Of a stretch of 64,000 nt of DNA, positions 1 to 64,000 are shown piece after piece. The position numbers were made by a program, and so were the translations under genes. Numbering within the stretch: position 1 is the first letter of the stretch; each line of letters begins with the position of its first letter. Source of the DNA: Candidatus Nomurabacteria bacterium (GTDB lineage Bacteria; Patescibacteriota; Saccharimonadia; JAGOAT01); contig JACKGM010000002.1 in the NCBI GenBank assembly GCA_020639315.1, forward strand, positions 222,321 through 286,320. Reading direction: 5' to 3'. The notes beneath the pieces were generated by a model. That model saw nothing but the letters and a program-made list of their open reading frames with translations, was not told the origin of the DNA and searched no databases.

Positions 1-1
1 A

Positions 2-142
2 TTCAATAAAAAGGTTTTTAAGCTGGCCCCCTTGCATCATCACTTTGAAGCAGTTGGTTGGCCAGAGACCAAGGTGACTATGCGTTTTTGGATTATCGGT
101 GCTATTAGTGCAATGCTGGGAATTATTTTGAGTTTGATCTAA
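2..142 (+). CDS. mraY: MraY (phospho-N-acetylmuramoyl-pentapeptide transferase), C-terminal fragment; gene starts upstream of window
   Basis: Frame 2 reads ...[40 protein letters not shown], the conserved MraY C-terminus (PLHHHFE). It lies directly upstream of ftsW as in dcw clusters. Confidence 0.8.
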
Positions 143-144
143 TC

Positions 145-1260
145 ATGATCCAGTCCACTAACAAATCTCGAATTGTTCGCCATAAACCTGACTACTTGAT
201 TGCCATTCTTGCCTTTGTCTTGACTGCTATCGGACTAGTTGTGATCTATTCGATTGGTTCGAGCATTAGATTCAATTTAACAAATGGTCAAGACCAAGCC
301 AATATCTACTTTAAGCAACAAGTAATAAGTCTCCTGATTGGGCTCACTGGGCTGTTGGTAGCTAGTCAGATTAACTATAAATATTATAAGAAATTTGCAA
401 TCCCTATCCTAATAATCGGGATTATCCTGATCTCACTACTTTTAGTCGAAGGAATCGCCCAAAATGTCAATGGAGCTACCAGATGGCTATCTATAGGACC
501 AGTGAACTTCCAGCCGACTGAATTATTCAAGCTAGCAATTATCATTTACTTGGCCAGGCAGCTTTCCAAAAACCCCGATCAAAAGACTCAAATCACTCTA
601 GTCAGTATTATCCTAGTATTCTTATTAGTCACCTTACTCCAAAGAGATCTAGGAAGTAGTATTATCTTGATTCTAGAGATTCTAAGCATCTACTGGATAA
701 GTGGTGCGAAATTTCGGGAAGTCAGCTTGATCATTGGCGTTTTATTAGCTGGAACAGTCCTAATGATTGCAATTGAACCATTTAGGCTTCGTCGTGTCCT
801 AACTTTTTTAGGAGAAAGTACTGACCCTAGTGGAGCAGGGTACCATATTCAGCAAGCCTTAATAGCCCTTGGTTCTGGCAGTATCACTGGTCGAGGTCTG
901 GGTAATAGCATCCAAATCTTTGGCTACTTGCCAGAAGCCCATACCGATTCAATCTTTGCGGTGATTGGAGAGCAGTTGGGGTTGATCGGTTCACTAGTAA
1001 TTGGGTCGATCTTTATCTTTCTAATCCTTAGGTCTACTAGACTGATCAATAAAGCACCAGATGACTTTGCAAGATTCATGGTGATCGGGATTGTATCCTG
1101 GATTGCTTTTCAGACCCTGATGAATATCGGAGCAATGGTCGGATTGGTTCCTTTGACCGGGATACCTTTGCCCTTTATTAGCTATGGTGGGAGTAACCTG
1201 ATTGTCAACCTGGTGGCAATCGGCATCCTGCTCAATATTTCAAAATATACCAAGGCATGA
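145..1260 (+). CDS. ftsW: SEDS-family cell division protein FtsW
   Basis: Polytopic membrane protein with SEDS motifs (PEAHTDSIFAVIGEQLG, PLPFISYGGSN); dcw context after mraY. Confidence 0.85.
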   Translation: MIQSTNKSRIVRHKPDYLIAILAFVLTAIGLVVIYSIGSSIRFNLTNGQDQANIYFKQQVISLLIGLTGLLVASQINYKYYKKFAIPILIIGIILISLLLVEGIAQNVNGATRWLSIGPVNFQPTELFKLAIIIYLARQLSKNPDQKTQITLVSIILVFLLVTLLQRDLGSSIILILEILSIYWISGAKFREVSLIIGVLLAGTVLMIAIEPFRLRRVLTFLGESTDPSGAGYHIQQALIALGSGSITGRGLGNSIQIFGYLPEAHTDSIFAVIGEQLGLIGSLVIGSIFIFLILRSTRLINKAPDDFARFMVIGIVSWIAFQTLMNIGAMVGLVPLTGIPLPFISYGGSNLIVNLVAIGILLNISKYTKA

Positions 1261-2063
1261 AACGCTACCAAAGAACAGTCAAGCACCAGTCTAGTAACTA
1301 TCGTAAGAATAATATTTCTATTAAAAAAACCCACAAATCCCGCAAAACAGGAATCAACAGATATATAATGATCAGTGTTTCTTGTCTTATAATGATCGGA
1401 TTTGCTTATCAGCTACTCAAGATTAAGCAATTCAAGCTTGAGCAACCAAATCTAGCAATCACCGAAACCGACTTAAATAAACTTATAGACCAAAATTACA
1501 ATTTTATCAACGGCAATATCCTGACTTTTAGCTGCCTTAAGCTTTCTAATCTACTCAATACTAAATATCCCATCTACTCAAATGCGGAATGCAAAAAAGA
1601 CTATAAGAAACAGACCATAACAATAAGCCTAAAAGAGAATCCAACCGAGCTAATCTGGACAAGTGGTGGTCAAAGCTTTGGTCTCGACTCAAATGGAAGA
1701 GCGATTGGTCAAGTCCAAACAAAAACCGAACTTAATAACATAGTTGAGGTATTTGATAAAACCAACTTACCAATCACAACTGGGCAAAAAGTCACCACCG
1801 ATCAATTTATTAGCTTTGTCCAAAAGTTATACCAGGCTGATCAAACCCAAATTGATTTTATCAATTTTGAAAAATACAATATAGAAGAAAGTATCGAAGA
1901 ATTAATCATAGAAACTGACCAAGGCATAGAAATTCGTTTTAATAGCTCACGCAGTGCAGAAGTACAAATAGAAAACTTACTTAAAGTATTGAGGGAACGA
2001 CCAATCACTCAAATCAAGCAATATATTGATCTAAGAATTCCCAATAGAGTATATTACTACTAA
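1257..2063 (+). CDS. FtsQ/DivIB-like cell division protein (assigned by position and topology)
   Basis: 4-nt ATGA overlap with ftsW, basic N-terminus, single TM helix (ISVSCLIMIGFAYQLL), extracytoplasmic domain. No strong motif recognised. Confidence 0.45.
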   Translation: MKRYQRTVKHQSSNYRKNNISIKKTHKSRKTGINRYIMISVSCLIMIGFAYQLLKIKQFKLEQPNLAITETDLNKLIDQNYNFINGNILTFSCLKLSNLLNTKYPIYSNAECKKDYKKQTITISLKENPTELIWTSGGQSFGLDSNGRAIGQVQTKTELNNIVEVFDKTNLPITTGQKVTTDQFISFVQKLYQADQTQIDFINFEKYNIEESIEELIIETDQGIEIRFNSSRSAEVQIENLLKVLRERPITQIKQYIDLRIPNRVYYY

Positions 2064-2085
2064 CCTAACCTAAGATATTGCTTAT

Positions 2086-2161
2086 GTCGCACAATGTATA
2101 TTTTGCGACTAATTAGCAAGTTTTCCACAGGGTAGATACCTTTTTATCATTTGGTATCTAC
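2086..2161. terminator. Two hairpins between convergent genes (GTCGCA..TGCGAC; GTAGATACC-12nt-GGTATCTAC)
   Basis: Inverted repeats read directly at 2086-2109 and 2132-2161 between the ftsQ-like stop and the stop of the 857-aa gene. Confidence 0.4.
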
Positions 2162-2189
2162 TCTTAAGCAAAACTACCTAGACTAAAGC

Positions 2190-4763
2190 TTACCTCCCAG
2201 AATATCTCTTGGGTTCAGGAATTTTGGCTGAATTTGCCCCGATCGATTGGCTAAAGGCATTTTGTCTGTTAATTGTTTTTTGAGCTTGGTTTTGCTTGGA
2301 GTTACCATGCTTCCTTTCGAGCATCCCTTGTAAGGAATTATTCTCCGACCTCACAGTGTTGGCTAGATTAGCCCAATCGAGAATTTTATTCTCTACTTCT
2401 TCTCTTCTACTCGAATACCTTTGTCTTGACAAACTTATTATTTTATTGCTTAAATCAAAACTTGGAGCTGGTACATCCAAAGTCTTCGCACTAAAAGGGA
2501 GGGTTGTCTGACCATCAATACTCATTGCTATATAAATATTTCTGATATCTAGATTGACTAGGTCCTCTTCACTAAAAACTGGTTTAAAGTACTTACTCAG
2601 ATACTCAGCATCATCGGCCCCGACCCTAAAAGTGATCATTGAGCCAACATTGCCAAATACTGCATCTCTGACTTCGTCTCGCATCTGAGAGACATACTGA
2701 TTGGCAACAGTCAGGTTTAGGGCATATTTTCTAGCTTCTGAGAGAATAACTGCAAACGACTCAGTAGCAAAATTTTGGAACTCGTCGACATAGAGATAAA
2801 ATGGTCGCCGATTGGCTGGTAAGGTATCCGCCCGACTCATTGCTGCTAATTGGATCTTAGTAATCATTAAAGCACCCAGAATACTAGCGTTATCTTCACC
2901 AATCAAACCCCTAGAAAGATCTACGATCAAGATCTTGCCTTGATCCATAATCTGACGAATATCAAAGCTGGACTTGGGCTGACCCAGCACATTTCTAATC
3001 AGTGGGTTGGCAGTAAAGGCTCCTACCTTATTTAAGATCGAAGAAGTAGCCTCAGAAGCAAATCTCTGATCCCAGCTCGCAAATTCATTGACCCAAAAGG
3101 CTTTGACTACTGGATCAGTCACATTATCAACCACTTTTTTTCGATACTTACTGTCAGTCAACATCCTGACTATTCCTAGCATCGTTGCGTCAGGATATTC
3201 AAGCAAAGCAAGCAGACAATATCGCAAAATATGCTCGAGTCTTGGACCCCAAGAATCAGCAAATATCTTATGTAATACCCCAATAATCTCTGAGGCTATA
3301 TGGGGTCTGAAGTTCGGATTTGTCACTTCCATAGGATTAAATGCAACTGGATTATCTCGATCGGATGGATTGAAATATACTACATCAGCAAGCCTTTGCT
3401 CAGGAATATAGCTCATCACATCTCTAGCCAGTTCCCCATGAGGGTCAATGATCGCAAAACCTTGATTGTGATAGATGTCAGAGATTGCCAGAAGGGTCAA
3501 AAGATAGGACTTACCAGACCCACTCTTCCCTATCACATAGAGGTGCCTTGCCCGATCAGACCTCTTAATCCCAAATTTTGCATTGTGTTGCCTAAACATT
3601 GTCTGACCGATCAGGCTAATATCAGCTTGATCAGCTTGGCTAACTATCGGCAAGGTTTGAGGCGGTTCAGCTTGCTTACTACCAGTCCAGGCAAGATTTG
3701 GTGTCTCGACCGAAGTATGTGGGAAATGAAAGAGACTAGCTAATTCTTCGGTATTTAGAATAAAACTATACCTAGTATCAAAGACTCGATTTTTAAAATC
3801 TTGATAATACTGCTCTCCTCTTTTGGTAGAACCAGCTCTAAACCCATTGAGCTGGGTGTTAAACTGTTTGAAACTTCCATATACTGCTTGAAGTTTAGCT
3901 TGAGCAAGGGATTGATCTCCGATATAAATTACCCTGATCATCACCTGAAAACCTAGCTTGGTTGCCTTCTCTTCTATCCCAGCGACCTGGCTAGTAGCCA
4001 GACTACTCAGCTTATCTGACTTATGTGACTCTTCAATCGAAACTGGACCAACCAATAAGGCATGAAACAAATCCCTAACCCAAGCCATTAGACCTGCTGG
4101 CAGATTTGCAAAACTACTGATCAAGGGTTTACCTGATCTGACCTTGGCAATCTCTTTTTGACTATCCTTGTGCCAATCATCAGATATTGGTCGTACAATC
4201 ATCTGGATTGCTAGATTTTGATCAGATTCTAAGCTAGATAAGACAGCCGTAATTCCCGATAATGGATCAACCTCAAAATTACTAAAAGTCTTAATCGGCA
4301 AATATTGACTATTTTTTAGCACTATCTCACTACCGATCGCCTTACCCTTCATCCCTTCTAAGTAGTCTGTCTGATGTTTAATTATCTGGACATTTGGATA
4401 CTGCGCATAGATTTGACCCTCGACATAGTTTTCCAATTTTTCAGGACAACGCAGATAAAAATAAATATTTTTAGACCCTACCAACTCGAAACTAAGTGAC
4501 TCCTGAAGTGCCATCCCTGATCTTAGCTCAGTCTTGCTTCTGAGTATCCCATGTAGACTGGCAAACATCTGCTCAGCAGCCAACTCTGATTTGTCGTTCT
4601 CCCTTGGTATAATAATTTGCAATAAAACAGACTTCTGATCCTCGACCAGTCTAATCTGACGGTTCTGGACTATGATCCGCCAAACCAAAAACCCAGCCAA
4701 AGGCAACCAGCCATAATAACGGATTAAAACGGTTAAAAAAAAGTTGAATATACCCTCAATCAT
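2190..4763 (-). CDS. VirD4/TraG/HerA-FtsK-superfamily membrane-anchored ATPase (type IV coupling-protein-like)
   Basis: N-terminal TM helices, Walker A GKSGSGKSYLL, Walker B FYLYVDEFQNF. Size and layout are typical of coupling ATPases. Confidence 0.65.
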   Translation of the reverse strand: MIEGIFNFFLTVLIRYYGWLPLAGFLVWRIIVQNRQIRLVEDQKSVLLQIIIPRENDKSELAAEQMFASLHGILRSKTELRSGMALQESLSFELVGSKNIYFYLRCPEKLENYVEGQIYAQYPNVQIIKHQTDYLEGMKGKAIGSEIVLKNSQYLPIKTFSNFEVDPLSGITAVLSSLESDQNLAIQMIVRPISDDWHKDSQKEIAKVRSGKPLISSFANLPAGLMAWVRDLFHALLVGPVSIEESHKSDKLSSLATSQVAGIEEKATKLGFQVMIRVIYIGDQSLAQAKLQAVYGSFKQFNTQLNGFRAGSTKRGEQYYQDFKNRVFDTRYSFILNTEELASLFHFPHTSVETPNLAWTGSKQAEPPQTLPIVSQADQADISLIGQTMFRQHNAKFGIKRSDRARHLYVIGKSGSGKSYLLTLLAISDIYHNQGFAIIDPHGELARDVMSYIPEQRLADVVYFNPSDRDNPVAFNPMEVTNPNFRPHIASEIIGVLHKIFADSWGPRLEHILRYCLLALLEYPDATMLGIVRMLTDSKYRKKVVDNVTDPVVKAFWVNEFASWDQRFASEATSSILNKVGAFTANPLIRNVLGQPKSSFDIRQIMDQGKILIVDLSRGLIGEDNASILGALMITKIQLAAMSRADTLPANRRPFYLYVDEFQNFATESFAVILSEARKYALNLTVANQYVSQMRDEVRDAVFGNVGSMITFRVGADDAEYLSKYFKPVFSEEDLVNLDIRNIYIAMSIDGQTTLPFSAKTLDVPAPSFDLSNKIISLSRQRYSSRREEVENKILDWANLANTVRSENNSLQGMLERKHGNSKQNQAQKTINRQNAFSQSIGANSAKIPEPKRYSGR

Positions 4764-4798
4764 TAGCCTACTCCTCCTAAAACTGCAAAATCCTTGCC

Positions 4799-5815
4799 CT
4801 AGGCTAGTTGATAATAATCATCGGGTAATCGCTTGAAGTCCTTATTGTTTTGAAGGTTGAGTGAGACAGTAGAAGCTTTAACTTTTCTAACAGCCAATAC
4901 TTGTTTGACAATCTCTGCCTTCTTATGTGGTTTACCGTCAGCCAAGATTTGCCTAATCACATCTGCTACTGTTCCAGATTTGTATCCCCACTCGGCCAAA
5001 GCATAAATACCTCGACCGATCAAAATAAACCGTTTGTCTTTTATCAGCTCATTATGAACAGCCTGAGTAGTGACTGTCTTATTATTGCCAATACCTTGAA
5101 TTCTTTTGGCAATATCTGAAAAATGCAATGGTTTTTGAGCTTTTTTGAGAGCAATATACATCCTATCTCGGATTGACCTTGGGTTGACACTAGGCCAAAT
5201 ATGAAGACCCCAGAGATTGTCTAATTCCCTAATCATCCTTGAGCTACTAGCAAGGTGCTCAATTGTCTTATCATGGTGCTTACCTTCAAGTTCTGACAAC
5301 AACTTTTCGAGCTTAACTGGTTTGTTATAAGTTTTTAAGATCCTGATTAGACTATCATGTAAGTCAATGATATCTTCTGCGCAATAAACTTTTTTGTCCA
5401 ACACTATACATTCGTATAAATCATGCTTATCTATCAGGATAAATTCTGGATTGGTTTCAAGTAAAAACTTAAGATTTTGAATATCTTGCTCATCAAGCTT
5501 CAATCGTTCTAGCAAGGCATCAAATGCGATAAGACCCCCTGTCTCTTGCAACAATGTAATCACTTCTTCTGAGAGTTGATGCCTATGATCATGGAGGGTT
5601 TTTAGTCTCTTGGTTGCTGCTTTTTCTATTTGCCTGACCCGTTCCCTAGTCACCCCAAGCTGCTGCCCAATCTGCTCTAAAGTATGGTTATCATTACCAA
5701 GGATTGCGAATCTTCGAGAAATTATATCCTTGTCTCGATCTTTTTTAAGAATCGAAAGATACTCTTTGACTAAATCTGCTAGGCTACTACTATTGATCGT
5801 ATTTACTTTACTCAT
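4799..5815 (-). CDS. Sigma-70 region-4-like HTH protein with C-terminal HARE-HTH-like domain
   Basis: LEQIGQQLGVTRERVRQIEKAATKRLK matches sigma region 4.2. The C-terminal part (HFSDIAKRI...FILIGRGIYALAEWGY) resembles HARE-HTH (RNAP delta-like). Confidence 0.5.
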   Translation of the reverse strand: MSKVNTINSSSLADLVKEYLSILKKDRDKDIISRRFAILGNDNHTLEQIGQQLGVTRERVRQIEKAATKRLKTLHDHRHQLSEEVITLLQETGGLIAFDALLERLKLDEQDIQNLKFLLETNPEFILIDKHDLYECIVLDKKVYCAEDIIDLHDSLIRILKTYNKPVKLEKLLSELEGKHHDKTIEHLASSSRMIRELDNLWGLHIWPSVNPRSIRDRMYIALKKAQKPLHFSDIAKRIQGIGNNKTVTTQAVHNELIKDKRFILIGRGIYALAEWGYKSGTVADVIRQILADGKPHKKAEIVKQVLAVRKVKASTVSLNLQNNKDFKRLPDDYYQLA

Positions 5816-5869
5816 AATATAATGCTACATCTATATTTTAGACTATTAATCAAAATAAATCAATGTAAT

Positions 5870-7849
5870 TTAGCTATTTTTTATAAGATTTTGCTCCGGA
5901 ATATCTTGCTTTTTCCAAACTGCATACTTACAATCCGGGTAGCGCTCACAACTATAAAATACCTTGCCTCGCTTGGTACGCTTCTCGACCACTTCTCCTT
6001 GCTCACAATCAGGACATTTTGCGACCGCAGTCTTGACCGAACGCTTGTACTTACACTCTGGGAAATTGGAACAGGCGATAAACTGCCCGTAGCGAGATTC
6101 TCTCATCAGGAGCTGACTTTTGCACTCCGGGCACTGTTCATCAAGCTCTTGTTTGGGTGCTTGATAGCGTGGGATATCCTCAAGCTTTTCATTCAGGGTC
6201 TTATGCATAGGGTCATAGGTCATCTCTACTACTTGGTACCAGATTCGCTTACCATCAGCTACTTGATCCAGCTCTGATTCCATATTGGCCGTAAAACTAG
6301 GGTCTACTACAAAATCAAAATTATCAGTCAACAGCTCAGTCACTGGAAAAGCTAACAGGTTGGGCTTTAGTCTACCTTCTTCTTTTTGCGCATAGCGAAG
6401 TAGTAAGGTAGAAATAATACTCGCATAAGTCGAAGGCCGACCGACCCCCAAACTTTCAAGCTCTTTGATCAAGGTAGCTTCACTATATCGAGCAGGCGGC
6501 TTGGTAAACTTCTGTTCCATCTCAAGATTTTTTAGTTCCAAACTATCCTTGATTTGTACTGCTGATAGATCGAGAAACTTTCCCTTGTCGACTTCAAATA
6601 TTGCCTCAAATCCTGGATAAGTCCTAATTCTAGCCTCTGAAACCAACTGATAAGTATTGCCCAATTTGGCCTTCGCTTCAATCAATAGTTTAAACTTTTG
6701 ATACCTGCTGGGCTCCATTCTACTAGCAATCGCTCGATTACGAATTAGGTCATAAAGTTTGACTGCCTTAGCATCAAAACCATCCAAGCTTTCTGGTATA
6801 CGGTTAACATCACTAGCCCTAATCGCCTCGTGAGCCTCTTGAGCACCCTTGGTCTTAGTCTTGAATTGACCTCGTTTTTTATCAAATCTTAGGCCTTGCT
6901 GATCAAGATATTGTTCAATTGCCCTCACAGCATCCTGACTAATGCTCGTACTATCCGTACGCATGTAAGTGATATGTCCAGCTTCGTAAAGTCTCTGAGC
7001 AAGCATCATCGTCTGCTTACTACTCAGTCCAAGTAGTCTGGAGGCGTCTTGTTGTAGTGTGGAGGTCTTATAAGGGGGTAAGGGCTTTTTGGTAGTCTCA
7101 GAAATCTTATTTTCTTTAATACTATACTGACTTTCAAGCAGCTCTTGCTTGGATTGATTGGCCTGTTCGCCATTAGACAAATACTTTTGATCAGGATCAG
7201 TTAACTTTGCCTTCAACCCCTTAATCAATTGATGATCTAGCTCTGCTTCAATCGTCCAATACTCCTCTGGCTTGTGAGCAATGATCTCTTTTTCCCGATC
7301 CACTATTATCTTGAGGGCAACTGATTGAACCCTACCAGCTGACAATCCAGTCCCTACCTTGCGCCAAAGGACTGGTGATAAGCTATACCCTACCAACTTA
7401 TCTAGTACTCTTCTCGCCTGTTGAGCATAGACCAGATCCATATCAATTTGACGCGGGTTTTGCATTGCATTTTTGATTGCCGTAGAAGTAATTTCAGCAA
7501 AAGTAATCCGTTTAATCTTAATCTTATCTCTAGTTTTTTTAGGAATAAGCTCAGCTATATGCCAAGCAATCGCCTCCCCTTCACGATCGAGATCAGTCGC
7601 TAGTACTACTTCCTCGGCGTCTTTTAAAGCCGCCTTGAGCTCTCGAACCTTCTTGGACTTATCTTTGGGTATAATATATTCAGGTTCAAAATGGTTTTCG
7701 ATGTCTATCCCCATCTTATTTTTTGGAAGATCCCTGACATGGCCAAAACTTGCTACTACTTGATACTGATAGTCTAAAATTTTTGTAATTGTTTTGGCCT
7801 TAGCAGGTGACTCGACGACTACGACTTTTTTTGCACTCATAGACTTCAT
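5870..7849 (-). CDS. topA: DNA topoisomerase I
   Basis: Toprim VVVESPAKAKTI, LATDLDREGE, active-site region ITYMRTDS, C-terminal Cys4 zinc ribbons. Start set at the ATG preceded by AAGGGG, so the ORF-track start at 7882 is probably too long. Confidence 0.95.
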   Translation of the reverse strand: MKSMSAKKVVVVESPAKAKTITKILDYQYQVVASFGHVRDLPKNKMGIDIENHFEPEYIIPKDKSKKVRELKAALKDAEEVVLATDLDREGEAIAWHIAELIPKKTRDKIKIKRITFAEITSTAIKNAMQNPRQIDMDLVYAQQARRVLDKLVGYSLSPVLWRKVGTGLSAGRVQSVALKIIVDREKEIIAHKPEEYWTIEAELDHQLIKGLKAKLTDPDQKYLSNGEQANQSKQELLESQYSIKENKISETTKKPLPPYKTSTLQQDASRLLGLSSKQTMMLAQRLYEAGHITYMRTDSTSISQDAVRAIEQYLDQQGLRFDKKRGQFKTKTKGAQEAHEAIRASDVNRIPESLDGFDAKAVKLYDLIRNRAIASRMEPSRYQKFKLLIEAKAKLGNTYQLVSEARIRTYPGFEAIFEVDKGKFLDLSAVQIKDSLELKNLEMEQKFTKPPARYSEATLIKELESLGVGRPSTYASIISTLLLRYAQKEEGRLKPNLLAFPVTELLTDNFDFVVDPSFTANMESELDQVADGKRIWYQVVEMTYDPMHKTLNEKLEDIPRYQAPKQELDEQCPECKSQLLMRESRYGQFIACSNFPECKYKRSVKTAVAKCPDCEQGEVVEKRTKRGKVFYSCERYPDCKYAVWKKQDIPEQNLIKNS

Positions 7850-7863
7850 ACTACCCCTTAGAC

Positions 7864-8718
7864 TCAAACTTGTAAACTCCAAATCCCAGTTTTTGTCTTT
7901 CTTACTAGGCCTTTTAGTTCTAGTCCTACCAGTAACTTTGCCGTATCGCGTGGGTCTAAATCAAGTGACTTTACTATCTTGTCCTGATCTCCGACACCTG
8001 AACTAACTAGTTCTAGTATGGCTTGGCTTAGCTGATCCAATTCTTGCCCAATCAAAAGCTTAGGTTGACCACTAGATAGACCCAACTCTTCCAAGACATC
8101 GTCGACCGAACGAATTAGCGTCGCCCCCTGTCTAATCAGGGTATTAGTGCCCTCTGAAGCTTTACTATTAATAGACCCTGGTACGGCATAGACCGTCTTG
8201 CCTAGATCTAAAGCTGCGTTAACGGTCAAGAAAGTACCACTCTTGACTCCCGCTTCGATTACAATCACCACCTCGGCCAGGGCCGCAATCAAGCGGTTGC
8301 GCATCGGGAAATGCCAAGCCAAAGCTTTCTCATCTGCTGGATACTCTGAGATAAGCCCTCCCCCCTCTTGAAAGATTCTCTGAGCTAAACCTTTATTTGA
8401 ACTTGGATATATCTGGTCAAGCCCAGATCCAAGTACGGCCAAGGTATAGCCTGACAACCCGAGAGCTGCTTTTTGGCTAATCATATCAATCCCGTACGCC
8501 AACCCACTGACCACCCCAAGTCCAGACCGAACCAGACCTTGGGCGATCTGGACTGATACAGCAACTCCATAATGGCTAGGCTTTCTAGTACCAATCATCG
8601 CCACCAGCCTAATATCTTGTCTTAGCCTCCCTTTGAGATAAATTGCTTCTGGAGGATTATAGAGCCGCCTAAATCCTTCTGGATAGAGTGAGTGCGCTTG
8701 TGTCACTCGTTTAATCAT
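7864..8718 (-). CDS. dprA: DNA processing protein DprA/Smf
   Basis: GLAYGIDMISQKAAL, GSGLDQIYP, C-terminal winged-helix-like tail. Confidence 0.9.
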   Translation of the reverse strand: MIKRVTQAHSLYPEGFRRLYNPPEAIYLKGRLRQDIRLVAMIGTRKPSHYGVAVSVQIAQGLVRSGLGVVSGLAYGIDMISQKAALGLSGYTLAVLGSGLDQIYPSSNKGLAQRIFQEGGGLISEYPADEKALAWHFPMRNRLIAALAEVVIVIEAGVKSGTFLTVNAALDLGKTVYAVPGSINSKASEGTNTLIRQGATLIRSVDDVLEELGLSSGQPKLLIGQELDQLSQAILELVSSGVGDQDKIVKSLDLDPRDTAKLLVGLELKGLVRKTKTGIWSLQV

Positions 8719-8770
8719 TACTTGACATCATTATAAACTATCATCAGCCCAAAATCAAAACTTCCCTTTT

Positions 8771-8830
8771 CAAGGGCACCCCTTGCAATTTTATATCTGT
8801 TGACATAGTGATTTTCAAGGGCACCCCTTG
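8771..8830. repeat. Palindrome doublet, family 1 (arm CAAGGGCACCCCTTG x2, 30-nt spacer)
   Basis: Arms at 8771-8785 and 8816-8830, centres 45 bp apart. The same element occurs at 25983-26042 and 50501-50560. Confidence 0.9.
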
Positions 8831-8858
8831 AAAATCACTTATTTAAATACCAAAATAC

Positions 8859-8887
8859 TTGACATTTCAGTGCGAGTGTGTTAGAGT
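8859..8887 (+). promoter_or_regulatory. Near-consensus sigma-70-type promoter (TTGACA-17 nt-TAGAGT) with no downstream + strand CDS
   Basis: TTGACA at 8859-8864, 17-nt spacer, TAGAGT at 8882-8887, read directly. Confidence 0.5.
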
Positions 8888-8889
8888 GT

Positions 8890-9066
8890 ATTACTGTAAT
8901 CTGCTGGTAAGCCCTAGATCTACCCTCCACTAGGATTGCTAGCAGATTTAGCCCTCATGAGCTTTCGCGACTATCTATGATAAGACGAGTCGAAAAACCC
9001 AACCCGGACTTTGGTCTATGAGGTGGGAAAGTTTGTGAGGCGAAATCAGTTAAGAAGTTTATTCTT
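8890..9066 (+). ncRNA. Candidate small structured RNA of unknown class
   Basis: Gene-less segment downstream of the promoter. ~20-bp helix AATCTGCTGGTAAGCCCTAG/CTAGGATTGCTAGCAGATT with G.U-compatible mismatches only on the + strand; further stems CCTCAT/ATGAGG and CGACT/AGTCG; weak hairpin TAAGAA/TTCTTA at the end. Confidence 0.35.
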
Positions 9067-9601
9067 AGTTGATTTTGCCAACCACCCTCTGAACTAAATC
9101 GACTGGATCTGAGTCATAAATATTATTCGTACTATCGTATCCTGCATGGTCAATAATCGCCTCGACATGGTCAATAATCCCCTTACTACCCGACAATATC
9201 CCCAGAGGCTTATGATGACCGACTGCAATAGCAATCTCCTCAAGCGTCCCGATTCGCCCACTAATCGCTATCACCGCATCAGCAGAAAATATCAAAGGCA
9301 AGCTTCTGACAAAATATCCTCCACTGTTAAAACAGACAGCATCGTACTTATCTACCTCATCTCCAAATTTTTCGAGATGAGTTTTGTAGCTGTCCATTGG
9401 GGAAAACCCCATAGCGACTTGGCCACCATGATCCCTAAATCCTTTGAGCACTGCGCTTAAAACTCCCTCACCAATACCAGTCAATAGTACTCCTCCTATC
9501 TTGGCAATCTCCTGACCGACAATTTCAGCCTGTCTTAAAGAAGCAGACTTATCATCTTCGGCCACACTACCTATCACTGCTATTTGATAACTCTTACGCA
9601 T
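9065..9601 (-). CDS. TIGR00725/LOG-like Rossmann-fold protein
   Basis: IAVIGS...LLTGIGEGV...AVIAISGRIGTLEEIAIA pattern typical of the LOG/DprA-related family. Confidence 0.55.
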   Translation of the reverse strand: MRKSYQIAVIGSVAEDDKSASLRQAEIVGQEIAKIGGVLLTGIGEGVLSAVLKGFRDHGGQVAMGFSPMDSYKTHLEKFGDEVDKYDAVCFNSGGYFVRSLPLIFSADAVIAISGRIGTLEEIAIAVGHHKPLGILSGSKGIIDHVEAIIDHAGYDSTNNIYDSDPVDLVQRVVGKIN

Positions 9602-9628
9602 TTTTCTCCTTTTATATTTATTTGGTTG

Positions 9629-11098
9629 CTATTCTTCTAAGGCTTGATTTAATCTAGCAAGCGATTCCTGTCTGCCCAATAATACCATAATATCATAGAT
9701 CCCCATCGCACCCAATTGGCTAGTAAGACTTGCCCTGAGACTCATCATCACAAACTTAGTACTTAACCCACTGGATTTAATAAACCCCTTCACCAAGTTG
9801 ATCAATTCTCCCTTCTCCCAGTCTTGATTGGATTCTAAGACTGCCAAAAGTCTTTCCACTACGACCTCAAAGTCAGCTTTATCTAGGTCAAACCGATCCA
9901 AAACAGTTTGATCAAACTTTGGCCTCCGATATAAGAAATAAATCTTATCAATATACTGCTTGGGGTTGGTAATTTTATCTTTTTCGACAGTCAAGATCCT
10001 TTCTAGATAGGCTATATCGTCGGGGTTACTCAAAAAATTCCGACTAGCTTCCCATTCTGGATCAAAATAATCCTTGATCAGTGGCTTAAATACTTCGACT
10101 AGCTCTTGCATTCCTAACATCCTTAGATGCTGAGTGTTAAACCAATCCAACCTTTCTTGATTATATATCGCTGGGCTAACCTGCAAAGACTTGGGATTAA
10201 AAGCTGCGACCAATTGGCTCAATGAAAATACCTCCTGAGTACTTCCAGGGTTCCAGCCTAGTAACGCTAGGTAATTAACAATTGCATTAGGTAGGTAACC
10301 TTGATGCTTAAGAAGCATCAAATCACTAGCTCCTGAGCGTTTGGAAAGTTTTTTCTTGTCCTCACCCAATACTATAGGTAGATGTAAAAAATTTGGCACA
10401 GCGAAGCCCAATGATTGATAAAGCAACTGATGCTTGGGGGTAGAAGCAATAAACTCCTCTGCCCGAATCACATCACTTACTTGCATCAAATGGTCATCGA
10501 TCACATTTGCAAAGTTGTAGGTCGGGTAACCATCTGACTTGATCAAGATAAAATCTTCTATAGTACTAAGATTAACTGTTTGTTCTCCTCTTATGCTATC
10601 TTTCCAGGTGACCGTATCACCAACTACCTTTGACATCCTAAACCTGATTGGGACATTTGCCCTATTGTCTCCAAGTTGTCTATCAAAATCTTCTCCCCTG
10701 AATACAAAGCTTCTCTTGTCTTGTTTAGCTTTGAGCTTAGCCTCTTCAATTACAGCCTGATTTAGATCGGAATAATATGCTAGACCTTGATCTACAAGCT
10801 CATGGGCAAACCTTTGATAAAGTTTTAATCTTTCAGACTGACGATACGGACCGAATTCTCCCCCGATTTCTGGGCCTTCGTCAGGGGCAATCCCCAACCA
10901 ATCAAAAACTTGACGCATTTGAGCCTCAGCACCACTGACAAATCGTTCTTGATCAGTGTCCTCAAGCCTCCAGACAAACTGTCCAGATTTGGATTTGGCA
11001 AATAAATAGCAAAACAAAGCAGTCCTGATAGAACCCAAATGTAAATACCCGGTCGGGCTAGGCGCAAATCTAGTACGAACCTTACTATTATCACTCAT
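9629..11098 (-). CDS. gltX: Glutamyl-tRNA synthetase
   Basis: HIGH-type motif PSPTGYLHLGSIRTA and KMSKS-type KLSKR. Confidence 0.95.
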   Translation of the reverse strand: MSDNSKVRTRFAPSPTGYLHLGSIRTALFCYLFAKSKSGQFVWRLEDTDQERFVSGAEAQMRQVFDWLGIAPDEGPEIGGEFGPYRQSERLKLYQRFAHELVDQGLAYYSDLNQAVIEEAKLKAKQDKRSFVFRGEDFDRQLGDNRANVPIRFRMSKVVGDTVTWKDSIRGEQTVNLSTIEDFILIKSDGYPTYNFANVIDDHLMQVSDVIRAEEFIASTPKHQLLYQSLGFAVPNFLHLPIVLGEDKKKLSKRSGASDLMLLKHQGYLPNAIVNYLALLGWNPGSTQEVFSLSQLVAAFNPKSLQVSPAIYNQERLDWFNTQHLRMLGMQELVEVFKPLIKDYFDPEWEASRNFLSNPDDIAYLERILTVEKDKITNPKQYIDKIYFLYRRPKFDQTVLDRFDLDKADFEVVVERLLAVLESNQDWEKGELINLVKGFIKSSGLSTKFVMMSLRASLTSQLGAMGIYDIMVLLGRQESLARLNQALEE

Positions 11099-11100
11099 CT

Positions 11101-12759
11101 CTAGATATTGCTTGCTATTTTAATCAATTGATCTTTGGCTAGTTGGTTACTGTCTCCTTCTATCCTATACCAAAGACCGTCATTAATCCAACTGATTTGA
11201 TTGTCTCCATATATATAAAGTGTCTGTCCTCCAGTCCTGAGAGCCTGATAACTATCACTGACACTGCTAATATAATCTTCGATCAGGTCTTGATCTGTCC
11301 ATTGACTAGACTGCTGAGAGATTGCCATTGTCGCTCGGTCGGTTGTATTGACCAAGCTATAGGTTAAACTATTATCTTCGATCTTGATGTCACGACTCAA
11401 TTGCCAACCACTCGGTAGATAACCAGGGACACTAGTAGCAATCCCAGCTCTGGCCCCAGCAATCTTAAGCGCCAAGCTAGGATAATTAACTTGCCATACG
11501 TAGACTAAGATTACAGCAAGCGCCAATGCACTCCCTGCAAGCTTAGCAATCCCCGGACTGGGCAAAGCGACTTTGCGGGCAAAAAAGTTTGAGACTCTAT
11601 TCTTGGTGTCCTGACTAATACTATTGACCTTACCAGATAAATTTGGTTTCAGCTTACTAGACTTCGTCTTGAGTTCAGGCTTAAGTCTATTACCAGCCTG
11701 ACCAACCTTGCTTCCTAAATCACTAGAGGCATTCTTGACCGAATCCCCTAGATTAGCTACTGATCCCTTGAGCTTATTCAAGTAATGCTGACTCTTAGAA
11801 GACTTTTGGGTCTTATTAGCTACTTCCGGCTCAGTAACCTGATTATCAATATTATTCTGCTCATAATATTGCTTATAAGTAGTATTGTCAGTATTCTCGA
11901 GCTGAGCGTAGTGGCTCTGATAATCGTAAACTTGATCTTGATTTGTCGAGCTGTCAACCGAAACACCAGAATAATGTTCTTCGGGATAATAGGCCTGATC
12001 CTGGTTATAATAATAACCCTGAGGATCTTGACTGGGTGAGTATTGTTGCGCGAATTCTTCTATTTGATTTTGGTCCTGACTATAACTACTAGAGTTAAAT
12101 GGACTTAATTCTGGGTGATCCAATCCTTGTGCTTGATTAGGACTAAGTTCAGGGGCAAAACTCTGCTCCATATCGCTTAGCTGATCATCACTTAACACAC
12201 TGTTTGGTCTAGCCTGATTCACTTGCTTAGTTGGCGCTGATTCGGTCAAAATTGGCGAAGAGACTTGCTGATAGTCACTGGGGATTGGATCGAAACGCTT
12301 TGCGTAGTCTGGACTTGATCCCTCAATACCTAACTCTATATTGTCACTAAAACCAGTTTTTGAATCAATTTGACCAACCATAGTCCTGTTAGGGGCTTTT
12401 AAGCTAGCAGTATCTAGTAGGTCTGGGGCTGGTTGACTAGCCGACTGAGTCACTGAACTTATGGCTGGGTTGAGCGGAGTTTCCAGCTGATAATTGGTGA
12501 TTGGAGCGAATGCTGGCTCTGCTATTTGATTGATAGGTTTTACGATCTGACCAGTATCTCTAGTGCTATTATCTGGCAAAGTTTTGGCAACAGAAACAGG
12601 ACTGGTTTTCTCAGTCTCACTAGCTTGGTTTGGGTTGGTCTTAACGCGAGATTTCGAATTGCCAAAAGCCTGACCACATGTAGTACAGTAGTCGCGTCCG
12701 GCGATTTGGATAATCTTACTACCCTGACAATTATCACAATTCATAAGCTTTAATATCAT
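11101..12759 (-). CDS. Hypothetical zinc-ribbon / low-complexity membrane protein
   Basis: N-terminal CDNC...CTTC ribbon, long Q/S/P/N-rich region, one TM helix (LAGSALALAVILVYVW), globular C-terminal domain. Confidence 0.5.
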   Translation of the reverse strand: MILKLMNCDNCQGSKIIQIAGRDYCTTCGQAFGNSKSRVKTNPNQASETEKTSPVSVAKTLPDNSTRDTGQIVKPINQIAEPAFAPITNYQLETPLNPAISSVTQSASQPAPDLLDTASLKAPNRTMVGQIDSKTGFSDNIELGIEGSSPDYAKRFDPIPSDYQQVSSPILTESAPTKQVNQARPNSVLSDDQLSDMEQSFAPELSPNQAQGLDHPELSPFNSSSYSQDQNQIEEFAQQYSPSQDPQGYYYNQDQAYYPEEHYSGVSVDSSTNQDQVYDYQSHYAQLENTDNTTYKQYYEQNNIDNQVTEPEVANKTQKSSKSQHYLNKLKGSVANLGDSVKNASSDLGSKVGQAGNRLKPELKTKSSKLKPNLSGKVNSISQDTKNRVSNFFARKVALPSPGIAKLAGSALALAVILVYVWQVNYPSLALKIAGARAGIATSVPGYLPSGWQLSRDIKIEDNSLTYSLVNTTDRATMAISQQSSQWTDQDLIEDYISSVSDSYQALRTGGQTLYIYGDNQISWINDGLWYRIEGDSNQLAKDQLIKIASNI

Positions 12760-12822
12760 TATATATCAAACTATCAAGATATCCAAAATAAATTTGACTA
12801 ACATATTACACCACATTTCCTG

Positions 12823-12884
12823 TCGCGAACTGTTCGCGATTTTTACTAACTTACCAGATTACGAATGTCGCGAACAGTTCGCGA
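12823..12884. repeat. Palindrome doublet, family 2 (arm TCGCGAAC(T/A)GTTCGCGA x2, 28-nt spacer)
   Basis: Arms at 12823-12839 and 12868-12884, centres 45 bp apart. Confidence 0.9.
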
Positions 12885-12936
12885 TATTTTGATTTTGCGA
12901 AGCTTGTCAATACCTGTAAAACAAACCTACTCAAAA

Positions 12937-13455
12937 TTATGCTGGCTGCTTAGTATTGCCACCACAAGTCTGCTCATTCCAGAAACCTTGATTCTTAAAT
13001 CTGGCCAACTCCTCACTGAGCTTGAAATCAGCTTGATATAAATAGAGCTGATTATCATAAGTATACTCATGAGCATAACCCTGCTCGATCAATTCCTGAT
13101 TGAAGTTCTTGCCATCTAGGTAAACATAAGCAAGTAATCGTTGATACTTATCATAGTGAGCGACATAAGGATCAGACTCTAACGTAATCTGCTTCCCCTC
13201 TAGCTTATTTTTGCTATATTGACTAGCCTCTGTCCCGAAGCATTGCACGACTAGTCTCGGATCCTTAGTCTCAGGAGTATCCACCCCAATAAGCCTCACC
13301 CTCTGTTCTCTACCATTGAGACTAACCTCGATTGTATCCCCATCGATTACCTTTAAAACAGTTACCTGTTGGCTACTCAAACTAGATTGATTTTTAAACC
13401 AAACAAAGCCAATCAAGACCACTAATCCAAGCAAAACTCTAGCTAGTTTCCGCAT
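12937..13455 (-). CDS. Secreted thermonuclease (SNase family)
   Basis: Signal/TM N-terminus, VIDGDTIEV, RVRLIGVDTPE. Confidence 0.85.
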   Translation of the reverse strand: MRKLARVLLGLVVLIGFVWFKNQSSLSSQQVTVLKVIDGDTIEVSLNGREQRVRLIGVDTPETKDPRLVVQCFGTEASQYSKNKLEGKQITLESDPYVAHYDKYQRLLAYVYLDGKNFNQELIEQGYAHEYTYDNQLYLYQADFKLSEELARFKNQGFWNEQTCGGNTKQPA

Positions 13456-14554
13456 AGGTCTTCTCCAATTGTTTTTTACGCTGATAGATATTATTGACTA
13501 TTCCGAGTAGTATTAGGCTAAGGATCAGGCTCGAACCCCCAAGCGATACTAATGGTAGAGGCAACCCTGTGACTGGCGCAAGCCCAAGATTCATTCCGAT
13601 ATTGATAATACTATGAAAGAACCAAAGCCCTGCTATGCCTAGGAGCAAGAAGGTAGCAGTCCGCTCTCTAGAGTAATTTGCAAGCCAAATAATTCTAGTC
13701 ACAATCCAGAGCTCCATTATCAGTACTACCATTGCCCCGACAAAGCCAAGCTTCTCACCAATCACGGAGTAGATAAAATCTGTATGTTGACTAGGCAAAA
13801 AATTAAGCTGAGACTGACTACCAGCATTGATCCCTTGCCCACTTAATCCACCACTTCCAATTGCAATCCTAGCTTGACGGACATTATAGCCTATCCCCTG
13901 AGGGTCACTATCTGGATTCACAAATACCTCAATCCGATGCTGCTGATACTCCCCGAGGTATGGATAGACTGCTGGGACCAAGACTATCCCGATTATCATT
14001 AATCCAAGCAGTATCTTTTTTGGAAATTTCGAGCTTGCTAGCATAATGATATAGATGATCAGGGTTGCTAAGGTAGTACCGAGATCTGGCTGGATAAGAA
14101 CTAGTATCAAGATTGGCAAGCTAATTAGGCCTGACTTGATAATGAAGCTAAACCTTCGACTATTCTGATAATTATTTGCAAAGTAGACTCCCAAAGAAAG
14201 TATTATCGCCAACTTAGCAAACTCCGATGGCTGGATTTGAATTGGTCCCAAGTCTAGCCACCGCCTTGCCCCAAAAACTGTAGTACCAACCACTTCTACT
14301 AAGACCAGTAGGATTAAAGTTAGAATATAAAAAGGCTTATGATACCTTGTGACCAGTCGATAATCAAACCTCTGTAAAAGTACTACAAACACTATCCCGA
14401 TCATAAGGTATATAATCTGCTTAATAACATCACCGACCCCAATTGTCGAGCCAGCCAAGGCTGAAGCCATCAGTACACTAATACTAATTAGTACCAATAC
14501 TGCAGCCGGCAAAACAATCAGCCAATCGAACTTAAAGTTTCTAAGAAGTCTCAT
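13439..14554 (-). CDS. rodA: SEDS-family protein RodA (second SEDS paralog in window)
   Basis: PSQHTDFIYSVIGEKLG, PLPLVSLGGSS. Confidence 0.8.
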   Translation of the reverse strand: MRLLRNFKFDWLIVLPAAVLVLISISVLMASALAGSTIGVGDVIKQIIYLMIGIVFVVLLQRFDYRLVTRYHKPFYILTLILLVLVEVVGTTVFGARRWLDLGPIQIQPSEFAKLAIILSLGVYFANNYQNSRRFSFIIKSGLISLPILILVLIQPDLGTTLATLIIYIIMLASSKFPKKILLGLMIIGIVLVPAVYPYLGEYQQHRIEVFVNPDSDPQGIGYNVRQARIAIGSGGLSGQGINAGSQSQLNFLPSQHTDFIYSVIGEKLGFVGAMVVLIMELWIVTRIIWLANYSRERTATFLLLGIAGLWFFHSIINIGMNLGLAPVTGLPLPLVSLGGSSLILSLILLGIVNNIYQRKKQLEKTYAETS

Positions 14555-15299
14555 TTAAACTACTGCCAGTTATATCCCAAATACCATCTTTTCTCTTTGT
14601 AGCAATCTTTAGGCACTCATTCTTGCACCGCTCTATATCTTTGCATTTATTATCTAACAACCTTGGTAGAATAAAATCTTGATAATGTTTAGATTCCAAG
14701 TTTGGCAATATGTAATTCAGTCCCAATCTTTTATTTTCACTATATTCAGAAAGAAAAAAAATACAGTCTTGACATTTGGATAATTGTTGAAAATCATATT
14801 TACTATACAATCCATGATCTTTTTCTTTGGTATTGGCATTATCAATGGTCCAATGGGGACTACTATTACGAAAAATACCATCTTTGACGTTAAATACTAT
14901 AATCTTGACTGTATTTTCGGGTTTCAATTCCAAAAGCTCTATTGTAGATTTAATCTGTTTATTTGCAATTTTAATTCCTTTTCCTATTTTATCAGCATAA
15001 TTTGCATACTGAATATGGACACCCTCGCAAAAATCATTATTGACCATCCTCTTATTAGTCTTAATTCTTTGATCCTTTTTACTTAGATTCTGAAAGTCAG
15101 ATGTATCAACTAGGTTTTCAACCTCTTTTTTTTCTACAATAATTAATAGCTCAATCTTCGCTTCTTCTTCTTGATGGATATAGTCAGCCACTTTGCTACC
15201 CTTATTGCTTCTTAATTTCTTATATTCACCTTCATCCAGAGAGTCAAAACTTACAGCTAAGAGTTCCTCAAGTAGACCTTGATACATATCCCTAATCAT
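14541..15299 (-). CDS. Hypothetical protein in AT-rich island
   Basis: Intact 252-aa ORF abutting the upstream ORF and overlapping the rodA start. No family recognised. A D...ELLIIVEKK stretch is only weakly PD-(D/E)xK-like. Confidence 0.45.
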   Translation of the reverse strand: MIRDMYQGLLEELLAVSFDSLDEGEYKKLRSNKGSKVADYIHQEEEAKIELLIIVEKKEVENLVDTSDFQNLSKKDQRIKTNKRMVNNDFCEGVHIQYANYADKIGKGIKIANKQIKSTIELLELKPENTVKIIVFNVKDGIFRNSSPHWTIDNANTKEKDHGLYSKYDFQQLSKCQDCIFFLSEYSENKRLGLNYILPNLESKHYQDFILPRLLDNKCKDIERCKNECLKIATKRKDGIWDITGSSLNETS

Positions 15300-15557
15300 T
15301 CAACAATTTACTCCAAAATCTAAAGTTAAATATTCTTCACTAATACAATTGTAATTTAAGTGTTCTTGGCTATTGTCCCTGTAGACTTTATCGACGCCAA
15401 CCATATCTTGACAGCATCTCCCACCATTAGATATGTCATTCATGGTTAATATGTGGCATAGATTGTTCTTTGTCTTACTGATTAAAAAGGATTGTTGAAC
15501 TTCTTCTACTCTAATCTTTTGTAACTTCATTTGATGCCTCAATATATACCATTTCAC
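15300..15557 (-). CDS. Small hypothetical protein
   Basis: 85-aa ORF wedged between the KilA-N gene and the 252-aa ORF; no homology recognised. Confidence 0.3.
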   Translation of the reverse strand: MKWYILRHQMKLQKIRVEEVQQSFLISKTKNNLCHILTMNDISNGGRCCQDMVGVDKVYRDNSQEHLNYNCISEEYLTLDFGVNC

Positions 15558-16386
15558 TCTTCTTCTTTAGTGACTTGATTGGATTCATACTATGTAACGA
15601 CTTCATTTGGGTTATGACCATATCTCTAAGCTCCTGAAACCTGTCTTGTTTATTAATATTCTTTTTTATGAGTACGGCATTATAGCTTTCCAAATTCGAT
15701 AAAATTGTCAGCTCATTAATACTAGCCATGTCTCTAATATTGAGGCCTTGTTTTGCCTTATCTTTATTTTTCATACGCCAGTCTTTGGCAGTGACCCCAA
15801 ATAGAACTAAATTTATCAGATCTGCCTCATCTGAGTATACAAAATCCTTCTTCCATCTTAATCCCTGCATTAGATGCTCTTTCACGGCATCCGTATGTAT
15901 CTTATAATTTGATTTGGTGATTATTCGCTTAACATCCCACTCAACATTATAAGAGTTTGCTTCAATTTCCTTTAGTCTCTGGTACTCCTTAATCAAATAG
16001 AGTTTAAAGGCAGGGTTTATCCAGGTACCAAATTCAAAAGCAATATCCTTATGAGCGTATGTACCCCCATATCTACCAGTTTGTGCTAATAAACCGACAG
16101 CATTAGTCCTCTCCCCCCATTCGCTTACGCTAACCTTAAACCTTCTCACTCCTGCCTGATTAATAATTATGGCGAATTCGCCATAATTAAAACCTGGATT
16201 ATGAATTTGTTCCCAGATACCTAAAAACTCTAGAGTATTCTTATTCCTAAGCCAATCAGCAACAAAAAAATCTCCATCTTTCGACTTGATCATATCCGTT
16301 AAGCTTAAGTAATCTTCCTCTCCAACCCGTTTTAACGCGACTACTTGGCCTTTTACTACTAATTCTCTAACCTTATTTAATACCAC
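15511..16386 (-). CDS. KilA-N domain DNA-binding protein
   Basis: DYLSLTDM...DWLRNKNTLEFLGIWE...GRYGGTYAHKDIAFEFGTWINPAFKLYLIKEYQRLKE is the classic KilA-N pattern. Confidence 0.8.
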   Translation of the reverse strand: MVLNKVRELVVKGQVVALKRVGEEDYLSLTDMIKSKDGDFFVADWLRNKNTLEFLGIWEQIHNPGFNYGEFAIIINQAGVRRFKVSVSEWGERTNAVGLLAQTGRYGGTYAHKDIAFEFGTWINPAFKLYLIKEYQRLKEIEANSYNVEWDVKRIITKSNYKIHTDAVKEHLMQGLRWKKDFVYSDEADLINLVLFGVTAKDWRMKNKDKAKQGLNIRDMASINELTILSNLESYNAVLIKKNINKQDRFQELRDMVITQMKSLHSMNPIKSLKKKSEMVYIEASNEVTKD

Positions 16387-16586
16387 CTAGCTACCCTGCC
16401 TGTCCTTTCTTATATACTAACTTATGGCCCACCAAGACCCGTTGATCTTTTGAGTGTATTAGTACCTTTCTTATCAATATATACTGCTTAGTCTCGCTAC
16501 TATTTTTAGTAAGTCTATCCTCTTTTTGAAAGTTATCTAGCATAGTTACATTTTAACTCATACCAAATCTCAGACCAAATATAGTG

Positions 16587-19472
16587 CTATATTCTGATCT
16601 TAATTTTTACCATCTGACCTATGATATCAAACTGGTTATCGGGTCTGTCCAATTCCGCTAGGTCTATCTGGTCGGCTAATACTTCAGTCGCTATCACCTC
16701 TTCAAATTCTTTGATTGCAGCCTCCAGGACTCCCGACTCAGTATCTACTATCAGCTTGATTCTGTCTGTCACTTCCAGATCCAGTTTTTTGCGGGTAGAC
16801 TGGATTTGACGAATCAAATCCCTGATCATCCCCTCTGCCCTTAATTGTTCCGTAATCTCTAAATCGACCAAGATATCCTCGTCTAGCTGATCTGAGGTAA
16901 TCACTTTTTTGACATTAAGTTCATCTGCTAAGATATCAACTAATTCTGTACTAAAGTCCAAGTCAGTTTTGATTGTCACCTTAGCCAATGGCTGTCTAAC
17001 CTTGATGCCCGCCTTTGCCCTCTGAGCCAATCCCTCCGTAACTAGCTCCCTAAGCTTGGTCATCTGATCCAACACTTGTCGATCGGCCGACACTACTTCG
17101 GGCCAATCTGTCAAATGTACCGATTCTAATTTACCCCCAACTCCTTCCATCAATTCCCCGTACAAATACTCACTGACAAAAGGTGCCCAAGGTGCTAATA
17201 GCTTGGCGATCTCGACTAATACATAGTGCAGGGTCTGATAAGCTTCTTGCTTGTCAGTATCATCATCTGACTTCCAGAATCTTTTACGAGACCTTCTAAT
17301 ATACCAGTTTGACAAATCGTCGATCAGCTTAGTTATTGGAGAGGTAGCATTAAAAAATTGATAGCCATCCATCGCTTGCACTATTTCCTGATTGGTCTGA
17401 TCTAGCCTAGCAATAATCCAGTTGTCAAGTGGACTAATCAAACCCTCAGGTCGTCGAAGCTCAGTCGGATTGTACTGATCAATTTCTGCATACAGTGTCA
17501 GAAAGCTAGCCGAAGCATAAAATGTCATCATCACATTACGCTTAATAGTCGCCAGGTCTTTCTCGATAAATTTGATAGATTGACCATTGGTAGCTGCTGA
17601 ACTTAGCAAATAAAACCTCAGACTATCAGCACCGAATTGATTGATGACCTTTTCAGGGTCATTATAGTTCTTGAGCTTTTTAGATAATTTCTTACCATCA
17701 CTAGCCAAAACTAAACCATTGACCACTACGTTCTCAAAGGCAGGACGATCATAAAGGATTGCAGAAAGTACATGCAGGGTATAAAACCAACCTCTTGTCT
17801 GATCCTGACCCTCAGCAATAAACCTAGCTGGGAAGCTTTTCTCAAACAACTCCTTATTTTCAAATGGATAATGGATAGCAGCATAAGGCATAGATCCTGA
17901 TTCAAACCAACAGTCAAAGACTTCGTCGACCCTAGTAGCTACTGCTCCAGATGGGGTCCTGAGCTTGATCTGATCAATCCCAGGACGGTGCAAATCCAAA
18001 TCCCCAATTGGCTCGATCGATAGCTCTTTAAGTTGCTCAAGACTTGATACAACAATCATCTCTCCCGACTCTTCAGATCTCCAGATTGGGATTGGAGACC
18101 CCCAGTATCTATTCCGAGAAATTGCCCAATCTCTAGCCCCAGCCAACCAATTACCGAATCTACCCTCCTTGAAGTGTTCGGGTATCCAACGGATATCCTG
18201 ATTGGAACGAACCAATTTCTCTCGCAATTTTGACACTTCTATATACCAGGTATCTATCACATAATAAATTAGAGGGCTATCACAGCGCCAACAGAAAGGA
18301 TAAGTATGCCTAATCTGTTTCGATTCAAACACTAGGTCACGACTTTCCAGCTCCTCAATCACTAGCTTGTCAGCATCCTTGACAAACACTCCCGCAAAGT
18401 CTGTATAATCAGCCATCATTCCGTGCTGATCGACCGATATCAGGACTGGCAAATCATACTCCTTGGCAAGCGCATTATCATCCTCACCAAATGCTGGCGC
18501 AATATGGACTAGACCACTCCCCTCTTCCATCGAAACAAAATCACCAGGATAAAGCCTGTAGACTCTCTTCAGTTGCTCCGAGTCAAGCTGACCAATTGCA
18601 GAATAAAGTGGCTGATACTCTTCTCCAATCAAATCCTGCCCCAGATATTGATCTACCACTTTATACTCTCGCTTACCCAATAACTCCAACCTTGCTTCAG
18701 CCAGGATCAAAAGTTGATCACCAAGCTTGACCTTGAAGTAAGTTTGGCTAGGGGAAATTGCGATTGCTAGATTACCGGGTAGGGTCCAGGGAGTAGTAGT
18801 CCAAACTAAGAAGTAAGTATTCTCTTGATTCTTCAAAGCAAACTTGACTACTAGGCTAGGGTCTTTAACATTTTCCTTGTAGCCCTGATTGAGCTCAAAA
18901 TTGGATAATGGAGTAGCACAACGTGGACAATAGCCTGTCGGTCTTTGCCCTTGATAAACAAGACCTTGCTTGTAAGCTTCACTAAATACCCACCAAACAC
19001 TCTCTATATAGTTGTCATCTAAAGTAGCATAATAATCCTCACTATCTGCCCATCTTCCTAGCCTAGTAAAGAGTCTCTCCCATTGATCCTTATACTTGAA
19101 AACACTTTCTCGACAAGCCTGATTGAACTTAGCAATTCCTATTCTCTCTTCAATGTCTCGCTTGTTCTTAACCCCGAGCTCTTTTTCGATCTTGGTTTCG
19201 ACTGGCAACCCATGACAATCCCAGCCAAGTCTTCTCGGTACATAATGACCTCGCATTGTTTCATACCTGCCAAATGCATCCTTGATCGCAGTCACCAGAT
19301 TGTGACCAAAATGAGGCAACCCATTAGCGAAAGGTGGGCCATCGTAAAAGCTATAGACCTCTCCCTCCTTGGTCTTGTCTAGACTTTTTTCAAAGATCTG
19401 ATTATCTTGCCAAAATTTTATTATTTGATCTTCTAATTTCTCAGGCTGGTAATTGGGAATTTTCTTCATCAT
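16587..19472 (-). CDS. ileS: Isoleucyl-tRNA synthetase
   Basis: PFANGLPHFGH (HIGH), KKLSKK (KMSKS), CP1 editing domain length. Confidence 0.97.
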   Translation of the reverse strand: MMKKIPNYQPEKLEDQIIKFWQDNQIFEKSLDKTKEGEVYSFYDGPPFANGLPHFGHNLVTAIKDAFGRYETMRGHYVPRRLGWDCHGLPVETKIEKELGVKNKRDIEERIGIAKFNQACRESVFKYKDQWERLFTRLGRWADSEDYYATLDDNYIESVWWVFSEAYKQGLVYQGQRPTGYCPRCATPLSNFELNQGYKENVKDPSLVVKFALKNQENTYFLVWTTTPWTLPGNLAIAISPSQTYFKVKLGDQLLILAEARLELLGKREYKVVDQYLGQDLIGEEYQPLYSAIGQLDSEQLKRVYRLYPGDFVSMEEGSGLVHIAPAFGEDDNALAKEYDLPVLISVDQHGMMADYTDFAGVFVKDADKLVIEELESRDLVFESKQIRHTYPFCWRCDSPLIYYVIDTWYIEVSKLREKLVRSNQDIRWIPEHFKEGRFGNWLAGARDWAISRNRYWGSPIPIWRSEESGEMIVVSSLEQLKELSIEPIGDLDLHRPGIDQIKLRTPSGAVATRVDEVFDCWFESGSMPYAAIHYPFENKELFEKSFPARFIAEGQDQTRGWFYTLHVLSAILYDRPAFENVVVNGLVLASDGKKLSKKLKNYNDPEKVINQFGADSLRFYLLSSAATNGQSIKFIEKDLATIKRNVMMTFYASASFLTLYAEIDQYNPTELRRPEGLISPLDNWIIARLDQTNQEIVQAMDGYQFFNATSPITKLIDDLSNWYIRRSRKRFWKSDDDTDKQEAYQTLHYVLVEIAKLLAPWAPFVSEYLYGELMEGVGGKLESVHLTDWPEVVSADRQVLDQMTKLRELVTEGLAQRAKAGIKVRQPLAKVTIKTDLDFSTELVDILADELNVKKVITSDQLDEDILVDLEITEQLRAEGMIRDLIRQIQSTRKKLDLEVTDRIKLIVDTESGVLEAAIKEFEEVIATEVLADQIDLAELDRPDNQFDIIGQMVKIKIRI

Positions 19473-19543
19473 TCTATCTTACCTCAAACTCTTATGAACT
19501 ACAAAAATCAATAGTCAAAGTGGTTATCAATACTTTACCTATT

Positions 19544-20491
19544 TCAAGTACTAATAATGCCCCGCTTAAGATACAACTCCCTTAGGGTATTAAAAATAGC
19601 CCTTACATTATTACCATAGATAGGGCAACCAAAATGTATATCTCTGATATCCTCACCATCCCTATTAATAAAGCATGTTTGACTAGTTGGTATCATGATC
19701 CTATTACCTTCAATACCATATGTTCTATACTCAAGATCAGCGTCCTCATTGGGCAAAACACCAAAGTAAGGTATTCTCTCAGACGCAAAGAAAAATTTTT
19801 GATCAAATCTGATCTTATTAAAAGGAAAGCCACTAGTTTCTATGTCTATTCTAGCTAATACAAAGCAATCCTTGCAAGTATTTATATATCCCTGAGTATG
19901 TTTTGGGCAATGCCCCTTTACAGATAAAGCGAAGGCTAGATCTGGGTCTAGTCTATTTTCAAGCCTAGACCAATCTACCGCAAAGCTTGATACATCACGC
20001 CAAAATATTTCTGGTTTAATAATCGGTTTATAGGACTTCAGCATTTCATCTGCCAACAGAATAATTGCAGATACCGTATATACCCCGCCTATAGCTACTG
20101 GGACTATATGTTCTTCCCAGAACCTAGTAAAGTCTCCCGAGAAGTCTCTGTCAATACTGAGATCTAACTCCTTTAAAGTTTCAACCTGACCAACTATTAC
20201 GGGATCTGAAAATATATTAGCATCTATCTCAAGTAAATAGTTACCAAATAATTCAACTATATCATCAGGGTCTGTTATCTGATCACTATTACCAGCAAAT
20301 ATACTAGCCATAGCATCCTTGAAAGATTGATGACCAGTGAGTAGAATAGTAATCATCAATTCATGGTATTTTCTTTTACGATCTACTGGATATGAGAAAT
20401 GTTCTGGGGATAATAATATCCTCAAAGCTTTTTTAGAGGCTATGTCAAGAACCCCTCCTGCTAGGCTTGTTTCCAACACATCCCGCCCCAC
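19544..20491 (-). CDS. Hypothetical protein (GTG start), Cys/His-containing
   Basis: 315-aa AT-rich ORF; GHCPKH..C..C and HFGC clusters; no family recognised. Confidence 0.45.
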   Translation of the reverse strand: MGRDVLETSLAGGVLDIASKKALRILLSPEHFSYPVDRKRKYHELMITILLTGHQSFKDAMASIFAGNSDQITDPDDIVELFGNYLLEIDANIFSDPVIVGQVETLKELDLSIDRDFSGDFTRFWEEHIVPVAIGGVYTVSAIILLADEMLKSYKPIIKPEIFWRDVSSFAVDWSRLENRLDPDLAFALSVKGHCPKHTQGYINTCKDCFVLARIDIETSGFPFNKIRFDQKFFFASERIPYFGVLPNEDADLEYRTYGIEGNRIMIPTSQTCFINRDGEDIRDIHFGCPIYGNNVRAIFNTLRELYLKRGIIST

Positions 20492-20619
20492 CTGACTATC
20501 AAAAGAGTTAATATCTTAATTATACAATAATACATTAAATTCTACAATTCTATAATCGGGTATCTATTCACCACCCCGAGTAAATAAGCCTAGTCTCTAG
20601 TTGCCACTCTACACTATCG

Positions 20620-20820
20620 TCAGTGAGTTAGCTTAAGAGCAAAACACAATTCCTCCAGTCTTTGCCCTTGATCAGGATCATTGATCTCTAATACTTGTTT
20701 ACAATCCAGATTTTCGAGCAGACTTAAAATAATTGGTTGGGTTTCGGTACTAACAATGATTGATTTGTCTTGACCATCTCTCGTCTGATAATTAATCTTG
20801 ATCGGGCTTTTTGGGTTCAT
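20620..20820 (-). CDS. Small hypothetical protein
   Basis: AAGGAAG RBS 4 nt before the ATG at 20820, immediately after a terminator hairpin. The ORF-track start at 20838 would lie inside the hairpin. Confidence 0.4.
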   Translation of the reverse strand: MNPKSPIKINYQTRDGQDKSIIVSTETQPIILSLLENLDCKQVLEINDPDQGQRLEELCFALKLTH

Positions 20821-20836
20821 TTTCTTCCTTTCAAAC

Positions 20837-20864
20837 AAAAACCCCGCCAGTCTGGCGGGGTTTT
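20837..20864. terminator. Bidirectional rho-independent terminator
   Basis: AAAA-CCCCGCCAG-T-CTGGCGGGG-TTTT, with T/A runs on both sides. Confidence 0.75.
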
Positions 20865-21011
20865 GCTTATTGATCTAATTTTATTTGCTTCTAGACAACA
20901 AACTCCCGCCGTTTACCAATCACGGCTTTAAGAATTATCGCTAGAATCACTTGTCGCATATAGCTATTTTAGTCCCTTAGATTGGACTAGTCAAGACTGG
21001 TTAATTGATTT

Positions 21012-21173
21012 ATAGCAAGATCAAAACAAAACCGGACAATTTGAGCTGTACTATAGAGAACTAGAAAGGTAGTTATTCTTAAGAGCCATATTCATAGATA
21101 TGGTGAGTAAGAAAACTAGCTTTATAGACTCTAGAGTTGGGTCAAAAGTCTGGTTTTGGTTTTAACTTGCTAT
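21012..21173. mobile_element. MITE-like element, short copy 1 (~162 bp)
   Basis: Near-identical to 28959-29122. Imperfect ~30-bp terminal inverted repeats: ATAGCAAGATCAAAACAAAACCGGACAATTTG / CAAAAGTCTGGTTTTGGTTTTAACTTGCTAT. Confidence 0.75.
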
Positions 21174-21649
21174 ATATCAGCTGACCCTTGGTGTGTTCTT
21201 ACAAAAACCTGGTCTATTCCAGCGCCTAGACGGTATCTTGCTGGGAAAAGCCCAGTTGTCTCAGAAGTCTTGTCATTAAATACCTGAGTAAACAATGCCT
21301 CTGAGTCTTTTTCGTCTATCAATATAGCACTTAGCCCAGCTTGATCTTTCTTCTTAGTCTTGAAATTAATTATTATCTCTTCTGATGAAAATCGCAGCCC
21401 TGTTATAACTAAATCATTAGCAGCATCTTTCTGATGGACTACTCCATAGAGAAAACTCAGTAGCTCCTGCTCTGTCCAGAATACACCATACCATATATCA
21501 TCTTCTTCTTTGCCAAAACTACTTACCAAGGAGTCATAAACAAATCCTTCATTTACCCCCCCCTGTGCAAATAATCCCCCGATGAACTTCTCTACTCTCT
21601 GGTCTTTATATTCACCATATTCACCTGTTTCTAACTCCAATCCGCTCAT
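21170..21649 (-). CDS. Hypothetical protein
   Basis: 159-aa ORF; its stop codon lies inside the MITE terminus. Confidence 0.45.
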   Translation of the reverse strand: MSGLELETGEYGEYKDQRVEKFIGGLFAQGGVNEGFVYDSLVSSFGKEEDDIWYGVFWTEQELLSFLYGVVHQKDAANDLVITGLRFSSEEIIINFKTKKKDQAGLSAILIDEKDSEALFTQVFNDKTSETTGLFPARYRLGAGIDQVFVRTHQGSADI

Positions 21650-21734
21650 ACTATCTCCCAGTTAATTACCCCGATTATACCATATACTACAATATATAGC
21701 AAATGTAACTCCAGTGACCACATCCTTCTTCTGC

Positions 21735-22418
21735 TCAATGTATAGCCACGACCATCCCAATCCTCTCACCCCTTTCTCGGGCCTTGACTTCAAAATATGT
21801 CTCTATCTTAGACCCTTGAGGCAAAGCTTGCTGACTCACTTGATCAATATCTACTACCCTCTGGATAATCTCCCATCCCAAACTTGCCTCGAATTGTTCC
21901 AAGCTATACTGATATAGCTCTGAGCTATCAGTCTTGAGTATCACCTCTCCCCCTGGCTTTAAAATGTTTCGATAAATATCTAAAAATCCCGGGTGGGTCA
22001 GGCGATGCTTGGCATTTCTTTGCTTTGGTTGGGGATCAGGAAATGTTAGCCAGATCTGATCAAGTGTGCTCGGAGCAAAATACTCTTTTAGCTCTTGCCC
22101 ATTACCCCTGACTAGTATCAAATTGGTGATCTGCTCTTCAAGTATTTTCTGGCCAGCCCGCCAAAGTCTTTCCCCCTGAATATCCAAAGCAACATATAGT
22201 CTTTGATGATTAAGCTTAGCTAGACCAATACTAAGATCCGCACTACCACAACCCAGCTCCAATACTACCCCTGCTTGTTCCCTATCTAAAATCAACTTCT
22301 GTAGCCCAACTATCCGATCAACTCGATCCTGATTTGACCTATATCTACTCTTGCTCAAATCATGATAAAAAGGATAACAATCCACTTCTGCAAACCGAAC
22401 TAGTTTTTTCCGAGCCAA
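21735..22418 (-). CDS. trmB: tRNA (guanine-N7)-methyltransferase
   Basis: LELGCGSADL SAM motif; WLTFPDPQPKQRNAKHRL. Confidence 0.9.
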   Translation of the reverse strand: MARKKLVRFAEVDCYPFYHDLSKSRYRSNQDRVDRIVGLQKLILDREQAGVVLELGCGSADLSIGLAKLNHQRLYVALDIQGERLWRAGQKILEEQITNLILVRGNGQELKEYFAPSTLDQIWLTFPDPQPKQRNAKHRLTHPGFLDIYRNILKPGGEVILKTDSSELYQYSLEQFEASLGWEIIQRVVDIDQVSQQALPQGSKIETYFEVKARERGERIGMVVAIH

Positions 22419-22420
22419 TT

Positions 22421-24187
22421 CTATTGAGGGTTAGAAATAATTGGGTTATCCCACTCAGGATGTCTGTACAGCGGTTGGTTCAGCAATTTCTGATCAATAT
22501 GATGAGCAATCAACCCCATGCTTCTAGCCCAAATAAAAAATCCATTGAATAAATCTGCCTGAATATAACTCTGAATACCTTGCTGATCAATCCCAATATC
22601 CTGCATAATATCGAGCAAACAAACTGCCAAAGCTCCATCGACATTGAGAACCAAGTTGTCTTTTTTGCGCAGAGTAATATTTTCCACCTCCAAAGCAAAA
22701 TCCAAATGGGGACTATGATCCAGGTTGGACTTCAGGAAATCAATTAATCGTTTGGTCCTCAGATCAGGATTAGTTCTAGAATACTTAAGATGCCCTATCC
22801 CTGGTATCAATACCTTGTCTTGCTTCATCTTACTGACAAATTCCTCCGGACTCAGACCTTGGCTAACCGCGATTGAGAAGTAGGTTGCAGCACCAGTGAT
22901 TGCACCCCCAAACCTCGGCCCAATGGTTAGCAGTCCACTGGCAAGCGAGCTTGCCAAATCCTTGCCAGCTCTGGCAGTCACAATTGTATTATGGGCCCCA
23001 CTGACCAGAGGACCATGATCAATAATCAGCTTGATAGCTAGCTCGATCCAGTCAGCTTGCCACTGCTTGACTGGTCTTTGCAGCCAAAGGTCTGCGATAA
23101 TCTCTCCAAATCCTTGCTTGCTACCAGCTTGGTAATCATAATCAACAGTCGAAATAATACTTGGTGTATAACGCAAGTCTCCGGCCACTATCGCCTGATT
23201 GAATTCTTGATAATAGTGATTAATTGAGCGGGTATTATCCAAAACGCCCTGATCCCTAATCGCCTTAGCTAAATCTTGATACTTTCTGACCACCAAGACC
23301 CCTGCCTCCTCTAGTCTGGCCAACTTATAATCTGGCATCTCTTGCTCTTGATTGGCCTTAGCCCCAGCGTGACCAAACTGGATCTCCCGATTGAGACCCC
23401 TAGACCCGGAGCCAATAATATGACAAATCACTACCTTGTCAGTTGGATTGTCTTTTAGATACTTTGCTACCTGATTCTCCTGAATTCCCCCAATTTCCCC
23501 CAAGATAACTATTAGCCTAATCCGAGGATTATCAATCATCCTAGCCAAGTGATCGACTAGCCTACTTGCTGGGTAGCGGTCTCCGCCGACCGCTATTGCC
23601 TCAGTAACCCCATCACTATTCTTGTCAATCATTGTCATTAGCTCGTTGAGCATCCCTCCCGACTTTGAGATTAATCCTACACTCCCAGGCTGATCCAGTC
23701 TCGTTCTTAAGACATTATCAATCGTGCCTCCCGCATGACTGATCTTAAATTTGCCAGCGATCAAAGCTCCTACACTCGCAGGTCCGATGATGGTTACTTC
23801 CCTTTCCGTGGCAAGTTTTGCAATCTTTCTAGCCTCTCTCTCACTCACCCCTTCAGCCAAAATTGCCATTAACTTCAAGTATTTATTTTTTAGCATTTCT
23901 AGTGTTGCCTGATAAGCAGAGCGTGAAGATGCCATATTGACACCAATCCTAGCTTTTAGACCCGATTCAATTGCCTGATCAACCGACCTAAAAGTCGGCA
24001 ACAGGATATCAAGTTTTCCCCACTTATAGACTTGCTTGGTACCACCAAAAGGATCAATTACTGCAACAATGCTTGGTTGTTGCTTTTTGACCAAATTGTC
24101 ATAGTCTAGCATTGTCTGGATTGCTTGCTTGTGCTGACCATAGACTATTACTTGATCCTGATAATCAAACTGAAATGGCTTACTCAT
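22421..24187 (-). CDS. aclA: ATP-citrate lyase alpha-like subunit (CoA-binding/ligase + citrate-synthase-like domain)
   Basis: EIQFGHAGAKANQEQE (phospho-His loop as in ACLY) and DHGPLVSGAHNTIVTARAGKDLASSLASGLLTIGPRFGG. Confidence 0.8.
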   Translation of the reverse strand: MSKPFQFDYQDQVIVYGQHKQAIQTMLDYDNLVKKQQPSIVAVIDPFGGTKQVYKWGKLDILLPTFRSVDQAIESGLKARIGVNMASSRSAYQATLEMLKNKYLKLMAILAEGVSEREARKIAKLATEREVTIIGPASVGALIAGKFKISHAGGTIDNVLRTRLDQPGSVGLISKSGGMLNELMTMIDKNSDGVTEAIAVGGDRYPASRLVDHLARMIDNPRIRLIVILGEIGGIQENQVAKYLKDNPTDKVVICHIIGSGSRGLNREIQFGHAGAKANQEQEMPDYKLARLEEAGVLVVRKYQDLAKAIRDQGVLDNTRSINHYYQEFNQAIVAGDLRYTPSIISTVDYDYQAGSKQGFGEIIADLWLQRPVKQWQADWIELAIKLIIDHGPLVSGAHNTIVTARAGKDLASSLASGLLTIGPRFGGAITGAATYFSIAVSQGLSPEEFVSKMKQDKVLIPGIGHLKYSRTNPDLRTKRLIDFLKSNLDHSPHLDFALEVENITLRKKDNLVLNVDGALAVCLLDIMQDIGIDQQGIQSYIQADLFNGFFIWARSMGLIAHHIDQKLLNQPLYRHPEWDNPIISNPQ

Positions 24188-25322
24188 TCAATAAATACTC
24201 CTCAAAGGTATCTGGTATCTCTACCTCTAGCCCATAAACATAGTTGCTAATTCCCGCATCATCAAGAAATTGCTTGATTTTTTTTAGCCCAATCTGGTCA
24301 TTGGGTCCTCCTCTACGAACAATCACGGTAATGCCTTGATCGACTAGCTCTCTTTTCAACTGCTCCAACGCCTGAATTATGCCTGTAAAAGTCTTGGCTA
24401 CATCAGTGAAGTTTGCATTCCCTCCTGCGACCAACAAAATTTTAGCTTTAGCCTTACTCTCAAGCATTGCTTGAGCCACTAGCTTTGCGTATTGATAAGT
24501 TTCTTCTACACCAGGATTACCACTATACTCTCCGTAAAATCCAATCTGGTTAATACCAAACTTATCTGAAATCAAATCAAAATAAACAATACTCGCTCCG
24601 CCTCCTGCAATCATCGGCCAGACCCGACCATCTGGGTTTAAACTAGTATACTTGAGCGAAGCTCCACTCATATGATCTAGCTGACTAATTGCCTGTTCGA
24701 TTGGACTAGTGGCATTGTGATTCTCGTACAGATAGTTATCCCCCGCTTCAGAATCCAAGCGAACCTTAAAATCCAATGGCACTAAGCCTAGATCAGTTAC
24801 CGCCAATGGGTTGATTTCCAAGAAAGCCAACCCCTTATCTATAAAAAATCGGTAATAATCTTTAATTTCGTGATAATACTGATGCTCCTTCAGACTTTCC
24901 AGCTCCTGATCATCCAGATCTACTTGATACTGCTCGAGCTGATCCCAATTGTTCTCGATCTCTATCCCACCTTGCCTACTAAATCGTATTAGATCATACC
25001 CAGCCATAGTTTCAAAAGATAAATAATATTCCTGATCATGCTTGACTAGTGGCTGAATAATGAACCTATCCGCCATCGAACCAAGATTGTCAGTAATAAA
25101 TCTATTAGCTTCCTCTGGGTTAACACCCACCTTGATCATTCCTTTTTTCATTCTACCAGAGACAAGTGTATCTGCCTTGACCACGTATTGTGCTTGATTA
25201 TCCAAAGCTTTAAGCATTGACAAGTCATCACTACTACTGACCACAACCGAATGATTGCTTGACCTGGTAAATTTTGCATACAATTCTCTAGTTTGCGATT
25301 CTGTGATTTTAATTTGTGCCAT
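24180..25322 (-). CDS. aclB: ATP-citrate lyase beta-like (ATP-grasp) subunit
   Basis: N-terminus MAQIKITESQTRELYAKF... parallels the ACLY N-terminal ATP-grasp region. 8-nt overlap with aclA. Confidence 0.75.
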   Translation of the reverse strand: MAQIKITESQTRELYAKFTRSSNHSVVVSSSDDLSMLKALDNQAQYVVKADTLVSGRMKKGMIKVGVNPEEANRFITDNLGSMADRFIIQPLVKHDQEYYLSFETMAGYDLIRFSRQGGIEIENNWDQLEQYQVDLDDQELESLKEHQYYHEIKDYYRFFIDKGLAFLEINPLAVTDLGLVPLDFKVRLDSEAGDNYLYENHNATSPIEQAISQLDHMSGASLKYTSLNPDGRVWPMIAGGGASIVYFDLISDKFGINQIGFYGEYSGNPGVEETYQYAKLVAQAMLESKAKAKILLVAGGNANFTDVAKTFTGIIQALEQLKRELVDQGITVIVRRGGPNDQIGLKKIKQFLDDAGISNYVYGLEVEIPDTFEEYLLNE

Positions 25323-25323
25323 T

Positions 25324-25944
25324 TTAGTCCTGCCAAGAGACTTGATATCGATCGGGGTGAGCCAGTAAATCCCTTAGCTCATCTAGTCTATCTGTCAACA
25401 TATAGGACTCAAGTAGTCTTGGTGGGTAGATAAATTGTTCCTCACGAATCATCTGGATAATCTCTTCCAGGCTATAATCCTGAACGGTCAAGCTCTCTCC
25501 GGGCTCTAACTGAGGTTCAACCCATTTGACTTCGACTCTTGCTACTACCTGATGAAAGAACCATTCCAATGCCCCCATCCGATAAGTCATCACATGATAA
25601 TAATCTTTCATAATTAGGCCTGCTTCTTCCATTAGTTCACGTTTGGCAGCATCAACAATCGATTCACCCTTCTCTCTTGTGCCAGACATTATTACCTTGC
25701 CAGCTGTACCCCAATGGGGTTGTTCTTCATTGGCTATCAAAATCTTTCCGTTGTCTAAGACTGGAATGATGCTAACGGTATCTGGCCGCTGGATAATAGT
25801 AAAGTCTCGTGAGTTGCCCTGATAATCTACTATTGGAGTTTTGTAAATTTTAAACAGATACTGCTCTGCTACTAGTCTCGATCCTGGCTCTCTACTAAAC
25901 CTTTTAATACTCTTGGGCAACCTGTTGACACTCATTTCTACCAT
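25324..25944 (-). CDS. NUDIX hydrolase
   Basis: Nudix box GTREKGESIVDAAKRELMEEAGL. Confidence 0.85.
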   Translation of the reverse strand: MVEMSVNRLPKSIKRFSREPGSRLVAEQYLFKIYKTPIVDYQGNSRDFTIIQRPDTVSIIPVLDNGKILIANEEQPHWGTAGKVIMSGTREKGESIVDAAKRELMEEAGLIMKDYYHVMTYRMGALEWFFHQVVARVEVKWVEPQLEPGESLTVQDYSLEEIIQMIREEQFIYPPRLLESYMLTDRLDELRDLLAHPDRYQVSWQD

Positions 25945-25982
25945 TATACCATGCCAACCACTCTCCTCAAAAACCCCAGTTT

Positions 25983-26042
25983 CAAGGGCACCCCTTGACC
26001 TTTTTGATCTGTTGACTATTGCCTTTTCAAGGGCACCCCTTG
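25983..26042. repeat. Palindrome doublet, family 1
   Basis: Arms at 25983-25997 and 26028-26042, centres 45 bp apart. Confidence 0.9.
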
Positions 26043-26109
26043 AAAAAACGAGTTTAAAAAAATTAGACTAATAACCCTACTGGGATAAGCCTATTTACTA
26101 AACCTTAAT

Positions 26110-27393
26110 CTAAAGACTTAGGCCGACTTCACCTGTCGGCAATTGGCAAAAGTTTGTACTGGGGTTCATCAAGTCACTAAAGGTATTACTGTTCAAGATC
26201 AGATTTTCGACTGGTCGGTATTTTTGACCGTCAAATAAGATTGCGTGGGGAGCTGGCAAAGAATAATCGCCAGTAATTGCCTGTGCAGTATGGATCCCCA
26301 AGAGTGAAGGAATGATTAGTATCGACTCTTTACTTGACAACAATTCTTGCCATTTGATTAAGCTTGACGGCAAACAATCCCCCAAGCTTTCCAGGTGAGT
26401 TGCTGGATAATGATACTTTTGAGACAATTTCAGATCTAGGATCGGTGTCACCAATCGACCGTCCTTAACCAAATCAAGCTTTTTACCGGTAATCCCACCT
26501 GAGCCAAAATTGTAGCTCCGATAATCATAATCAACCAGCTGATCTATCTTAAGATCAAAGCCCGGATGGGCTACAAGTTTCTTGCCAAAATCTTCAAATC
26601 CAAACCTTGACTGACCAGCCTCTATACTAGTACCAATGAGGTTAGCTAGTAGCAATTGATCTAGTAACTCCTCCCAACATCCTGGCAACAAAACTACCCG
26701 TGAATTCTTGACTGCCGAGTCTTGATGATATAAAGATTTAGCTTGATAACCTTGACTAAGTCTACCGTAATATTCCAATCTCTTAATAGTGCTACTAATA
26801 TCAATCGGCCTTAGTGACCTCTGACTAAACCCTACTCTGCTATCCAGGTCTACCAGGATACTTTCATGACTATAACGATCATGCCAATCAACTCCATCCG
26901 AGTTAACTAGTCTATAACTACTAAAATCAACTTGCCTGAGGCCATAATTCGTCTGGCTAAAACTTTTGGTCAAGCTAGAAATTCTTGCGACCTCCTCTAT
27001 CCTGGTGGCAAAATCCTGCCCCCAGGCTTCTAGCTGTGACTTATCAAACAATTTGACATACTTTTCAAGCTTTGAGCTGGCGAATACGATTGGTGTCTTA
27101 CTGGTATAGGCCAACTGCTTGGCTCTGTTCTCTAGCTCAGTAATATCAGGCAAGTAGCCAAATTCCAGCTTTGCTTGTCTCTGATCGGTCAGTTTGAGCC
27201 TGATCTCTACTCGCATAATCTGACTATGCTTAATCGGATCATAAAGGTCAGCAAAGTAGTCTTGATCAAAACCAACTCTAATCTTGTGATTATTCTCCAA
27301 ATATATTTGATACCCCTCAAACAAGCTAGACTTTTCTAGCTCGGTCTGAAGTTTTTCAAGCTTATATGACAGCAGGTCATTATCAATCATCAC
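26110..27393 (-). CDS. pmbA: PmbA/TldE-like metalloprotease partner
   Basis: TldD/PmbA-family length and C-terminal pattern; 4-nt overlap with tldD. Confidence 0.7.
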   Translation of the reverse strand: MMIDNDLLSYKLEKLQTELEKSSLFEGYQIYLENNHKIRVGFDQDYFADLYDPIKHSQIMRVEIRLKLTDQRQAKLEFGYLPDITELENRAKQLAYTSKTPIVFASSKLEKYVKLFDKSQLEAWGQDFATRIEEVARISSLTKSFSQTNYGLRQVDFSSYRLVNSDGVDWHDRYSHESILVDLDSRVGFSQRSLRPIDISSTIKRLEYYGRLSQGYQAKSLYHQDSAVKNSRVVLLPGCWEELLDQLLLANLIGTSIEAGQSRFGFEDFGKKLVAHPGFDLKIDQLVDYDYRSYNFGSGGITGKKLDLVKDGRLVTPILDLKLSQKYHYPATHLESLGDCLPSSLIKWQELLSSKESILIIPSLLGIHTAQAITGDYSLPAPHAILFDGQKYRPVENLILNSNTFSDLMNPSTNFCQLPTGEVGLSL

Positions 27394-28925
27394 GCTAGAC
27401 TAACCTCTGAATCTTTTCTTAATAGTAAATACTGATGTGAACCTGCATCCACCGGTACTAGTTGACCAGCCTTACCGCAATAGCCACTAGAACTCTTGGT
27501 TTCCAGTTTGCCAAATCCATACTCAACACTCTTGAGCGCACTATCCACCTTGCCCGAAAAGCTCACAGGTTTATAGGCCTTATACCCCTCAGAATTTAAT
27601 AGGTAGACATAGCTAGTACCAAACATAAAGCTTCCCTCTTTGGTCTCAACCTGCCCACCAGGACATCCAAGAATCAAGACAATCTCTTGATAATTTTCAA
27701 ACCAACCCTGATCGAGCAAGAATTCTTGGATCTGACGAGGTTGGTAGCTAGCAAAATCCCCCTTTACTACCCTGCTCTTGTCAAGCTCGATATAGGTGTT
27801 TGACATCCTCGGCACTGCCACTGACTGATAGTCTTGGCTTCTCTCAGCATTAGTGCTTCTTAAGGCTTTAGTTTTACTAGCAGATACTTGATCCCCCAGT
27901 CCATCCTCGATCTTTCCACTGGTAATCAAATTGGCCTTCTTTCTAACATTACCAAATCCACTATACGGGACAAACCCATGCCATTGGTCAGACTGATAAT
28001 CAACCAGATTTAGATAGGGACTAGCAAACTCTGCTCCTACTTTATAATGCCCGGATTGATCACCCAAGATACTGGATCTTTGCAAAACATGATCTAGCTC
28101 AGATGCATGACCAAAGGCCTCATGAGCAAGGGTACCGCTCAGATCAGAGTCTATTAGTAGGTGGTAGCTTCCAGCACTGATCTCCTCTGCTCCAAATTGA
28201 TCGATAAGTAGCCCAATCTCAACCTTAATATTAGCCAAAAACTGCCCAAGTGTATCTAGTAATGCAGAGTAGCTATTTGCCAGATGTTTAAGATAGCCGC
28301 CCAGCTGTTCTCCAGCTTTTGTAAGCGTAACCTGAGTCACCACCCTAGCTCTACCTAATTGGTAGCCAATATCAGTCCCATCGCTCCTGACTATTCTCCA
28401 AGTCTCGACCTCAAGGGTCAGACCTAGACTTTGATGGATTTGAATTTCCTGATTATCATCAATTAACTGCTCAGTTTGCTTCGCAAGTGATGATAGTAGC
28501 CTCTCTGCTTCAGCACTATCTACCAGATCTATTTCTAGCTCGGTATATAGCTGGCCCTGATCCCAAGCCAGCTTCTGATCCTTTGGTTCTTGCTCTAATC
28601 TAGCTAGCTTTGAGCCCAATCTTGAGTTTGGATAACTATCCAGCTTGTCAATCTCTGCTTGCAGTATATCAGCGACCAAACTAAGGTCATTACTGACTAC
28701 AAACCCTAGCTTTTGACCTTTGATAATATAAATACTTACCCCTATCTCGCTACTAGAATCTGCTGAACTTATCTCCTGATTACTATAACGCCACCTTCTC
28801 TCCTCAAGCGACTGAAAACGTATAATTAGATAGCAATTTGTTTGTTTGCCGATATCAAGCAGCTTACGAATCAAACCATCTAGCTGATCGTTGTCTAAAC
28901 TAGTGTTAACTCGTTTTCTAAACAT
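27390..28925 (-). CDS. tldD: TldD-like zinc metalloprotease
   Basis: HEAFGHASELDH (HExxxH) in the TldD context. Confidence 0.85.
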   Translation of the reverse strand: MFRKRVNTSLDNDQLDGLIRKLLDIGKQTNCYLIIRFQSLEERRWRYSNQEISSADSSSEIGVSIYIIKGQKLGFVVSNDLSLVADILQAEIDKLDSYPNSRLGSKLARLEQEPKDQKLAWDQGQLYTELEIDLVDSAEAERLLSSLAKQTEQLIDDNQEIQIHQSLGLTLEVETWRIVRSDGTDIGYQLGRARVVTQVTLTKAGEQLGGYLKHLANSYSALLDTLGQFLANIKVEIGLLIDQFGAEEISAGSYHLLIDSDLSGTLAHEAFGHASELDHVLQRSSILGDQSGHYKVGAEFASPYLNLVDYQSDQWHGFVPYSGFGNVRKKANLITSGKIEDGLGDQVSASKTKALRSTNAERSQDYQSVAVPRMSNTYIELDKSRVVKGDFASYQPRQIQEFLLDQGWFENYQEIVLILGCPGGQVETKEGSFMFGTSYVYLLNSEGYKAYKPVSFSGKVDSALKSVEYGFGKLETKSSSGYCGKAGQLVPVDAGSHQYLLLRKDSEVSLA

Positions 28926-28958
28926 TTACCCATCATAGCGTATAGTATTCTAAAAACA

Positions 28959-29122
28959 TATAGCAAGCTCAAACAAAACCGGACAATTTGAGCTGTACTA
29001 TAGAGAACTATAAAGGTAGTTCTTCTTAAGAGCCATATCCATATAGGTATGGTGAGTAAGAAAACTAGCTTGATAGACCCTAGAGTTGGGTCAAAAGTCT
29101 GGTTTTGTTTTTAACTTGCTAT
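28959..29122. mobile_element. MITE-like element, short copy 2, abutting the 3' end of rnpB
   Basis: Aligns end to end with 21012-21173; ends ...AACTTGCTAT immediately before the rnpB P1 3' strand. Confidence 0.75.
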
Positions 29123-29457
29123 GGGAGGTAGCTGGCTATAAGCCGAATTCTGTCCAACACATTTAGTGTCTGGATAATCATTTATCTTAGCGTCATACCC
29201 TTAGGCCAATTACTTGACCTAGACGGCGAGCAGCCTGGGTCCATTAGACTTGCAGCAGACAGGGTTTACCCCTAGATTATGTCGCCATAATCTACTGTGA
29301 GCTCTTACCTCACTCTTTTCACCCTTACCCGCAATGGGCGGTATTGTCTCTGTGGCACTTTCCCTAGGATTGCTCCTGGTCACAGTTAGTGACTGTCTTT
29401 GCTCTGAGCTGTTCGGACTTTCCTCCGCCAAAGCGGCGATTACCCACCAACTACCAT
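29123..29457 (-). ncRNA. rnpB: RNase P RNA, bacterial type A
   Basis: The minus strand contains GGAGGAAAGUCCGAAC (CR-I), GUGCCACAGAGACAAUACCGCC, GGUAAGGGUGAAAAGAGUGAGGUAAGAGCUCAC, GGUAAACCC and ACAGAAUUCGGCUUAU (CR-V). P1 pairs GGUAGUUGG with CCAGCUACC. Confidence 0.93.
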
Positions 29458-29463
29458 CCTAAA

Positions 29464-30117
29464 TTATAACTCATCGGTTTCGATTTGCTCAAGCAGTCGA
29501 AAGTCCAGCCACTCCTTGCCATATCCTCCCAAATAATAATGTAGTATTGAGTACAAATAATATCTTGGTTCTTTGCCCAGTCTCAATGGATATAATATTA
29601 GCTCTTTTATCACATTTTTTGACCTAGCATTTGTTTCTAATAGCAATTTATCTATGGTAAGTTCTTTTGATACACTAGGCATTGTATACGCAATACAATT
29701 TCTAAATTTTACAACATATTCATCAATGCAGATATCTTTACAGTTCTCAATCATTATCATAATTTTATTCGGTAATATACAAAATCCTAGTATTTTACAT
29801 CTTACTAAATCCTGGTTTTTAATCTTCATATCAGCTATATAATCTTCAAAGATTCCTGTTGCCATTCTGATAGCTTTGATTGCTTGCCAGTAATGGCTTG
29901 GTAACTTGAACAACAACTTACCCTTGGGCTGATCTTTGCATTTTACTTCTAGCAACCAAGAACTTAAAGCCAGTCTTGGCTGATCAATCTGATTAACTGC
30001 CTGGTTCTCTTGCTGAACCATTGACTGGTCAACTACCTGCCTCTTGATCCCTGCCCCTCCCCTTGCTTTTGCCCAATATTTCGTACAATACTTGTATACA
30101 TTTGCAATAGGGTCCAC
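29464..30117 (-). CDS. Decayed RAYT/IS200-like (Y1 HUH) homolog lacking the HUH histidines
   Basis: ILGFCILPNKIMIMI aligns to the family motif (a)yCLMPNHvHLL but with H->K and H->M. The C-terminal ELILYPLRLGKEPRYYLYS parallels YIHLNPVRAGLV..P.DY.WSS. No RYKS-type Tyr motif was seen. Confidence 0.45.
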   Translation of the reverse strand: MDPIANVYKYCTKYWAKARGGAGIKRQVVDQSMVQQENQAVNQIDQPRLALSSWLLEVKCKDQPKGKLLFKLPSHYWQAIKAIRMATGIFEDYIADMKIKNQDLVRCKILGFCILPNKIMIMIENCKDICIDEYVVKFRNCIAYTMPSVSKELTIDKLLLETNARSKNVIKELILYPLRLGKEPRYYLYSILHYYLGGYGKEWLDFRLLEQIETDEL

Positions 30118-30353
30118 TTTTGGCCTCCTTTATTGTTATCTAGAGTTATAATGCATTGGTTCAAGCTGATTTGATCTCTGTATAAAAATTACCAAACCAA
30201 TACATCATAAGCCCAGTTTAATAGTGGCTTGATGATACTACGAGGGCTGTAAGCTAACCCACAATGACTAGCTAATCATCCTGATTGTCCCAGTAAAATT
30301 GATATTTTGCAAGCATGAGCAATTTAAAACTTAACATTACATCATATTTTTTG

Positions 30354-30415
30354 TCGCGAACTGTTCGCGACTTTTGGTGCCTTCCCAGATTAGAAATGTC
30401 GCGAACTGTTCGCGT
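30354..30415. repeat. Palindrome doublet, family 2
   Basis: Arms at 30354-30370 and 30399-30415 (last base T), centres 45 bp apart. Confidence 0.9.
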
Positions 30416-30461
30416 AATTTAGATTTTTACCATCATGTCAAGCCCCTAGACCCAACACCCT

Positions 30462-30615
30462 GACTTACGCAAAACCTCGGATACTCTAGGCTTGCCCCGA
30501 AGATTCAGAAGTTCTTTTATCTAATGGAAGCGATGCCGATGCATCGGTGACAGCATTAAAAAGTAGTTCTGGACTTCGGAGGTGATCCTGAAGACTTAAG
30601 GATTTTGCGTAAGTC
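30462..30615. other. ~154-nt rod-like inverted-repeat structure (candidate ncRNA or MITE)
   Basis: Outer arms GACTTACGCAAAA / TTTTGCGTAAGTC (13 bp, plus CCT/AGG). Nested pairs CCGAAG..TCAGAA / TTCTGG..CTTCGG and TAATG/CATTA. Apical perfect palindrome CCGATGCATCGG. Confidence 0.4.
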
Positions 30616-30631
30616 GAGTTTAACTTTTTAG

Positions 30632-30943
30632 CTAAAGTAATGCTTTTAAAACACTACCCAGTACTTCGAGTGCTAAGATTATCAAGAAGTAAGATAAATC
30701 AATCAAGTTTGATTTGGGGAGGATTTTTCTTACTCTAGTTAGGATTGGGTCGGTCAACTCATAGATGAAAAGCAAGATTGGGTTAGTGGTATTTGGCTTA
30801 TTATAATCACTAGTTCTGGTTAGAATTGAATAGATTAGCCTGACGAAGAATAATCCCTGCAATCCATAGACCACAATATCGATAAATAAGCTCCAATTGA
30901 TCTCCATAGTCTCAAGATTAACACAAGCACTAACCTGTTGCAA
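30632..30943 (-). CDS. yggT: YggT-family membrane protein
   Basis: ~100 aa, 2-3 TM helices, ELTDPILTRVRKILP motif. Confidence 0.7.
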   Translation of the reverse strand: MQQVSACVNLETMEINWSLFIDIVVYGLQGLFFVRLIYSILTRTSDYNKPNTTNPILLFIYELTDPILTRVRKILPKSNLIDLSYFLIILALEVLGSVLKALL

Positions 30944-30991
30944 GCTTTTTGACTTGCATTATATGTCTCTTTGTACTATTGTATAGGTGTT

Positions 30992-32299
30992 ATGTCAGCT
31001 GAAAAACCTAATACTCAAACTCTTGAGACATCAACAGATCTAAACAAAATAATAGCAACTATAAATGCACTTCAAGCCAGTATACAAGATCTTGAGGTTG
31101 AGATATCTAGGCTCCAAGGGCAATATGCGGATACAACCACTAATAGATATAGAGCATATTTCACAGATGCCCCAAAAAACACTTCTACAGATGATGATTT
31201 ACGCCGTGCAGTAGACCATCTAGCCCACCTAAGGCAACAAAAAGCAGACCTTGAGGGGGTAGTAACAAGTTTTAGGTTACTAAGTTTTGTCACGCCAGTG
31301 GAGTCTGCCCCCACAACAACTAACCAACCAACTTATCGCCCAACTATAACTATCCAAGATAATCGGGCAGAGATAGATGTTCGAAATCCTAACTTGGATA
31401 AACCAACTCACAATAAGCGCGCCCAGGATACTGGTATTAACCATAACGAGATCAAGGTTCCTTCAATGCAAGAGGTCGGATTACTTAGCGCAACCGAAGA
31501 AAACTTACCACGAATTGTTGAGCTACATAGGCTACTATCGTATATTGACACAATGTCAATTAAAGCTAGGCTCGACATACCTATAGAAATTCTAGTCCTA
31601 CACGGCAAAATAAATCAACTAATTTCAGAGGCTATAAGAAAAGATCTACTTACTGGCTTTCAGGTTAAAACCCTACTAACATCTACAGAACTAGATGCTA
31701 TGATGCTACCCAAAGAATCTAAGACCACCTTCCATTGTGCAGCTATCTTTATAGACTTTGCAAACCTTAAAAAGGTTAATGATACCGTAGGTCATGGGGC
31801 TACTGATGCAATACTATTTAAAGCTATTTTTGCAGTCCTCCTTGATAATATTAGAGAAACTGACGCTATCATACGCTGGGGAGGAGATGAATTTGTGATT
31901 TTTGTTACTTCTGAAGATAATCCTGGTCTAGATTTCGAATCATTTCTAAAGATGGTCACTGAAAAAGTTGGGTTAATATCAAAAACAGATGTAAAAGAAG
32001 CTAATTACACTAACGAAGTAGGGGAAACTATAACAACTACTTTAAACGCAGGCTTTACAATCGGTGTCGCTGCTATACCCGCCGATCAACAAAGACAGTT
32101 CCTAGAAGATCATCAGCAAAAGCCTTCAATGGCTCTAGTAGAGGTAGCAGATTATGCTATGTATCAAGGTAAGGATAATAATACAAGACAAGCTCCACCT
32201 ACCTCAACAAGAGCTACTAAAGACTTTCATGATCACCCATCATATTCAGGAACATCATATTCAGGAAATGGAATCCATTGCCTAGTCTATAACCCCTAG
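30992..32299 (+). CDS. GGDEF-domain diguanylate cyclase with coiled-coil/low-complexity N-terminal region
   Basis: RWGGDEFVIF active-site motif, upstream DFANLKKVNDTVGHGATD. Start moved to the first ATG (the ORF track begins at a TTG at 30971). Confidence 0.85.
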   Translation: MSAEKPNTQTLETSTDLNKIIATINALQASIQDLEVEISRLQGQYADTTTNRYRAYFTDAPKNTSTDDDLRRAVDHLAHLRQQKADLEGVVTSFRLLSFVTPVESAPTTTNQPTYRPTITIQDNRAEIDVRNPNLDKPTHNKRAQDTGINHNEIKVPSMQEVGLLSATEENLPRIVELHRLLSYIDTMSIKARLDIPIEILVLHGKINQLISEAIRKDLLTGFQVKTLLTSTELDAMMLPKESKTTFHCAAIFIDFANLKKVNDTVGHGATDAILFKAIFAVLLDNIRETDAIIRWGGDEFVIFVTSEDNPGLDFESFLKMVTEKVGLISKTDVKEANYTNEVGETITTTLNAGFTIGVAAIPADQQRQFLEDHQQKPSMALVEVADYAMYQGKDNNTRQAPPTSTRATKDFHDHPSYSGTSYSGNGIHCLVYNP

Positions 32300-35200
32300 C
32301 TACACCCGCTAGTCTGCCCACACTGCTCACAGACGGCGCAAGTCCCAGTCTTGGTCATTGGAATCCCACAGTTTGAACAGAGTGGAGACTCATCGATTGG
32401 CCCTTTGTAAGCAGTAGACTTCTTTAGCTGAGGCTCGACTTCTTGCTTGGTCTCTGTATTCTCAGGCTCAACTTCAGACTTTGACTGCTCGATCTTAGTA
32501 TCAGCCAAGTCTGGGATCAACTGCCCTTGACCAGGTGCGACTCCAGCTAGATCAGCCTCTTTCTCCGCATTAGTCTTGATTCCCAAGCTATGTCTTTTAT
32601 CCGCCGGCAAGAAATTGACTGCCAGCTCTCTAGCAATCAAATCCATCACCGAACTGACAAAAGTGAAATTATCAGAGTTAGCAAAGCCCTTGGGTTCAAA
32701 TTCCATATTGACAAACTTTGAGACAAAAGCATCAAGCGGCACTCCATGCTGAAGACCCATCGACATCGCGATTGCTAGAGCGTCAACAAAGCCTGAAAAA
32801 GTTGAACCCTGCTTCCCTCCCCCGATAAATATCTCACCTGGGGTGCCATCAGGATACATTCCGACGGTTACATAGACCTTGAAGCCATTAACCTTTAGGG
32901 CAAATGTTTTAGAATCTCGTGTACTTGGTAACTTAACTCGGTTGGTAACTGGAGCATGTCGAGCAACCTGAGCTGTGTCCTTCTGGGTTGGTTGATTACC
33001 ATCTGACTTTTCTTTCTTCGAACTACTCATAGGTTGGGTAGCTTTGGAGTTATTGCGGTAGATAGCTACAGCCTTGAGTCCCAACCTCCAAGCATCAAAA
33101 TGTGCCTTTTCGACATCTTCCACAGTTGCTACTTCTGGCATATTAACAGTCTTGGAAATTGCACCAGAAAGAAATGGTTGGACAGCAGCCATCATCGCCT
33201 CGTGTGCATAGATCGAGAGATACCTACCACCAATTGCTTCCTGAAAAGCAGTATCAAATACCAAATAATCTGTCTCCTTGACTGCAGGCGCACCGACAAT
33301 CGAACTATTATCTTCGACATAGGCAATGATATCTCCTATCTGAGTTGCAGTATAGCCTAATCTTCTGAGAGCCCTCTCTACAGTCTGATTGACTATAATC
33401 ATCTCGTCCCCCGATACTTTTTGCTTATTTTTCTTAAGAGCGAGATCTGGTTCGACACCAGTAGTATCATTGTCCATCATAAACCCACTTGTACCCATAG
33501 GGGCCAATACTGACATATGAGCGTTGCTATAGCCATAAATCTCACCCAACTCTACTGCTTGACCCCAGGCCTGCTTGGCCTGCTCCCAAGCTTTGGCCAA
33601 ATGTGGATCCTCGGCTACCGGCAAACCAGCTCCTACTATTTCATTGTAGAAGATATCTATATGATTATCTGGACCAAATTTAATACTATTTGCCTGAGCC
33701 TGAGCACTAGGTTCAGCCCCGATTGCATCGGCATAATCTCGGTGAAGTTTAGCGACTTTCATATGGGCTAATTTATTCTCAGGGTCTTCAAAACCTGGTC
33801 TCCCCATCTCTGGATCTCCAGGATAGCTCCCCCAGACTCGAGCAATCGTACTAGATGTCTGATAAATCTGAGCCTGCATCTGAGCAGTAATCACAGCTGC
33901 CCACGCTCGACCTTCCATACTATCGTAGCCATACCCACTAGCCATCAACATTGCTCCGAGATTAGTATAGCCTTGGCCGATCTGTAAAAATCCCCTTGCC
34001 ACCCTAGCAATATTTTCAGTCGGGTAATCTCCATATTTTGCCATAATAGTTTGAGCGATGGCCACTACCTCTACTGCCCCGACAAAACCCTCCTGGTCCC
34101 AAGACCCATCTTGGTTAAGAAACTTAAGTAGATTGGTTGCTGCAAGATTACAAGGTGAGTTATCAAGGTGCATATACTCACTACAAGGATTAGACCCATT
34201 GATCCTTCCGGCAGCTGGAGTAGTATGCCAGAAATTCACCGTAGTATCAAACTGCAACCCAGGATCTGCACATTCCCAAGCTGCTTTGGCAATCTTAGCC
34301 CACAAATCAGTTGCTTGATAGCTAGGAGTCTCTTTCCAGATTAGATTTGGCTTTCTAGCTTTGGTCTTCCAGATACCATCTTCGAGCAAAGTCTCCATGA
34401 ATTGATTACTAATCCTGACAGAATTATTAGCATTTTGAAACTGGATATGATATCCATCTCGGTTGTCGGCTACCGATACTCGAAATCCATTCTGAGCCAA
34501 GGTTCTCGCTACTTCTTCAGCTTTGACTTTGAGCTGGATAAAACCTTCGCTACCATCAGCCTGTTCGTAGATATCTGGATGATCGATGTCAAGTACGACC
34601 ATCTTGGCTGCTCGTCTAGTCCTACCACCAGATGCCATCGTACCAGCACTGGCATCGGCCGCTCGCATATATGAGCAAGGACCTGAAGCCTTACCTCCCT
34701 TGGTGATTCCCTCATAGCTAGATCGAATTTTTGACAAATTAACTCCAGCACCAGATCCACCCTTGAATACTGTCCCTTCTTCACGATACCAATTAAGAAT
34801 TGAAGCCATATTGTCTTCTACTTCTAGGATAAAGCAAGCACTTGACTGCTGGGGGGTCCCTTCGACCCCAATATTGTACCAGACAGGAGAATTAAAATTG
34901 ACCTGCTGGGTAACGATCAGATATTTGAGATCAGCGGCAAAATTTTCAGCTGACGCCTGATCAGCAAACAGAGGCTTGACCTTGGCATAGTCAGGCAGCT
35001 CAAATTTATCACCATTATAATCAGTCTCCCGCCCCTTAAGACCCCATTTGACAATAGTATCCACCACCCGATCAATTGATTCGAGTACGCTAGTCTCTCG
35101 CTCTGGGGTGTCTAATCTTCCCCTGAGGTAGTGCTGAGCAAAAATACTTAAGGCATTATCACTCCAAGAGGCAGGCACTTCTATCCCCCTCTGCTCAAAC

Positions 35201-35334
35201 ACCACCTCTTTAGTCATAAAATTCTTCAGTACTACATCCCTGACTTCGGTCTCAATCTCTGCATATGGATCCAGAGAAGGCGAAAACTTTCTATGATAAA
35301 CTAGACCCTCTGAATTAGTTGTTGTAGCACTCAT
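32296..35334 (-). CDS. nrdJ: Class II (adenosylcobalamin-dependent) ribonucleotide reductase
   Basis: GSNPCSEYMHLDNSPCNLAATNL active-site region, ~1000 aa, C-terminal CSNC...CAVCEQC zinc ribbon. Confidence 0.9.
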   Translation of the reverse strand: MSATTTNSEGLVYHRKFSPSLDPYAEIETEVRDVVLKNFMTKEVVFEQRGIEVPASWSDNALSIFAQHYLRGRLDTPERETSVLESIDRVVDTIVKWGLKGRETDYNGDKFELPDYAKVKPLFADQASAENFAADLKYLIVTQQVNFNSPVWYNIGVEGTPQQSSACFILEVEDNMASILNWYREEGTVFKGGSGAGVNLSKIRSSYEGITKGGKASGPCSYMRAADASAGTMASGGRTRRAAKMVVLDIDHPDIYEQADGSEGFIQLKVKAEEVARTLAQNGFRVSVADNRDGYHIQFQNANNSVRISNQFMETLLEDGIWKTKARKPNLIWKETPSYQATDLWAKIAKAAWECADPGLQFDTTVNFWHTTPAAGRINGSNPCSEYMHLDNSPCNLAATNLLKFLNQDGSWDQEGFVGAVEVVAIAQTIMAKYGDYPTENIARVARGFLQIGQGYTNLGAMLMASGYGYDSMEGRAWAAVITAQMQAQIYQTSSTIARVWGSYPGDPEMGRPGFEDPENKLAHMKVAKLHRDYADAIGAEPSAQAQANSIKFGPDNHIDIFYNEIVGAGLPVAEDPHLAKAWEQAKQAWGQAVELGEIYGYSNAHMSVLAPMGTSGFMMDNDTTGVEPDLALKKNKQKVSGDEMIIVNQTVERALRRLGYTATQIGDIIAYVEDNSSIVGAPAVKETDYLVFDTAFQEAIGGRYLSIYAHEAMMAAVQPFLSGAISKTVNMPEVATVEDVEKAHFDAWRLGLKAVAIYRNNSKATQPMSSSKKEKSDGNQPTQKDTAQVARHAPVTNRVKLPSTRDSKTFALKVNGFKVYVTVGMYPDGTPGEIFIGGGKQGSTFSGFVDALAIAMSMGLQHGVPLDAFVSKFVNMEFEPKGFANSDNFTFVSSVMDLIARELAVNFLPADKRHSLGIKTNAEKEADLAGVAPGQGQLIPDLADTKIEQSKSEVEPENTETKQEVEPQLKKSTAYKGPIDESPLCSNCGIPMTKTGTCAVCEQCGQTSGCS

Positions 35335-35549
35335 CTCACTCCCTCCTCTTGTTATACTTTTATTATAATTGCACAGTAAACGAATTGATGTTTTTGCTCC
35401 TAAACCCGTAAGGTTAGATAAAAAAACTCAAGCTATAGCTAAACCCGCCTCGACAGATAAAGCAATTTCAAACCAAGACCAAGACACTGATAGTTGACCC
35501 TCCCAAACAAGACTGGCTAATACAGTAAACCTATTGCTATGCCAATAGT

Positions 35550-36005
35550 CTACTGTTTGCGACGAATCTTACGAAGCTCCTGAGCAAAGCTTTCAATATC
35601 ATCAAACCTTCGATAGACACTGGCAAATCTGATATAAGCGACTTGATCCAAGCCGAGCAAGCCTTTCATCACTTCTTCTCCTACTTGAGAAGAGGGGACT
35701 TCTGCCTCACCCATCGACTTCAGACTCTGCTCAATCTGATTGATCAACGACTCAATCTTGCTCTGAGCTACCGGTCGTTTTTCCAATGCCCGGTATAGTC
35801 CAGCTGCTAACTTGTGTCTAGAGAAAGCTTGCCGATTGCCATCTTTTTTAATGATTACTAGCTGAGCCGACTCTACCCTCTCATAAGTCGTAAATCTCTG
35901 CTGACAATCATTACACTCTCGCCTGCGTCGGATCACTGACCCCCCTTCCAAATCACGGGATTCTATCACTCTACTAGCTGAGGTTTGACAATGTAAACAA
36001 TTCAT
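35550..36005 (-). CDS. nrdR: Transcriptional repressor NrdR
   Basis: MNCLHCQ...CNDCQQRFTTYE zinc ribbon plus ATP-cone. Confidence 0.95.
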   Translation of the reverse strand: MNCLHCQTSASRVIESRDLEGGSVIRRRRECNDCQQRFTTYERVESAQLVIIKKDGNRQAFSRHKLAAGLYRALEKRPVAQSKIESLINQIEQSLKSMGEAEVPSSQVGEEVMKGLLGLDQVAYIRFASVYRRFDDIESFAQELRKIRRKQ

Positions 36006-36022
36006 CTTTTGCGTGTTATGTG

Positions 36023-36081
36023 CGCTCTATATATAGCGTAGCCTGTATTTACTATAGCACTAGCCTGACTAAGCATGTCAA
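36023..36081 (-). promoter_or_regulatory. Putative nrdR promoter with two NrdR-box-like AT-core palindromes
   Basis: Minus strand has TTGACA (36076-36081), 19 nt, then TATAGT (36051-36056). Boxes are CGCTCTATATATAGCG (36023-36038) and GTATTTACTATAGCAC (36045-36060). Spacing and box matches are imperfect. Confidence 0.3.
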
Positions 36082-36120
36082 GCCAGTTTACGAAAAAAGT
36101 TTTTAAAATCCTGTGGATAA

Positions 36121-36571
36121 TACATCCTCCGAATCCTCCTTGAGAAGGTTACGGGATCCAGTATCTATAGCATTGTCATCTTGCAAATACCAGAGGGTTT
36201 ACGGGGGATCCAGTATTCCAGCATTTGCATTGTCATCCTCCGAATTATCCTTAAGAGAATTACGGGGGATCCAGTATCTCGCATTGTCCTGACTCCTAAT
36301 ACAAATACTGGATCTCCGGTATTTCCCCAAGGGGAAATCCGAAGATGACAAGAGGGGATGGATCTCCCATAAACCCCTGCCGGATTTTGGAAGATGACGC
36401 GAAGAGGGGGCGGAAATTTGGGTTGATGACAGAGGGAGCATTGTCATCCTCCGAAACCCACCCCTCTCCTGTCATCCTCCGAAGTTCGGAGAACTTACGG
36501 GGGATCCAGTATTCCCGCATTTGCATTGTCATTCTCCGAATTCTCATGGAGAATTACGGGGGATCCAGTAT
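36121..36571. repeat. Hairpin-unit cluster 1 (class A units +, class B/C units -, plus half units)
   Basis: Units at 36121-36164, 36175-36216, 36231-36277, 36470-36512 and 36527-36571 (+), and at 36305-36350 and 36358-36398 (-). Half modules at 36399-36437 and 36442-36469. Confidence 0.9.
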
Positions 36572-36596
36572 CTCGCATTACCATGGGTCTAATTCA

Positions 36597-36721
36597 ATGA
36601 TTTTTATTGCGTGTTGGCAAAGCACGGCAAAGGATAACAGCCATATACTGCGCAGTGATTTATAAATTTGAGATAAAAAGGGTAGTTTTTACGCCATGAA
36701 ATTATATGGCAACAGGGTTAT
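36597..36721. repeat. ~125-nt conserved element, copy 1 (one terminal repeat only), directly downstream of ftsZ stop
   Basis: Shares ATGATTTTTATT..., AAA(A/G)CACG(A/G)CAAAG(C/G)ATAACAG, CTGCG(A/C)AGTG and the terminal TTATATGGCAACAGGGTTAT with 38715-38840. Confidence 0.6.
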
Positions 36722-36737
36722 CGAAGGAACAAGTCTA

Positions 36738-38225
36738 CTAAAGTTTCTCTTTAACAAAATCTGGCATATCAGAATCCGTACCATCAGAGGAGCTTAACTT
36801 AGAATTAAGACCTGATTTATTACTAGAGTTTCTCAAATAGGCAGGCTTATCAAACTCATCATCTTCAAAACTAGGGGTTTGAATACTAACAGTCTCTACC
36901 CTCTCTTCAACAATGTCAAATCCTGAACCCAAACCGGAACCATAGTCCATCTGGTCGGATTCCTGATTCTGCCTAGGCTCTTCTGGGTCTGATTTATGGC
37001 GCCTCAGTAGTCTACCCCCTAGACCAGTTTTACTTGACTGAGAACTAAGCTCTAACTCAGCACCAGACCCCAAGTCAGCATCAACCATTGCACTGATATC
37101 CTCACTTTGGGCACGGCGAATTTCAGCAACTTGATCATTTCTGCTTGACACCACATTACTACTATAGCTAGCGCTGGATTGAGCCTTGATGGTTGTATTG
37201 TAGCTAGAAGAACTACTACTATTACCAAAACCAAAGCTATTACTACCACCAACACTAGATCTGAGTGGCCTAGGCAAATCAAATCCAGTCGCTACTAAGG
37301 TCACTCGGATTTCACCAGTCATATTTTCATCCAAAACAGTACCCCAAATAATATTGGCCTCTGGGTCTACTTCATCATGGATTAGCTTAGCGGCCTCTTC
37401 GATCTCCTGCATACCAAGATCTCTACCCCCAGTGAAGTTAATCAGTACTCCCCTAGCACCATTGATCGAAACATCCAGTAGTGGAGAATCCATCGCTTGT
37501 CTGACTGCTAGGATTGCCCGATTGTCCCCAGATGCCTGACCGATACCCATTAGGGCTGAACCTGCATGCTCCATAATAGACTTGACATCAGCAAAATCTA
37601 GATTGACCAAGCCATTGATCGTAATCAGGTCTGATATACCCTGAATACCTTGATGCAAAATCTCATCTACAGTTGAAAATGCATCAATCAAAGAAGTCTT
37701 ATGGTCTATAATCTGAGAAATCTTATCATTGGGAATGATGATCAAGGTATCTACCTTGTCCCGAATCTCCTCGATCGCTCCCTCGGCAATCCTCCTTCTT
37801 CGATCCCCTTCAAAGCTAAAAGGCTTGGTCACTATACCGACTACCAGTGCTCCTACCTCTTTAGCAACCTTGGCAATAGTCGGGGCAGCACCAGAACCAG
37901 TACCACCACCAAATCCAGCAGTCAGAAACACCATCTCTGCGCCTTGTAATGCTTCCCTGATTTGTTCTTCATTTTCCTCGGCTGCCTGGCGACCGACATC
38001 AGGATTAGCTCCAGCCCCTAGCCCCTTGGTAGTATTCTTACCAATATGAAATTTATGAGCAGATTTTGAATAGTGCAAAGCTTGGGCATCGGTGTTAATT
38101 ACTATAAACTCTACCCCTTTAAGCTTAGATTGAATCATCCGATTGACTGCATTGCCCCCACCTCCGCCAATGCCTACTACTTTGATTCGAGCAAAAGTCT
38201 CGATTGCTGGCAAAATTTCTGCCAT
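36738..38225 (-). CDS. ftsZ: Cell division GTPase FtsZ (long disordered C-terminal linker)
   Basis: [13 protein letters not shown] and [12 protein letters not shown] tubulin signature. Confidence 0.97.
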
Positions 38226-38444
38226 TATTCCCTCCTATGATGTTATAAATTGCTAATGGTATTTTTATTTGGTTAGACTCCCGACCAATCAATTTGTATT
38301 GAACAGTAGTTATAAATACTAGTCTAAGCTAGTTGTTCAACAAATGCAAGTTTTTTATACACAAGTTTTTACTAACTTGATAAAGAGTACATATATTATT
38401 CATATCCTTCACTCTGATGTCAGCACAGGACTTTCGCACTTCCT

Positions 38445-38670
38445 TGTCATCCTCAAAAAATCTATGAGAGTTCAATTCAAATACTGAATATCCCATAATT
38501 TCTTACAGAAATTTGGAAGATGACGGTGCAATGCCATTAACTTAAGACTTTGTAAGTTTTATTCAATGTACAAGTCAAGCATTAGTAGAACTCCAAAAGG
38601 TACTGATCTCTCCTTAAGTTAACGGTATTGAGATGACACGGGGGGCGGAAATTTGGGCTATTGACAGAGG
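38445..38670. repeat. Hairpin-unit cluster 2, distal part
   Basis: 5' half unit at 38445; class C unit (-) at 38481-38525; degenerate unit (-) at 38600-38638; GGCGGAAATTTGGG module at 38639-38670. Confidence 0.8.
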
Positions 38671-38676
38671 AGGAAT

Positions 38677-38839
38677 TAACCCTGTTGCCATATAAACTTG
38701 CGAGGTCAAAGCTGATGATTTTTATTCCAGAATACCAAAACACGACAAAGCATAACAGGAGTTACGCTGCGAAGTGTTTTGCTAGTCTGGGGCAAAAATG
38801 GCAGTTTTGAAGCCGTGAGGTTATATGGCAACAGGGTTA
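38677..38839. mobile_element. ~163-bp element with perfect 19-bp terminal inverted repeats (MITE-like), copy 2 of the 125-nt element
   Basis: TAACCCTGTTGCCATATAA (38677-38695) and TTATATGGCAACAGGGTTA (38821-38839). The interior is homologous to 36597-36701. Confidence 0.65.
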
Positions 38840-38840
38840 T

Positions 38841-38993
38841 TGTCATCCTCCGAAACCCGAAGGGTTTACGGGGGATCCAGTATTCGGCATTGCGCATTGT
38901 CATCCTCCGAAGTTCGGAGAACTTACGGGGGATCCAGTATTTCAGTATTTGTCAAATCAAAAATCAAGGGAATTTACAAAAAAAAACCAGTAT
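38841..38993. repeat. Hairpin-unit cluster 2, ftsA-proximal part
   Basis: Class A units (+) at 38841-38883 and 38898-38940, with a degenerate TGTCA...CCAGTAT remnant to ~38993. It ends 2 nt before the ftsA stop codon. Confidence 0.85.
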
Positions 38994-38995
38994 CT

Positions 38996-40216
38996 CTACC
39001 TAATAAGAGACTTAAACAACCCAGAGGCCTTATCGATCAAAGATCCGATTACTGAATTGACCCCGCCCTGATGGTAATCCTCAATCTCTACCCCTCGAAG
39101 CATCACACCGATCCCAGATGACATCGATGGCTCATTTACCTGCTCAACTATCCCAACAATATTCTCTGGTCCAGATATCTTGACTGGTAGTTTCAAACAT
39201 TCGCGGGCTAACTCCTCTATCCCATAAAGCTTTGCCCCACCACCAGTAAGGATTGCCCCTCCAGCAAGCTGGGTATTCATTCTAGCTAACCTGATCTCTT
39301 CAGCGACCAGGCCAAATATTTCCTCTACCCGTGAGCTCACTACATCTATCACTAGCTGTCTTTCTATCCTCCTATCTAGTCCGTAATTGGCTAGATCTAT
39401 CTCACTAGCTGGGTTATTAACAATATCTTTATAGTCTAGCTTGAGCTTCTCGGCAATCTCAAGGTTGACCTGCAGAGCATGGACGAGGTCTCGACTGATA
39501 TTAAGTGAACCAGCTGGGATTACCCTAGTCCAAACCGGTTGACCCTCACTATATATCACCAGCCCAGTCGTCTCAGCACCAAAGTCCAGGACGATTATCC
39601 CTCGCTCTCTTTGTTGTTTATTACTCACCGCTTCAGCACTAGCTAGGATACTAGGCTGATAATCCAGTACTCGTATTTCTAACCTAGACAATACATTATC
39701 AATCTGTCTAATTGTCGGGCTCCCAGCAATTAGTACATGCATACTACTCTCTAGCTTGATACCATTCATCCCTAGTGGGTCAATTATCCCTCCCTGACCA
39801 TCGATCAAGTAAGCTTGGGGTATAATGTCTAATATTTGCTGGTTTGGATTAAGCCTCATTGCTGCCGCTGCTTTATGCAACCTATCAATATCCTCTGCCT
39901 TAATAATCCTATCGTCACTGACGATCGCCACAGTAGCCTCAGTATTAACACTAGTAATCGCTGAACCATTCACCCCAACTACCGCCTGACTAATAGTAAT
40001 CCCAGACATCCTTTCAGCCTCTTCAATTGCTGCACTTAATGCAGAAATAGTTTCTTCAGGATCAACAATCACCCCCTTACGCACTCCAGATACTGGACTA
40101 ACACCCAGACCAATCACGCTAGGCATCGAGGAAATCTCCTGGATCAACCCCACTACACAGCAAACTTTGCTACTGCCAAAATCAATCCCGACTATAATCT
40201 TTTCTTTCTGCTTCAT
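38996..40216 (-). CDS. ftsA: Cell division protein FtsA
   Basis: Actin-fold motifs IVGIDFGSSKV and VLDFGAETTG...GGGAKL. Confidence 0.93.
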   Translation of the reverse strand: MKQKEKIIVGIDFGSSKVCCVVGLIQEISSMPSVIGLGVSPVSGVRKGVIVDPEETISALSAAIEEAERMSGITISQAVVGVNGSAITSVNTEATVAIVSDDRIIKAEDIDRLHKAAAAMRLNPNQQILDIIPQAYLIDGQGGIIDPLGMNGIKLESSMHVLIAGSPTIRQIDNVLSRLEIRVLDYQPSILASAEAVSNKQQRERGIIVLDFGAETTGLVIYSEGQPVWTRVIPAGSLNISRDLVHALQVNLEIAEKLKLDYKDIVNNPASEIDLANYGLDRRIERQLVIDVVSSRVEEIFGLVAEEIRLARMNTQLAGGAILTGGGAKLYGIEELARECLKLPVKISGPENIVGIVEQVNEPSMSSGIGVMLRGVEIEDYHQGGVNSVIGSLIDKASGLFKSLIR

Positions 40217-40265
40217 TGATTATATTATAGCATACCCAAACTCTCCCCTTGCAAGCCTCCCCTAA

Positions 40266-40325
40266 CGGGGTCTGACCCCGAAACTGAACCATTTAACAGA
40301 TATAAAATAACGGGGTCTGACCCCG
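40266..40325. repeat. Palindrome doublet, family 3 (arm CGGGGTCTGACCCCG x2, 30-nt spacer)
   Basis: Arms at 40266-40280 and 40311-40325, centres 45 bp apart. The reverse-complemented spacer shares ATTTTATATCTGTT with the family-1 spacer at the same offset. Confidence 0.9.
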
Positions 40326-40366
40326 AAACTAATTTTTCTAAACAAGATTTACTGCAAGGTATAAGA

Positions 40367-41146
40367 CTAAACCTGGTAAGATCTAGTGATAAATTCACAA
40401 CCGTCTTCTGTTATTAGAATCGTATCTTCATAATGGGCTGACAGTGACTGATCAGCCGTGATATAGGTCCAGCCATCTTTTGCTAGATAATTATCCTTAG
40501 TACCAAGACTAGCAATCGGTTCAATTGCAACTACAGCTCCAGCTGGAAGCTTGACCTCTGGTAAGCTGAGGTCTAGATAGTTTGGAATAGTCGGGTTCTC
40601 ATGCACCTGATAACCCACTCCATGCCCCGTGAGATTCTTAGCCGGATACAGCTTATATTTCCTTAAAATTTTACTTATTTCCAAAGATATCTGGTGGTTG
40701 CTTATGCCTGGCTTCAGAAACTCACTCATCCTTACTAAAGCTGCCCTTGTCCCTGTCATTAGCCTTACGATATCTGAACTCAAATCTTTTTTTGTAGTAT
40801 CGACGACTATCGTAGTCGCCCCATCTACTATCATGCCATTGAAGGCGACTCCTAGATCTAGCTTGAGGATATCACCGGAGTGAACAATTTTATTACCCGG
40901 TATTCCGTGAACTAATTCTTGGTTGACTGATAAGCAAACTGCCCCTTGAAATCCTTGATACCCTAGGAAGGGACAAGTTCCACCGAGATCAGCAATCATT
41001 TCTCGTGCTACCCTATCTATCTTCTTAGTCGTGATACCTGGTTCTGTCAAATCTACTAGTTTTGTTAAAACTTCTTTATGAATCCTGCCGGCTTGTCTTA
41101 ACCACTCTACTTCTTGACTTGACTTGATGAGTCCTCTACGCGCCAT
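40367..41146 (-). CDS. map: Methionine aminopeptidase type I
   Basis: VCLSVNQELVHGIPG, DLGVAFNGMIVD, HGVGYQVHE, AIEP...YED metal ligand pattern. Start trimmed to MARRGLIKS. Confidence 0.9.
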   Translation of the reverse strand: MARRGLIKSSQEVEWLRQAGRIHKEVLTKLVDLTEPGITTKKIDRVAREMIADLGGTCPFLGYQGFQGAVCLSVNQELVHGIPGNKIVHSGDILKLDLGVAFNGMIVDGATTIVVDTTKKDLSSDIVRLMTGTRAALVRMSEFLKPGISNHQISLEISKILRKYKLYPAKNLTGHGVGYQVHENPTIPNYLDLSLPEVKLPAGAVVAIEPIASLGTKDNYLAKDGWTYITADQSLSAHYEDTILITEDGCEFITRSYQV

Positions 41147-41726
41147 CAATATGACCTTGCTCCCTAAGATAGAGAGTAATATCTTGATAAATATCTGTAA
41201 TCGAACGCTCTCCATTGATGATCAAGATATCCGCATCGACTTCAGTCTGAGCCTTATTTACAACATCCCTAGTAACCTCATGATAGAGCTTCAAGCGATA
41301 TTCTACAACTTCTCTTTTATCATCTGATCTACCGCGATTCTGATCTACTAAACGATTAATGACTTCTGAGTCACTGACCTCCAGGAGGATTATTGCCAAG
41401 TCTACTCGCGATTCCAAGTCTCCAAGCAACTTCAGAAGTAAACTAAACTGTTCTATTGTCCTGGGATAACCGTTGTAGATAATGCTCTTATTGCTGGTAT
41501 TACGGATTTTATCTTCTGCTAATTTATTTGCTAGGTCAGCTGTTTTATGGAGATTTCCTGTATCTAAGGTTTTGGCAAGCTCAGAGTCACTTTTAGCAAG
41601 CACCCGAAGCATTTTACCGGTAGATAGCTCTATCAACTCTGGGTTAGCTTCAAGAAGCAAACCAACCTGTGTATCCTTACCAGACCCAGGTGGTCCAAAG
41701 ATGATTATATGTCTATTGTTGCTCAC
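41136..41726 (-). CDS. adk: Adenylate kinase
   Basis: P-loop GPPGSGKDTQ and NGYPRT motif. Confidence 0.9.
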   Translation of the reverse strand: MSNNRHIIIFGPPGSGKDTQVGLLLEANPELIELSTGKMLRVLAKSDSELAKTLDTGNLHKTADLANKLAEDKIRNTSNKSIIYNGYPRTIEQFSLLLKLLGDLESRVDLAIILLEVSDSEVINRLVDQNRGRSDDKREVVEYRLKLYHEVTRDVVNKAQTEVDADILIINGERSITDIYQDITLYLREQGHIDGA

Positions 41727-42231
41727 TTTCCTCCTTGTCTTTAAAAAATTTTCTCGTATTTAGTCCCAAAAATCCCATGTACTGATCTTGGACTAGACTC
41801 ATTTTTTGCTCAGAGTCTCTATCCTGATGATCGTATCCCATCAAATGTAACAATCCGTGTACCATCAAGAGGTGCAATTCAGCATTAAGCCCCAGTCCGT
41901 ATTGGCTGGCTTGACTTTCTAGGATTGGCAAGCAAATCATAATATCCCCTAAATAAATCTCCTCTAGTTCTTCTTTGGCAAATCGATCAACCCAATCCAG
42001 ATCTTCCTGATAAGCAAAAGATAAGACATCAGTAGGATAATCATTCCCACTATATCGTTGGTTGTAATCTTTCGAGGTACTAGAATCTACTACCCTGAGA
42101 CCGACCCTAATTGTAATACTAGGATCAGCAGACTCAAATAGCTTGGGTAGCTCCAGCTGAATCAAGTTTGCTTCAAGAGTAGGGATATCTAACTCTGTAT
42201 CTAGCTCTTGAAAATAATCTATCTTAAGCAC
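41713..42231 (-). CDS. ybeY: rRNA maturation endoribonuclease YbeY
   Basis: HGLLHLMGYDH metal-binding motif. Confidence 0.9.
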   Translation of the reverse strand: MLKIDYFQELDTELDIPTLEANLIQLELPKLFESADPSITIRVGLRVVDSSTSKDYNQRYSGNDYPTDVLSFAYQEDLDWVDRFAKEELEEIYLGDIMICLPILESQASQYGLGLNAELHLLMVHGLLHLMGYDHQDRDSEQKMSLVQDQYMGFLGLNTRKFFKDKEESEQQ

Positions 42232-42235
42232 AAGC

Positions 42236-42700
42236 CTAACTAAGCCTAGATCGCACTACTGCACTAACCTCAGCCCCATTGGCCCTACCTCCGACTTCTG
42301 TCATCACCTTTGCCATTACCTGACCTAGCTCCTTCTGGGTAAACGAGGCAAATTGACCAATAACTCTATCCACCACTTGCTCCAGCTCATCTCTCCCCAT
42401 TTGATCAGGCAGGTAAGCCTCAATAATCCCTAATTCTTGTCTCTCTTGATCTGCTTGATCATCACGGTTTGCTTTCTGGTACAAGGAGATAGCATCCAGT
42501 CTTTTTTTTGCTTCTTTTCTTAATACCTTTATCTGATCTTGGCTAGACAAATCACCAGCATCAATCTGATAATATTTCATAGCCGAATCAAGCATCCTCA
42601 AAACAGACACCTTAATCTCATCCCTTGCCTTCATCGCCACCACTAGATCAGCTTTGATCTTAGCCAGCAAATCATTATCCTGGACGGGATTATTGCTCAT
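42236..42700 (-). CDS. yqeY: GatB/YqeY domain protein
   Basis: Typical ~150-aa YqeY pattern (DLVVAMKARD..., EIIEAYLP). Confidence 0.8.
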   Translation of the reverse strand: MSNNPVQDNDLLAKIKADLVVAMKARDEIKVSVLRMLDSAMKYYQIDAGDLSSQDQIKVLRKEAKKRLDAISLYQKANRDDQADQERQELGIIEAYLPDQMGRDELEQVVDRVIGQFASFTQKELGQVMAKVMTEVGGRANGAEVSAVVRSRLS

Positions 42701-42709
42701 TCTTACCTT

Positions 42710-42940
42710 TTATTTAATAGGAACTCGACTATTGAGACCAAGAATCGATTCTGACTTGCGCCTACGACCATTCTCTCTGATAATCGCTGCCTTACGCCTG
42801 GCAGACTTAGAGATCTGTTTTTCATAAAAACGTCTAGATTTGACATTTGCCATCAAGCCAGACTGTAATACTCTACGATTGAACCTTCTGAGTATAAACT
42901 CAACTGGTTCCTTGGGGTTTTTCCTTGTAACTTTAATCAT
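42710..42940 (-). CDS. rpsU: 30S ribosomal protein S21
   Basis: Small basic protein with FILRRFNRRV...RRFYEK...ARRK. Confidence 0.88.
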   Translation of the reverse strand: MIKVTRKNPKEPVEFILRRFNRRVLQSGLMANVKSRRFYEKQISKSARRKAAIIRENGRRRKSESILGLNSRVPIK

Positions 42941-43136
42941 ACCTTATCTATTATACCCGTTTAAAATAAAACTACAACCCTCACCTGACCCACCCTCACT
43001 CCTTAGACTCCCCCTTAGACTTGACTTGAGCTATAGCCCAGTAAGTAGGCATAGTGACTTGACATCCCCAATAATCCGAGTATAATAGGTTAAGTCACTT
43101 TGAGGTGGCAAGTTCATTAAATCTAGGAGCAATTAT

Positions 43137-43781
43137 TTGCTAAATATCATTATATCTTTAGCAGTATTGTTAAGTTCAGTACCGATAAACCTCAAAAACG
43201 AAACTAAAAAAATCGACAATAACCCAATAATAGATAATTACGAACTCAGGATTGACCTTCCTGATTTGGAATTAGTCCACAAAAACACTGATTTTTATAA
43301 TCAGGTTATTGTCCCGTATCAAGAAGAGCAAGCTAAAAAGGCCGAGGAAGCCAGAATCAAAGCTGAAAAAGAAGCTAAACTGAAAGCTGAAGCTGAAGCC
43401 GAAGCGGCTAGACAAGCAGAAGCTGAAGCGGCTCGCATTGCGGCCGAAGCTGAAGCAGCTAGACAAGCAGCCCAGATAGTTGCCCAGCCAGCTGTACCGG
43501 TCGGTGATCCTCAAGTATTAGCCAAGCAGATGTCTGACGCAATGTTTGGTGAAGGCCATTGGTTTGCACTTCAAGCACTGGTGGCCCGAGAAAGTGGCTG
43601 GAATCAATATGCTTCCAATCCCTATTCAGGTGCTTGTGGTCTGTTCCAAGCTTTACCTTGTTCCAAAATGGGGGGGATGGAGCTAGTCAATCAGCTCAAC
43701 TGGGGACTCAACTACATAGCTTCTAGGTATGGTAATCCAAGCAATGCCTTGGCTTTCCATAATGCCTACGGCTGGTATTAG
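43137..43781 (+). CDS. Secreted lysozyme-like / lytic transglycosylase-like protein with A/E/K-rich coiled coil
   Basis: Signal-like N-terminus, (EAEAARQA) repeats, C-terminal ARESGWNQYASNPYSGACGLFQALP. Confidence 0.55.
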   Translation: MLNIIISLAVLLSSVPINLKNETKKIDNNPIIDNYELRIDLPDLELVHKNTDFYNQVIVPYQEEQAKKAEEARIKAEKEAKLKAEAEAEAARQAEAEAARIAAEAEAARQAAQIVAQPAVPVGDPQVLAKQMSDAMFGEGHWFALQALVARESGWNQYASNPYSGACGLFQALPCSKMGGMELVNQLNWGLNYIASRYGNPSNALAFHNAYGWY

Positions 43782-43807
43782 TAGTCCCTATAAGCTAAAA
43801 TATAGCT

Positions 43808-44215
43808 ATGTTTAGTAAGCCTAATAGCTACTACCGCTACCACCCTGACTCAGACCAAGAAGCAGATTACTTTCGAGATATCCGCTTGAATAATCTCGAT
43901 CGGTTATTTGATCTAGCCAAGCAAATTGCTCAGAATAATCAGTCCCTAGCTACCATAGATGATACAATAGAGACTGACCCTGAGCAGATTGCCAATCAAT
44001 TCTTGGTCGATATTGCCAAACTGACACAAGAATTCGCCGATGATCCCGATAGTATTGACCTTCCCACCAGACAAGAACTCTCGTCAGACCCGATCTTGAT
44101 TCTTGAAGTCTTACTAAAAAGCCCCAGAAGGATTGACCTATTTTCAGACCAGATTCAGTCCAATCCAGAGCTTGCCTTCGCTCTCAAATCTGATCCTAGA
44201 ATCAAATCAGATTAA
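43808..44215 (+). CDS. Hypothetical acidic protein
   Basis: 135-aa ORF; no motif recognised. Confidence 0.4.
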   Translation: MFSKPNSYYRYHPDSDQEADYFRDIRLNNLDRLFDLAKQIAQNNQSLATIDDTIETDPEQIANQFLVDIAKLTQEFADDPDSIDLPTRQELSSDPILILEVLLKSPRRIDLFSDQIQSNPELAFALKSDPRIKSD

Positions 44216-45914
44216 AGTCCAAGATTCTCAAATCAAGCGTTACTCGACCATTGAATCTATTTTCTTGCATCTGATATACTACCAGATAATCCCTGAGTGG
44301 GATTAAACTAGACTGAGTATCATTAAAAGCAATCGCCTTAAACACTTTTTTCTCAATCGGGTCAGTCCAGACCGTCTGAGAGTGTTGCTTGTTATTACCG
44401 ACCAATCTTTGACTGGCAAGTCTTAACCTTGTGACAAACTTTGGCTCAGAGTTTTTAGCCCCAAAAGGGGCTAAGGCCCGAAGCGAGTGGTAATTCTCCA
44501 GGCTCAACTGGTGAGCTGGGATTTCCAGATCAATTACTAGCTTTGAGACCAAATCTTGAGAGTAATCTTGAGCGTACAGGTTAATCTCATTTCTAAATTC
44601 TGCTAGATACTGCGAGCTAAGACTAAGTCCAGCCGCAAAAGCATGACCACCCTTCCTCGGCAAAGCGTCTATCCCTTTCTCCTTGAGTCTAGAATCCACC
44701 TCTCTAATCGCTTCAATGATATTAAAATTACCAACACTTCGGGCTGACCCGACCATCAACTCCCCTGATTGCTCAAGAATCAGACTAGGCTTACCAAGCT
44801 CTTCACTAACCCTACTCGCTACAATCCCGACTACAGACTTAGACCACCCAGGATCTGCTACTACAATCACCGAGTCATCGGGATACTGCATTGCCCGAGC
44901 TAATGCCTGGTCAAATATGGTGTCACAAAGACCTCTCCTTTGGTAATTCAAATTATTCAGCTCGGTTGCAATCTGTTCAGCCTGATCAATGGTATTTGAC
45001 TCAATTAGCTTAAGGCTCAAGTCTGCATGTTCCAGCCTGCCTGCAGCATTAATTCTTGGCCCAAGACCAAAGCCAATCATTGCTTCATCAATCTGCCCAA
45101 GCTCCTGACTATCTCCTATACTTGATTTGGATACCAAAGCCTTCAAGCCTAATCTCCGAGTCTTGTTTAATACCCTCAATCCATACTGGACTAAGATTCG
45201 ATTTTGATCGACCAAAGGTACGATATCACAAACCGTCCCAATCGCTACCAGATCAAGATACCACTTCTCTATCCCCGGCTTCCAGCCCAATTGCTTGGAT
45301 TCTGGTCTTAGATACCAGTCTTGATCATAAATTAGAGCTAAACCGAGCAGATAGGCAACCCCTACACCTGCCAGATACTGAAAATGATAATCACTCTTGA
45401 TCAAAGGATCAATCACCGCGATCGCCTGATCTGGAAGTCTATCCGGCAAGGCGTGATGATCAGTGATAATAAAATCAATCTGGCTCGAATACTTCCTAAC
45501 CTCCGCCTCAGCCGTAATCCCACAATCAACCGAGATCAAAAGCTGATTGTCTGACTCGATCAGTCCCTCGATTGCTTCCGAGTTAAGGCCATACCCCTCC
45601 TGGTGTCTATCGGGTATATAGCTTGAGACATCTGCCCCCAAATCCCTTAATAAGCCCGTTAATACTGCTGTAGCAGTGACACCATCGACATCATAATCTC
45701 CATACACCACGATCTTTTGATCTCGCTTGATTGCCTGCCATATCCTCAAGACTGCCTTATTCATACCTGACAAAAAATTTGGATTGACCAAATCCTGGTA
45801 GCTCGGGTCCAAGTCAGTATCCTCATAACCCCTTTGCTCTAATATCTGACCAAGCAAGGACTTACCCTCAAGGTACTGCCCGATAAGTTGCCAGCTATCC
45901 TTAAACCCCTCCAA
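44202..45914 (-). CDS. recJ: Single-stranded-DNA-specific exonuclease RecJ
   Basis: DHH family motifs DYDVDGVTA and ITDHH; DHHA1-type GGHAFAAG. Confidence 0.92.
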   Translation of the reverse strand: MEGFKDSWQLIGQYLEGKSLLGQILEQRGYEDTDLDPSYQDLVNPNFLSGMNKAVLRIWQAIKRDQKIVVYGDYDVDGVTATAVLTGLLRDLGADVSSYIPDRHQEGYGLNSEAIEGLIESDNQLLISVDCGITAEAEVRKYSSQIDFIITDHHALPDRLPDQAIAVIDPLIKSDYHFQYLAGVGVAYLLGLALIYDQDWYLRPESKQLGWKPGIEKWYLDLVAIGTVCDIVPLVDQNRILVQYGLRVLNKTRRLGLKALVSKSSIGDSQELGQIDEAMIGFGLGPRINAAGRLEHADLSLKLIESNTIDQAEQIATELNNLNYQRRGLCDTIFDQALARAMQYPDDSVIVVADPGWSKSVVGIVASRVSEELGKPSLILEQSGELMVGSARSVGNFNIIEAIREVDSRLKEKGIDALPRKGGHAFAAGLSLSSQYLAEFRNEINLYAQDYSQDLVSKLVIDLEIPAHQLSLENYHSLRALAPFGAKNSEPKFVTRLRLASQRLVGNNKQHSQTVWTDPIEKKVFKAIAFNDTQSSLIPLRDYLVVYQMQENRFNGRVTLDLRILDFNLI

Positions 45915-45927
45915 GACCAGCCCCTGA

Positions 45928-46215
45928 TTAGGCCAATCTTTGGCTTCTGGATACTGCGTCGAGCTTCAAGACCAAGCTTTGCAATTCTCGAAAAGCAGGA
46001 AATTTTTTATCAGCCGTATAGACTTTGGTATTCTTACGATCTTTGGACTTAAGATAGCCGATTTCACTTAGCTTAATTAGTTCTCTTTGAACATTACCCG
46101 GATCTTCATGAATAGTTTTGGCAATCCCCCTGACATGCATTTCATAATCTGGATGCTTAGAAAACAAAGTGACTAACTTTCTCCTGGTCTTAGAGGTGAT
46201 AAAATAATTTAGCAT
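45928..46215 (-). CDS. Winged-helix transcriptional regulator (ArsR/MarR-like)
   Basis: 95 aa; HVRGIAKTIHEDPGNVQRELIKLSEIGYL HTH-wing pattern. Confidence 0.55.
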   Translation of the reverse strand: MLNYFITSKTRRKLVTLFSKHPDYEMHVRGIAKTIHEDPGNVQRELIKLSEIGYLKSKDRKNTKVYTADKKFPAFRELQSLVLKLDAVSRSQRLA

Positions 46216-46258
46216 AATATAAACATTTTACAACGATATCCAAATAAACTCAAGCGGA

Positions 46259-47140
46259 TTATTTGATTCTATTTTGCTTAAACTTCTGCCAAGTCACTAG
46301 TAGAGGCGAAGCAATAAAGATCGAAGAATAAGTCCCAGCAGTAATCCCGATAAGTAGTGCCAAAACAAAGTTTTTGATCGAATCCCCGCCAAATATCCAG
46401 AGGGCAGCCAAAGTGATTAGAACTGTTACTGAAGTATTCATCGATCTTGCCATCGTCTCTACTACACTAGTGTTAACAGCAGTCGGATAATCGGCCTCGA
46501 GCTTACCAAGATTCTCTCTGACCCGATCAAATACCACGATAGTATCATGGACAGAAAACCCAATCACAGTTAGAACTGCTGTGATAAACAGACTATCCAC
46601 TTCAATCCCAAAAAAGTAGCCAAAGACACTAAAACTACCAAATAAGATCAAGGCATCATGAAGCATTGCAATCACTGCAATGACTCCAAAGCTCAAGGGG
46701 TCTACCTCACTTGGTAGATTCCTGAAGGCAAAAGCAATATAGAGCATAATCGCAATCGAAGCAATCACTAGAGCCTTGACTGCATTGATAGTAATCTCAG
46801 AGCTAATCGAAGGACCAATCGAATTGTAACTTTCTTCCTTGCCTCCATCAGCTTCCAGTTCAGTTTTTAGACTTTCACGAACTTCTTCTGGATTGTCTTG
46901 AGCATCATAGCGAATTAAGAGATTTGATTCTCCGCTCGTCGTCACCACATAGCTACCCAAATCCTTTTGATTAGCAATCTCCTCAAGCCTTTCTTGGCTG
47001 ACCCCCGATACTTCCAGCTCTTGTCCGCCCTTGAAATCTAGACCTAGCTTCAAACCATGGGTCAGAATAAAAATCGTCATCGGTACTATCAAAATTAGGG
47101 AAATTATATACCAAAGTTTCCTCTTACCAATTATATTCAT
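46259..47140 (-). CDS. secF: Protein translocase subunit SecF
   Basis: 6-TM SecF pattern, GFSVHDTIVVFDRVRE. Confidence 0.92.
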   Translation of the reverse strand: MNIIGKRKLWYIISLILIVPMTIFILTHGLKLGLDFKGGQELEVSGVSQERLEEIANQKDLGSYVVTTSGESNLLIRYDAQDNPEEVRESLKTELEADGGKEESYNSIGPSISSEITINAVKALVIASIAIMLYIAFAFRNLPSEVDPLSFGVIAVIAMLHDALILFGSFSVFGYFFGIEVDSLFITAVLTVIGFSVHDTIVVFDRVRENLGKLEADYPTAVNTSVVETMARSMNTSVTVLITLAALWIFGGDSIKNFVLALLIGITAGTYSSIFIASPLLVTWQKFKQNRIK

Positions 47141-48492
47141 TTTTTCTCCTTCCAGAAACCAAGTCTACTTGGTTTGGCAATCCGACTCTTGACTAAGGCC
47201 ATCATCAAGTTTCTCGAGATCGTAATAGCTGTAAACATTGATGTCAAAATCCCAATAGCCAGTACCAAGGCAAACCCCTTGATCACCGTTGTACCAAACT
47301 GATAAAGGATAAAACAAGTGATAAGAGAAGAAATATTTGAGTCTCTAATACTGCTCCAAGCCCGTTTAAACCCAGCTTTCAGACTATCCTCCAAATCCTC
47401 ACCTTCCTGGTATTCTTCTTTCATTCTTTCAAAGATCAAGATATTAGCATCCACTGCCATCCCAATACTTAAGATAAAAGCTGCTATCCCAGCCAGAGTC
47501 ATTACGATTGGAAAACCTGTCTGACTACTAATCTTAAAGATCGCAATATTGAGTAGAGTATAGATGATAAGAGCAGTTACTGCCACGACCCCTGACAATC
47601 GATAGTAGCCAATCATAAATATAGCCAACCCGATTAGCCCAATCACTCCCGCCATCAAGCTCTTGGCAATCGAAACCGATCCAAGACTTGCCCCAATACT
47701 CCTCTGGGCAACCAGCTCAATCGGTACAGGCAGTGAACCTGCACGCAAGAGTAAGGCAGTTTCTTGAGCATCTTTGGCATCGGCAAATCCAGTCATCACC
47801 CCACTACCATTGGTAATCGGACTACTGACCTGACCATTGAAAAGAGTACGGTTGTCCAGAGTGATTGCCAGCCTGGTACCATTTCTATTAATTCTAGTAG
47901 TTAACTCCCTAAAAGTATCTACTGCATCGTTCTTCATCGTAAACTCGACTACTATCCCTCCACCTTGTCCACCGTTTGGGTTAATCCCAACCCTAGCGTT
48001 GGCTAAGTCTTTTCCGGTTAATCCAGTCTCTATTCTCTGGGGGGTTAGATTGGCTGGATCCTGAAGCTCTTCTTCGCTCAGACTAGTCAAATCAACACTA
48101 CTGGTTTCTTCATAAAACACTAGCTCAGCAGTCTGCCCGATAATTCCGACTGCCTCCTCTTCATTTTGTACCCCCGGGAGCTGGACAACGATCTGATCTG
48201 CACCAGAAGTCTGGACGATCACCTCGCTAGTACCAGTCGGATTAATCCTTCGATTGATTACATCGATTACCCCATCAATTGCAGCCTTCTTGTCCTCATC
48301 AGCGACATCAGCCAAATCCGCTTTATAGGTCAGATAAAGACCGCCCTGCAAGTCCAATCCTTGGCGCACTTTGAGCTGGCCATCATCTACTCCTGGAATC
48401 TTAGAGAGAATCAAATCCTCTCTAGGCAAAACAATGACTACCAGCGCGATCACTAGCGCCAAGATTAAGTATAAGTTCCTCCGAAGTTTCAT
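47137..48492 (-). CDS. secD: Protein translocase subunit SecD
   Basis: LGLDLQGG, periplasmic domain, GMAVDANILIFERMKEE. 4-nt overlap with secF. Confidence 0.92.
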   Translation of the reverse strand: MKLRRNLYLILALVIALVVIVLPREDLILSKIPGVDDGQLKVRQGLDLQGGLYLTYKADLADVADEDKKAAIDGVIDVINRRINPTGTSEVIVQTSGADQIVVQLPGVQNEEEAVGIIGQTAELVFYEETSSVDLTSLSEEELQDPANLTPQRIETGLTGKDLANARVGINPNGGQGGGIVVEFTMKNDAVDTFRELTTRINRNGTRLAITLDNRTLFNGQVSSPITNGSGVMTGFADAKDAQETALLLRAGSLPVPIELVAQRSIGASLGSVSIAKSLMAGVIGLIGLAIFMIGYYRLSGVVAVTALIIYTLLNIAIFKISSQTGFPIVMTLAGIAAFILSIGMAVDANILIFERMKEEYQEGEDLEDSLKAGFKRAWSSIRDSNISSLITCFILYQFGTTVIKGFALVLAIGILTSMFTAITISRNLMMALVKSRIAKPSRLGFWKEKK

Positions 48493-48516
48493 CTTGATAT
48501 ATAATACCTATATATT

Positions 48517-50448
48517 ATGAATTTTGCAAAAAATCTTTATTTTTACTCTATAGCAGTCACTCAAAACCCTTATATCAACCCCTTCCTTCACACCTACTCA
48601 TCTCCCGACCCCGAACTCAATTCGGGGCAGTTAGTAATAGTGCCTTTTGGCAAAAAATCCAGCCCAGGAGTAGTCTATCAAAAGCTACCCTCCCCCGATC
48701 TTAGCAAGCCAATCAAGCAAATTATCCAAGACCTGGATTATCGAATCCCGGACTACTATCTAGACTGGCTAGAGTGGATTTCAGCTTATTATCAAACCCC
48801 AGCCAAACAGATCTGGTCGAGCTTCTTAATCGGCGGTTTAGACAAACCCAGCCGAGCCAAAATCGATACTTGGCTTAGTATCAACCCCAGTCCTCTAGAT
48901 CCGAGAAGTCTCAACCCTGATCAAGCGCAAGTCTTTGACCAAATCAACCAATCGGATCAACCATTTCACCTGATAAATGGCATCACTGGCTCTGGTAAGA
49001 CTGAGGTTTATATCAAGCTAGCCAAGCAAGCCTTGACTCAGCAAAAATCAGCTCTCTTGCTCGTACCAGAGATCAACCTAACTAGGCAACTCATCTCTAG
49101 GATTACCCCTTACTTTGACAAGTGTTTGATCTACCACTCTCGCTTGACTCCGGCTCAAAGACGAGGCTACTATCAATATTTATTCTCAAACCAGAACCCA
49201 GTCTTAATCCTTGGTACTCGTTCTGCCCTTTTGACTCCTATCCCCAAACTCGGGCTCATTGTGATTGATGAAGAACATGACCCAAGCTACAAGCAGACTT
49301 CTCACCCAAAGTACCAGACCAAAGTAATTGCTGCGAAACTAACTAGATTGACAAAAGGCAAACTAGTCCTAGGGAGTGCTACACCGGCGATTGATACCAG
49401 CTTCTTAGTTGATAATAATAAAATTATCCCTCACCTCTTGACCAAAAGAGCAACCAACCTGCCTATGCCAGAAATCACCCTCATAGATCTAGGCCAATCC
49501 AAGCAAAATATCTCCCCAGAGCTCACCCAAGCGATTGCTACCCAATTAAAAGCCGACAAGCAAAGCCTCCTCTTTATCAACAGCAGAGGGACTGCTCGTT
49601 CCCAGATCTGCGAGAAGTGTCATCAGACCGTAGTCTGCCCCAATTGTGGACTAAGCCTTAGCTTTCACCAAGACAGCTTTAGCTTGCATTGTCACTATTG
49701 TGAATTTCAGATTAGCCCCAATCGCCCCTGTCAATTCTGTAGTTCTGGTAAGTACCGTCTAGTTGGGTTCGGGACCAAGCAGATCGAATCTGAGATTGCT
49801 ACCCGTTTTCCCCAAGCGAAGATTCTAAGACTAGACCGAGACAATACCAAGCAAAACTCCTTAGAAGATCTAGTTGACCAGCTCAATCAGGCAGACATCA
49901 TCATCGGTACTCAGATGGTTGCCAAAGGCTGGGACCTACCAAGACTTAGTCTAGTCGGTGTTTTGCTAGCAGATCAGCTCTGGCAGATACCGGAATATAC
50001 TAGTAATGAACGAGCTTACAACCTACTCGTCCAGGTGATTGGTCGATCCGGAAGACATCACCAGCCAGGCAAAGTCTACATCCAGACCTATTATCCCGAT
50101 CACCCCTTACTTAGAGATGTAATCAATCATGATTATCAAAATCTTTTGACTTCCGAGCTTGCCTTACGCCAGCGTTTCCGCTATCCACCTTATTATTATC
50201 TACTAAAGATCAACTTTAAAGCTCGCCAAGCCAAAACTGCCTGGCAACACGCCATCAATACCAGAAATCAATTACTTAAAAATCCCAAATTGATCACTAG
50301 TGAAGTCCTAACCCTCAAGCGTCAAGAGAATCGTCTAATCCAATACCAGCTACTGATCCGTGCTCACTCCCGTTCAGAACTACTCAAGCTAATCCCTACT
50401 TTGCCAAGCTCGAGCAACTTTGAACTTGACCCAATCTCCCTACTCTAG
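48517..50448 (+). CDS. priA: Primosomal protein N' (PriA helicase)
   Basis: GITGSGKTEVY, VIDEEHD, Cys-rich zinc insertion CEKC...CPNC...CHYC...CQFC. Confidence 0.92.
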   Translation: MNFAKNLYFYSIAVTQNPYINPFLHTYSSPDPELNSGQLVIVPFGKKSSPGVVYQKLPSPDLSKPIKQIIQDLDYRIPDYYLDWLEWISAYYQTPAKQIWSSFLIGGLDKPSRAKIDTWLSINPSPLDPRSLNPDQAQVFDQINQSDQPFHLINGITGSGKTEVYIKLAKQALTQQKSALLLVPEINLTRQLISRITPYFDKCLIYHSRLTPAQRRGYYQYLFSNQNPVLILGTRSALLTPIPKLGLIVIDEEHDPSYKQTSHPKYQTKVIAAKLTRLTKGKLVLGSATPAIDTSFLVDNNKIIPHLLTKRATNLPMPEITLIDLGQSKQNISPELTQAIATQLKADKQSLLFINSRGTARSQICEKCHQTVVCPNCGLSLSFHQDSFSLHCHYCEFQISPNRPCQFCSSGKYRLVGFGTKQIESEIATRFPQAKILRLDRDNTKQNSLEDLVDQLNQADIIIGTQMVAKGWDLPRLSLVGVLLADQLWQIPEYTSNERAYNLLVQVIGRSGRHHQPGKVYIQTYYPDHPLLRDVINHDYQNLLTSELALRQRFRYPPYYYLLKINFKARQAKTAWQHAINTRNQLLKNPKLITSEVLTLKRQENRLIQYQLLIRAHSRSELLKLIPTLPSSSNFELDPISLL

Positions 50449-50500
50449 GCTTCACCCCTCTCATTCCACGCCACTCCCCCTCACCCAAAAATCCCAATTT

Positions 50501-50560
50501 CAAGGGCACCCCTTGCGATTTTATACCTGTAAAGCACCCTCTTTTCAAGGGCACCCCTTG
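50501..50560. repeat. Palindrome doublet, family 1
   Basis: Arms at 50501-50515 and 50546-50560, centres 45 bp apart. Confidence 0.9.
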
Positions 50561-50622
50561 CAAAAAAGGTTATGGCAAAATAGGGGTGATTTTGGGCAGG
50601 AGTTCGGTTATACTAAGTAGGT

Positions 50623-51150
50623 ATGATCAAATCACTTGTGACAATCAATAACCCTCGAATCAGACTTCAATCTATGCCTGTTGATCAGATTGACCAATCA
50701 GTCAAGCAAGTAGTCCAAGATATGATTGATACTGCCCTTGATTGGGAACAGTCCCGCAAAGGAGAGACCGCAGTCGCCCTTGCGGCAATCCAGATCAATG
50801 TACCCCTCAGGATCCTTATCATGCGTAAAGACCCAGAGCAACCATCCAGTAAGGAGTTTTTGGTAATCATAAACCCCATAATTTCAGAGCAAAGTGAATC
50901 AACCCTCTATCAGCATGAGGGTTGTCTGAGCGTCCCAGACCGTTATGCCAAGCTGGATCGTCCAAAATCACTTGTAGTCACAGGGCTTAGCCTGGACGGC
51001 AAAAAGATCAAAAAGCGTCTTAGGGGGTTCACTGCTAGGGTCATCCGACATGAGGTTGATCATATGGATGGCAAACTCTTCGTCGACTATCTTGATGATA
51101 CCGACAAAAAGTACCGAATCGTCGATGGTGAACTTCAAGATGACAAATAG
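50623..51150 (+). CDS. def: Peptide deformylase
   Basis: EGCLSVP and HEVDHMDG motifs. Confidence 0.95.
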   Translation: MIKSLVTINNPRIRLQSMPVDQIDQSVKQVVQDMIDTALDWEQSRKGETAVALAAIQINVPLRILIMRKDPEQPSSKEFLVIINPIISEQSESTLYQHEGCLSVPDRYAKLDRPKSLVVTGLSLDGKKIKKRLRGFTARVIRHEVDHMDGKLFVDYLDDTDKKYRIVDGELQDDK

Positions 51151-52075
51151 TATTATTAGTGATAAACCAAATATCATTTTCTTTGGCACGGGATCATTTA
51201 GCCTATTAATACTCCAAGATCTGATCAGCTATACTAATATCTTAGCCTTCGTCTGCCAACCAGGCGACCAACCTGTCCGGAGCTTTTGCACCAACTATCA
51301 GATCCCTGAGCTTGCTTATCAGGAAGTTACTGACCCAAGCTTTATCAATAAATACTTAGAGGATAATAGTATCGAGCTTGGGATTGTCGCCGATTATGGC
51401 AGAATTCTCCCAAGCAGTCTGATTGATGCCTTCAAGCTAGGCCTTATCAATGTCCATGTTTCGCTATTGCCCAAATATCGTGGTGGGTCACCGATTGAGT
51501 ATCAATTGCTCAATCGTGAACAAAAAGTCGGCACTAGCCTAATGCTAATCGCACCCGAGCTAGATACTGGTGCAATCCTGGCTCAAGCTATTTACCCAGG
51601 CAACCCTCTGACCCTCGACAACCCAACCGCTCACCAAGAATTTGCCACCCTCAGCAATCAGTTGCTTCGCTCAACCTTACCTAAATACCTATCTGGTACA
51701 GTCAAGGCCAAAGCTCAAGATCACACCAAGGCTAGCTATGGCAGACTGCTTGGTAAATCAGATGGCAAGATCGACCTGAGTAAATCAGATCTGGAGATTG
51801 AGGCACAGATCCGGGCATTTCTTGGTTGGCCTGGTAGTTGGCTTGACTGGCAAGGCAAGCGGATTATCTTGCTCAGCTCTAGCCTCAGTGATCAATCGCT
51901 TGACCTGAGAACAATCGATGATACATGGCTTATTAGCACTGATCGCAAAAAACTTTTTCTACGCACTAAGACTAAGCCCCTTGAGATTACCACTCTTCAG
52001 GTCGCTGGCAAAAATTCAATGCCTGCTTTGGCCTTTATCAATGGTCATTTAACCAATACCTTAAGGAATTTGTAA
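51140..52075 (+). CDS. fmt: Methionyl-tRNA formyltransferase
   Basis: IIFFGTGSFS, NVHVSLLPKYRGGSPI. Start trimmed to the ATG overlapping the def stop by 11 nt. Confidence 0.9.
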   Translation: MTNSIISDKPNIIFFGTGSFSLLILQDLISYTNILAFVCQPGDQPVRSFCTNYQIPELAYQEVTDPSFINKYLEDNSIELGIVADYGRILPSSLIDAFKLGLINVHVSLLPKYRGGSPIEYQLLNREQKVGTSLMLIAPELDTGAILAQAIYPGNPLTLDNPTAHQEFATLSNQLLRSTLPKYLSGTVKAKAQDHTKASYGRLLGKSDGKIDLSKSDLEIEAQIRAFLGWPGSWLDWQGKRIILLSSSLSDQSLDLRTIDDTWLISTDRKKLFLRTKTKPLEITTLQVAGKNSMPALAFINGHLTNTLRNL

Positions 52076-52822
52076 GACCTCCGTTTTACCATATCTTTCT
52101 ACCTCAACTCGGGGAACAGAAGACTTATCACCCGGTTTCAAAGATTTACCAGCCAACCCTGTAACAACAGTAATAACATTGATCACATTATCTGGCAGAT
52201 CTGGATTATACCGCTTCACAAGACCAATCGGGCTATCTCCCTGCTCGACAGTCACTTCCATCACTCCGGTCAATCTCACCACCAGCTCATCTGCGATCTG
52301 CATATCATCAAATCCTAGCTCTTGAGGATTATCTATCGTGATGCTCAATACTTCACCAACTGACCAAAGTCCATCTGGGTTTTGTTCTGTAAGTCTTCCA
52401 GTGGACAAAAGAACCCGTTCTGCAAAAGCACGATTTGCTTCTTTTATATTTATTTCAGCCTGCCCTGGACTAGAAATTGTATGATCTGGGGTTTCTGGAG
52501 TGTAGATAGCTGTATTAGTATTTTCAGATTCTTCAAATGGGGAGCTATCGCTACATCTTACAAGAGTAGTAGTCCCAATAACACCAATTGCCCCTAATAC
52601 CATAATGACTACTACCCTTTGTCTGCGTTTACTGGGTCTACTATCAGATTGTTCACTACTAGAAACCTCTCTATTCCGATTATTCTTCTTTTTGTTAGTT
52701 CCTTTAGCTCCTCCTCTTTCTTCTTTTCTTGCCTTCCTAGTCTCTCTATCCTTAGAAACTGCATCAAGCAACTGACCAACCAGTGGTAAACAACCCCTAT
52801 TATCCGATGGTCTTCTCTCCAT
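52061..52822 (-). CDS. Hypothetical membrane-anchored protein with basic N-terminus
   Basis: K/R-rich N-terminal region, one TM helix (VVVIMVLGAIGVIGTTTLV), extracytoplasmic domain. Confidence 0.45.
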   Translation of the reverse strand: MERRPSDNRGCLPLVGQLLDAVSKDRETRKARKEERGGAKGTNKKKNNRNREVSSSEQSDSRPSKRRQRVVVIMVLGAIGVIGTTTLVRCSDSSPFEESENTNTAIYTPETPDHTISSPGQAEINIKEANRAFAERVLLSTGRLTEQNPDGLWSVGEVLSITIDNPQELGFDDMQIADELVVRLTGVMEVTVEQGDSPIGLVKRYNPDLPDNVINVITVVTGLAGKSLKPGDKSSVPRVEVERYGKTEVLQIP

Positions 52823-53371
52823 ATCAATAAAATATTTTAAGTTAACTTCTTTACTTATTTATTACCAGTAATCAAATCCATAGCATCCATCCCCAAATCC
52901 AATACTCCACCTGCCACATCACCGGCGGTATCCGCTACACAGGTTGATACAGCCTGACCCCTATCACAAACGACTCCAGTCTTACTACCAACATTTGCGA
53001 CTATACATAATCCTGCATACAACATCAACCCCCCCTAAAAAACCTAGACCTCAAGAATTGTCCCCCTATGTCAACTACCTCTCCAACAACTCCCATATTA
53101 TCTTGTTCACTCATACTACTACCGTACCATCAAATGAGTATCTTGTCAATATTCTTAAGGAACTTTTTCATATTCATACCCTTAATTATTCTCTAACTTC
53201 TATCGATCCTACAGCACCTAGGTGATCACCCTCATACCCATAACACTGTTTCACACCAAGAGCAATCAATAGCACCCATCCAGCTACTACCCCCCACCTT
53301 AGCCATCTCCTTTCCGGCCTATTTTTCTCATGTTCCGAATTCATAAGCTCTCAAACCAATGCCAATCCAGG

Positions 53372-54013
53372 CTACCTCTTGAGATCGAGCAACTTGTCAG
53401 CCTGTTCTTTATTCTTATAAATCAAAGCCGAGATCAAGATAGCAGGTATTATTACCTTGACAAAGTCCTCTATCCCAGTCTGGGGTAAAGCTCCATGTTC
53501 TCCGGGCTGAACATCCTTGGAGTTGTTAGTATTGGTATAAGCCCCATCCCCATTGAGATCCCCCTCACTATCATTAGCACTATTGTCTTGATCCCCAGCT
53601 ACCGTCCCGGCAGAATCACTGGAGTTTGTGTCCTCTGTACCCTGGGTAGTCGAAGCTACTTGATCATCTGAGCTTGAGTCGTCCTGCCCATCACTGATCT
53701 GATCCTGACCACTAGAAGTATCTTGATCACCACTATTATCACCAGAACCTTGATCCTCAGATGAATCATCTGTATTGAGAACGCTATCAGTAGGGTCACT
53801 CACCACTGCTTGGTCTGTCCCATCTGGACTGACCTCGCCAGTGATTGCTACCCGCTCTTCTTCTTGCTTACGCCTTTGACTTTCTCCCCAGACAAAACTC
53901 CCCCAGAGCAAAAGTGCCACTGCTAGGACTCCAGCAATCATCCTCACCATATAGCGATTGATTGGCCTAAATAAATAGTTGCTAATTCTTCCCATGGCTT
54001 TCACCCCTTTCAT
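53372..54013 (-). CDS. LPXTG-anchored acidic S/D-rich surface protein
   Basis: N-terminal TM/signal. C-terminal LPQTG, then a hydrophobic stretch and a KNKEQADK tail (sortase sorting signal). Confidence 0.7.
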   Translation of the reverse strand: MKGVKAMGRISNYLFRPINRYMVRMIAGVLAVALLLWGSFVWGESQRRKQEEERVAITGEVSPDGTDQAVVSDPTDSVLNTDDSSEDQGSGDNSGDQDTSSGQDQISDGQDDSSSDDQVASTTQGTEDTNSSDSAGTVAGDQDNSANDSEGDLNGDGAYTNTNNSKDVQPGEHGALPQTGIEDFVKVIIPAILISALIYKNKEQADKLLDLKR

Positions 54014-54116
54014 TAAAATAAAACAAATTTTATACTCACCCTAACACCCTAATTATATCACTTACCTAATATTATACAACTCAACCCCCAAACCCTCTCC
54101 AAACCGATCGCGTCAA

Positions 54117-54178
54117 TCGCGAACTGTTCGCGATTTTTAGCACCTTTCCAGATTAGAGATGTCGCGAACTGTTCGCGA
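54117..54178. repeat. Palindrome doublet, family 2 (upstream flank of RAYT-like gene)
   Basis: Arms at 54117-54133 and 54162-54178, centres 45 bp apart. Confidence 0.9.
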
Positions 54179-54295
54179 AATTTATTAAATATTTATACAT
54201 AACACGATACTTATGCTTGCAAATAACCCCAAAACAGTTAAGATATGACTAACTTCGTTATCTTTATAGTCCACTACTAAAATGGTTTAAATCTC

Positions 54296-54850
54296 ATGTC
54301 CGCCAGAAACACCTACAGATACAAGGTCGATAATACATTTTTGCATATATACTCTCGTGCCAATAATAAAGTTCCAGTATTTATCAATCAGAAATACTTT
54401 GATAAATTCTTAGATATCTTACTATTTTTACTTACGACTGATGACAATTTAGCCGACTCCCTTAGGTTATTTAGTAGACCTAGAAAACCATGTCAAAACT
54501 TTTCCAAAAATATCAACCTCGTGTCTTTCTGCATAATGAACAATCACTATCACCTTATAATCTATATTAAAGATAGTGATAAGTTACCAAAATTCATGCA
54601 TTTGTTTCACAGAAAACTTACACAAATTATCAACTCTGATCAAAATAAAGTTGGTCATCTGATGCAAAGTAGGTACAAATCTAGACCAATATTATCAGAA
54701 GTAGACTTGCTAAATGTATCTGCCTATATTCAACTAAACCCAAATGAAATTCATCCACAAGATAGCAACTACTACCTCAGATACCCCTTCTCTTCGCTCA
54801 ATTCAACTCATATGATTTCTAAAGTAGTCAGTACTAATATGATTTTTTAG
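54296..54850 (+). CDS. IS200/RAYT-like Y1 HUH transposase (REP-associated tyrosine transposase-like)
   Basis: FCIMNNHYHLIIY (HUH), GHLMQSRYKS (catalytic Tyr context), AYIQLNPNE...YYLRYPFSS tail. AT-rich gene flanked by family-2 doublets on both sides. Confidence 0.7.
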   Translation: MSARNTYRYKVDNTFLHIYSRANNKVPVFINQKYFDKFLDILLFLLTTDDNLADSLRLFSRPRKPCQNFSKNINLVSFCIMNNHYHLIIYIKDSDKLPKFMHLFHRKLTQIINSDQNKVGHLMQSRYKSRPILSEVDLLNVSAYIQLNPNEIHPQDSNYYLRYPFSSLNSTHMISKVVSTNMIF

Positions 54851-54992
54851 GTACACCAGTATTTCAAAGCAACAATATCTTGAATATCTTAATGCCAAAT
54901 CCAAGGATTTTGCAGAATATCAAATTATCAAAAAATCCCTATAGTAAATGATGGAAATTATCAAAATACAATATATTATGCAATATTTTTTG

Positions 54993-55054
54993 TCGCGAAC
55001 TGTTCGCGATTTTTAGCACCTTACCAGATTAGAGATGTCGCGAACTGTTCGCGA
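54993..55054. repeat. Palindrome doublet, family 2 (downstream flank of RAYT-like gene; overlaps 3' end of nadD)
   Basis: Arms at 54993-55009 and 55038-55054, centres 45 bp apart. The nadD stop codon (55029-55031) lies in the spacer. Confidence 0.9.
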
Positions 55055-55634
55055 AAAGTTGATTTTTGGTGATGTAGTCAAGGACTGGCTGGCTGAGTCC
55101 TTGGGGAGCTTGGCGATTGGCTAATTGTTGGCGGATTTGGGTGGCTGAAGTCAAATCATCTATCATTGCGACCTCTTGATATCTCAGACTAGGAATGGAT
55201 CGAAGTTTTGCCTGGATTTGTTTTGACTGATGATGATAACCTGCTCGCTTAATCCAGACGAAACCTACTCGATGTTCGAGTAGATAATCTAGCCCCTGCC
55301 ACTGATCGAGATTGGTAATCCCGTCACTACCCAAAACAATATCGACCTTAAGACCCTTGCCATAGATCTCAAACAAATCCTCCACTACCTGATAATCTAT
55401 TACTCTGGCTTCTGACTGAAAGTCATACTTATCGAGCACCGCTTGTCTATTGCCCAATCCCAATCTCAGCATTGCTTTACGATCGTCAAAACCAACTAAA
55501 CCTGCCAAGTTCCTCCGATTCTCGAGCAAGATTATTACCTCATCATAGTCCCTTGATGATAGATAGTCTACTACTGCGAGATGCCCCTGATGAACGGGGT
55601 TAAAACTTCCTGAGTACAAGGCTAGCTGGTTCAA
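55029..55634 (-). CDS. nadD: Nicotinate-nucleotide adenylyltransferase
   Basis: YSGSFNPVHQGHL motif. The last 8 codons (FANSSRHL*) are encoded by the repeat. Confidence 0.85.
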   Translation of the reverse strand: MNQLALYSGSFNPVHQGHLAVVDYLSSRDYDEVIILLENRRNLAGLVGFDDRKAMLRLGLGNRQAVLDKYDFQSEARVIDYQVVEDLFEIYGKGLKVDIVLGSDGITNLDQWQGLDYLLEHRVGFVWIKRAGYHHQSKQIQAKLRSIPSLRYQEVAMIDDLTSATQIRQQLANRQAPQGLSQPVLDYITKNQLFANSSRHL

Positions 55635-56062
55635 GCTTGATCCTGCTCTCTCAAGCTAATCAAATAGTCTCTAAGTATCAGGGTGGCACTATAGCTGTGT
55701 AGTAAATCTTTTTGCCTTGGGATTGGAAGCCTTTGCTCTCGTTTGGTCAATAGTTGTTTGGCATCAATACTAGTGGCAAACTCGTCTTGCAAGACAATCT
55801 CGACATGGGGCAACTCCTCCAATAATCTCTGATAAACAGCCATCACTTCCCTCGTCTGTTCAGTCTCTTGCCCATCAGCCCCGGTCGGCAAACCAAGTAT
55901 GATCATATCTGGAGCTAGTGACCCAAGGTATCTTGTTAACTCTATAGCATCGATCGTCCGATCAGGCCTGACTTGATCTTGACCAGACAATTTGATCGCA
56001 ACCCCACAATGCCGTCTACCGTAATCGACCCCAACTAATAGCTTTTCTCGAATCTTACCCAT
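55631..56062 (-). CDS. ruvX: YqgF/RuvX putative pre-16S rRNA nuclease / Holliday junction resolvase-like
   Basis: LVGVDYGRRHCGVA N-terminus and GLP...DG..TE pattern. Confidence 0.85.
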   Translation of the reverse strand: MGKIREKLLVGVDYGRRHCGVAIKLSGQDQVRPDRTIDAIELTRYLGSLAPDMIILGLPTGADGQETEQTREVMAVYQRLLEELPHVEIVLQDEFATSIDAKQLLTKREQRLPIPRQKDLLHSYSATLILRDYLISLREQDQA

Positions 56063-56195
56063 TGTCTTATATTACTAGAAAGATTACCTTGACACCAGAC
56101 AGTAATAAAGTTAACATCAAACATATAAATAAAAATTTATAAATAAATTTGTTCTATTTACTAAACCAGTCAATAAAATTACTAAGGGAGTTAAT

Positions 56196-56411
56196 ATGCA
56201 AAGTAGCGAAGAGAGTAAAGCGGATGGAACTAAAATTGGTAGCACAAAAGAAACCTTAGAGAGTCTAATTCCAGATGCCTTGAGAAACAATTTCTTAACA
56301 AGAGTAATTAGAGGAGCACTAGCCCCTCTTGGTAAACTTGCTAACCATGTCCTTACTAGTCCAAATCCCGAACTAAACAATAGAAAACCTAAAAATCAAG
56401 ATACAAATTAG
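56196..56411 (+). CDS. Small hypothetical protein
   Basis: GGGAG RBS 5-6 nt before the ATG, followed by a 15-bp inverted repeat. Preferred over the antisense ORF 56117-56380. Confidence 0.4.
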   Translation: MQSSEESKADGTKIGSTKETLESLIPDALRNNFLTRVIRGALAPLGKLANHVLTSPNPELNNRKPKNQDTN

Positions 56412-56418
56412 CCCAGAA

Positions 56419-56472
56419 CTGGAAGCCCCTCAGGGAATTTCAAGTATTTTTAGTTTTCTGAGGGGCTTCCAG
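56419..56472. other. 15-bp perfect inverted repeat with 24-nt loop (possible terminator/regulatory hairpin)
   Basis: CTGGAAGCCCCTCAG ... CTGAGGGGCTTCCAG. Confidence 0.45.
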
Positions 56473-56576
56473 CCGAAAGTCTAACGATAAGTAGAAGGGA
56501 CACGACATGCGATCTTGACAACCGTCGCAGAATTTATCCCTCAGAGTACACCCTGGCACATCGTGCTAGAGGGTAC

Positions 56577-57134
56577 TTACCCACCTATATTTCGTATTTG
56601 TAGCCCCACCCCCCAATACCCCCCAATCCTCTCGACCCCAATCACCTCCCAATCATCCATCAAATCCTCTCGACTAACCTCCTCAGGTACCACAAAAAGC
56701 ACTACTGATCTTTGTCCTACCTGTTGACCAAGACTACTTAGTACCATGATTGCCAGATCTCGCCTAAGAAATCCATAGTACAATGTCCCCTCTCGCCATT
56801 GGTTTGGCAAATCTAGACTTCTCAAATCCTGACCGATACTATTCTGACCCCTGAGCTTTGCAGCCACCCTCAGCAACCAAAACTTCTCTATCCCCAAGAC
56901 CTGATAAAACCCACCTTGTTTTTTAATATACCTAAGCACCCGCCCATTGCCAGACCCAAGGTCAACAAACCGCCTCACTTTCATATTATTCAGTTCCGAT
57001 GATACTAGATCCAATGCTTGGTCAAGCTGCTCTGGCTTAAGATACACCTCCTCAGCCCCCGCCAGCCGAGATCTTTCTGCCAAATAAAACCGTCCCAAAA
57101 TAACACCCAATATCAAGACCAGAAGTACAACCAA
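56577..57134 (-). CDS. SAM-dependent methyltransferase (membrane-anchored)
   Basis: Motif I VDLGSGNGRVL; N-terminal TM helix. Confidence 0.6.
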   Translation of the reverse strand: MVVLLVLILGVILGRFYLAERSRLAGAEEVYLKPEQLDQALDLVSSELNNMKVRRFVDLGSGNGRVLRYIKKQGGFYQVLGIEKFWLLRVAAKLRGQNSIGQDLRSLDLPNQWREGTLYYGFLRRDLAIMVLSSLGQQVGQRSVVLFVVPEEVSREDLMDDWEVIGVERIGGYWGVGLQIRNIGG

Positions 57135-57154
57135 GCCAATACTAAAAGCTAGCC

Positions 57155-58591
57155 CTAGCGTACCCAGACCTGTGTCCCCACGCTAGCCCAATTGTAAATG
57201 AAGGCAGCAGTATCATCAGGCAAATTGACACAACCATGTGAACCACCATAATAATAATCCGGACCACCAAATTGAGTCCTCCACTCAGCATCATGGAGTC
57301 CAATCCCCCCATCAAAAGGCATCCAGTAATCTACAGGTACATCATAGCTCCAGCCATATGGGGCACCACTGAGTCTAGTATTGGTAGTCTTATAGTAGAT
57401 CCTAAACAATCCTCGATTGGTTGGGAATCCTGCCCCAGTAGCCCCACTAGTTACTGCTGAGTCATAGATCATATTACCGTTCTCATAGACCCAGAGATGT
57501 TGTTGGTCCAAACTTACCTCAATAAATGTCCCAGACTCTATCCCTGCTATCTGGTTATACACTACCTGAAATGGTACTTCCACCAGATATGCATTGGCGA
57601 TTATATTGCTCTGCCCCTCAGACAGCTGCCCATAAATCTTATCTACCAAACTAAGCTGATCAATACTCTGACCATTTTGACCTTCGCTAATCACATTGGT
57701 CACACCACCTGCAGCGGTAACCTGCTTGTTTTGGACGGGTATATCTACCTGACTCGCTACCGAGGCCACCCAATCAGCCACCGCCTGATGGTTGATTTCA
57801 AAACCGACCGATTCGAGCTCGGCTTGATAATCGTCTAGCCCAGGGTTAATAGGAGTAATCCAACCCGCCTTACTTACCTGATCGGCTACAAATACCCTCC
57901 CCCCAGACTCGATATCCACCTTTCCAGCTATCAATTCATTGATTTTATTTTTAGTAGTAATCAAATCTTTACTACGGACCTTGGCTTCGGTCGTCACCGG
58001 ATCGACCTCTACTACTATTGATTGCTTGCCGCTATTAAGAGCAGATACTATCTCTCGCTTCAAAACAGACAAATCTATCAGCTTACCTGGCAAATCTTCT
58101 ACCACAACAGCCTGCCCCCCTTCCATCGCTATCTGGGCATTTTGAGGCTTCTCAGCACTCTCAGCTATAACCTGATCCGTGACCTTGTCAAATTTATCTT
58201 GATCAAAATAATAGCTAAAGTTAAACTCAGACTCAGCATTATCTAGCATCACATTTGAGATATTGAGCAAAGCAAACTGAGTATGGCGACCATATTGGTA
58301 GGCAAGATCCAGGCTTGTTTCTAGATCAATAGATGCGCCCAAATCTTCCATACCAAGCTGATACTCTTTATCTCCCAGCTTTAGGGTTAATTCGATCTGG
58401 TCACTATCAAGATCCAGCTTATCTCTAGCTTCAGCCATGCTTATCCCGCCTAGTTGGTATCCGCCAAGGCTGACCCCAGGTAAAAACTTACCTTCTAGGT
58501 AAAATTGTAAGCCAGTATTGATAAGCAAGACAAATACCCCTATTGATAGTAGGGTGATTCCAATTTTCTTATGTTTTTTTAAGGCCTCCAC
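57155..58591 (-). CDS. L,D-transpeptidase (YkuD domain) with N-terminal anchor
   Basis: C-terminal GIGLHDA...GGSHGCVNLP catalytic motif. Confidence 0.8.
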   Translation of the reverse strand: MEALKKHKKIGITLLSIGVFVLLINTGLQFYLEGKFLPGVSLGGYQLGGISMAEARDKLDLDSDQIELTLKLGDKEYQLGMEDLGASIDLETSLDLAYQYGRHTQFALLNISNVMLDNAESEFNFSYYFDQDKFDKVTDQVIAESAEKPQNAQIAMEGGQAVVVEDLPGKLIDLSVLKREIVSALNSGKQSIVVEVDPVTTEAKVRSKDLITTKNKINELIAGKVDIESGGRVFVADQVSKAGWITPINPGLDDYQAELESVGFEINHQAVADWVASVASQVDIPVQNKQVTAAGGVTNVISEGQNGQSIDQLSLVDKIYGQLSEGQSNIIANAYLVEVPFQVVYNQIAGIESGTFIEVSLDQQHLWVYENGNMIYDSAVTSGATGAGFPTNRGLFRIYYKTTNTRLSGAPYGWSYDVPVDYWMPFDGGIGLHDAEWRTQFGGPDYYYGGSHGCVNLPDDTAAFIYNWASVGTQVWVR

Positions 58592-58595
58592 TTGT

Positions 58596-60929
58596 CTATT
58601 CTATCTTAACACGAAATTGCTCCCAAATGGAAGTGCCAATTTTATCAATATATTGATCGATTATCTCTCTATCTGGTTGTGCGCTTGCATCCAGATAAAC
58701 CCTCAGAGTCAGAGCGCGACTATCTTGATGGTAGTAATCTCCCAGGTAGCGAACGTCCACTACAAAATCTAGCTTCTCAATCGCTAGCTTGATCTGTGCA
58801 AACTCCAAGCTATCGCCATAGATGCGCAAGGTCAAGTCTCGTTTGGTCAGCTGGTAGGGATATGGGCTATAGTATTTCTGGTCCCTTTCAAGGCTTTGAA
58901 AATAATACCCCAAATCAAGCTCCAAGATACTAATCTCCTGATCTTTGACCCCAAGTTTTTCGAGTCTTGATTGCGAGATCTGACCAATATAGCCTACAGT
59001 TTGATTTTTGGCTGACTGATCAACTACCTTAGCTGCTCGGTTGGGTTGATACCCTTCAATATTTTTAGTCAACAAGCTCAGGCTGGTATTAGCAACCAAC
59101 CGCTCAAGCTCCTCTCTTGCTCGGACCAAAGAATTCTGGCCGCTAAATCCGATCGCCAGCTTACTGCTCTGGATCAACCCTTCCTGACCTTTTACAAAGG
59201 CATTACCAATCTCAAAAATCCCTAGCTCTTGATTGTCAAGATCGGGCCTAATCATCTGAGTAAGGTTGATCAAGATTCCTGGCAGTAAATCTGCCCTGAA
59301 ATATTTATGAGTGATTGAGACTGGATTTACTACTACTAGGTGTTCTGTCGCGTCCGCTTGACTCAACTCTAAGTCCAGTTGGCTGACCAAGGTATAGTTC
59401 AATACTTCGATTAGACCCCTAGCTACCAATTCTTTTCTTAACCCCAGTGAATCGATTAGCAACTGACTTGAGGGGTTGGCTGGATAATTGACTATCCGAT
59501 CATACTTGATCGGTATTTGATCCAAGCCGACTAGCTTGATTACTTCCTCTGCCAAGCCTGCTTGATCCTCCAGATCAGTCCTCCACCAAGGGATTTCCAG
59601 CTGACCCTTGGATTTGAGATAATTTAGCCCTAGTTTTTCTAATCCAGGTTTGATTTGGGCAAATTCTACCTCGACTCCTAGTAACCTACTTACTTTGGTT
59701 AAGTCAAATTTTAGACTTCCAGCTCGCCAATCAATTTCCCGATCAAACTCGATCGAAGAAATCAACTCTGCCTGAGCCAAATCTTTAAATATTTGAATAG
59801 ATCTAGCTAATGCCAGCTCGCTAATCAACTCTGCTGGCAAACCTTTCTCAAAATGGGTTGAAGCATCCGACCTGAGACCGTGTCGAAAACTCTGTCTACG
59901 AATGGTAGCAGGATTCCAGCTAACCATTTCGAGTAAAATCTGAGTAGTATCTTGATCAACTGCACTTGATAGCCCTCCCATCACGCCGGCAAGTGAGATT
60001 GGACCTGACTGATCAGCCAATATCAGATCCTGATCCCCAAGCTCTAGCTGACTATTATCCAGAGTAATCAGTACCTCTCCAGGTTTGGCAAACCTGATCT
60101 CTACCTGCCCTTGAAGCTTTTGATAATCAAAACAGTGTGATGGTTGCCCGGTCTCAATCATAATAAAGTTTGAGATATCGACTGCAAGATTGATTGACCT
60201 AATTCCGCTAGCTAGCAAGCTCTCGATCAGCCAATCTGGAGATTTGATACTTGGATCAATCTCCAGGACAACCCCTGCTACTAGTTCTGCCTGATTATCT
60301 ACCTCCAGCCTAATCAGGTTAGACTTGATTGTTGGATTGATTTGAGCTATCTCTGGCAACTTCAATCTAGCTTCGGTATGAACCGATACCTCTCGAGCTA
60401 ACCCAATTATGCTGAAATAATCCCAGCGATTTGAGGGTAAACTAAGGTCAAAAATCACCATTTCTTCAAGAATGCTTGAAATAGGTTGACCAAGTATCAG
60501 ATTATCCCCAGTCAGCTCCATAATCTTTGAGCTTTCTTTGGCTAGTCCTAGCTCATCTGCTCCACAAATCATACCATTAGACTGATGACCGAAGATTTTA
60601 CGTTTGGCAATCTTGAAACCTCCCGGAAGCTCTGTACCGGCCTGAGCAAAAGCTACCCTGATCCCGGCTCGAGCATTAGCAGCACCACATACTACATCAA
60701 TTAGTTCTGAAGAATCCGAATCGATCTTGAGTCGACAAACTTGCAATTTATCCGAGCCATCTATCGGACTAGCCTCCACGATTTCGGCTACGACTACCTT
60801 GACATCAAGCTCTTCAGCTACAATAATTTCCTCCACTTCTACCTCGGTTTTGGCAAAAGCCTGTTCGAGCTGACTAGTTGTCAGCTTTTTGTCCAAATAC
60901 TGGTTGATTTGTGCCAGTGAGACTCTCAT
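58596..60929 (-). CDS. pheT: Phenylalanyl-tRNA synthetase beta subunit
   Basis: tRNA-binding N-terminal domain, B3/4 and B5 domains. 4-nt overlap with pheS. Confidence 0.95.
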   Translation of the reverse strand: MRVSLAQINQYLDKKLTTSQLEQAFAKTEVEVEEIIVAEELDVKVVVAEIVEASPIDGSDKLQVCRLKIDSDSSELIDVVCGAANARAGIRVAFAQAGTELPGGFKIAKRKIFGHQSNGMICGADELGLAKESSKIMELTGDNLILGQPISSILEEMVIFDLSLPSNRWDYFSIIGLAREVSVHTEARLKLPEIAQINPTIKSNLIRLEVDNQAELVAGVVLEIDPSIKSPDWLIESLLASGIRSINLAVDISNFIMIETGQPSHCFDYQKLQGQVEIRFAKPGEVLITLDNSQLELGDQDLILADQSGPISLAGVMGGLSSAVDQDTTQILLEMVSWNPATIRRQSFRHGLRSDASTHFEKGLPAELISELALARSIQIFKDLAQAELISSIEFDREIDWRAGSLKFDLTKVSRLLGVEVEFAQIKPGLEKLGLNYLKSKGQLEIPWWRTDLEDQAGLAEEVIKLVGLDQIPIKYDRIVNYPANPSSQLLIDSLGLRKELVARGLIEVLNYTLVSQLDLELSQADATEHLVVVNPVSITHKYFRADLLPGILINLTQMIRPDLDNQELGIFEIGNAFVKGQEGLIQSSKLAIGFSGQNSLVRAREELERLVANTSLSLLTKNIEGYQPNRAAKVVDQSAKNQTVGYIGQISQSRLEKLGVKDQEISILELDLGYYFQSLERDQKYYSPYPYQLTKRDLTLRIYGDSLEFAQIKLAIEKLDFVVDVRYLGDYYHQDSRALTLRVYLDASAQPDREIIDQYIDKIGTSIWEQFRVKIE

Positions 60930-61951
60930 CGGACAAACCTCTGAGTAAGAAATCGATAATCTGGTCTCCAGAAGTAGCGAACATCTTCCACTCCGTATTT
61001 GACCGCCGCAATTCGATCTAGACCAAACCCAAAAGCAAATCCTTGATATATATCTGGATCAATACCCTGATTTTCAAGAATCTTTGGATGGACCATTCCT
61101 CCTCCAGCTAGTTCCAACCATTGACCTTGATACTTTACATCAATCTCGACCGAAGGTTCGGTAAAAGGAAAGAAACTCGGTCTTAGCCTAGTCTCAATCT
61201 GATCGTCTAATAGCTCCATTAGGATTGACTGAATCGCTCCCCTGAGATCAGCCATACTGACTCCCCGGTCTACGACCAAACCTTCTAGCTGATAAAAATT
61301 CCAGAGATGGGTACTGTCCTCATCCTCATTTCGATATACTTTACCCGGCACCAAAACTTTGATTGGCAATTGATTATTCTCTAGATACCTAATCTGAACA
61401 GGTGAAGTATGGGTCCTAGCAAGCATTTGCTTACCCTCATGATATTGATCGAGGTAAAAAGTATCCCAACCGTCCCTGGCTGGATGGTCTTCATCCATAT
61501 TAAGAGCGGTAAAATTGTACCAATCAGTCTCTACTTCAGGGCCATCAGTTACTCGGTAGCCGAGCTTGCCAGCAAGCTCAGTAATTTCTAATAAAATATT
61601 AGAGATAGGGTGAAGTCTAGCTTTGGGTTGGTTGGACTTGCCTAGAGGTGCTGATAGATCTAACCTACCCCAATCAGTGGTCTGACTTGCCAGTTCTTTT
61701 TCTCGATCTGCTGCCAACCTAATCATCTGATCTTTTATCTGATTAATCTTTTGACCGTAACTCTTGCGCTCCTCAAGGCTAGCATTACCAAGTCCCCGGA
61801 GAGCTTGGTTGATTTCACTCTTTTTACCCAAATACTCTCTTCTTAGCTCGGCTAGACCCTCTAGACTTGTTTGTTTTTTGAGTTGATACTCAAATTGATC
61901 TAGGATTTGTTCTAGATTTTCTAATCTGATTGATTGATTCCAATTTGCCAT
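60926..61951 (-). CDS. pheS: Phenylalanyl-tRNA synthetase alpha subunit
   Basis: FPFTEPSVEIDV and GFAFGFGLDRIA class II motifs. Confidence 0.96.
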   Translation of the reverse strand: MANWNQSIRLENLEQILDQFEYQLKKQTSLEGLAELRREYLGKKSEINQALRGLGNASLEERKSYGQKINQIKDQMIRLAADREKELASQTTDWGRLDLSAPLGKSNQPKARLHPISNILLEITELAGKLGYRVTDGPEVETDWYNFTALNMDEDHPARDGWDTFYLDQYHEGKQMLARTHTSPVQIRYLENNQLPIKVLVPGKVYRNEDEDSTHLWNFYQLEGLVVDRGVSMADLRGAIQSILMELLDDQIETRLRPSFFPFTEPSVEIDVKYQGQWLELAGGGMVHPKILENQGIDPDIYQGFAFGFGLDRIAAVKYGVEDVRYFWRPDYRFLTQRFVR

Positions 61952-61963
61952 ATCTTTACTAAA

Positions 61964-62410
61964 CTAATCTATTTTTTTAATATTTCTCGCGCCTGATCGC
62001 AAGTTCCTGATTAATTCTACTACAATTATGGTCAGTATCAAAAGAACCCCATCCCGATAATCAATAATCCTGAGACTACGAACTGCCAAGATAAATACTA
62101 TGACGGCAGATACTATCAGGCTTCTGATCAACTGCAGTCTAATGCCTGGCCAATCAGGTGACTTCTTGAGCTCCAGTTTGGACAAGCCGGTAAAAACTCT
62201 TCTTTGTCTGATCAACAATTGCAAGCTTGTCATAGCTAAGATTAGCAGACCAAACCAAAGCATTATACCAATCGGGCCGATTGACTCTGGTGTGCTTACA
62301 AAAATTAAGCCCAAAACTAATCCCCAGCTAATCAGATTGATGAGTACTATAATTACTCTCAGCCTTGAAATGTCAGTTCGACTCATCAAGATCTCTGTCT
62401 TAGTTTTCAT
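61964..62410 (-). CDS. Hypothetical 4-TM membrane protein
   Basis: 148-aa ORF with four hydrophobic helices. Preferred over antisense ORF 62100-62756, which runs into repeats. Confidence 0.5.
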   Translation of the reverse strand: MKTKTEILMSRTDISRLRVIIVLINLISWGLVLGLIFVSTPESIGPIGIMLWFGLLILAMTSLQLLIRQRRVFTGLSKLELKKSPDWPGIRLQLIRSLIVSAVIVFILAVRSLRIIDYRDGVLLILTIIVVELIRNLRSGARNIKKID

Positions 62411-62527
62411 CGTCTTATCTTACCACAAAACCCCGCCCAATAGAATTAAATCTAAACGAACCTTACCGGCCAAATCAACCCTCTTTTTCTTTCTTTGGGC
62501 TTGCGTTATGGCAGTTTACAATACAAA

Positions 62528-62963
62528 ATACTGGATCCCCCGTAAGTTCTCCGAACTTCGGAAGATGACAGAAGAGGGACAGGTTTCGGAGGATGACAGG
62601 AGTTGGTCACCAAACCAAATTTCCGCTCTCTCCGCGTGTCATCTTCCAAAATCCCTTACTCCTCGCGTGTCATCTTCGGATTTCCCTTTAGGGAAATACC
62701 GGAGATCCAGTATCTGGATTGGATTCCAAAAATGCGAAATGCTGGATCCCCCGTAAGTTCTCCGAACTTCGGAGGATGACAATCCCCTTCCCGTGTCATC
62801 TTCGGATTTCCCCTTGGGGGAATACCGGAGATCCAGTATCTGGATTGGATTCCAGAAATGCGAAATGCTAGATCCCCCGTAAGTTCTCCGAACTTCGGAG
62901 GATGACAATGCCCTTTTGTGTCATCTTCCAAATTTCCGTAGGAAATTATGGGAGATCCAGTAT
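62528..62963. repeat. Hairpin-unit cluster 3 (class A units -, class B/C units +; 125-126 bp higher-order period)
   Basis: Units at 62528-62570(-), 62668-62713(+), 62739-62781(-), 62794-62839(+), 62865-62907(-) and 62919-62963(+). Half modules at 62571-62598, 62608-62636 and 62637-62667. Confidence 0.9.
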
Positions 62964-63270
62964 TTGAACCACAAATTTTAATAACCTGAACACAATATTT
63001 ATTTTTGATTTTTTGTGACTATAAATGAGTACCAAATTAGCTACAATATTAACTATTGGCTAGAGTAAAATATTTACTCAGCCTTCAGCCAAACACCTAG
63101 CAAACAATTTTGGTATGAATAATAATTGATTTCCCTAGCTAAAACGCTAGAGAGACTAGCTGTACTAGTTTTTACTATGGATTTTTGACACCGACTTAGT
63201 CCGCAATCATATGCCAATGTATCCATTCAGATTATTATTTTTTTTAACTTACTTACTCCCTAAATATAGG

Positions 63271-63847
63271 ATACCCAAAACCAAACCGGACAATTTGGGA
63301 CTACTAATAAAGAGTTGGAAAGTTAGTTCATTTTATGAACCTTACTTATCTATTTAAGCCAAAATATTAAAATACCGCTATGTCGCAAAATATTATTTAC
63401 TATTACCTTTACCCCCAAGTATTCTCTTCTCTTTTGCCATCCTCCGAGTAGCTAGCTCTGTTTATTGTCATCCTCCGAAACCTGTCCCTTCTTTCTACCG
63501 CCCTCCGAAGTTCGGAGAACTTACGGGGGATCCAGTATTCCCGCATTTGCATTGTCATCCTCCGAAACCCGAAGGGTTTACGTGGGATCCAGTATTTTGC
63601 ATTCCTGAGGCTCAACTCAAATACTGGATCTCCCATAATTTCCTACGGAAATTTGGAAGATGACTAGAGGAGAGTATTGTCATCCTCCGAAGTTTGGAGA
63701 ACTTACGGGGGATCCAGTATTTTGTATCTGGAGTCATCAACAAAAGACAAGTTGGTTTTAGGTTAAGATTAGTATCCATAGTATACCCAAAACAAAACCA
63801 GCATTAGTAGTCCCAAATTGTCTGGTTTTGGTTTGGACATGCTATAG
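63271..63847. mobile_element. Long member of the MITE family (~577 bp) enclosing hairpin-unit cluster 4
   Basis: Left arm CCCAAAACCAAACCGGACAATTTGGGACTACTA (63274-63306) and right arm TAGTAGTCCCAAATTGTCTGGTTTTGGTTTGG (63805-63836). The left ~75 nt align with the short MITE left half, and the element ends ...ACATGCTAT. Confidence 0.6.
63434..63720. repeat. Hairpin-unit cluster 4
   Basis: Class A units (+) at ~63499-63538, 63553-63595 and 63678-63720. Class C unit (-) at 63621-63665. Half modules at 63434 and 63466. Confidence 0.85.
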
Positions 63848-63991
63848 ATATAATATTGAGTTTTATTCTACACTATTGCTCTAAATCTTTAACCTTATTG
63901 CAGGCAATGCCAGAAACTTTTGCAAATGTAAACTAAATCAGCTATGATATTGACATAAGGGGTTCTGATCAATTTAAAGGAGAAAACCTAT

Positions 63992-64000
63992 ATGCAAAAC
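63992..64000 (+). CDS. Possible start of a CDS running off the window
   Basis: AAAGGAG 9 nt upstream of the ATG at 63992; only 3 codons visible. Confidence 0.25.

Follow-up and report, generated by a model that had tools for sequence, protein, structure and literature searches.

The window, as the whole 64-kb stretch of DNA under study is called here, carries the genes for RNase P RNA and RNR together with dprA, map, def, priA, ftsA/ftsZ and recJ, and most of the window genes lie on the minus strand. The host belongs to Candidatus Saccharibacteria (TM7), and exact copies of the window proteins were found in MAG GCA_020428505.1. A phage origin of the window, suggested by PHROG matches and strand bias, was rejected, since megablast gave no phage nucleotide match to the window, the genes are cellular, and the proteins are those of Saccharibacteria. 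The large window protein with a PHROG 'phage' match was identified as isoleucyl-tRNA synthetase (IleRS).

By repeat search, eight doublets were detected in the window, each consisting of paired copies of a 15-17-nt palindrome (hereafter arms), and the arms fall into three families (Table 1). Family 3 is represented in the window by the single doublet at 40266, family 1 by three and family 2 by four. The start-to-start distance between the two arms is 45 nt in all eight cases. When the window was scanned for hairpins with a repeat at offsets of 30-79 nt, the offset of 45 nt was observed eight times and another offset only once, the latter in a coding repeat. Neither singlet arms nor doublets of mixed or hybrid family were found in the 64-kb window, all 8 sites being occupied by doublets. 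Similarity between copies is limited to about 65-80 nt. All copies are intergenic, and the gaps hosting them are convergent, divergent or co-directional with respect to the neighbouring genes. No Rfam family was found to match the doublets.

Table 1. Doublets and the associated transposase gene along the window (numbering of the window; nt)
Feature	Position	Strand	Details
F1a, family-1 doublet	8767..8833	- (core-defined)	arms CAAGGGCACCCCTTG at 8771-8785 and 8816-8830; shared 14-mer at 8788-8801(+); dprA on one side, SLOG-family gene on the other
F2a, family-2 doublet	12821..12889	+	arms TCGCGAAC[T/A]GTTCGCGA, first at 12823; core CCAGATTACGAAT
F1b, family-1 doublet	25979..26045	-	arms start at 25983 and 26028; core degenerate, AACAGATCAAAAA
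F2b, family-2 doublet	30352..30420	+	first arm at 30354; between ORF 29464-30117 and yggT
F3a, family-3 doublet	40263..40330	+ (core-defined)	arms CGGGGTCTGACCCCG at 40266-40280 and 40311-40325; 30-nt spacer 40281-40310; ftsA 38996-40216 (-) on one side, map 40367-41215 (-) on the other
F3a linker core TAACAGATATAAAA	40294..40307	+	spacer positions 14-27; CAGAT at 40297-40301, 9 nt 5' of arm 2
F1c, family-1 doublet	50497..50563	-	arms start at 50501 and 50546; core TTTACAGGTATAAAAT; between priA(+) and def(+)
F2c, family-2 doublet	54115..54183	+	first arm at 54117; 113 nt upstream of the Y1 gene, gene sense
RAYT-1, RAYT-like Y1/HUH tyrosine transposase gene	54296..54850	+	184 aa; Pfam Y1_Tnp
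F2d, family-2 doublet	54991..55059	+	first arm at 54993; downstream of the Y1 gene, gene sense

Additional copies were collected from the MAG containing the exact window proteins, from a strain variant and from a related species. The resulting set of 16 doublets comprises the eight of the window, five from the same genome or strain (three family-3 and one family-1 doublets on contig L038, and one family-3 doublet of the strain variant L040), and three from a related species (contigs L001 and L035).

The first-pass annotation of this DNA had proposed that the spacer between the family-3 arms shares a 14-nt core with the family-1 spacer, and this sequence, ATTTTATATCTGTT, was found to be exactly present at 8788-8801 on the plus strand and at 40295-40308 on the minus strand. 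As claimed, it starts at spacer position 3 in both F1a and F3a, and the two spacers read CAATTTTATATCTGTTGACATAGTGATTTT (family 1, 8786-8815) and TTATTTTATATCTGTTAAATGGTTCAGTTT (reverse complement of family 3). The weaker version described for family 2 is likewise present on the reverse complement (TCTAATCTGGT). The eight spacers were shuffled 3000 times; the longest match between families in either orientation was then 13 nt, and a length of 14 was reached in none of the 3000. The shared 14-mer is real and more than a chance AT-rich match. The core was also retained in every new copy examined for it, both of family 3 (L038 at 1306, 2024 and 2927; L040 at 1083; L035 at 4863) and of family 1 (L038 at 10015). 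The outcome named in the first-pass annotation as refuting its claim, namely family-1 or family-3 copies without the core, was not observed.

When the doublets were oriented by spacer, with family 1 read on the minus strand and families 2 and 3 on the plus strand, an almost gap-free alignment was obtained. The pentamer CAG[A/G]T was observed in 16 of 16 doublets, at spacer positions 17-21 and 9 nt 5' of arm 2, in what is a small sample with several copies related by descent. In the single copy with a 29-nt spacer, CAGAT is still located 9 nt from arm 2. Between family-1 and family-3 spacers, positions 14-27 are 79% identical, as against 37% for the remaining positions. The consensus of the core is AACAGATATAAAT in families 1 and 3 and CCAGATTAGAGAT in family 2, and beyond CAGAT the latter agrees with the other cores at scattered A/T positions only. 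The spacer is asymmetric, without self-complementarity, and on the opposite strand the invariant pentamer corresponds to A[T/C]CTG, which contains CT. A reading of the core as an IHF site, by analogy with BIME-1, was also considered and rejected, as inspection by eye gave no consistent match to WATCAANNNNTTR.

The inverted orientation of the shared core noted in the first-pass annotation holds relative to the chromosome, and it is most simply explained if complete elements are present in both directions, like REPs. With arms that are almost perfectly palindromic around centres of 1-3 nt, the core alone gives the element a strong polarity. The arms of families 1 and 3 are identical at 16/30 positions with the cores matched and at 14/30 with the cores opposed, whereas the short flanks weakly favour the core-opposed orientation. 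On this analysis, the inversion between families 1 and 3 would most simply represent the insertion orientation of the whole element; a flip of the spacer only, through exchange between the palindromes on its two sides, is a possible alternative.

The arms themselves had been described as unrelated in sequence between families, which proved wrong. Alignment on the hairpin centres (alignment A1) gave an invariant frame of C13, G16 and C24 with a near-invariant G27, and the same invariant or near-invariant positions recur in arm 2. At the family-3 site of a related species (L035), the arms are CAAGGTCTAACCTCG and TGAGGTCTGACCTCG, the former being intermediate in sequence: by hand count it agrees with family 1 at 10/15 positions and with family 3 at 11/15, the agreement between families 1 and 3 being 8/15. 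Within the arms, 98.5% of cells of alignment A1 are in standard pairs, and changes on both sides of the stem were observed at four of the six stem positions per arm. The covariation score was reached by 0 of 500 shuffles, and slid registers scored far below it. For the alternative pairing of arm 1 with arm 2 the paired fraction was 94%, as against 98.5% within the arms; arm 1 pairs equally well with arm 2 because the arms are palindromic. Single-strand folds of the window copies gave z values of -5.4 to -6.7. The predicted MFE fold of families 2 and 3 is a long hairpin between arm 1 and arm 2 with the core in the loop, and that of F1a is two hairpins. Judged from loop bases, the arms are direct in about 11 of the 16 doublets and inverted in 4, a distinction that the palindromic arms make nearly void. 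Of the proposal that families 1 to 3 form a single element type with exchangeable arms and a conserved core, the single type stands, with its common architecture (the 45-nt period in 8/8) and its common core (CAG[A/G]T in 16/16). Exchangeability of the arms was not supported: they are diverged homologues carrying compensatory substitutions, with an intermediate form in a relative.

The gene RAYT-1 is bracketed by F2c and F2d, which are 98% identical to each other over 64 nt, and the other two family-2 doublets lie 24-42 kb away. Its product carries an HUH motif (HYH) and the catalytic-Tyr motif AYIQLNP; an apparent frameshift at a T run (54838-54850) places the C-terminal 32 aa in the next frame, extending to about 54941. 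The best NCBIfam model was NF047646 (REP-associated tyrosine transposase), with a score of 42.7 bits, below the 80-bit cutoff. An exhaustive homologue search without a profile gave thousands of distant relatives, and 35 were aligned. The motifs NH[YF]H and S-x-Y-I-x-L-N-P were invariant or nearly so in these 35 homologues. The RAYT model was matched by 35/35 family members, all below the curated cutoff, and the IS200 model by 1/35. The AlphaFold (AF2) model of RAYT-1 has a pLDDT of 93.8, and its matches at E <= 1e-3 were Y1 transposases only. By Foldseek, the top PDB match was 4ER8, which is E. coli TnpA_REP with a REP hairpin (E 6.5e-6, TM 0.58/0.63); the structures of IS608 and ISDra2 ranked below it (E 5e-4 or weaker), and IS200 transposases were likewise behind. 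At the sequence level, the identity between RAYT-1 and E. coli TnpA_REP is about 15%, the family sequence profile gave weak matches in the PDB for both TnpA_REP and IS200/IS605 TnpA, and phmmer with the single RAYT-1 protein found nothing among PDB sequences. By the fold match and the NCBIfam model, the latter below its cutoff, the Y1 gene of this genome may be nearest to TnpA_REP.

A second Y1 gene, RAYT-2 (P0124), was found on JAGQMQ010000007.1 of assembly GCA_020428505.1. Its product is 54% identical to RAYT-1, its closest relative, an identity at which the two are paralogues and not copies. Family-3 doublets, each with ...TAACAGATATAAATCGT, lie on either side of RAYT-2, and the doublets bracketing both Y1 genes are all in gene sense. 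Further family-3 copies lie away from RAYT-2, at L038 1306 and at window position 40263. Family 2 would belong to RAYT-1 and family 3 to RAYT-2. Each gene is single-copy per family as judged from partial genome data, with no identical gene copies and no tnpB. That each arm type tracks its own Y1 paralogue, family 2 with the gene at 54296-54850 and family 3 with P0124, points to co-divergence of arms and proteins and not to module swapping. For family 1, about 100 kb of this genome yielded no cognate Y1 gene; P0125, P0127 and P0133 were considered as its partner and rejected, since they belong to other organisms.

The association between gene and palindrome was also observed outside this genome. 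In a relative (L001/L002), the orthologue of RAYT-1 is 72% identical and located at the syntenic position. The L001 orthologue is flanked by 45-nt doublets with arms CGCGGAC.GTCCGCG, in which an A:T pair has been replaced by G:C in a compensatory manner, and the doublet at L001 9842 mirrors the placement of F2c upstream of the Y1 gene. In another organism, a 37%-identical homologue has on its flanks single copies of AAAGGAC[A/T]GTCCTTT, a palindrome with the same apex, GGAC.W.GTCC, as the family-2-type arms. The flanking palindromes of this homologue indicate that the association of palindrome and gene is a property of the protein family, and that the doublet format is lineage-specific.

Comparison with the related species, in which the identity of FtsA is 83% and that of MAP 68%, revealed both orthologous doublets and differences in presence. 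At the map-ftsA site, the doublet orthologous to F3a (L035 4863) shows compensatory changes in its arms. At the yggT site, doublets orthologous to F2b are present in two relatives (L033 at 8155 and L035 at 13391), with the arm variant CGCGGAC.GTCCGCG. The 45-nt period and the core (TTTATATCTGTT) are kept in the orthologous doublets of both sites. Of five comparable sites, two (F2b and F3a) have orthologous doublets in the related species, and by a wider count 4 of 5 are shared with the relative. Between priA and def, the 174-nt gap of the window contains F1c, whereas the relative L001 has a 76-nt gap without a doublet. The map-ftsA gap is 137-150 nt with a doublet here, whereas in two distant Saccharibacteria it is 68 nt without one, and no doublets were found in 21 kb from each of the latter two. 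A scan of genome contigs with a degenerate two-arm pattern gave at least 25 matches; those listed were chance matches in GC-rich genomes, with none from Saccharibacteria among them. A metagenome scan with the family-1/family-3 pattern and TTT flanks gave 0 matches, this lineage being absent from those collections; with the family-2 pattern a single match was obtained inside an actinobacterial coding region, and it was judged a chance match.

Among known systems, the closest likeness is with the E. coli REP/BIME-TnpA_REP 'REPtron' (Ton-Hoang 2012, PMC3333891; Messing 2012, PMC3479197). In both cases, paired intergenic hairpin palindromes are separated by a linker, a conserved sequence is located 5' of the hairpin within the unit, and a single-copy, vertically inherited Y1/HUH gene at a fixed locus is bracketed by its own repeats; the E. 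coli protein also provides the best structural match. The L linker of BIME-1, which is conserved in E. coli, is the nearest precedent for the conserved linker core of the present doublets (PMC3333891). The differences are as follows. TnpA_REP needs a mismatch in the stem, whereas the arms here are near-perfect palindromes; REP and iREP are inverted in the E. coli BIME, whereas the arms here are mostly direct by loop bases; and GTAG adjoins the hairpin foot in E. coli, whereas here CAGRT is located 9 nt away and GTAG is absent. In addition, all families here have the same 45-nt spacing, the flanking doublets are direct with the gene, the genome is that of a CPR bacterium and is very small, and the protein is only about 15% identical to TnpA_REP and below the NCBIfam cutoff.

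The Pseudomonas REPIN-RAYT system (Bertels and Rainey 2011, PMC3116915, PMC3337134; Bertels 2017, PMC5581495) resembles the present one in that the doublet is the unit, in the coexistence of families without hybrids, each with its own RAYT paralogue (here observed for families 2 and 3), in the possible formation of one long hairpin, and in vertical inheritance with orthologous copies in relatives. Unlike the present doublets, Pseudomonas REPINs have spacers of variable length, the sequence of which is not conserved beyond the upkeep of the hairpin (PMC3337134). The doublets described here have instead a fixed spacing and a non-self-complementary spacer with an asymmetric core shared between families, and their copy number is probably far below that of Pseudomonas REPINs (8 per 64 kb). 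With IS200/IS605 and its miniature derivatives (PATEs), the system shares the Y1/HUH fold, hairpins of the same orientation flanking the gene like LE and RE, and a conserved sequence 5' of the hairpin that recalls the left-end guide and cleavage region. It differs in that each family has one gene copy, kept in synteny across species, that tnpB is absent, and that each 'end' is a complete doublet of the same form as the dispersed copies. An insertion sequence of the IS200/IS605 type was rejected, because identical gene copies and tnpB are lacking, the gene is syntenic, the doublets alone are dispersed, and the IS200 model was matched by 1/35. The Y1/HUH fold, the flanking dispersed palindromes, and the single copy per family with vertical inheritance are features that the genes share with RAYTs, and a pair of same-family REPs with its spacer as the repeated unit is one that the doublets share with REPINs and BIMEs.

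Taking these observations together, we consider that the doublets are REP/BIME/REPIN-type elements served by paralogous single-copy RAYT-like Y1/HUH transposases, with a linker under constraint, and we assign to this reading a probability of about 0.7. It is best read as a REP/BIME-type system in a new lineage and not as a new kind of element, the unusual points being the fixed spacing and the conserved linker. In E. coli, a conserved tetranucleotide on the 5' side of the hairpin is required in REPs, and TnpA_REP cuts at C^T sites, also within BIME linkers; for both TnpA_REP and IS200/IS605, the hairpin is bound on single-stranded DNA and the nucleotides 5' of its foot set the specificity (PMC3479197, PMC3333891). 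E. coli TnpA_REP is a monomer, and its route of strand transfer is unclear (PMC3479197). By analogy, the RAYT-like transposases of this genome would maintain the doublets and would probably spread or rearrange them, this mobility being putative. On single-stranded DNA, the arms would fold either into two small hairpins or into one long hairpin between arm 1 and arm 2, and the stem sequence may select the paralogue for its putative binding. If the stem specifies the paralogue in this manner, arms and proteins would have co-diverged. Located 9 nt 5' of arm 2, the linker core may provide a shared substrate for putative cleavage and strand transfer, most likely as the region read or cut by the active site, and the CT within A[T/C]CTG offers a lead for a candidate cleavage site. 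A core common to all paralogues would be conserved across arm families and species while other linker positions drift.

An unlikely alternative is that the doublets are REP-like elements but the core has no function, being either the least-diverged remnant of an ancestral element or the product of gene conversion between families 1 and 3. These two families do look like sisters, with arms bridged by the intermediate of L035, the sharing with family 2 outside CAGAT is limited to scattered A/T positions, the identical spacers in three family-3 copies of L038 point to recent descent, and Pseudomonas REPINs persist without spacer conservation (PMC3337134). Shared descent fits less well with a divergence as uneven as 79% in the core against 37% in the remaining spacer, small as the sample is, or with a register that is fixed in 16/16 and a 9-nt distance that survives the 29-nt spacer. 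At an orthologous site, moreover, the core was kept between species with proteins 68-83% identical while the arms changed.

The other readings separate the doublets from the Y1 genes or from transposition altogether. It is improbable that they are primarily transcription signals, namely intrinsic terminators or attenuators, or a promoter cassette insulated by two hairpins or by operator palindromes. REPs have been co-opted elsewhere as terminators or mRNA stabilisers (PMC3337134), each doublet has one arm with at least 5 T in its tail on one strand, an arm together with the T-rich half of the core resembles a terminator, and on the gene strand after map CGGGGTCAGACCCCG is followed by TTATTTTATA, a sequence flagged as terminator-like. 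However, the T tail is suitably oriented for a co-directional upstream gene in just 3/8 doublets, in keeping with the first-pass view that the pattern is not expected for simple terminators, and neither the second arm, placed at exactly 45 nt, nor the bracketing of Y1 genes would be called for in a simple terminator. A terminator role at some sites, for instance after map, may be incidental co-option. Promoter-like sequences, made up of an arm end and the TATAAA of the core, were recognised by eye in F1a and F1c (TTGAAA-17-TATAAA) and in weaker form in F3a (CCGAAA-17-TATAAA), but the orientation suits the downstream gene in only 3/8, the family-2 core (GATTAGAGAT) is not a -10 box, the core of F1b is degenerate, and a consensus promoter scan at F3a found none. 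The 'extended -10' boxes were rejected as part of the element, since their distance from arm 2 at ftsA is 36 nt in one of two species and 23 nt in the other; one such box overlaps a start codon. On both counts the boxes were attributed to the neighbouring genes. It is very improbable that the arms are duplex operator palindromes for a dimeric regulator and the doublets paired operators unrelated to the Y1 proteins. Near-perfect palindromes, a covariation that fits symmetric duplex recognition equally well, and two sites that a relative retains upstream of the corresponding genes are what such operators would give; three arm types would demand three regulators, the gap types vary, the promoter distances are not fixed (36 versus 23 nt at ftsA), and arm types follow the two bracketed Y1 paralogues in two genomes. 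The superficial repeat-spacer-repeat layout with palindromic repeats recalls mini-CRISPR arrays or solitary repeat-spacer-repeat units, which we regard as next to impossible here: the spacers are conserved across loci, families and species, the units are 15-24 nt with spacers of 21-30 nt, the repeats number two at most, and the window lacks cas genes. The doublets conform neither to the definition of an intrinsic terminator nor to that of a CRISPR mini-array.

Under the preferred REP-RAYT reading, a system of repeats with their transposases is present in a CPR bacterium that is streamlined and depends on a host, and full-text literature searches gave no relevant report of a REP or RAYT in Saccharibacteria or Patescibacteria. 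What RAYTs do to REPs and REPINs, and what makes hosts retain them, is a standing question, for which the spacers of Pseudomonas REPINs offer no clue in their sequence (PMC3337134). At least two RAYT paralogues in one small genome, the repeat families of which have geometry and core in common but different stems, offer a natural experiment, in which partner specificity is set against possible chemistry. A more specific proposal, which we advance tentatively as possible, is that the system is a distinct CPR branch of REP-RAYT, with a rigid 45-nt two-hairpin unit in which the CAGRT core would be the common site of cleavage or strand transfer and the stems would be address labels of the paralogues, the units also serving as portable sites of recombination through which cargo such as yafQ/relB would be moved or deleted. 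If true, 'address' and 'cut site' could be studied separately in an unusually tractable RAYT system, and this in a genome of less than 1 Mb, for which selfish repeats are unexpected.

Structural change around the doublets was apparent at the strain level. One indel between strains consists of a yafQ/relB toxin-antitoxin cassette plus one family-3 doublet, and it is bracketed exactly by direct family-3 doublets. The spacers of the three family-3 copies on L038 are identical to one another. Neither excision nor new insertion was directly seen in the strain and species comparisons. The orthologous sites shared between species imply that many copies are old, and such copies may be fixed or co-opted and not mobile. 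Contigs assembled from short reads were found to end inside doublets, L030 in F1a and L001 in the equivalent of F2d. The shared and empty sites, the indel and these contig ends together indicate that the elements are lineage-specific, of sufficient age to occur in both sister species, and still associated with structural change. As a practical matter, the 68-nt doublets break short-read assemblies and mark the sites of strain-level rearrangement.

A cassette encoding the yafQ/relB toxin-antitoxin pair, together with one doublet of arm family F3, was found in one assembly (contig L038 of the same genome) and was missing from another, compared as a strain (L039). Two direct F3 doublets form the exact borders of this indel, and the flanks of the two assemblies matched at 100% on the left and 99.6% on the right, the overlap being the 69-nt doublet. 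As judged from these junctions, the doublets appear to be points of recombination or insertion. Short-read contigs of this organism (L030) and of its relative (L001) both stop inside doublets, indicating that the 68-nt repeats break up MAG assemblies. The doublet in the priA-def gap (F1c) has a C-rich left flank (…CTCCC…CCCAAAA), which can pair with a G-rich tract (TTTTGGG…GGAG) about 25 nt right of F1c. The inverted repeat formed by these two tracts is longer than the doublet and encloses it (DNA fold z = -2.5). On the plus strand, the left sides of F1a, F1b, F3a, and F2c likewise carry a C-rich tract.

The stop of the RAYT-like Y1 transposase gene falls within a T6 run (ATGATTTTTTAG). As the next frame past this run, to about 54941, encodes the final 32 residues of the orthologue at 84% identity, the 184-aa product is attributed to a homopolymer frameshift, which is common to the NCBI and Logan assemblies. 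The C-terminal tail of E. coli TnpA_REP is inhibitory, and by this analogy the tail-less Y1 protein of the window could be a more active form. Alternatively, the frameshift may be a sign of gene decay, or slippage may overcome it. A 37%-identical Y1 homologue was detected between dfrA and thyA on an unrelated metagenome contig (L041). On each side of this gene stands a single palindrome, AAAGGAC[A/T]GTCCTTT, of which the apex is that of the F2-type arms in relatives of the window.

A second repeat family, unrelated to the doublets, is composed of tandem units of 57-61 nt, each carrying, on the minus strand, conserved ATACTGGATCCCCCGTAA, then a short variable hairpin, and then TTCGGAGGATGACAATG. 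Owing to these units, the gap between nrdR and ftsZ and that between ftsZ and ftsA measure about 730-770 nt; in the related species, the corresponding gaps are 123 and 342 nt long and lack the units. At the ftsA start, an extended -10 box was located about 10 nt ahead of the ATG, both in the window (TGCTATAAT) and in a relative (L035; TGGTATAAT), and no evident Shine-Dalgarno sequence was observed, which together suggests a near-leaderless ftsA mRNA. The arrangement at the NUDIX gene start resembles that of ftsA. The RNase P RNA locus overlaps a spurious 70-aa ORF of the mechanical ORF list.

Coordinates of features in the window and on the compared contigs
Feature	Sequence	Position	Strand	Score
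Second repeat family	window	36153-36571, 38839-38941, 63434-63596	minus
RNase P RNA, bacterial class A	window	29123-29455	minus	206.9 bits
F1c left tract, C-rich	window	50473-50496
F1c right tract, G-rich	window	50582-50603
Y1 gene stop and next frame	window	54838-54941
Region of extended -10 box, ftsA	window	40217-40240
Region of extended -10 box, ftsA	L035	4935-4962
NUDIX gene start	window	25944
Equivalent of the L030 contig end	window	8767-8795
yafQ/relB indel, cassette present	L038	1306-2090
yafQ/relB indel, cassette missing	L039	1223-1290
Palindromes beside Y1 homologue	L041	2952-2966, 3653-3667

Follow-up and report, generated by a model that had tools for sequence, protein, structure and literature searches.

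The E. coli transposase TnpAREP, a RAYT, has reportedly been described together with REP-BIME sequences, by Ton-Hoang in 2012 and by Messing in 2012, in the combination called the REPtron (PDB 4ER8). Among the related Y1 enzymes of the IS200/IS605 insertion sequences, ISDra2 has TTGAT as its cleavage and target site. REP/RAYT systems have been studied almost exclusively in Proteobacteria, most known examples coming from large genomes of that group, and a literature search joining RAYT, REP or REPIN with Saccharibacteria, Patescibacteria or CPR returned nothing relevant. A canonical REP carries the tetranucleotide GT[AG]G at the 5' foot of its hairpin, and non-IS Y1 genes are found preferentially in large genomes, while the reduced genomes of Mollicutes in the sample surveyed have none (Quentin et al. 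2018, PMC6006769).

The window, that is, the whole 64,000-nucleotide stretch of DNA analyzed here, contains a gene for a Y1/HUH protein bracketed by palindrome doublets, and the locus is probably a REP/RAYT-type system ("REPtron") in a Candidatus Saccharibacteria genome. This is the reading proposed in the earlier note, and it gains support from cognate gene/doublet pairs in an ortholog and a paralog, from synteny, and from a housekeeping-like dN/dS. None of the three observations named in that note as refuting it was made. As in the E. coli REPtron, the gene stands between extragenic palindromes of its own that also occur dispersed, and each paralog has its own repeat family. As in the REPINs of Pseudomonas fluorescens SBW25, two REP-like units and a short spacer can form one long hairpin, a genome has several families each tied to the RAYT it flanks, and the copies are intergenic (Bertels and Rainey 2011, PMC3116915); the window protein, however, lies on a different, CPR-dominated branch of the family. 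The features discussed below are collected in Table 1.

Table 1. Positions in the window of the RAYT-like gene, its neighbor nadD, and the doublets of families F1, F2 and F3.
Feature	Position	Strand	Remarks
F1 doublet	8770..8831	-	TCAAGGGGTGCCCTTGA type; CAGAT on minus strand
Dispersed F2 doublet	12823..12884	+	Intergenic, between ORF 11101-12759 and SNase gene 12937-13455
F1 doublet	25982..26043	-	
Dispersed F2 doublet	30354..30415	+	Intergenic, between ORF 29464-30117 and YGGT gene 30632-30943
F3 doublet	40265..40326	+	ACGGGGTCTGACCCCGA + 28 nt + ACGGGGTCTGACCCCGA; cognate to paralog P0003, encoded on a different contig of the assembly
F1 doublet	50500..50561	-	Between priA and def
Upstream F2 doublet	54117..54178	+	P1 54117-54133, spacer 54134-54161, P2 54162-54178; exact pattern match
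Motif TTATGCTTGCAAA	54211..54223	+	Between upstream doublet and start codon
RAYT-like Y1/HUH gene	54296..54850	+	184 aa; HUH = H84/H86; catalytic Tyr candidate Y144 in YIQLNP
Frameshift site ATGATTTTTTAGG and 31-codon tail	54839..54944	+	0-frame stop TAG 54848-54850; tail in +1 frame
Downstream F2 doublet	54993..55054	+	Same orientation as upstream copy; overlaps nadD 3' end; pattern match, folding
nadD (nicotinate-nucleotide adenylyltransferase)	55029..55634	-	Pfam and NCBIfam matches

The Y1/HUH gene and its frameshift

The assignment of the ORF to the Y1/HUH enzymes, made in the earlier note from the motifs NHYHLII, QSRYKS and YIQLNP, is borne out by profile and fold searches. The window protein scores 33 bits against Pfam Y1_Tnp (cut-off 23) and 42.7 bits against NCBIfam REP_Tyr_transpos (NF047646), which is below the equivalog cut-off of 80 for that model but is the only NCBIfam family matched, in all 25 family members tested. 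The IS200 model NF033573 is not matched by the window protein and is matched weakly by one of the 25 relatives (E 7e-4). Residues H84, H86, Y144 and N148 are invariant in the alignment of these relatives. A single-sequence search of the PDB gave nothing useful, and matches came from profile and fold searches only. When the AlphaFold2 model (pLDDT 92.5) is compared with the PDB using Foldseek, the best match is 4ER8, E. coli TnpAREP with a REP hairpin (E 9.7e-6, TM 0.56/0.62), and the TnpA proteins of IS608, ISDra2 and IS200 rank after it, being ∼100-fold weaker. The profile alignment to 4ER8 covers the four motifs HUH, Q-x-R-[FY], YI-x-x-NP and [WY]P[FY]S; the counterpart of Q95 is Q and the following R aligns. 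At the position of E. coli Trp94 the family consensus has Phe and the window protein has Met (LMQSRY).

The window protein thus leans toward RAYT rather than IS200 TnpA. It shares with E. coli TnpAREP its Y1 HUH type and approximate size, has 4ER8 as its closest structure, and belongs to a system that is chromosomal and vertically inherited; unlike TnpAREP it does not conserve Trp94, falls short of the equivalog cut-off, and is encoded by an ultra-small CPR genome. The gene has a GC content of 0.29–0.33 against 0.42–0.49 in its neighbors, in agreement with the AT-richness remarked on previously. Nearly identical versions of TTATGCTTGCAAA occur at corresponding positions upstream of both the ortholog (L001) and the paralog (L123), and although a consensus promoter scan did not call it, TTATGCTTGCAAA may be a promoter or regulatory site of the RAYT-like gene.

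The 184-aa ORF of the earlier note is present, but comparison with the ortholog reveals a 1-nt insertion that truncates it. The extra T at ATGATTTTTTAGG, identical in three assemblies, removes a family-conserved tail of 31 amino acids that includes a near-invariant Tyr, and the enzyme in the window may therefore be impaired. The tail is encoded in the +1 frame at 54849-54941 (stop 54942-54944), and the frame-restored protein of 215 aa is colinear with the ortholog, with 26 of the 31 tail residues identical (84%) and values of pN 0.12 and pS 0.85 for the tail. The lesion raises the alternative that the locus is a decaying relic, a former REP/RAYT pair in which the frameshift inactivated the enzyme and left the F2 doublets as fossils. 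The occurrence of one and the same lesion in three assemblies is consistent with decay, as are the diverged spacers of the dispersed F2 doublets and the lack of any intact version of the gene from the species of the window in the protein collection. Nevertheless, the tail has acquired no second lesion, the catalytic core is intact, and the palindromes are perfect in all F2 copies. Additionally, the sequence U-UUU-UAG-G would permit a putative +1 slip of tRNA-Phe at the stop codon. A relic is therefore a possible but doubtful explanation, and a REP/RAYT-type system remains the preferred one.

Doublet architecture, families and dispersal

An F2 doublet consists of TCGCGAACTGTTCGCGA, a 28-nt spacer, and a second TCGCGAACTGTTCGCGA, giving 62 nt in the layout 17+28+17; the four positions and the palindrome-spacer-palindrome layout given in the earlier note are all found as described. 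The two copies that flank the gene differ from each other by one spacer base (T/A), and each of the two dispersed copies differs from them at 6 spacer positions and 1 palindrome position. When up to 3 mismatches are permitted, a search yields 17 strand matches against 0.06 expected, a number reached by none of 100 shuffles. Between the dispersed and the gene-flanking copies, palindromes show 2 differences in 68 positions and spacers 12 in 56 (Fisher p = 0.0014), which indicates constraint on the palindromes, and the spacer divergence of 21% gives no sign of recent bursts.

The claim that doublets occur away from the RAYT-like gene holds for the F2 copies at 12823 and 30354 and extends to two more families with the same architecture. 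All copies have the 17+28+17 layout, and CAGAT is common to the three families at spacer positions 16-20, where it also lies in the upstream F2 doublet; two copies have CAGGT. Folded as single-stranded DNA, the upstream F2 doublet pairs P1 with P2 at -17.6 kcal/mol (z -6.0), and the minimum-energy folds of the F2 and F3 copies have this pairing and a 28-nt loop at -17 to -23 kcal/mol (z -6 to -7.8), whereas F1 copies fold as two small hairpins. Because each unit is a perfect palindrome, "inverted" and "direct" arrangements differ at the central base alone, which is not the case in the REPINs of SBW25.

The hairpins are short perfect 8-1-8 palindromes, whereas canonical REPs are imperfect and 20-40 nt long, and the fixed doublet and conserved CAGAT spacer motif likewise set the system apart from E. 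coli REP. Neither GTAG nor GTGG is found beside the palindromes on either strand in any doublet copy, and in missing the GT[AG]G foot the doublets of the window resemble the atypical subclasses 2.6 and 3 (PMC6006769). Immediately 3' of the second hairpin is [TG]GAT with a T-run, which resembles the CAGAT of the spacer. The CAGAT and TTGAT motifs near the hairpins recall the ISDra2 site and may, by analogy, provide a lead.

Twelve doublets of three families are found in the 75.5 kb sampled: the 64-kb window has 8, and the other 4 are spread over 11.5 kb of a second contig, L123. The contigs are metagenome assemblies, and L123 is assigned to the same genome by binning and by the presence of F1 and F3 on both contigs. 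All 12 doublets are extragenic, with the overlap with nadD as the sole exception, in a window with a coding share of at least 85%. Besides the copies that flank the paralog, F3 is dispersed at position 1305 of L123 and at 40265 of the window. In the related genome that carries the ortholog, the spacer corresponding to that between priA and def lacks the F1 doublet, which constitutes one presence/absence difference. Short-read contigs break within doublets, as does contig L211, which terminates within the F1 doublet at 8770; other assemblies are fragmented at repeats, and extension through the genes at the window edges gained only ∼3 kb. The full doublet pattern has no match in the metagenome contig collection that was scanned, indicating that the lineage is not represented there. 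The pattern TCGCGRACWGTYCGCGA is too loose for use on 596 Gb of genome contigs, where it retrieves at least 118 single chance palindromes from unrelated and mostly GC-rich genomes.

The palindromes are symmetric like operator sites, the copies are intergenic, the spacer and flank motifs are conserved, and one hairpin is called terminator-like, all of which would be compatible with host structural or regulatory elements (sites for dimeric DNA-binding proteins, terminators, or RNA-stabilizing hairpins) that owe their spread or persistence to such a role, having the Y1 gene as a mere neighbor or as a non-transposing processor. However, the orientation of the doublets with respect to flanking genes is inconsistent, the F2 and F3 copies being opposite to their neighbors and the F1 copies lying either way, and the T-runs are placed unlike those of intrinsic terminators. 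Moreover, each of three separate Y1 genes has a palindrome variant of its own on both sides, with gene and palindrome changing together, and hairpin-flanked genes are a family-wide trait. The host-element explanation is considered highly improbable in comparison with a REP/RAYT-type system.

Three further identifications were considered and rejected. Known RNA families do not account for the doublets, the only Rfam match in the window being RNase P RNA. Intrinsic termination is represented by a single weak call, and the stems are not directly followed or preceded by the T-runs. Arrays of 57-nt hairpins were considered as TIGR-Tas arrays (an idea taken from PMC12045711), but their neighbors are ftsZ, ftsA and nrdR, and no Nop-domain gene is among them.

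Cognate pairs, synteny and the nadD overlap

A related genome carries an ortholog of the RAYT-like gene that is 72% identical and occupies the same ruvX-nadD locus. The ortholog has doublets on both sides with palindromes of the form TCGCGGAC.GTCCGCGA, where those of the window gene are TCGCGAAC.GTTCGCGA; the change from TCGCGAAC/GTTCGCGA to TCGCGGAC/GTCCGCGA is a compensatory pair of arm substitutions, A>G and T>C, present in all 4 palindromes of the ortholog. Paralog P0003, on L123 of the same assembly, is 54% identical and is bracketed on both sides by TCGGGGTC.GACCCCGA doublets in the 17+28+17 layout. The earlier description of the HUH gene as single-copy is accurate within the window, which has one Y1 gene, but because of this paralog with its own doublets it is valid for the genome only per family. 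No Y1 gene cognate to F1 is found in the window or in L123, and P0004, the closest other representative, was rejected as a candidate since it is 37% identical, comes from another organism, and has a different palindrome.

Compared with its ortholog the RAYT-like gene has a dN/dS of 0.11 (dS 1.57), and the corresponding value for nadD is about 0.10 (0.096; dS 1.48), so the gene evolves like its housekeeping neighbor, under purifying selection and in a domestication-like manner. Phages yield no match, and the plasmid matches are limited to 12 weak partial ones among 72,556 plasmids. Metagenomic homologs share the flanking arrangement, in that 37 of 69 loci have an exact match of at least 13 nt, mostly palindromic, between their 200-nt flanks, as compared with 7 of 428 control ORFs.

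These data bear on the alternative of an autonomous IS200/IS605-type insertion sequence, in which the hairpins would mark its left and right termini and the doublets without a gene would be its MITE/PATE-like miniatures. The Y1 catalytic fold is shared with the TnpA proteins of IS608 and ISDra2, directly oriented hairpins stand on either side of the gene, on its coding strand, just as in IS200/IS605, the gene is AT-rich with respect to the genome, and many of the metagenomic homologs have one hairpin per side and lie on very short contigs. On the other hand, the gene occupies one fixed locus in two genomes with nearly saturated synonymous sites and is under housekeeping-like constraint; each family has a single copy, the gene lacks a tnpB partner nearby, and the IS200 model is not matched. 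Furthermore, both sides carry complete doublets rather than single ends. An autonomous insertion sequence is therefore improbable, and a REP/RAYT-type system accounts better for the locus.

That the downstream doublet supplies the last 8 codons and the stop of nadD, as was claimed from the sequence, is correct: codons 194-201 (FANSSRHL) and the TAA stop occupy 55029-55055, within the doublet, and the match to the NadD profile TIGR00482 stops at residue 193, ahead of this tail. In the related genome the nadD ortholog, which is 78% identical, ends in FADSP*, encoded in that genome's own doublet; this tail follows the compensatory change of the palindrome and is not conserved as protein. The overlap of nadD and doublet is older than the split of the two genomes. 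As part of the REP/RAYT reading, it is likely that one ancestral insertion hit the 3' end of nadD and now provides its last codons and stop.

Proposed mechanism and implications

The RAYT-like gene, fixed in the chromosome and inherited vertically, would encode a Y1 HUH endonuclease/transposase acting on single-stranded DNA. Its cognate 62-nt element brackets it, directly oriented along its coding strand, and recurs without a gene in intergenic DNA. The protein would bind the hairpins in single-stranded DNA, for example at the replication fork, and would cleave at a fixed site relative to them, for which CAGAT in the spacer and [TG]GAT with the T-run 3' of the second hairpin are candidates. 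In cleavage, an HUH-bound metal and Tyr144 would yield a 5'-phosphotyrosyl link. The doublets would be non-autonomous, REPIN-like elements that the enzyme moves or copies in trans, a mobility suggested by the presence/absence difference at priA-def and by analogy, and any benefit to the host is likewise conjectural. The genome contains at least two co-diverged gene/doublet pairs, in addition to a third doublet family for which no gene was found.

More speculatively, and with rather low confidence, the window may sample a large undescribed branch of domesticated Y1 nucleases centered on CPR/Patescibacteria, comprising >7000 protein clusters and having a non-canonical recognition logic. Recognition in such a branch would involve the hairpin tip G[TA]C-N-G[AT]C without a GTAG foot, with xxGAT replacing the guide tetranucleotide. 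Several co-evolving doublet populations would inhabit a Saccharibacteria genome of ∼1 Mb at a density, in the sample, of approximately one doublet per 6 kb, high enough to shape the ends of genes, nadD being an example, and enzyme dosage might be set by +1 ribosomal frameshifting at UUU-UAG-G.

Two co-evolving gene/doublet pairs and a third doublet family in the ultra-small genome of an episymbiont are contrary to the large-genome trend and imply that a sizeable number of hairpin elements is tolerated, or put to use, by streamlined CPR genomes. The three palindromes in one architecture, together with an ortholog differing by one compensatory base pair, are natural specificity variants for hairpin reading without a GTAG guide. 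In practical terms, the doublets interrupt the assembly of Saccharibacteria genomes from short reads and are able to rewrite the 3' ends of genes, as in nadD.

The Y1/HUH protein and its bracketing doublets

The earlier note described a 184-aa ORF with the motifs NHYHLII, QSRYKS and YIQLNP, richer in AT than its neighbours and bracketed by doublets, that is, 62-nt elements in which a 17-nt palindrome, a 28-nt spacer and the palindrome again follow one another. The ORF and all four doublets claimed, of the family here called F2, are present at the positions listed in the table, and the GC content of the gene is 0.29-0.33 compared with 0.42-0.49 in the surroundings. The two gene-flanking copies are a single spacer base apart. 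Allowing up to 3 mismatches, the palindrome TCGCGAACTGTTCGCGA gives 17 strand matches in 64 kb where 0.06 are expected, and 0 of 100 shuffles gave as many.

Coordinates of features in the window and on compared contigs (L123, contig of the paralog P0003 in the same assembly; L128, another compared locus)
Feature	Position	Strand	Remarks
RAYT-like ORF	54296-54850	+	184 aa
F2 doublet, upstream	54117-54178		TCGCGAACTGTTCGCGA + 28 nt + TCGCGAACTGTTCGCGA; read directly
F2 doublet, downstream	54993-55054		TCGCGAACTGTTCGCGA + 28 nt + TCGCGAACTGTTCGCGA; read directly
Dispersed F2 doublets	12823-12884, 30354-30415		62-nt unit; pattern search
nadD	55029-55634	-	ends FANSSRHL*
Extra-T sequence	54839-54851		
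TAG stop	54848-54850		
Frame-restored region	54839-54944		
F3 doublet	40265-40326		
F3 doublet	L123 1305-1366		700 nt from P0003 gene
F1 doublets	8770, 25982, 50500; L123 10014		TCAAGGGGTGCCCTTGA; 27-nt spacer at L123 10014
Flank motif examples	55055-55075, 12885-12900, 50470-50499; L128 10643-10680		
RelB/YafQ pair	L123 1422-1948		
Surface-type protein gene	L123 3322-9885		2187 aa
Tandem ~57-nt clusters	36100-36600, 38400-38950, 63464-63727		
Tandem ~57-nt cluster	62500-62965	-	
150-nt repeat	21024-21173, 28971-29122		95% identical
150-nt repeat, partial	63278-63350, 63803-63846		
RNase P RNA gene	29123-29455	-	

The Y1/HUH assignment held in profile searches: Pfam Y1_Tnp matches at 33 bits, above its cut-off of 23, and REP_Tyr_transpos is the only NCBIfam model matched, at 42.7 bits, below its equivalog cut-off of 80. 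The family comprises 5540 representatives at E<=1e-3, and a profile search returned more than 7000 clusters at E<=1e-10, of which the few with source names are Patescibacteria/CPR, one being labelled 'REP-associated tyrosine transposase' by JGI. In an alignment of 25 members H84 and H86 (HUH), Y144 and N148 are invariant; the RAYT model matches all 25, and the IS200 model one, weakly. The AlphaFold2 model of the window protein is confident (pLDDT 92.5), and its top solved-structure match is 4ER8, E. coli TnpAREP with a REP hairpin (E 9.7e-6, TM 0.56/0.62), followed by the IS608, ISDra2 and IS200 transposases at E ~1e-3. The profile alignment to 4ER8 spans HUH, QxR[FY] and YIxxNP and, past the end of the IS-type alignment, reaches the motif [WY]P[FY]S. 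At the position of E. coli Trp94 the family consensus has Phe and the window protein Met (LMQSRY).

Inheritance of the locus, the nadD 3' end and a frameshift

The exact window protein is also annotated in a Candidatus Saccharibacteria assembly, GCA_020428505.1. A 72%-identical ortholog of 215 aa, from other samples, is syntenic, with the order ruvX, nadD, RAYT-like gene and a 199-202-aa ORF in both genomes. It too is bracketed by 17+28+17 doublets, with the palindrome TCGCGGAC.GTCCGCGA, which differs from that of the window by A>G at position 6 and T>C at position 12 in 4 of 4 palindromes; the two changes compensate each other, and the hairpin is preserved. Compared across the genomes, the RAYT-like gene has dN/dS 0.11 (dS 1.57) and adjoining nadD 0.096 (dS 1.48), indicating that the gene has been at this locus as long as nadD, under purifying selection. 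Because the ortholog and the next closest relative, the paralog P0003, have the same low GC (0.32-0.33), this composition is a stable property and no mark of late arrival. Several features speak against an insertion sequence of IS200/IS605 type: the locus is fixed, each family has one gene copy, the rates resemble those of a housekeeping gene, and tnpB is missing. No phage matches the gene, and plasmids gave just 12 matches, weak and partial.

As claimed previously, the downstream doublet contains the last eight codons of nadD (FANSSRHL) together with the TAA stop. NadD profile matches stop at residue 193-197 of 201. The tail could be compared in two sequences, all that the protein search returned, both with the element at the site: the ortholog NadD (78% identical) ends LFADSP* within that genome's own palindrome, its TGA stop having been made where the palindrome arm changed, CGCGA>CGTGA. 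The Asn/Asp difference is the coding outcome of the compensatory hairpin change, so that the nadD tail tracks the repeat rather than protein conservation, and the overlap is older than the split of the genomes. The overlap may exceed eight codons, since the right-hand flank motif of this copy sits in nadD codons T-K-N-Q.

Relative to the ortholog, the window gene has one extra T in ATGATTTTTTAGG, identical in three assemblies, which creates the TAG stop. With one T skipped, the product is 215 aa long and colinear with the ortholog; in the restored (+1) frame 26 of its last 31 residues are identical (pN 0.12, pS 0.85), and this tail, including a near-invariant Tyr, is conserved among the 25 aligned members. 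The frameshift is either a recent lesion or bypassed or programmed; judging from AUU-UUU-UAG-G, re-pairing of tRNA-Phe in the +1 frame at the stop codon would be allowed. In the window genome the F2 enzyme may be impaired.

Doublet families, their dispersal and other repeats

The description of the HUH gene as single-copy stands for each doublet family and fails for the genome: the same assembly, and the same sequencing run, contain P0003 (54% identity, 216 aa) on a separate contig. A doublet TCGGGGTCTGACCCCGA + 28 nt + TCGGGGTCTGACCCCGA (family F3) stands on either side of its gene; next to the gene are a RelB/YafQ toxin-antitoxin pair and a surface-type protein that has CLIPPER and SdrD_B domains. 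A third family, F1, has the same 17+28+17 layout apart from one shorter spacer, and no cognate Y1 gene in the window or L123. The palindromes of the three families have only the outline TC......N......GA in common, and spacer positions 16-20 read CAGAT (CAGGT in two copies) in all, oriented alike. At each of the three gene loci, CAGAT lies on the coding strand and the flanking doublets are direct repeats. If the doublets were purely regulatory, it would be unexplained why each of three different Y1 genes has its own doublet variant on either side.

Doublets away from the gene, claimed for F2, occur in all three families; gene-flanking copies included, there are 12 doublets in the 75.5 kb sampled (window and L123), all sequences compared being metagenome assemblies. 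All 12 are intergenic save for the 27-nt nadD overlap, even though coding sequence makes up at least 85% of the window. The related genome lacks the F1 copy in its orthologous priA-def spacer and has the two gene-flanking doublets, with none besides in the 20.6 kb examined. Short-read contigs of several public runs stop within doublets (L004 at both ends, L001 and L002 at the 3' end, L211 at its end, which corresponds to window 8797), as expected of multi-copy sequence; doublets therefore fragment Saccharibacteria assemblies.

Across the F2 copies, differences number 2 in 68 palindrome positions and 12 in 56 spacer positions (Fisher p = 0.0014). As single-stranded DNA, doublets fold far above shuffles (z -3.4 to -7.8), F2 and F3 as one long hairpin pairing palindrome 1 with palindrome 2, F1 as two small hairpins. 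Similarity between copies reaches outside the 62 nt, with modest statistics: in F1 and F2 the second palindrome is followed directly by (T)TGATTTTTGG(G), and the first is preceded by a CCCAAAATCACCC-like motif. The two motifs are roughly inverted versions of one another, so the entire element may measure ~120 nt and end in imperfect terminal inverted repeats.

The window holds other repeats. Tandem units of ~57 nt, with conserved ends GTCATC[CT]TC... and ...ACGGGGGATCCAGTAT around a variable hairpin, adjoin ftsZ, ftsA and nrdR. The outer stem shows covariation (CCTCCG/CGGGGG, CTTCCA/TGGGAG, CTTCGG/CCGGAG) and T-G wobbles on one strand, a hint of RNA; the clusters have no Rfam match, and no Nop/Tas-like gene was found nearby. 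The second copy of a 150-nt repeat abuts the 3' end of the RNase P RNA gene, and a relaxed Rfam scan of this repeat gave nothing meaningful. Window genes are nearly all on the minus strand, GC skew is negative throughout the profiled 50-59 kb, and ARAGORN found no tRNA gene in the 64 kb.

Hairpin brackets in the wider family and likeness to REP systems

At 69 metagenomic homolog loci enough flank was available to compare the 200 nt upstream and downstream of the gene; 37 of them had an identical stretch of 13 nt or more on both sides, as did 7 of 428 other ORFs of the same loci. Most of these stretches form perfect hairpins that lie 30-60 nt ahead of the start and 1-50 nt past the stop, and the hairpin-bracketed gene is therefore general in the family. 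The usual pattern (loci L127, L130-L209) is one perfect hairpin on each side; the fixed doublet seems particular to the window's Saccharibacteria lineage. A recurrent tip, G[TA]C-N-G[AT]C (e.g., AGGTCNGACCT, GGACAGTCC), suggests a conserved mode of tip reading.

This anatomy matches a REPtron, in which a domesticated Y1 nuclease and cognate extragenic hairpin elements form several co-diverging pairs per genome under vertical inheritance. By analogy with E. coli TnpAREP and IS608, the Y1 protein most likely recognises the hairpins on single-stranded DNA, Tyr144 would cleave near the conserved xxGAT motifs, and the doublets would have been moved in trans. Canonical REPs are defined by a 5' GT[AG]G foot (Quentin et al. 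2018, PMC6006769), which is absent from all hairpin copies checked in the window genome, as it is from the atypical REP subclasses 2.6 and 3 (PMC6006769). Non-IS Y1 genes were found enriched in large genomes, in a sample without CPR (PMC6006769), and a full-text literature search found no paper linking RAYT, REP or REPIN to Saccharibacteria, Patescibacteria or CPR. The system is clearly RAYT-like in its logic, with non-canonical hairpin and guide features, and its host is an unexpected one for such a system.

Follow-up and report, generated by a model that had tools for sequence, protein, structure and literature searches.

What kind of repeat makes up the array at positions 62528-62963 of the 64-kb window (the whole stretch of Patescibacteria DNA analysed here, 64,000 nt), and what sort of enzyme is it likely to be matched with? 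The array is built of short hairpin units of classes A, B and C. The first-pass annotation had read it as a BIME-like mosaic in which A units face the opposite way to B and C units and a composite of the two is repeated every 125-126 bp, and had taken it as a sign of an independent REP/BIME-type system in this lineage. On re-reading of the sequence, all of its coordinates for this array, which we call cluster 3, were correct (Table 1). The TGTCATC heads at 62668, 62794 and 62919 are spaced by 126 and 125 nt; the B and A units of a pair are separated by a conserved 25-nt linker with the A/G difference described, CTGGATTGGATTCCA(A/G)AAATGCGAA; successive pairs are joined by a short C-rich linker; and in the third module copy a C unit replaces B. 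Tandem Repeats Finder reports a period of 126 over 62666-62963 (2.4 copies, 87% matches), and module copies 1 and 2 share 94% identity. The tandem duplication seen in cluster 3 is recent.

Table 1. Repeat units, fragments and linkers of the four intergenic clusters (positions in the window; for units of class A on the - strand, TGTC lies on that strand).
Feature	Position	Strand	Basis or remark
Cluster 1, between nrdR and ftsZ	36121-36571	both	covariance model
Cluster 1 full A units	36121, 36174, 36231, 36470, 36527	+	covariance model
Cluster 1 B unit	36305-36350	-	covariance model
Cluster 1 C-like unit	36359-36399	-	covariance model
Cluster 1 E-type head	ends at 36431	-	element census
Cluster 1 A head	36442	+	element census
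Cluster 2, between ftsZ and ftsA	38445-38940	both	covariance model
Cluster 2 A head	38445	+	element census
Cluster 2 C unit	38481-38525	-	covariance model
Cluster 2 degenerate unit	38596-38638	-	element census
Cluster 2 E-type head	38643-38675	-	element census
Cluster 2 full A units	38841-38883, 38898-38940	+	covariance model
Cluster 3 complete A-type unit TGTCATCTTCCGAAGTTCGGAGAACTTACGGGGGATCCAGTAT	62528-62570	-	covariance model, 70.2 bits
Cluster 3 head-only A fragment TGTCATCCTCCGAAACCTGTCCCT	62575-62598	-	directly 5' of full A unit; 100% complementary to 63466-63489
Cluster 3 head-only E-type fragment TGGTCACCAAACCAAATTTCCGCTCTCTCCGCG	62604-62636	+	direct reading; homologous to - strand fragments in clusters 1 and 2
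Cluster 3 head-only C-type fragment TGTCATCTTCCAAAATCCC...	62637-62667	+	repeat comparison
Cluster 3 complete B unit, module copy 1	62668-62713	+	67.4 bits; fits the SRM pattern once a longer loop is allowed
Cluster 3 tail-to-tail linker, 25 nt, CTGGATTGGATTCCAAAAATGCGAA	62714-62738	.	sequence and module alignment
Cluster 3 complete A unit	62739-62781	-	covariance model, 70.9 bits
Cluster 3 head-to-head linker, 12 nt, C-rich, ATCCCCTTCCCG	62782-62793	.	sequence
Cluster 3 complete B unit, copy 2	62794-62839	+	covariance model, 66.7 bits
Cluster 3 tail-to-tail linker, copy 2	62840-62864	.	sequence; A>G at one position relative to CTGGATTGGATTCCAAAAATGCGAA
Cluster 3 complete A unit	62865-62907	-	covariance model, 68.9 bits
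Cluster 3 head-to-head linker, 11 nt, C-rich	62908-62918	.	sequence
Cluster 3 complete C unit, third, partial module copy	62919-62963	+	71.2 bits; 100% complementary to 63617-63664
Cluster 4	63435-63720	both	covariance model
Cluster 4 A-type heads	63435, 63466	+	element census
Cluster 4 full A units	63496-63538, 63553-63595, 63678-63720	+	covariance model
Cluster 4 full C unit	63621-63665	-	covariance model

All classes are variants of one design and differ in the inner stem. A unit reads TGTC, AT plus 6 bp of outer stem, an inner stem of 5-7 bp with its loop, a bulged A, the returning 6 bp plus AT, and finally CCAGTAT; the inner loop has 3-5 nt, and 12-20 nt lie between the halves of the 8-bp outer stem. 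Columns 9-44 form an A-T pair and columns 10-43 a T-A pair, each in 18 of the 19 aligned units. The outer stems of the classes differ by compensatory substitutions (5' half and 3' half: CCTCCG and CGGGGG in class A, CTTCGG and CCGGAG in class B, CTTCCA and TGGGAG in class C). Fifteen of the 20 complete units carry the 5' tag TGTC, two CGTC and one AGTC, with degraded heads at 36121 and 63496. Of the 19 aligned units, 17 have CCAG on the 3' side of the stem, one has CTAG and one TCAG; the GTC and the C after the stem are invariant or at least 90% conserved in the alignment.

In the 19-unit alignment 96.7% of the cells hold standard pairs and 9 of the 15 pairs show double-sided, compensatory changes; none of 500 shuffles equalled the observed covariation score, and controls with a slid 3' partner were paired to no more than 59%. 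Outer-stem position 5 is a T·G wobble in 19/19 units. The opposite strand would have a C·A mismatch at this position and, accordingly, folding as ssDNA favours the TGTC strand over its complement by 1.5-1.6 kcal/mol. The hairpin is under selection and strand-specific: it folds on one strand only, framed by unpaired (T/C)GTC and CCAG(TAT). As far as can be judged from sequence, this asymmetry would fit an enzyme whose cleavage is restricted to one strand.

With a covariance model made from 19 units, 20 complete ones are detected in the whole 64-kb window (43-46 nt each, E 1e-6 to 1e-19). Every one of them falls in one of four intergenic clusters, 36121-36571, 38445-38940, 62528-62963 and 63435-63720, and outside these the same scan of the 64 kb gave no convincing unit. 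The end motif GATCCAGTAT, with at most one mismatch, has 30 matches in the window against 4.9 expected, and the head motif TGTCATCYTCS has 26 against 4.1. About ten head-only or degenerate fragments accompany the full units, mostly directly 5' of one.

The head-only fragments have a recognizable form: the tag is followed by the 5' half-stem and by a spacer that is short or CCCTCT-like, and a complete unit comes immediately downstream (in the window, for example, 36442, 62575-62598 and 63466-63489). They are also found in unrelated phyla (loci L004 2274-2343, L013, L014 2971-3016, L021 ~2843-2866 and L002 ~4104-4123), sometimes in 21-nt tandem copies. Such fragments may have been left behind by cleavage and repair, or by slippage at the nuclease site.

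Arrays of this kind raise the suspicion of collapsed or chimeric repeats in the assembly, and short-read contigs do break at them: L009 stops 2 nt short of 62528, and both L019 and L020 terminate within unit 36527. Nevertheless, we hold an artefact to be extremely unlikely. The stretch 36550-38704 is present at 100% identity in two independent Logan assemblies, together with the C, degenerate and E-type elements of cluster 2 (38226-38704 is matched at 100% identity by Logan contig L019), and the differences between units are ordered and compensatory, which collapse would not give.

The surroundings of the clusters contain other features. Positions 62964-63434 are an AT-rich non-coding spacer of 470 bp that separates the inverted clusters 3 and 4; it holds no ORF of 60 aa or more and no Rfam match, and its promoter and terminator counts are at chance level. 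Cluster 4 is bracketed by a 44-nt inverted repeat, TATAGGATACCCAAAACCAAACCGGACAATTTGGGACTACTAAT (63265-63308 and 63803-63846, 86% complementary), a third and unrelated repeat that occurs in the window at these two sites only and has a local 29-nt hairpin (63773-63801 and 63822-63850) at its right arm. At the gathering threshold the sole Rfam match in the window is a class A bacterial RNase P RNA (29123-29455, - strand, 206.9 bits), and the repeat units match no Rfam family; two copies of a 25-nt tandem repeat lie ~320 bp from this RNA, at 29778-29826. A blastn search of PLSDB plasmids with 62500-63000 gave no match.

The orientation rule holds throughout the window. A and B/C elements lie on opposite strands in all four clusters, with no exception among 18 A-type (13 full, 5 head-only) and 12 B/C/E-type elements (7 full, 1 degenerate, 4 head-only), and the first-pass annotation was also right that A is on the + strand in clusters 1, 2 and 4 and on the - strand in cluster 3. 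An [A]-linker-[inverted B/C] tail-to-tail module can be aligned across the four clusters, part of the linker included. Because this module is homologous between clusters and cluster 3 has been duplicated, the effective sample is a few founding modules, not 30 elements, and the rule is largely the inheritance of one composite module: it is real, but it carries modest statistical weight. The building block that has been dispersed has ~120 nt and is a heterodimer joined tail-to-tail, [A]-25 nt-[B or C, inverted]; the 126-bp higher-order repeat is this block plus the head-to-head linker, tandemly duplicated. The composite module is predicted to fold into a multi-branch hairpin (z-scores -4.2 to -5.9).

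Two stem classes are paired tail-to-tail in unrelated loci as well (L001, L014, L021, L006/L015 and L008). Together with the preference for heterodimers reported by Di Nocera 2013, this makes the link between class and orientation a trait of the family, not a peculiarity of the lineage. Using two stem classes for the two orientations would avoid the perfect long palindromes, themselves unstable, that inverted copies of an identical unit would form, and the alternation would offer a correctly oriented cleavable site on each strand. GC skew is negative throughout 1-64000 (-0.07 to -0.26) and the majority of genes are on the - strand, so that strand is probably the leading one. Unit orientation is not tied to replication direction, since clusters 3 and 4, ~500 bp apart, carry A in opposite orientations.

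A module conserved at four loci together with its linker, and ending in the inverted termini TGTCATC...GATGACA, might also be a MITE, that is, a ~120-nt non-autonomous transposon whose terminal inverted repeats would be the units, mobilized by a DDE enzyme. We regard this as highly unlikely: direct reading reveals no target-site duplication at the module ends, units also occur singly, in direct tandem and as heads only, the scanned ORFs of the window include no DDE transposase, and the compensatory changes preserve the hairpins within units, not pairing from arm to arm.

To which family do the units belong? The annotation's statement that they are unrelated in sequence to the enterobacterial GTAG-tagged REPs was borne out; GTAG or CTAC is found at none of the unit ends. 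Its BIME-like reading stands in so far as the array consists of oriented hairpins of two classes in alternation, joined by conserved linkers and repeated in tandem at a higher order. The independence of the system is the part that fails: since the units bear the defining flanks of a pan-bacterial superfamily, the CGTC/TGTC-tagged REPs (TGTC/CGTC tag, AT-first stem, CCA(G) tail), the system is not independent to the lineage. We think it likely that they are a long-stemmed variant of these REPs, which are the Ssn-related motifs (SRM), the family that includes Neisseria dRS3/NTS and Rickettsia RPE-4/-6.

According to Di Nocera 2013 (PMC3733652), a CGTC REP has a CGTC, often TGTC, tag, an 8-9 bp stem that is almost invariably AT-first, a loop of 4-5 nt (CGTC-1 to -4, with atypical loops in a few hosts) and a CCA tail. 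The families CGTC-1 to -4, including dRS3 and Rickettsia RPE-4/RPE-6, were reported from five phyla, with big clusters in Neisseria and Wolbachia. Heterodimers are frequent and preferred, dimers are mainly head-to-head and head-to-tail arrangements are negligible; a dedicated transposase was not found. Chenal 2025 (PMC11893778) generalized the NTS repeats as SRM, spatially linked to ssnA, a gene for a small single-domain GIY-YIG protein (cd10448) that often has the motifs on its flanks. SsnA binds and cuts the motif as ssDNA only, on one strand only and upstream of the hairpin, and does not bind RNA. The critical bases are the GTC before the palindrome, for cleavage, and the C after it, for binding; loop identity is dispensable and complementary loop extensions are tolerated.

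The window units have the tag, the AT-first 8-bp stem and the CCA tail of a CGTC REP, and the GTC and post-stem C that are critical in SRM, but in place of a 4-5 nt loop they have 12-20 nt with a nested stem. As published, the SRM pattern HGTCWYN(0-2)YYVSBRHN(0-5)WNVSBRGN(0-2)RNCYNB (PMC11893778) has no match in the window. With the loop alone relaxed from N(0-5) to N(0-25), it matches 13 of the 20 units against 0.7 expected. The pattern thus misses these units because a nested stem-loop replaces the short loop, and its failure is confined to loop length.

If the units act as RNA, they could be transcript stabilizers, processing sites or attenuators of nrdR-ftsZ-ftsA and neighbouring genes. 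The clusters are intergenic, clusters 1 and 2 lie between co-directional genes, in RNA the invariant T·G would become G·U, and many REPs are thought to act in mRNA (PMC3733652). Still, such a role seems improbable to us. The units match no Rfam family, a T tail of the terminator type is absent from their hairpins and the scan for terminators was at chance level; each cluster has units in both orientations, so that any one transcript would include some of them in the non-folding sense; and SsnA does not bind RNA (PMC11893778).

The window does encode a single HUH protein. The gene at 54296-54850 (+) specifies a Y1/HUH (IS200/RAYT-like) protein of 184 aa with an H-Y-H motif, scoring 33 bits for Pfam Y1_Tnp (cut-off 23) and 42.7 bits for NCBIfam REP_Tyr_transpos, below the cut-off of 80. 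It is bracketed (54117-55056) by a 64-nt direct repeat, 98% identical, whose palindromes are TCGCGAACWGTTCGCGA doublets: each copy has two TCGCGAACTGTTCGCGA palindromes, 45 nt apart. Further intergenic TCGCGAACTGTTCGCGA doublets lie at 12823-12884 and 30354-30415. The gene and these doublets are a separate REPIN/RAYT-like or IS200-like system.

That a RAYT, an HUH tyrosine transposase, recognizes the A, B and C hairpins and spreads them as REPIN-like doublets would agree with the BIME-like alternation of the mosaic, with inverted doublets that fold into long hairpins and with the presence of a Y1/HUH gene in the window. We nonetheless find it very improbable. The HUH gene is flanked on both sides by the other palindrome, which has its own copies at 12823 and 30354, and the existence of this separate system speaks against an HUH enzyme for the A/B/C units. 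None of the TGTCAT units is near the gene, and the cognate HUH enzyme flanked by units that had been suggested at first is unlikely; GTAG, the tag of REPs associated with RAYTs, is missing from the units, and Di Nocera (PMC3733652) found no dedicated transposase for CGTC REPs.

The SRM reading points instead to a GIY-YIG single-strand nuclease, the partner known for this superfamily. A GIY-YIG/Ssn-like ORF was found in the 64-kb window neither by motif regex, nor by tblastn with a Phycisphaerae homologue (locus L002), nor by Pfam on 28 ORFs. We scanned genome and metagenome contigs with the pattern TGTCATCYTC-N(24-34)-GGRGATCCAGTAT and obtained 17 single-unit loci (8 on genome contigs and 9 on metagenome contigs), all from other lineages, among them Phycisphaerae, Rickettsiales, Neisseriaceae and several candidate-phyla-radiation MAGs; viral contigs gave no match to the pattern. 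The TGTCAT-hairpin-ATCCAGTAT design recurs in these loci, though the identity of the flanks is not independent evidence, since the scan pattern itself fixed them. The long-loop units adjoin canonical 28-nt hairpins such as TGTCATCCCCGCGCAGGCGGGGATCCAG and CGTCATTCCCGCGCAGGCGGGAATCCAG, the latter of the Neisseria dRS3/NTS type, and a GIY-YIG gene is adjacent in two loci.

In the Phycisphaerae (L002/L017) the gene encodes a 95-aa GIY-YIG protein (PF01541, E = 2e-15) flanked by three units, and its Y7, Y18 and E65 align with Y6, Y17 and E64 of SsnA, residues that were mutated in that enzyme (PMC11893778). In a Daviesbacteria contig of the candidate phyla radiation (L021), a 93-aa homologue has units of the short-loop, long-loop and head-only kinds on its flanks, and Ssn/SRM systems thus exist in this radiation. 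A homologue search with the L002 protein returned at least 8000 candidates; among the matches listed, most of the Ssn-like ones are on contigs below 2 kb, which is what repeats on both sides of a gene would lead one to expect. The sole match in a PDB sequence search was a distant UPF0213 GIY-YIG structure, 1zg2.

From the homology to systems studied in vitro, those of Neisseria and Wolbachia among them, we propose that a small single-domain GIY-YIG nuclease of the Ssn family is encoded elsewhere in the genome. This putative Ssn would bind the base of the hairpin and its flanks in the ssDNA state, be it on incoming transforming DNA or on replication or repair intermediates, and would nick a few nt upstream of the tag. 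Nicking would in turn reduce recombination across the flanked loci and probably seed local duplication. A bolder version, which we consider rather unlikely, makes the ~120-nt heterodimer a self-propagating, REPIN-like replicator with a GIY-YIG Ssn as its enzyme, classes A, B and C being matched to distinct Ssn paralogues or specificities. Were that true, it would be a second, mechanistically independent symbiosis of the REPIN/BIME type, thriving in the reduced genomes of Patescibacteria and bracketing core genes such as ftsZ.

Patescibacteria are believed to depend strongly on DNA uptake, and an ssDNA restriction system acting on imported DNA would matter to their biology. Our reading extends the CGTC/SRM family to candidate-phyla-radiation bacteria in a form that the published pattern misses, a nested, covarying 15-bp bipartite stem. 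SRM-type repeats here form mosaics of the BIME/NIME kind in which class and orientation are strictly linked, and their arrays can bracket essential genes (nrdR-ftsZ-ftsA). Judging by their sequences, such natural long-stem variants could widen the substrate range for Ssn enzymes as ssDNA tools. There is also a practical side. Short-read contigs of the same organism (L009, L019, L020, L022 and L023, from MAG GCA_020428505.1 and Logan runs SRR12358676, SRR28385526 and SRR28385528) end exactly at SRM arrays or at TCGCGAAC palindromes, Logan contig L022 at the 64-nt repeat flanking the Y1/HUH gene; these arrays and palindromes systematically fragment metagenome assemblies. The Ssn/SRM system was first described in 2025, mainly from Pseudomonadati, in a paper that does not mention Patescibacteria (PMC11893778).

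How does the array compare with known systems? With BIMEs and NIMEs it shares oriented palindrome mosaics, alternating orientation, conserved linkers and higher-order tandem amplification. The units of BIMEs, however, are GTAG-tagged REPs tied to HUH RAYTs and unrelated in sequence to ours, and in NIMEs dRS3 is interleaved with RS repeats of 50-150 bp, whereas the linkers here have merely 11-27 nt. REPINs (Bertels and Rainey 2011, PMC3116915) likewise have as their dispersed unit an inverted hairpin doublet with a short spacer, but they are tied to RAYT genes; the GTAG REPs and the N. punctiforme REP (gttgggtttcgttcc...) of that study are unrelated to the window units, and we rejected kinship to the latter, RAYT-linked repeat on these grounds. 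With CGTC-1 to -4 the shared features are the CGTC/TGTC tag, the AT-first 8-bp stem, the CCA tail, heterodimers and big clusters. In contrast to the mostly head-to-head dimers of the literature, tail-to-tail dimers dominate here; direct head-to-tail A-A tandems at 57-nt spacing, negligible there, are common here, and the host phylum is outside the five reported by Di Nocera. NTS (CGTCATTCCCGCGMAVGCGGGAATCYRG) and the other SRM have loops of 3-5 nt and units of 28 nt, whereas our units, of 43-46 nt, have a bulged A and a nested stem-loop of 5-7 bp, a tail extended to CCAGTAT and three to five covarying stem classes, in a patescibacterial host and a window without an ssn gene. What the two have in common is the (C/T)GTC tag, AT at the start and end of the stem, a 3' C-Y-R-G tail (here CCAG), strand-specific orientation, intergenic clusters that bracket genes (here ftsZ), and the very positions critical for SsnA, the GTC for cleavage and the C after the palindrome for binding.
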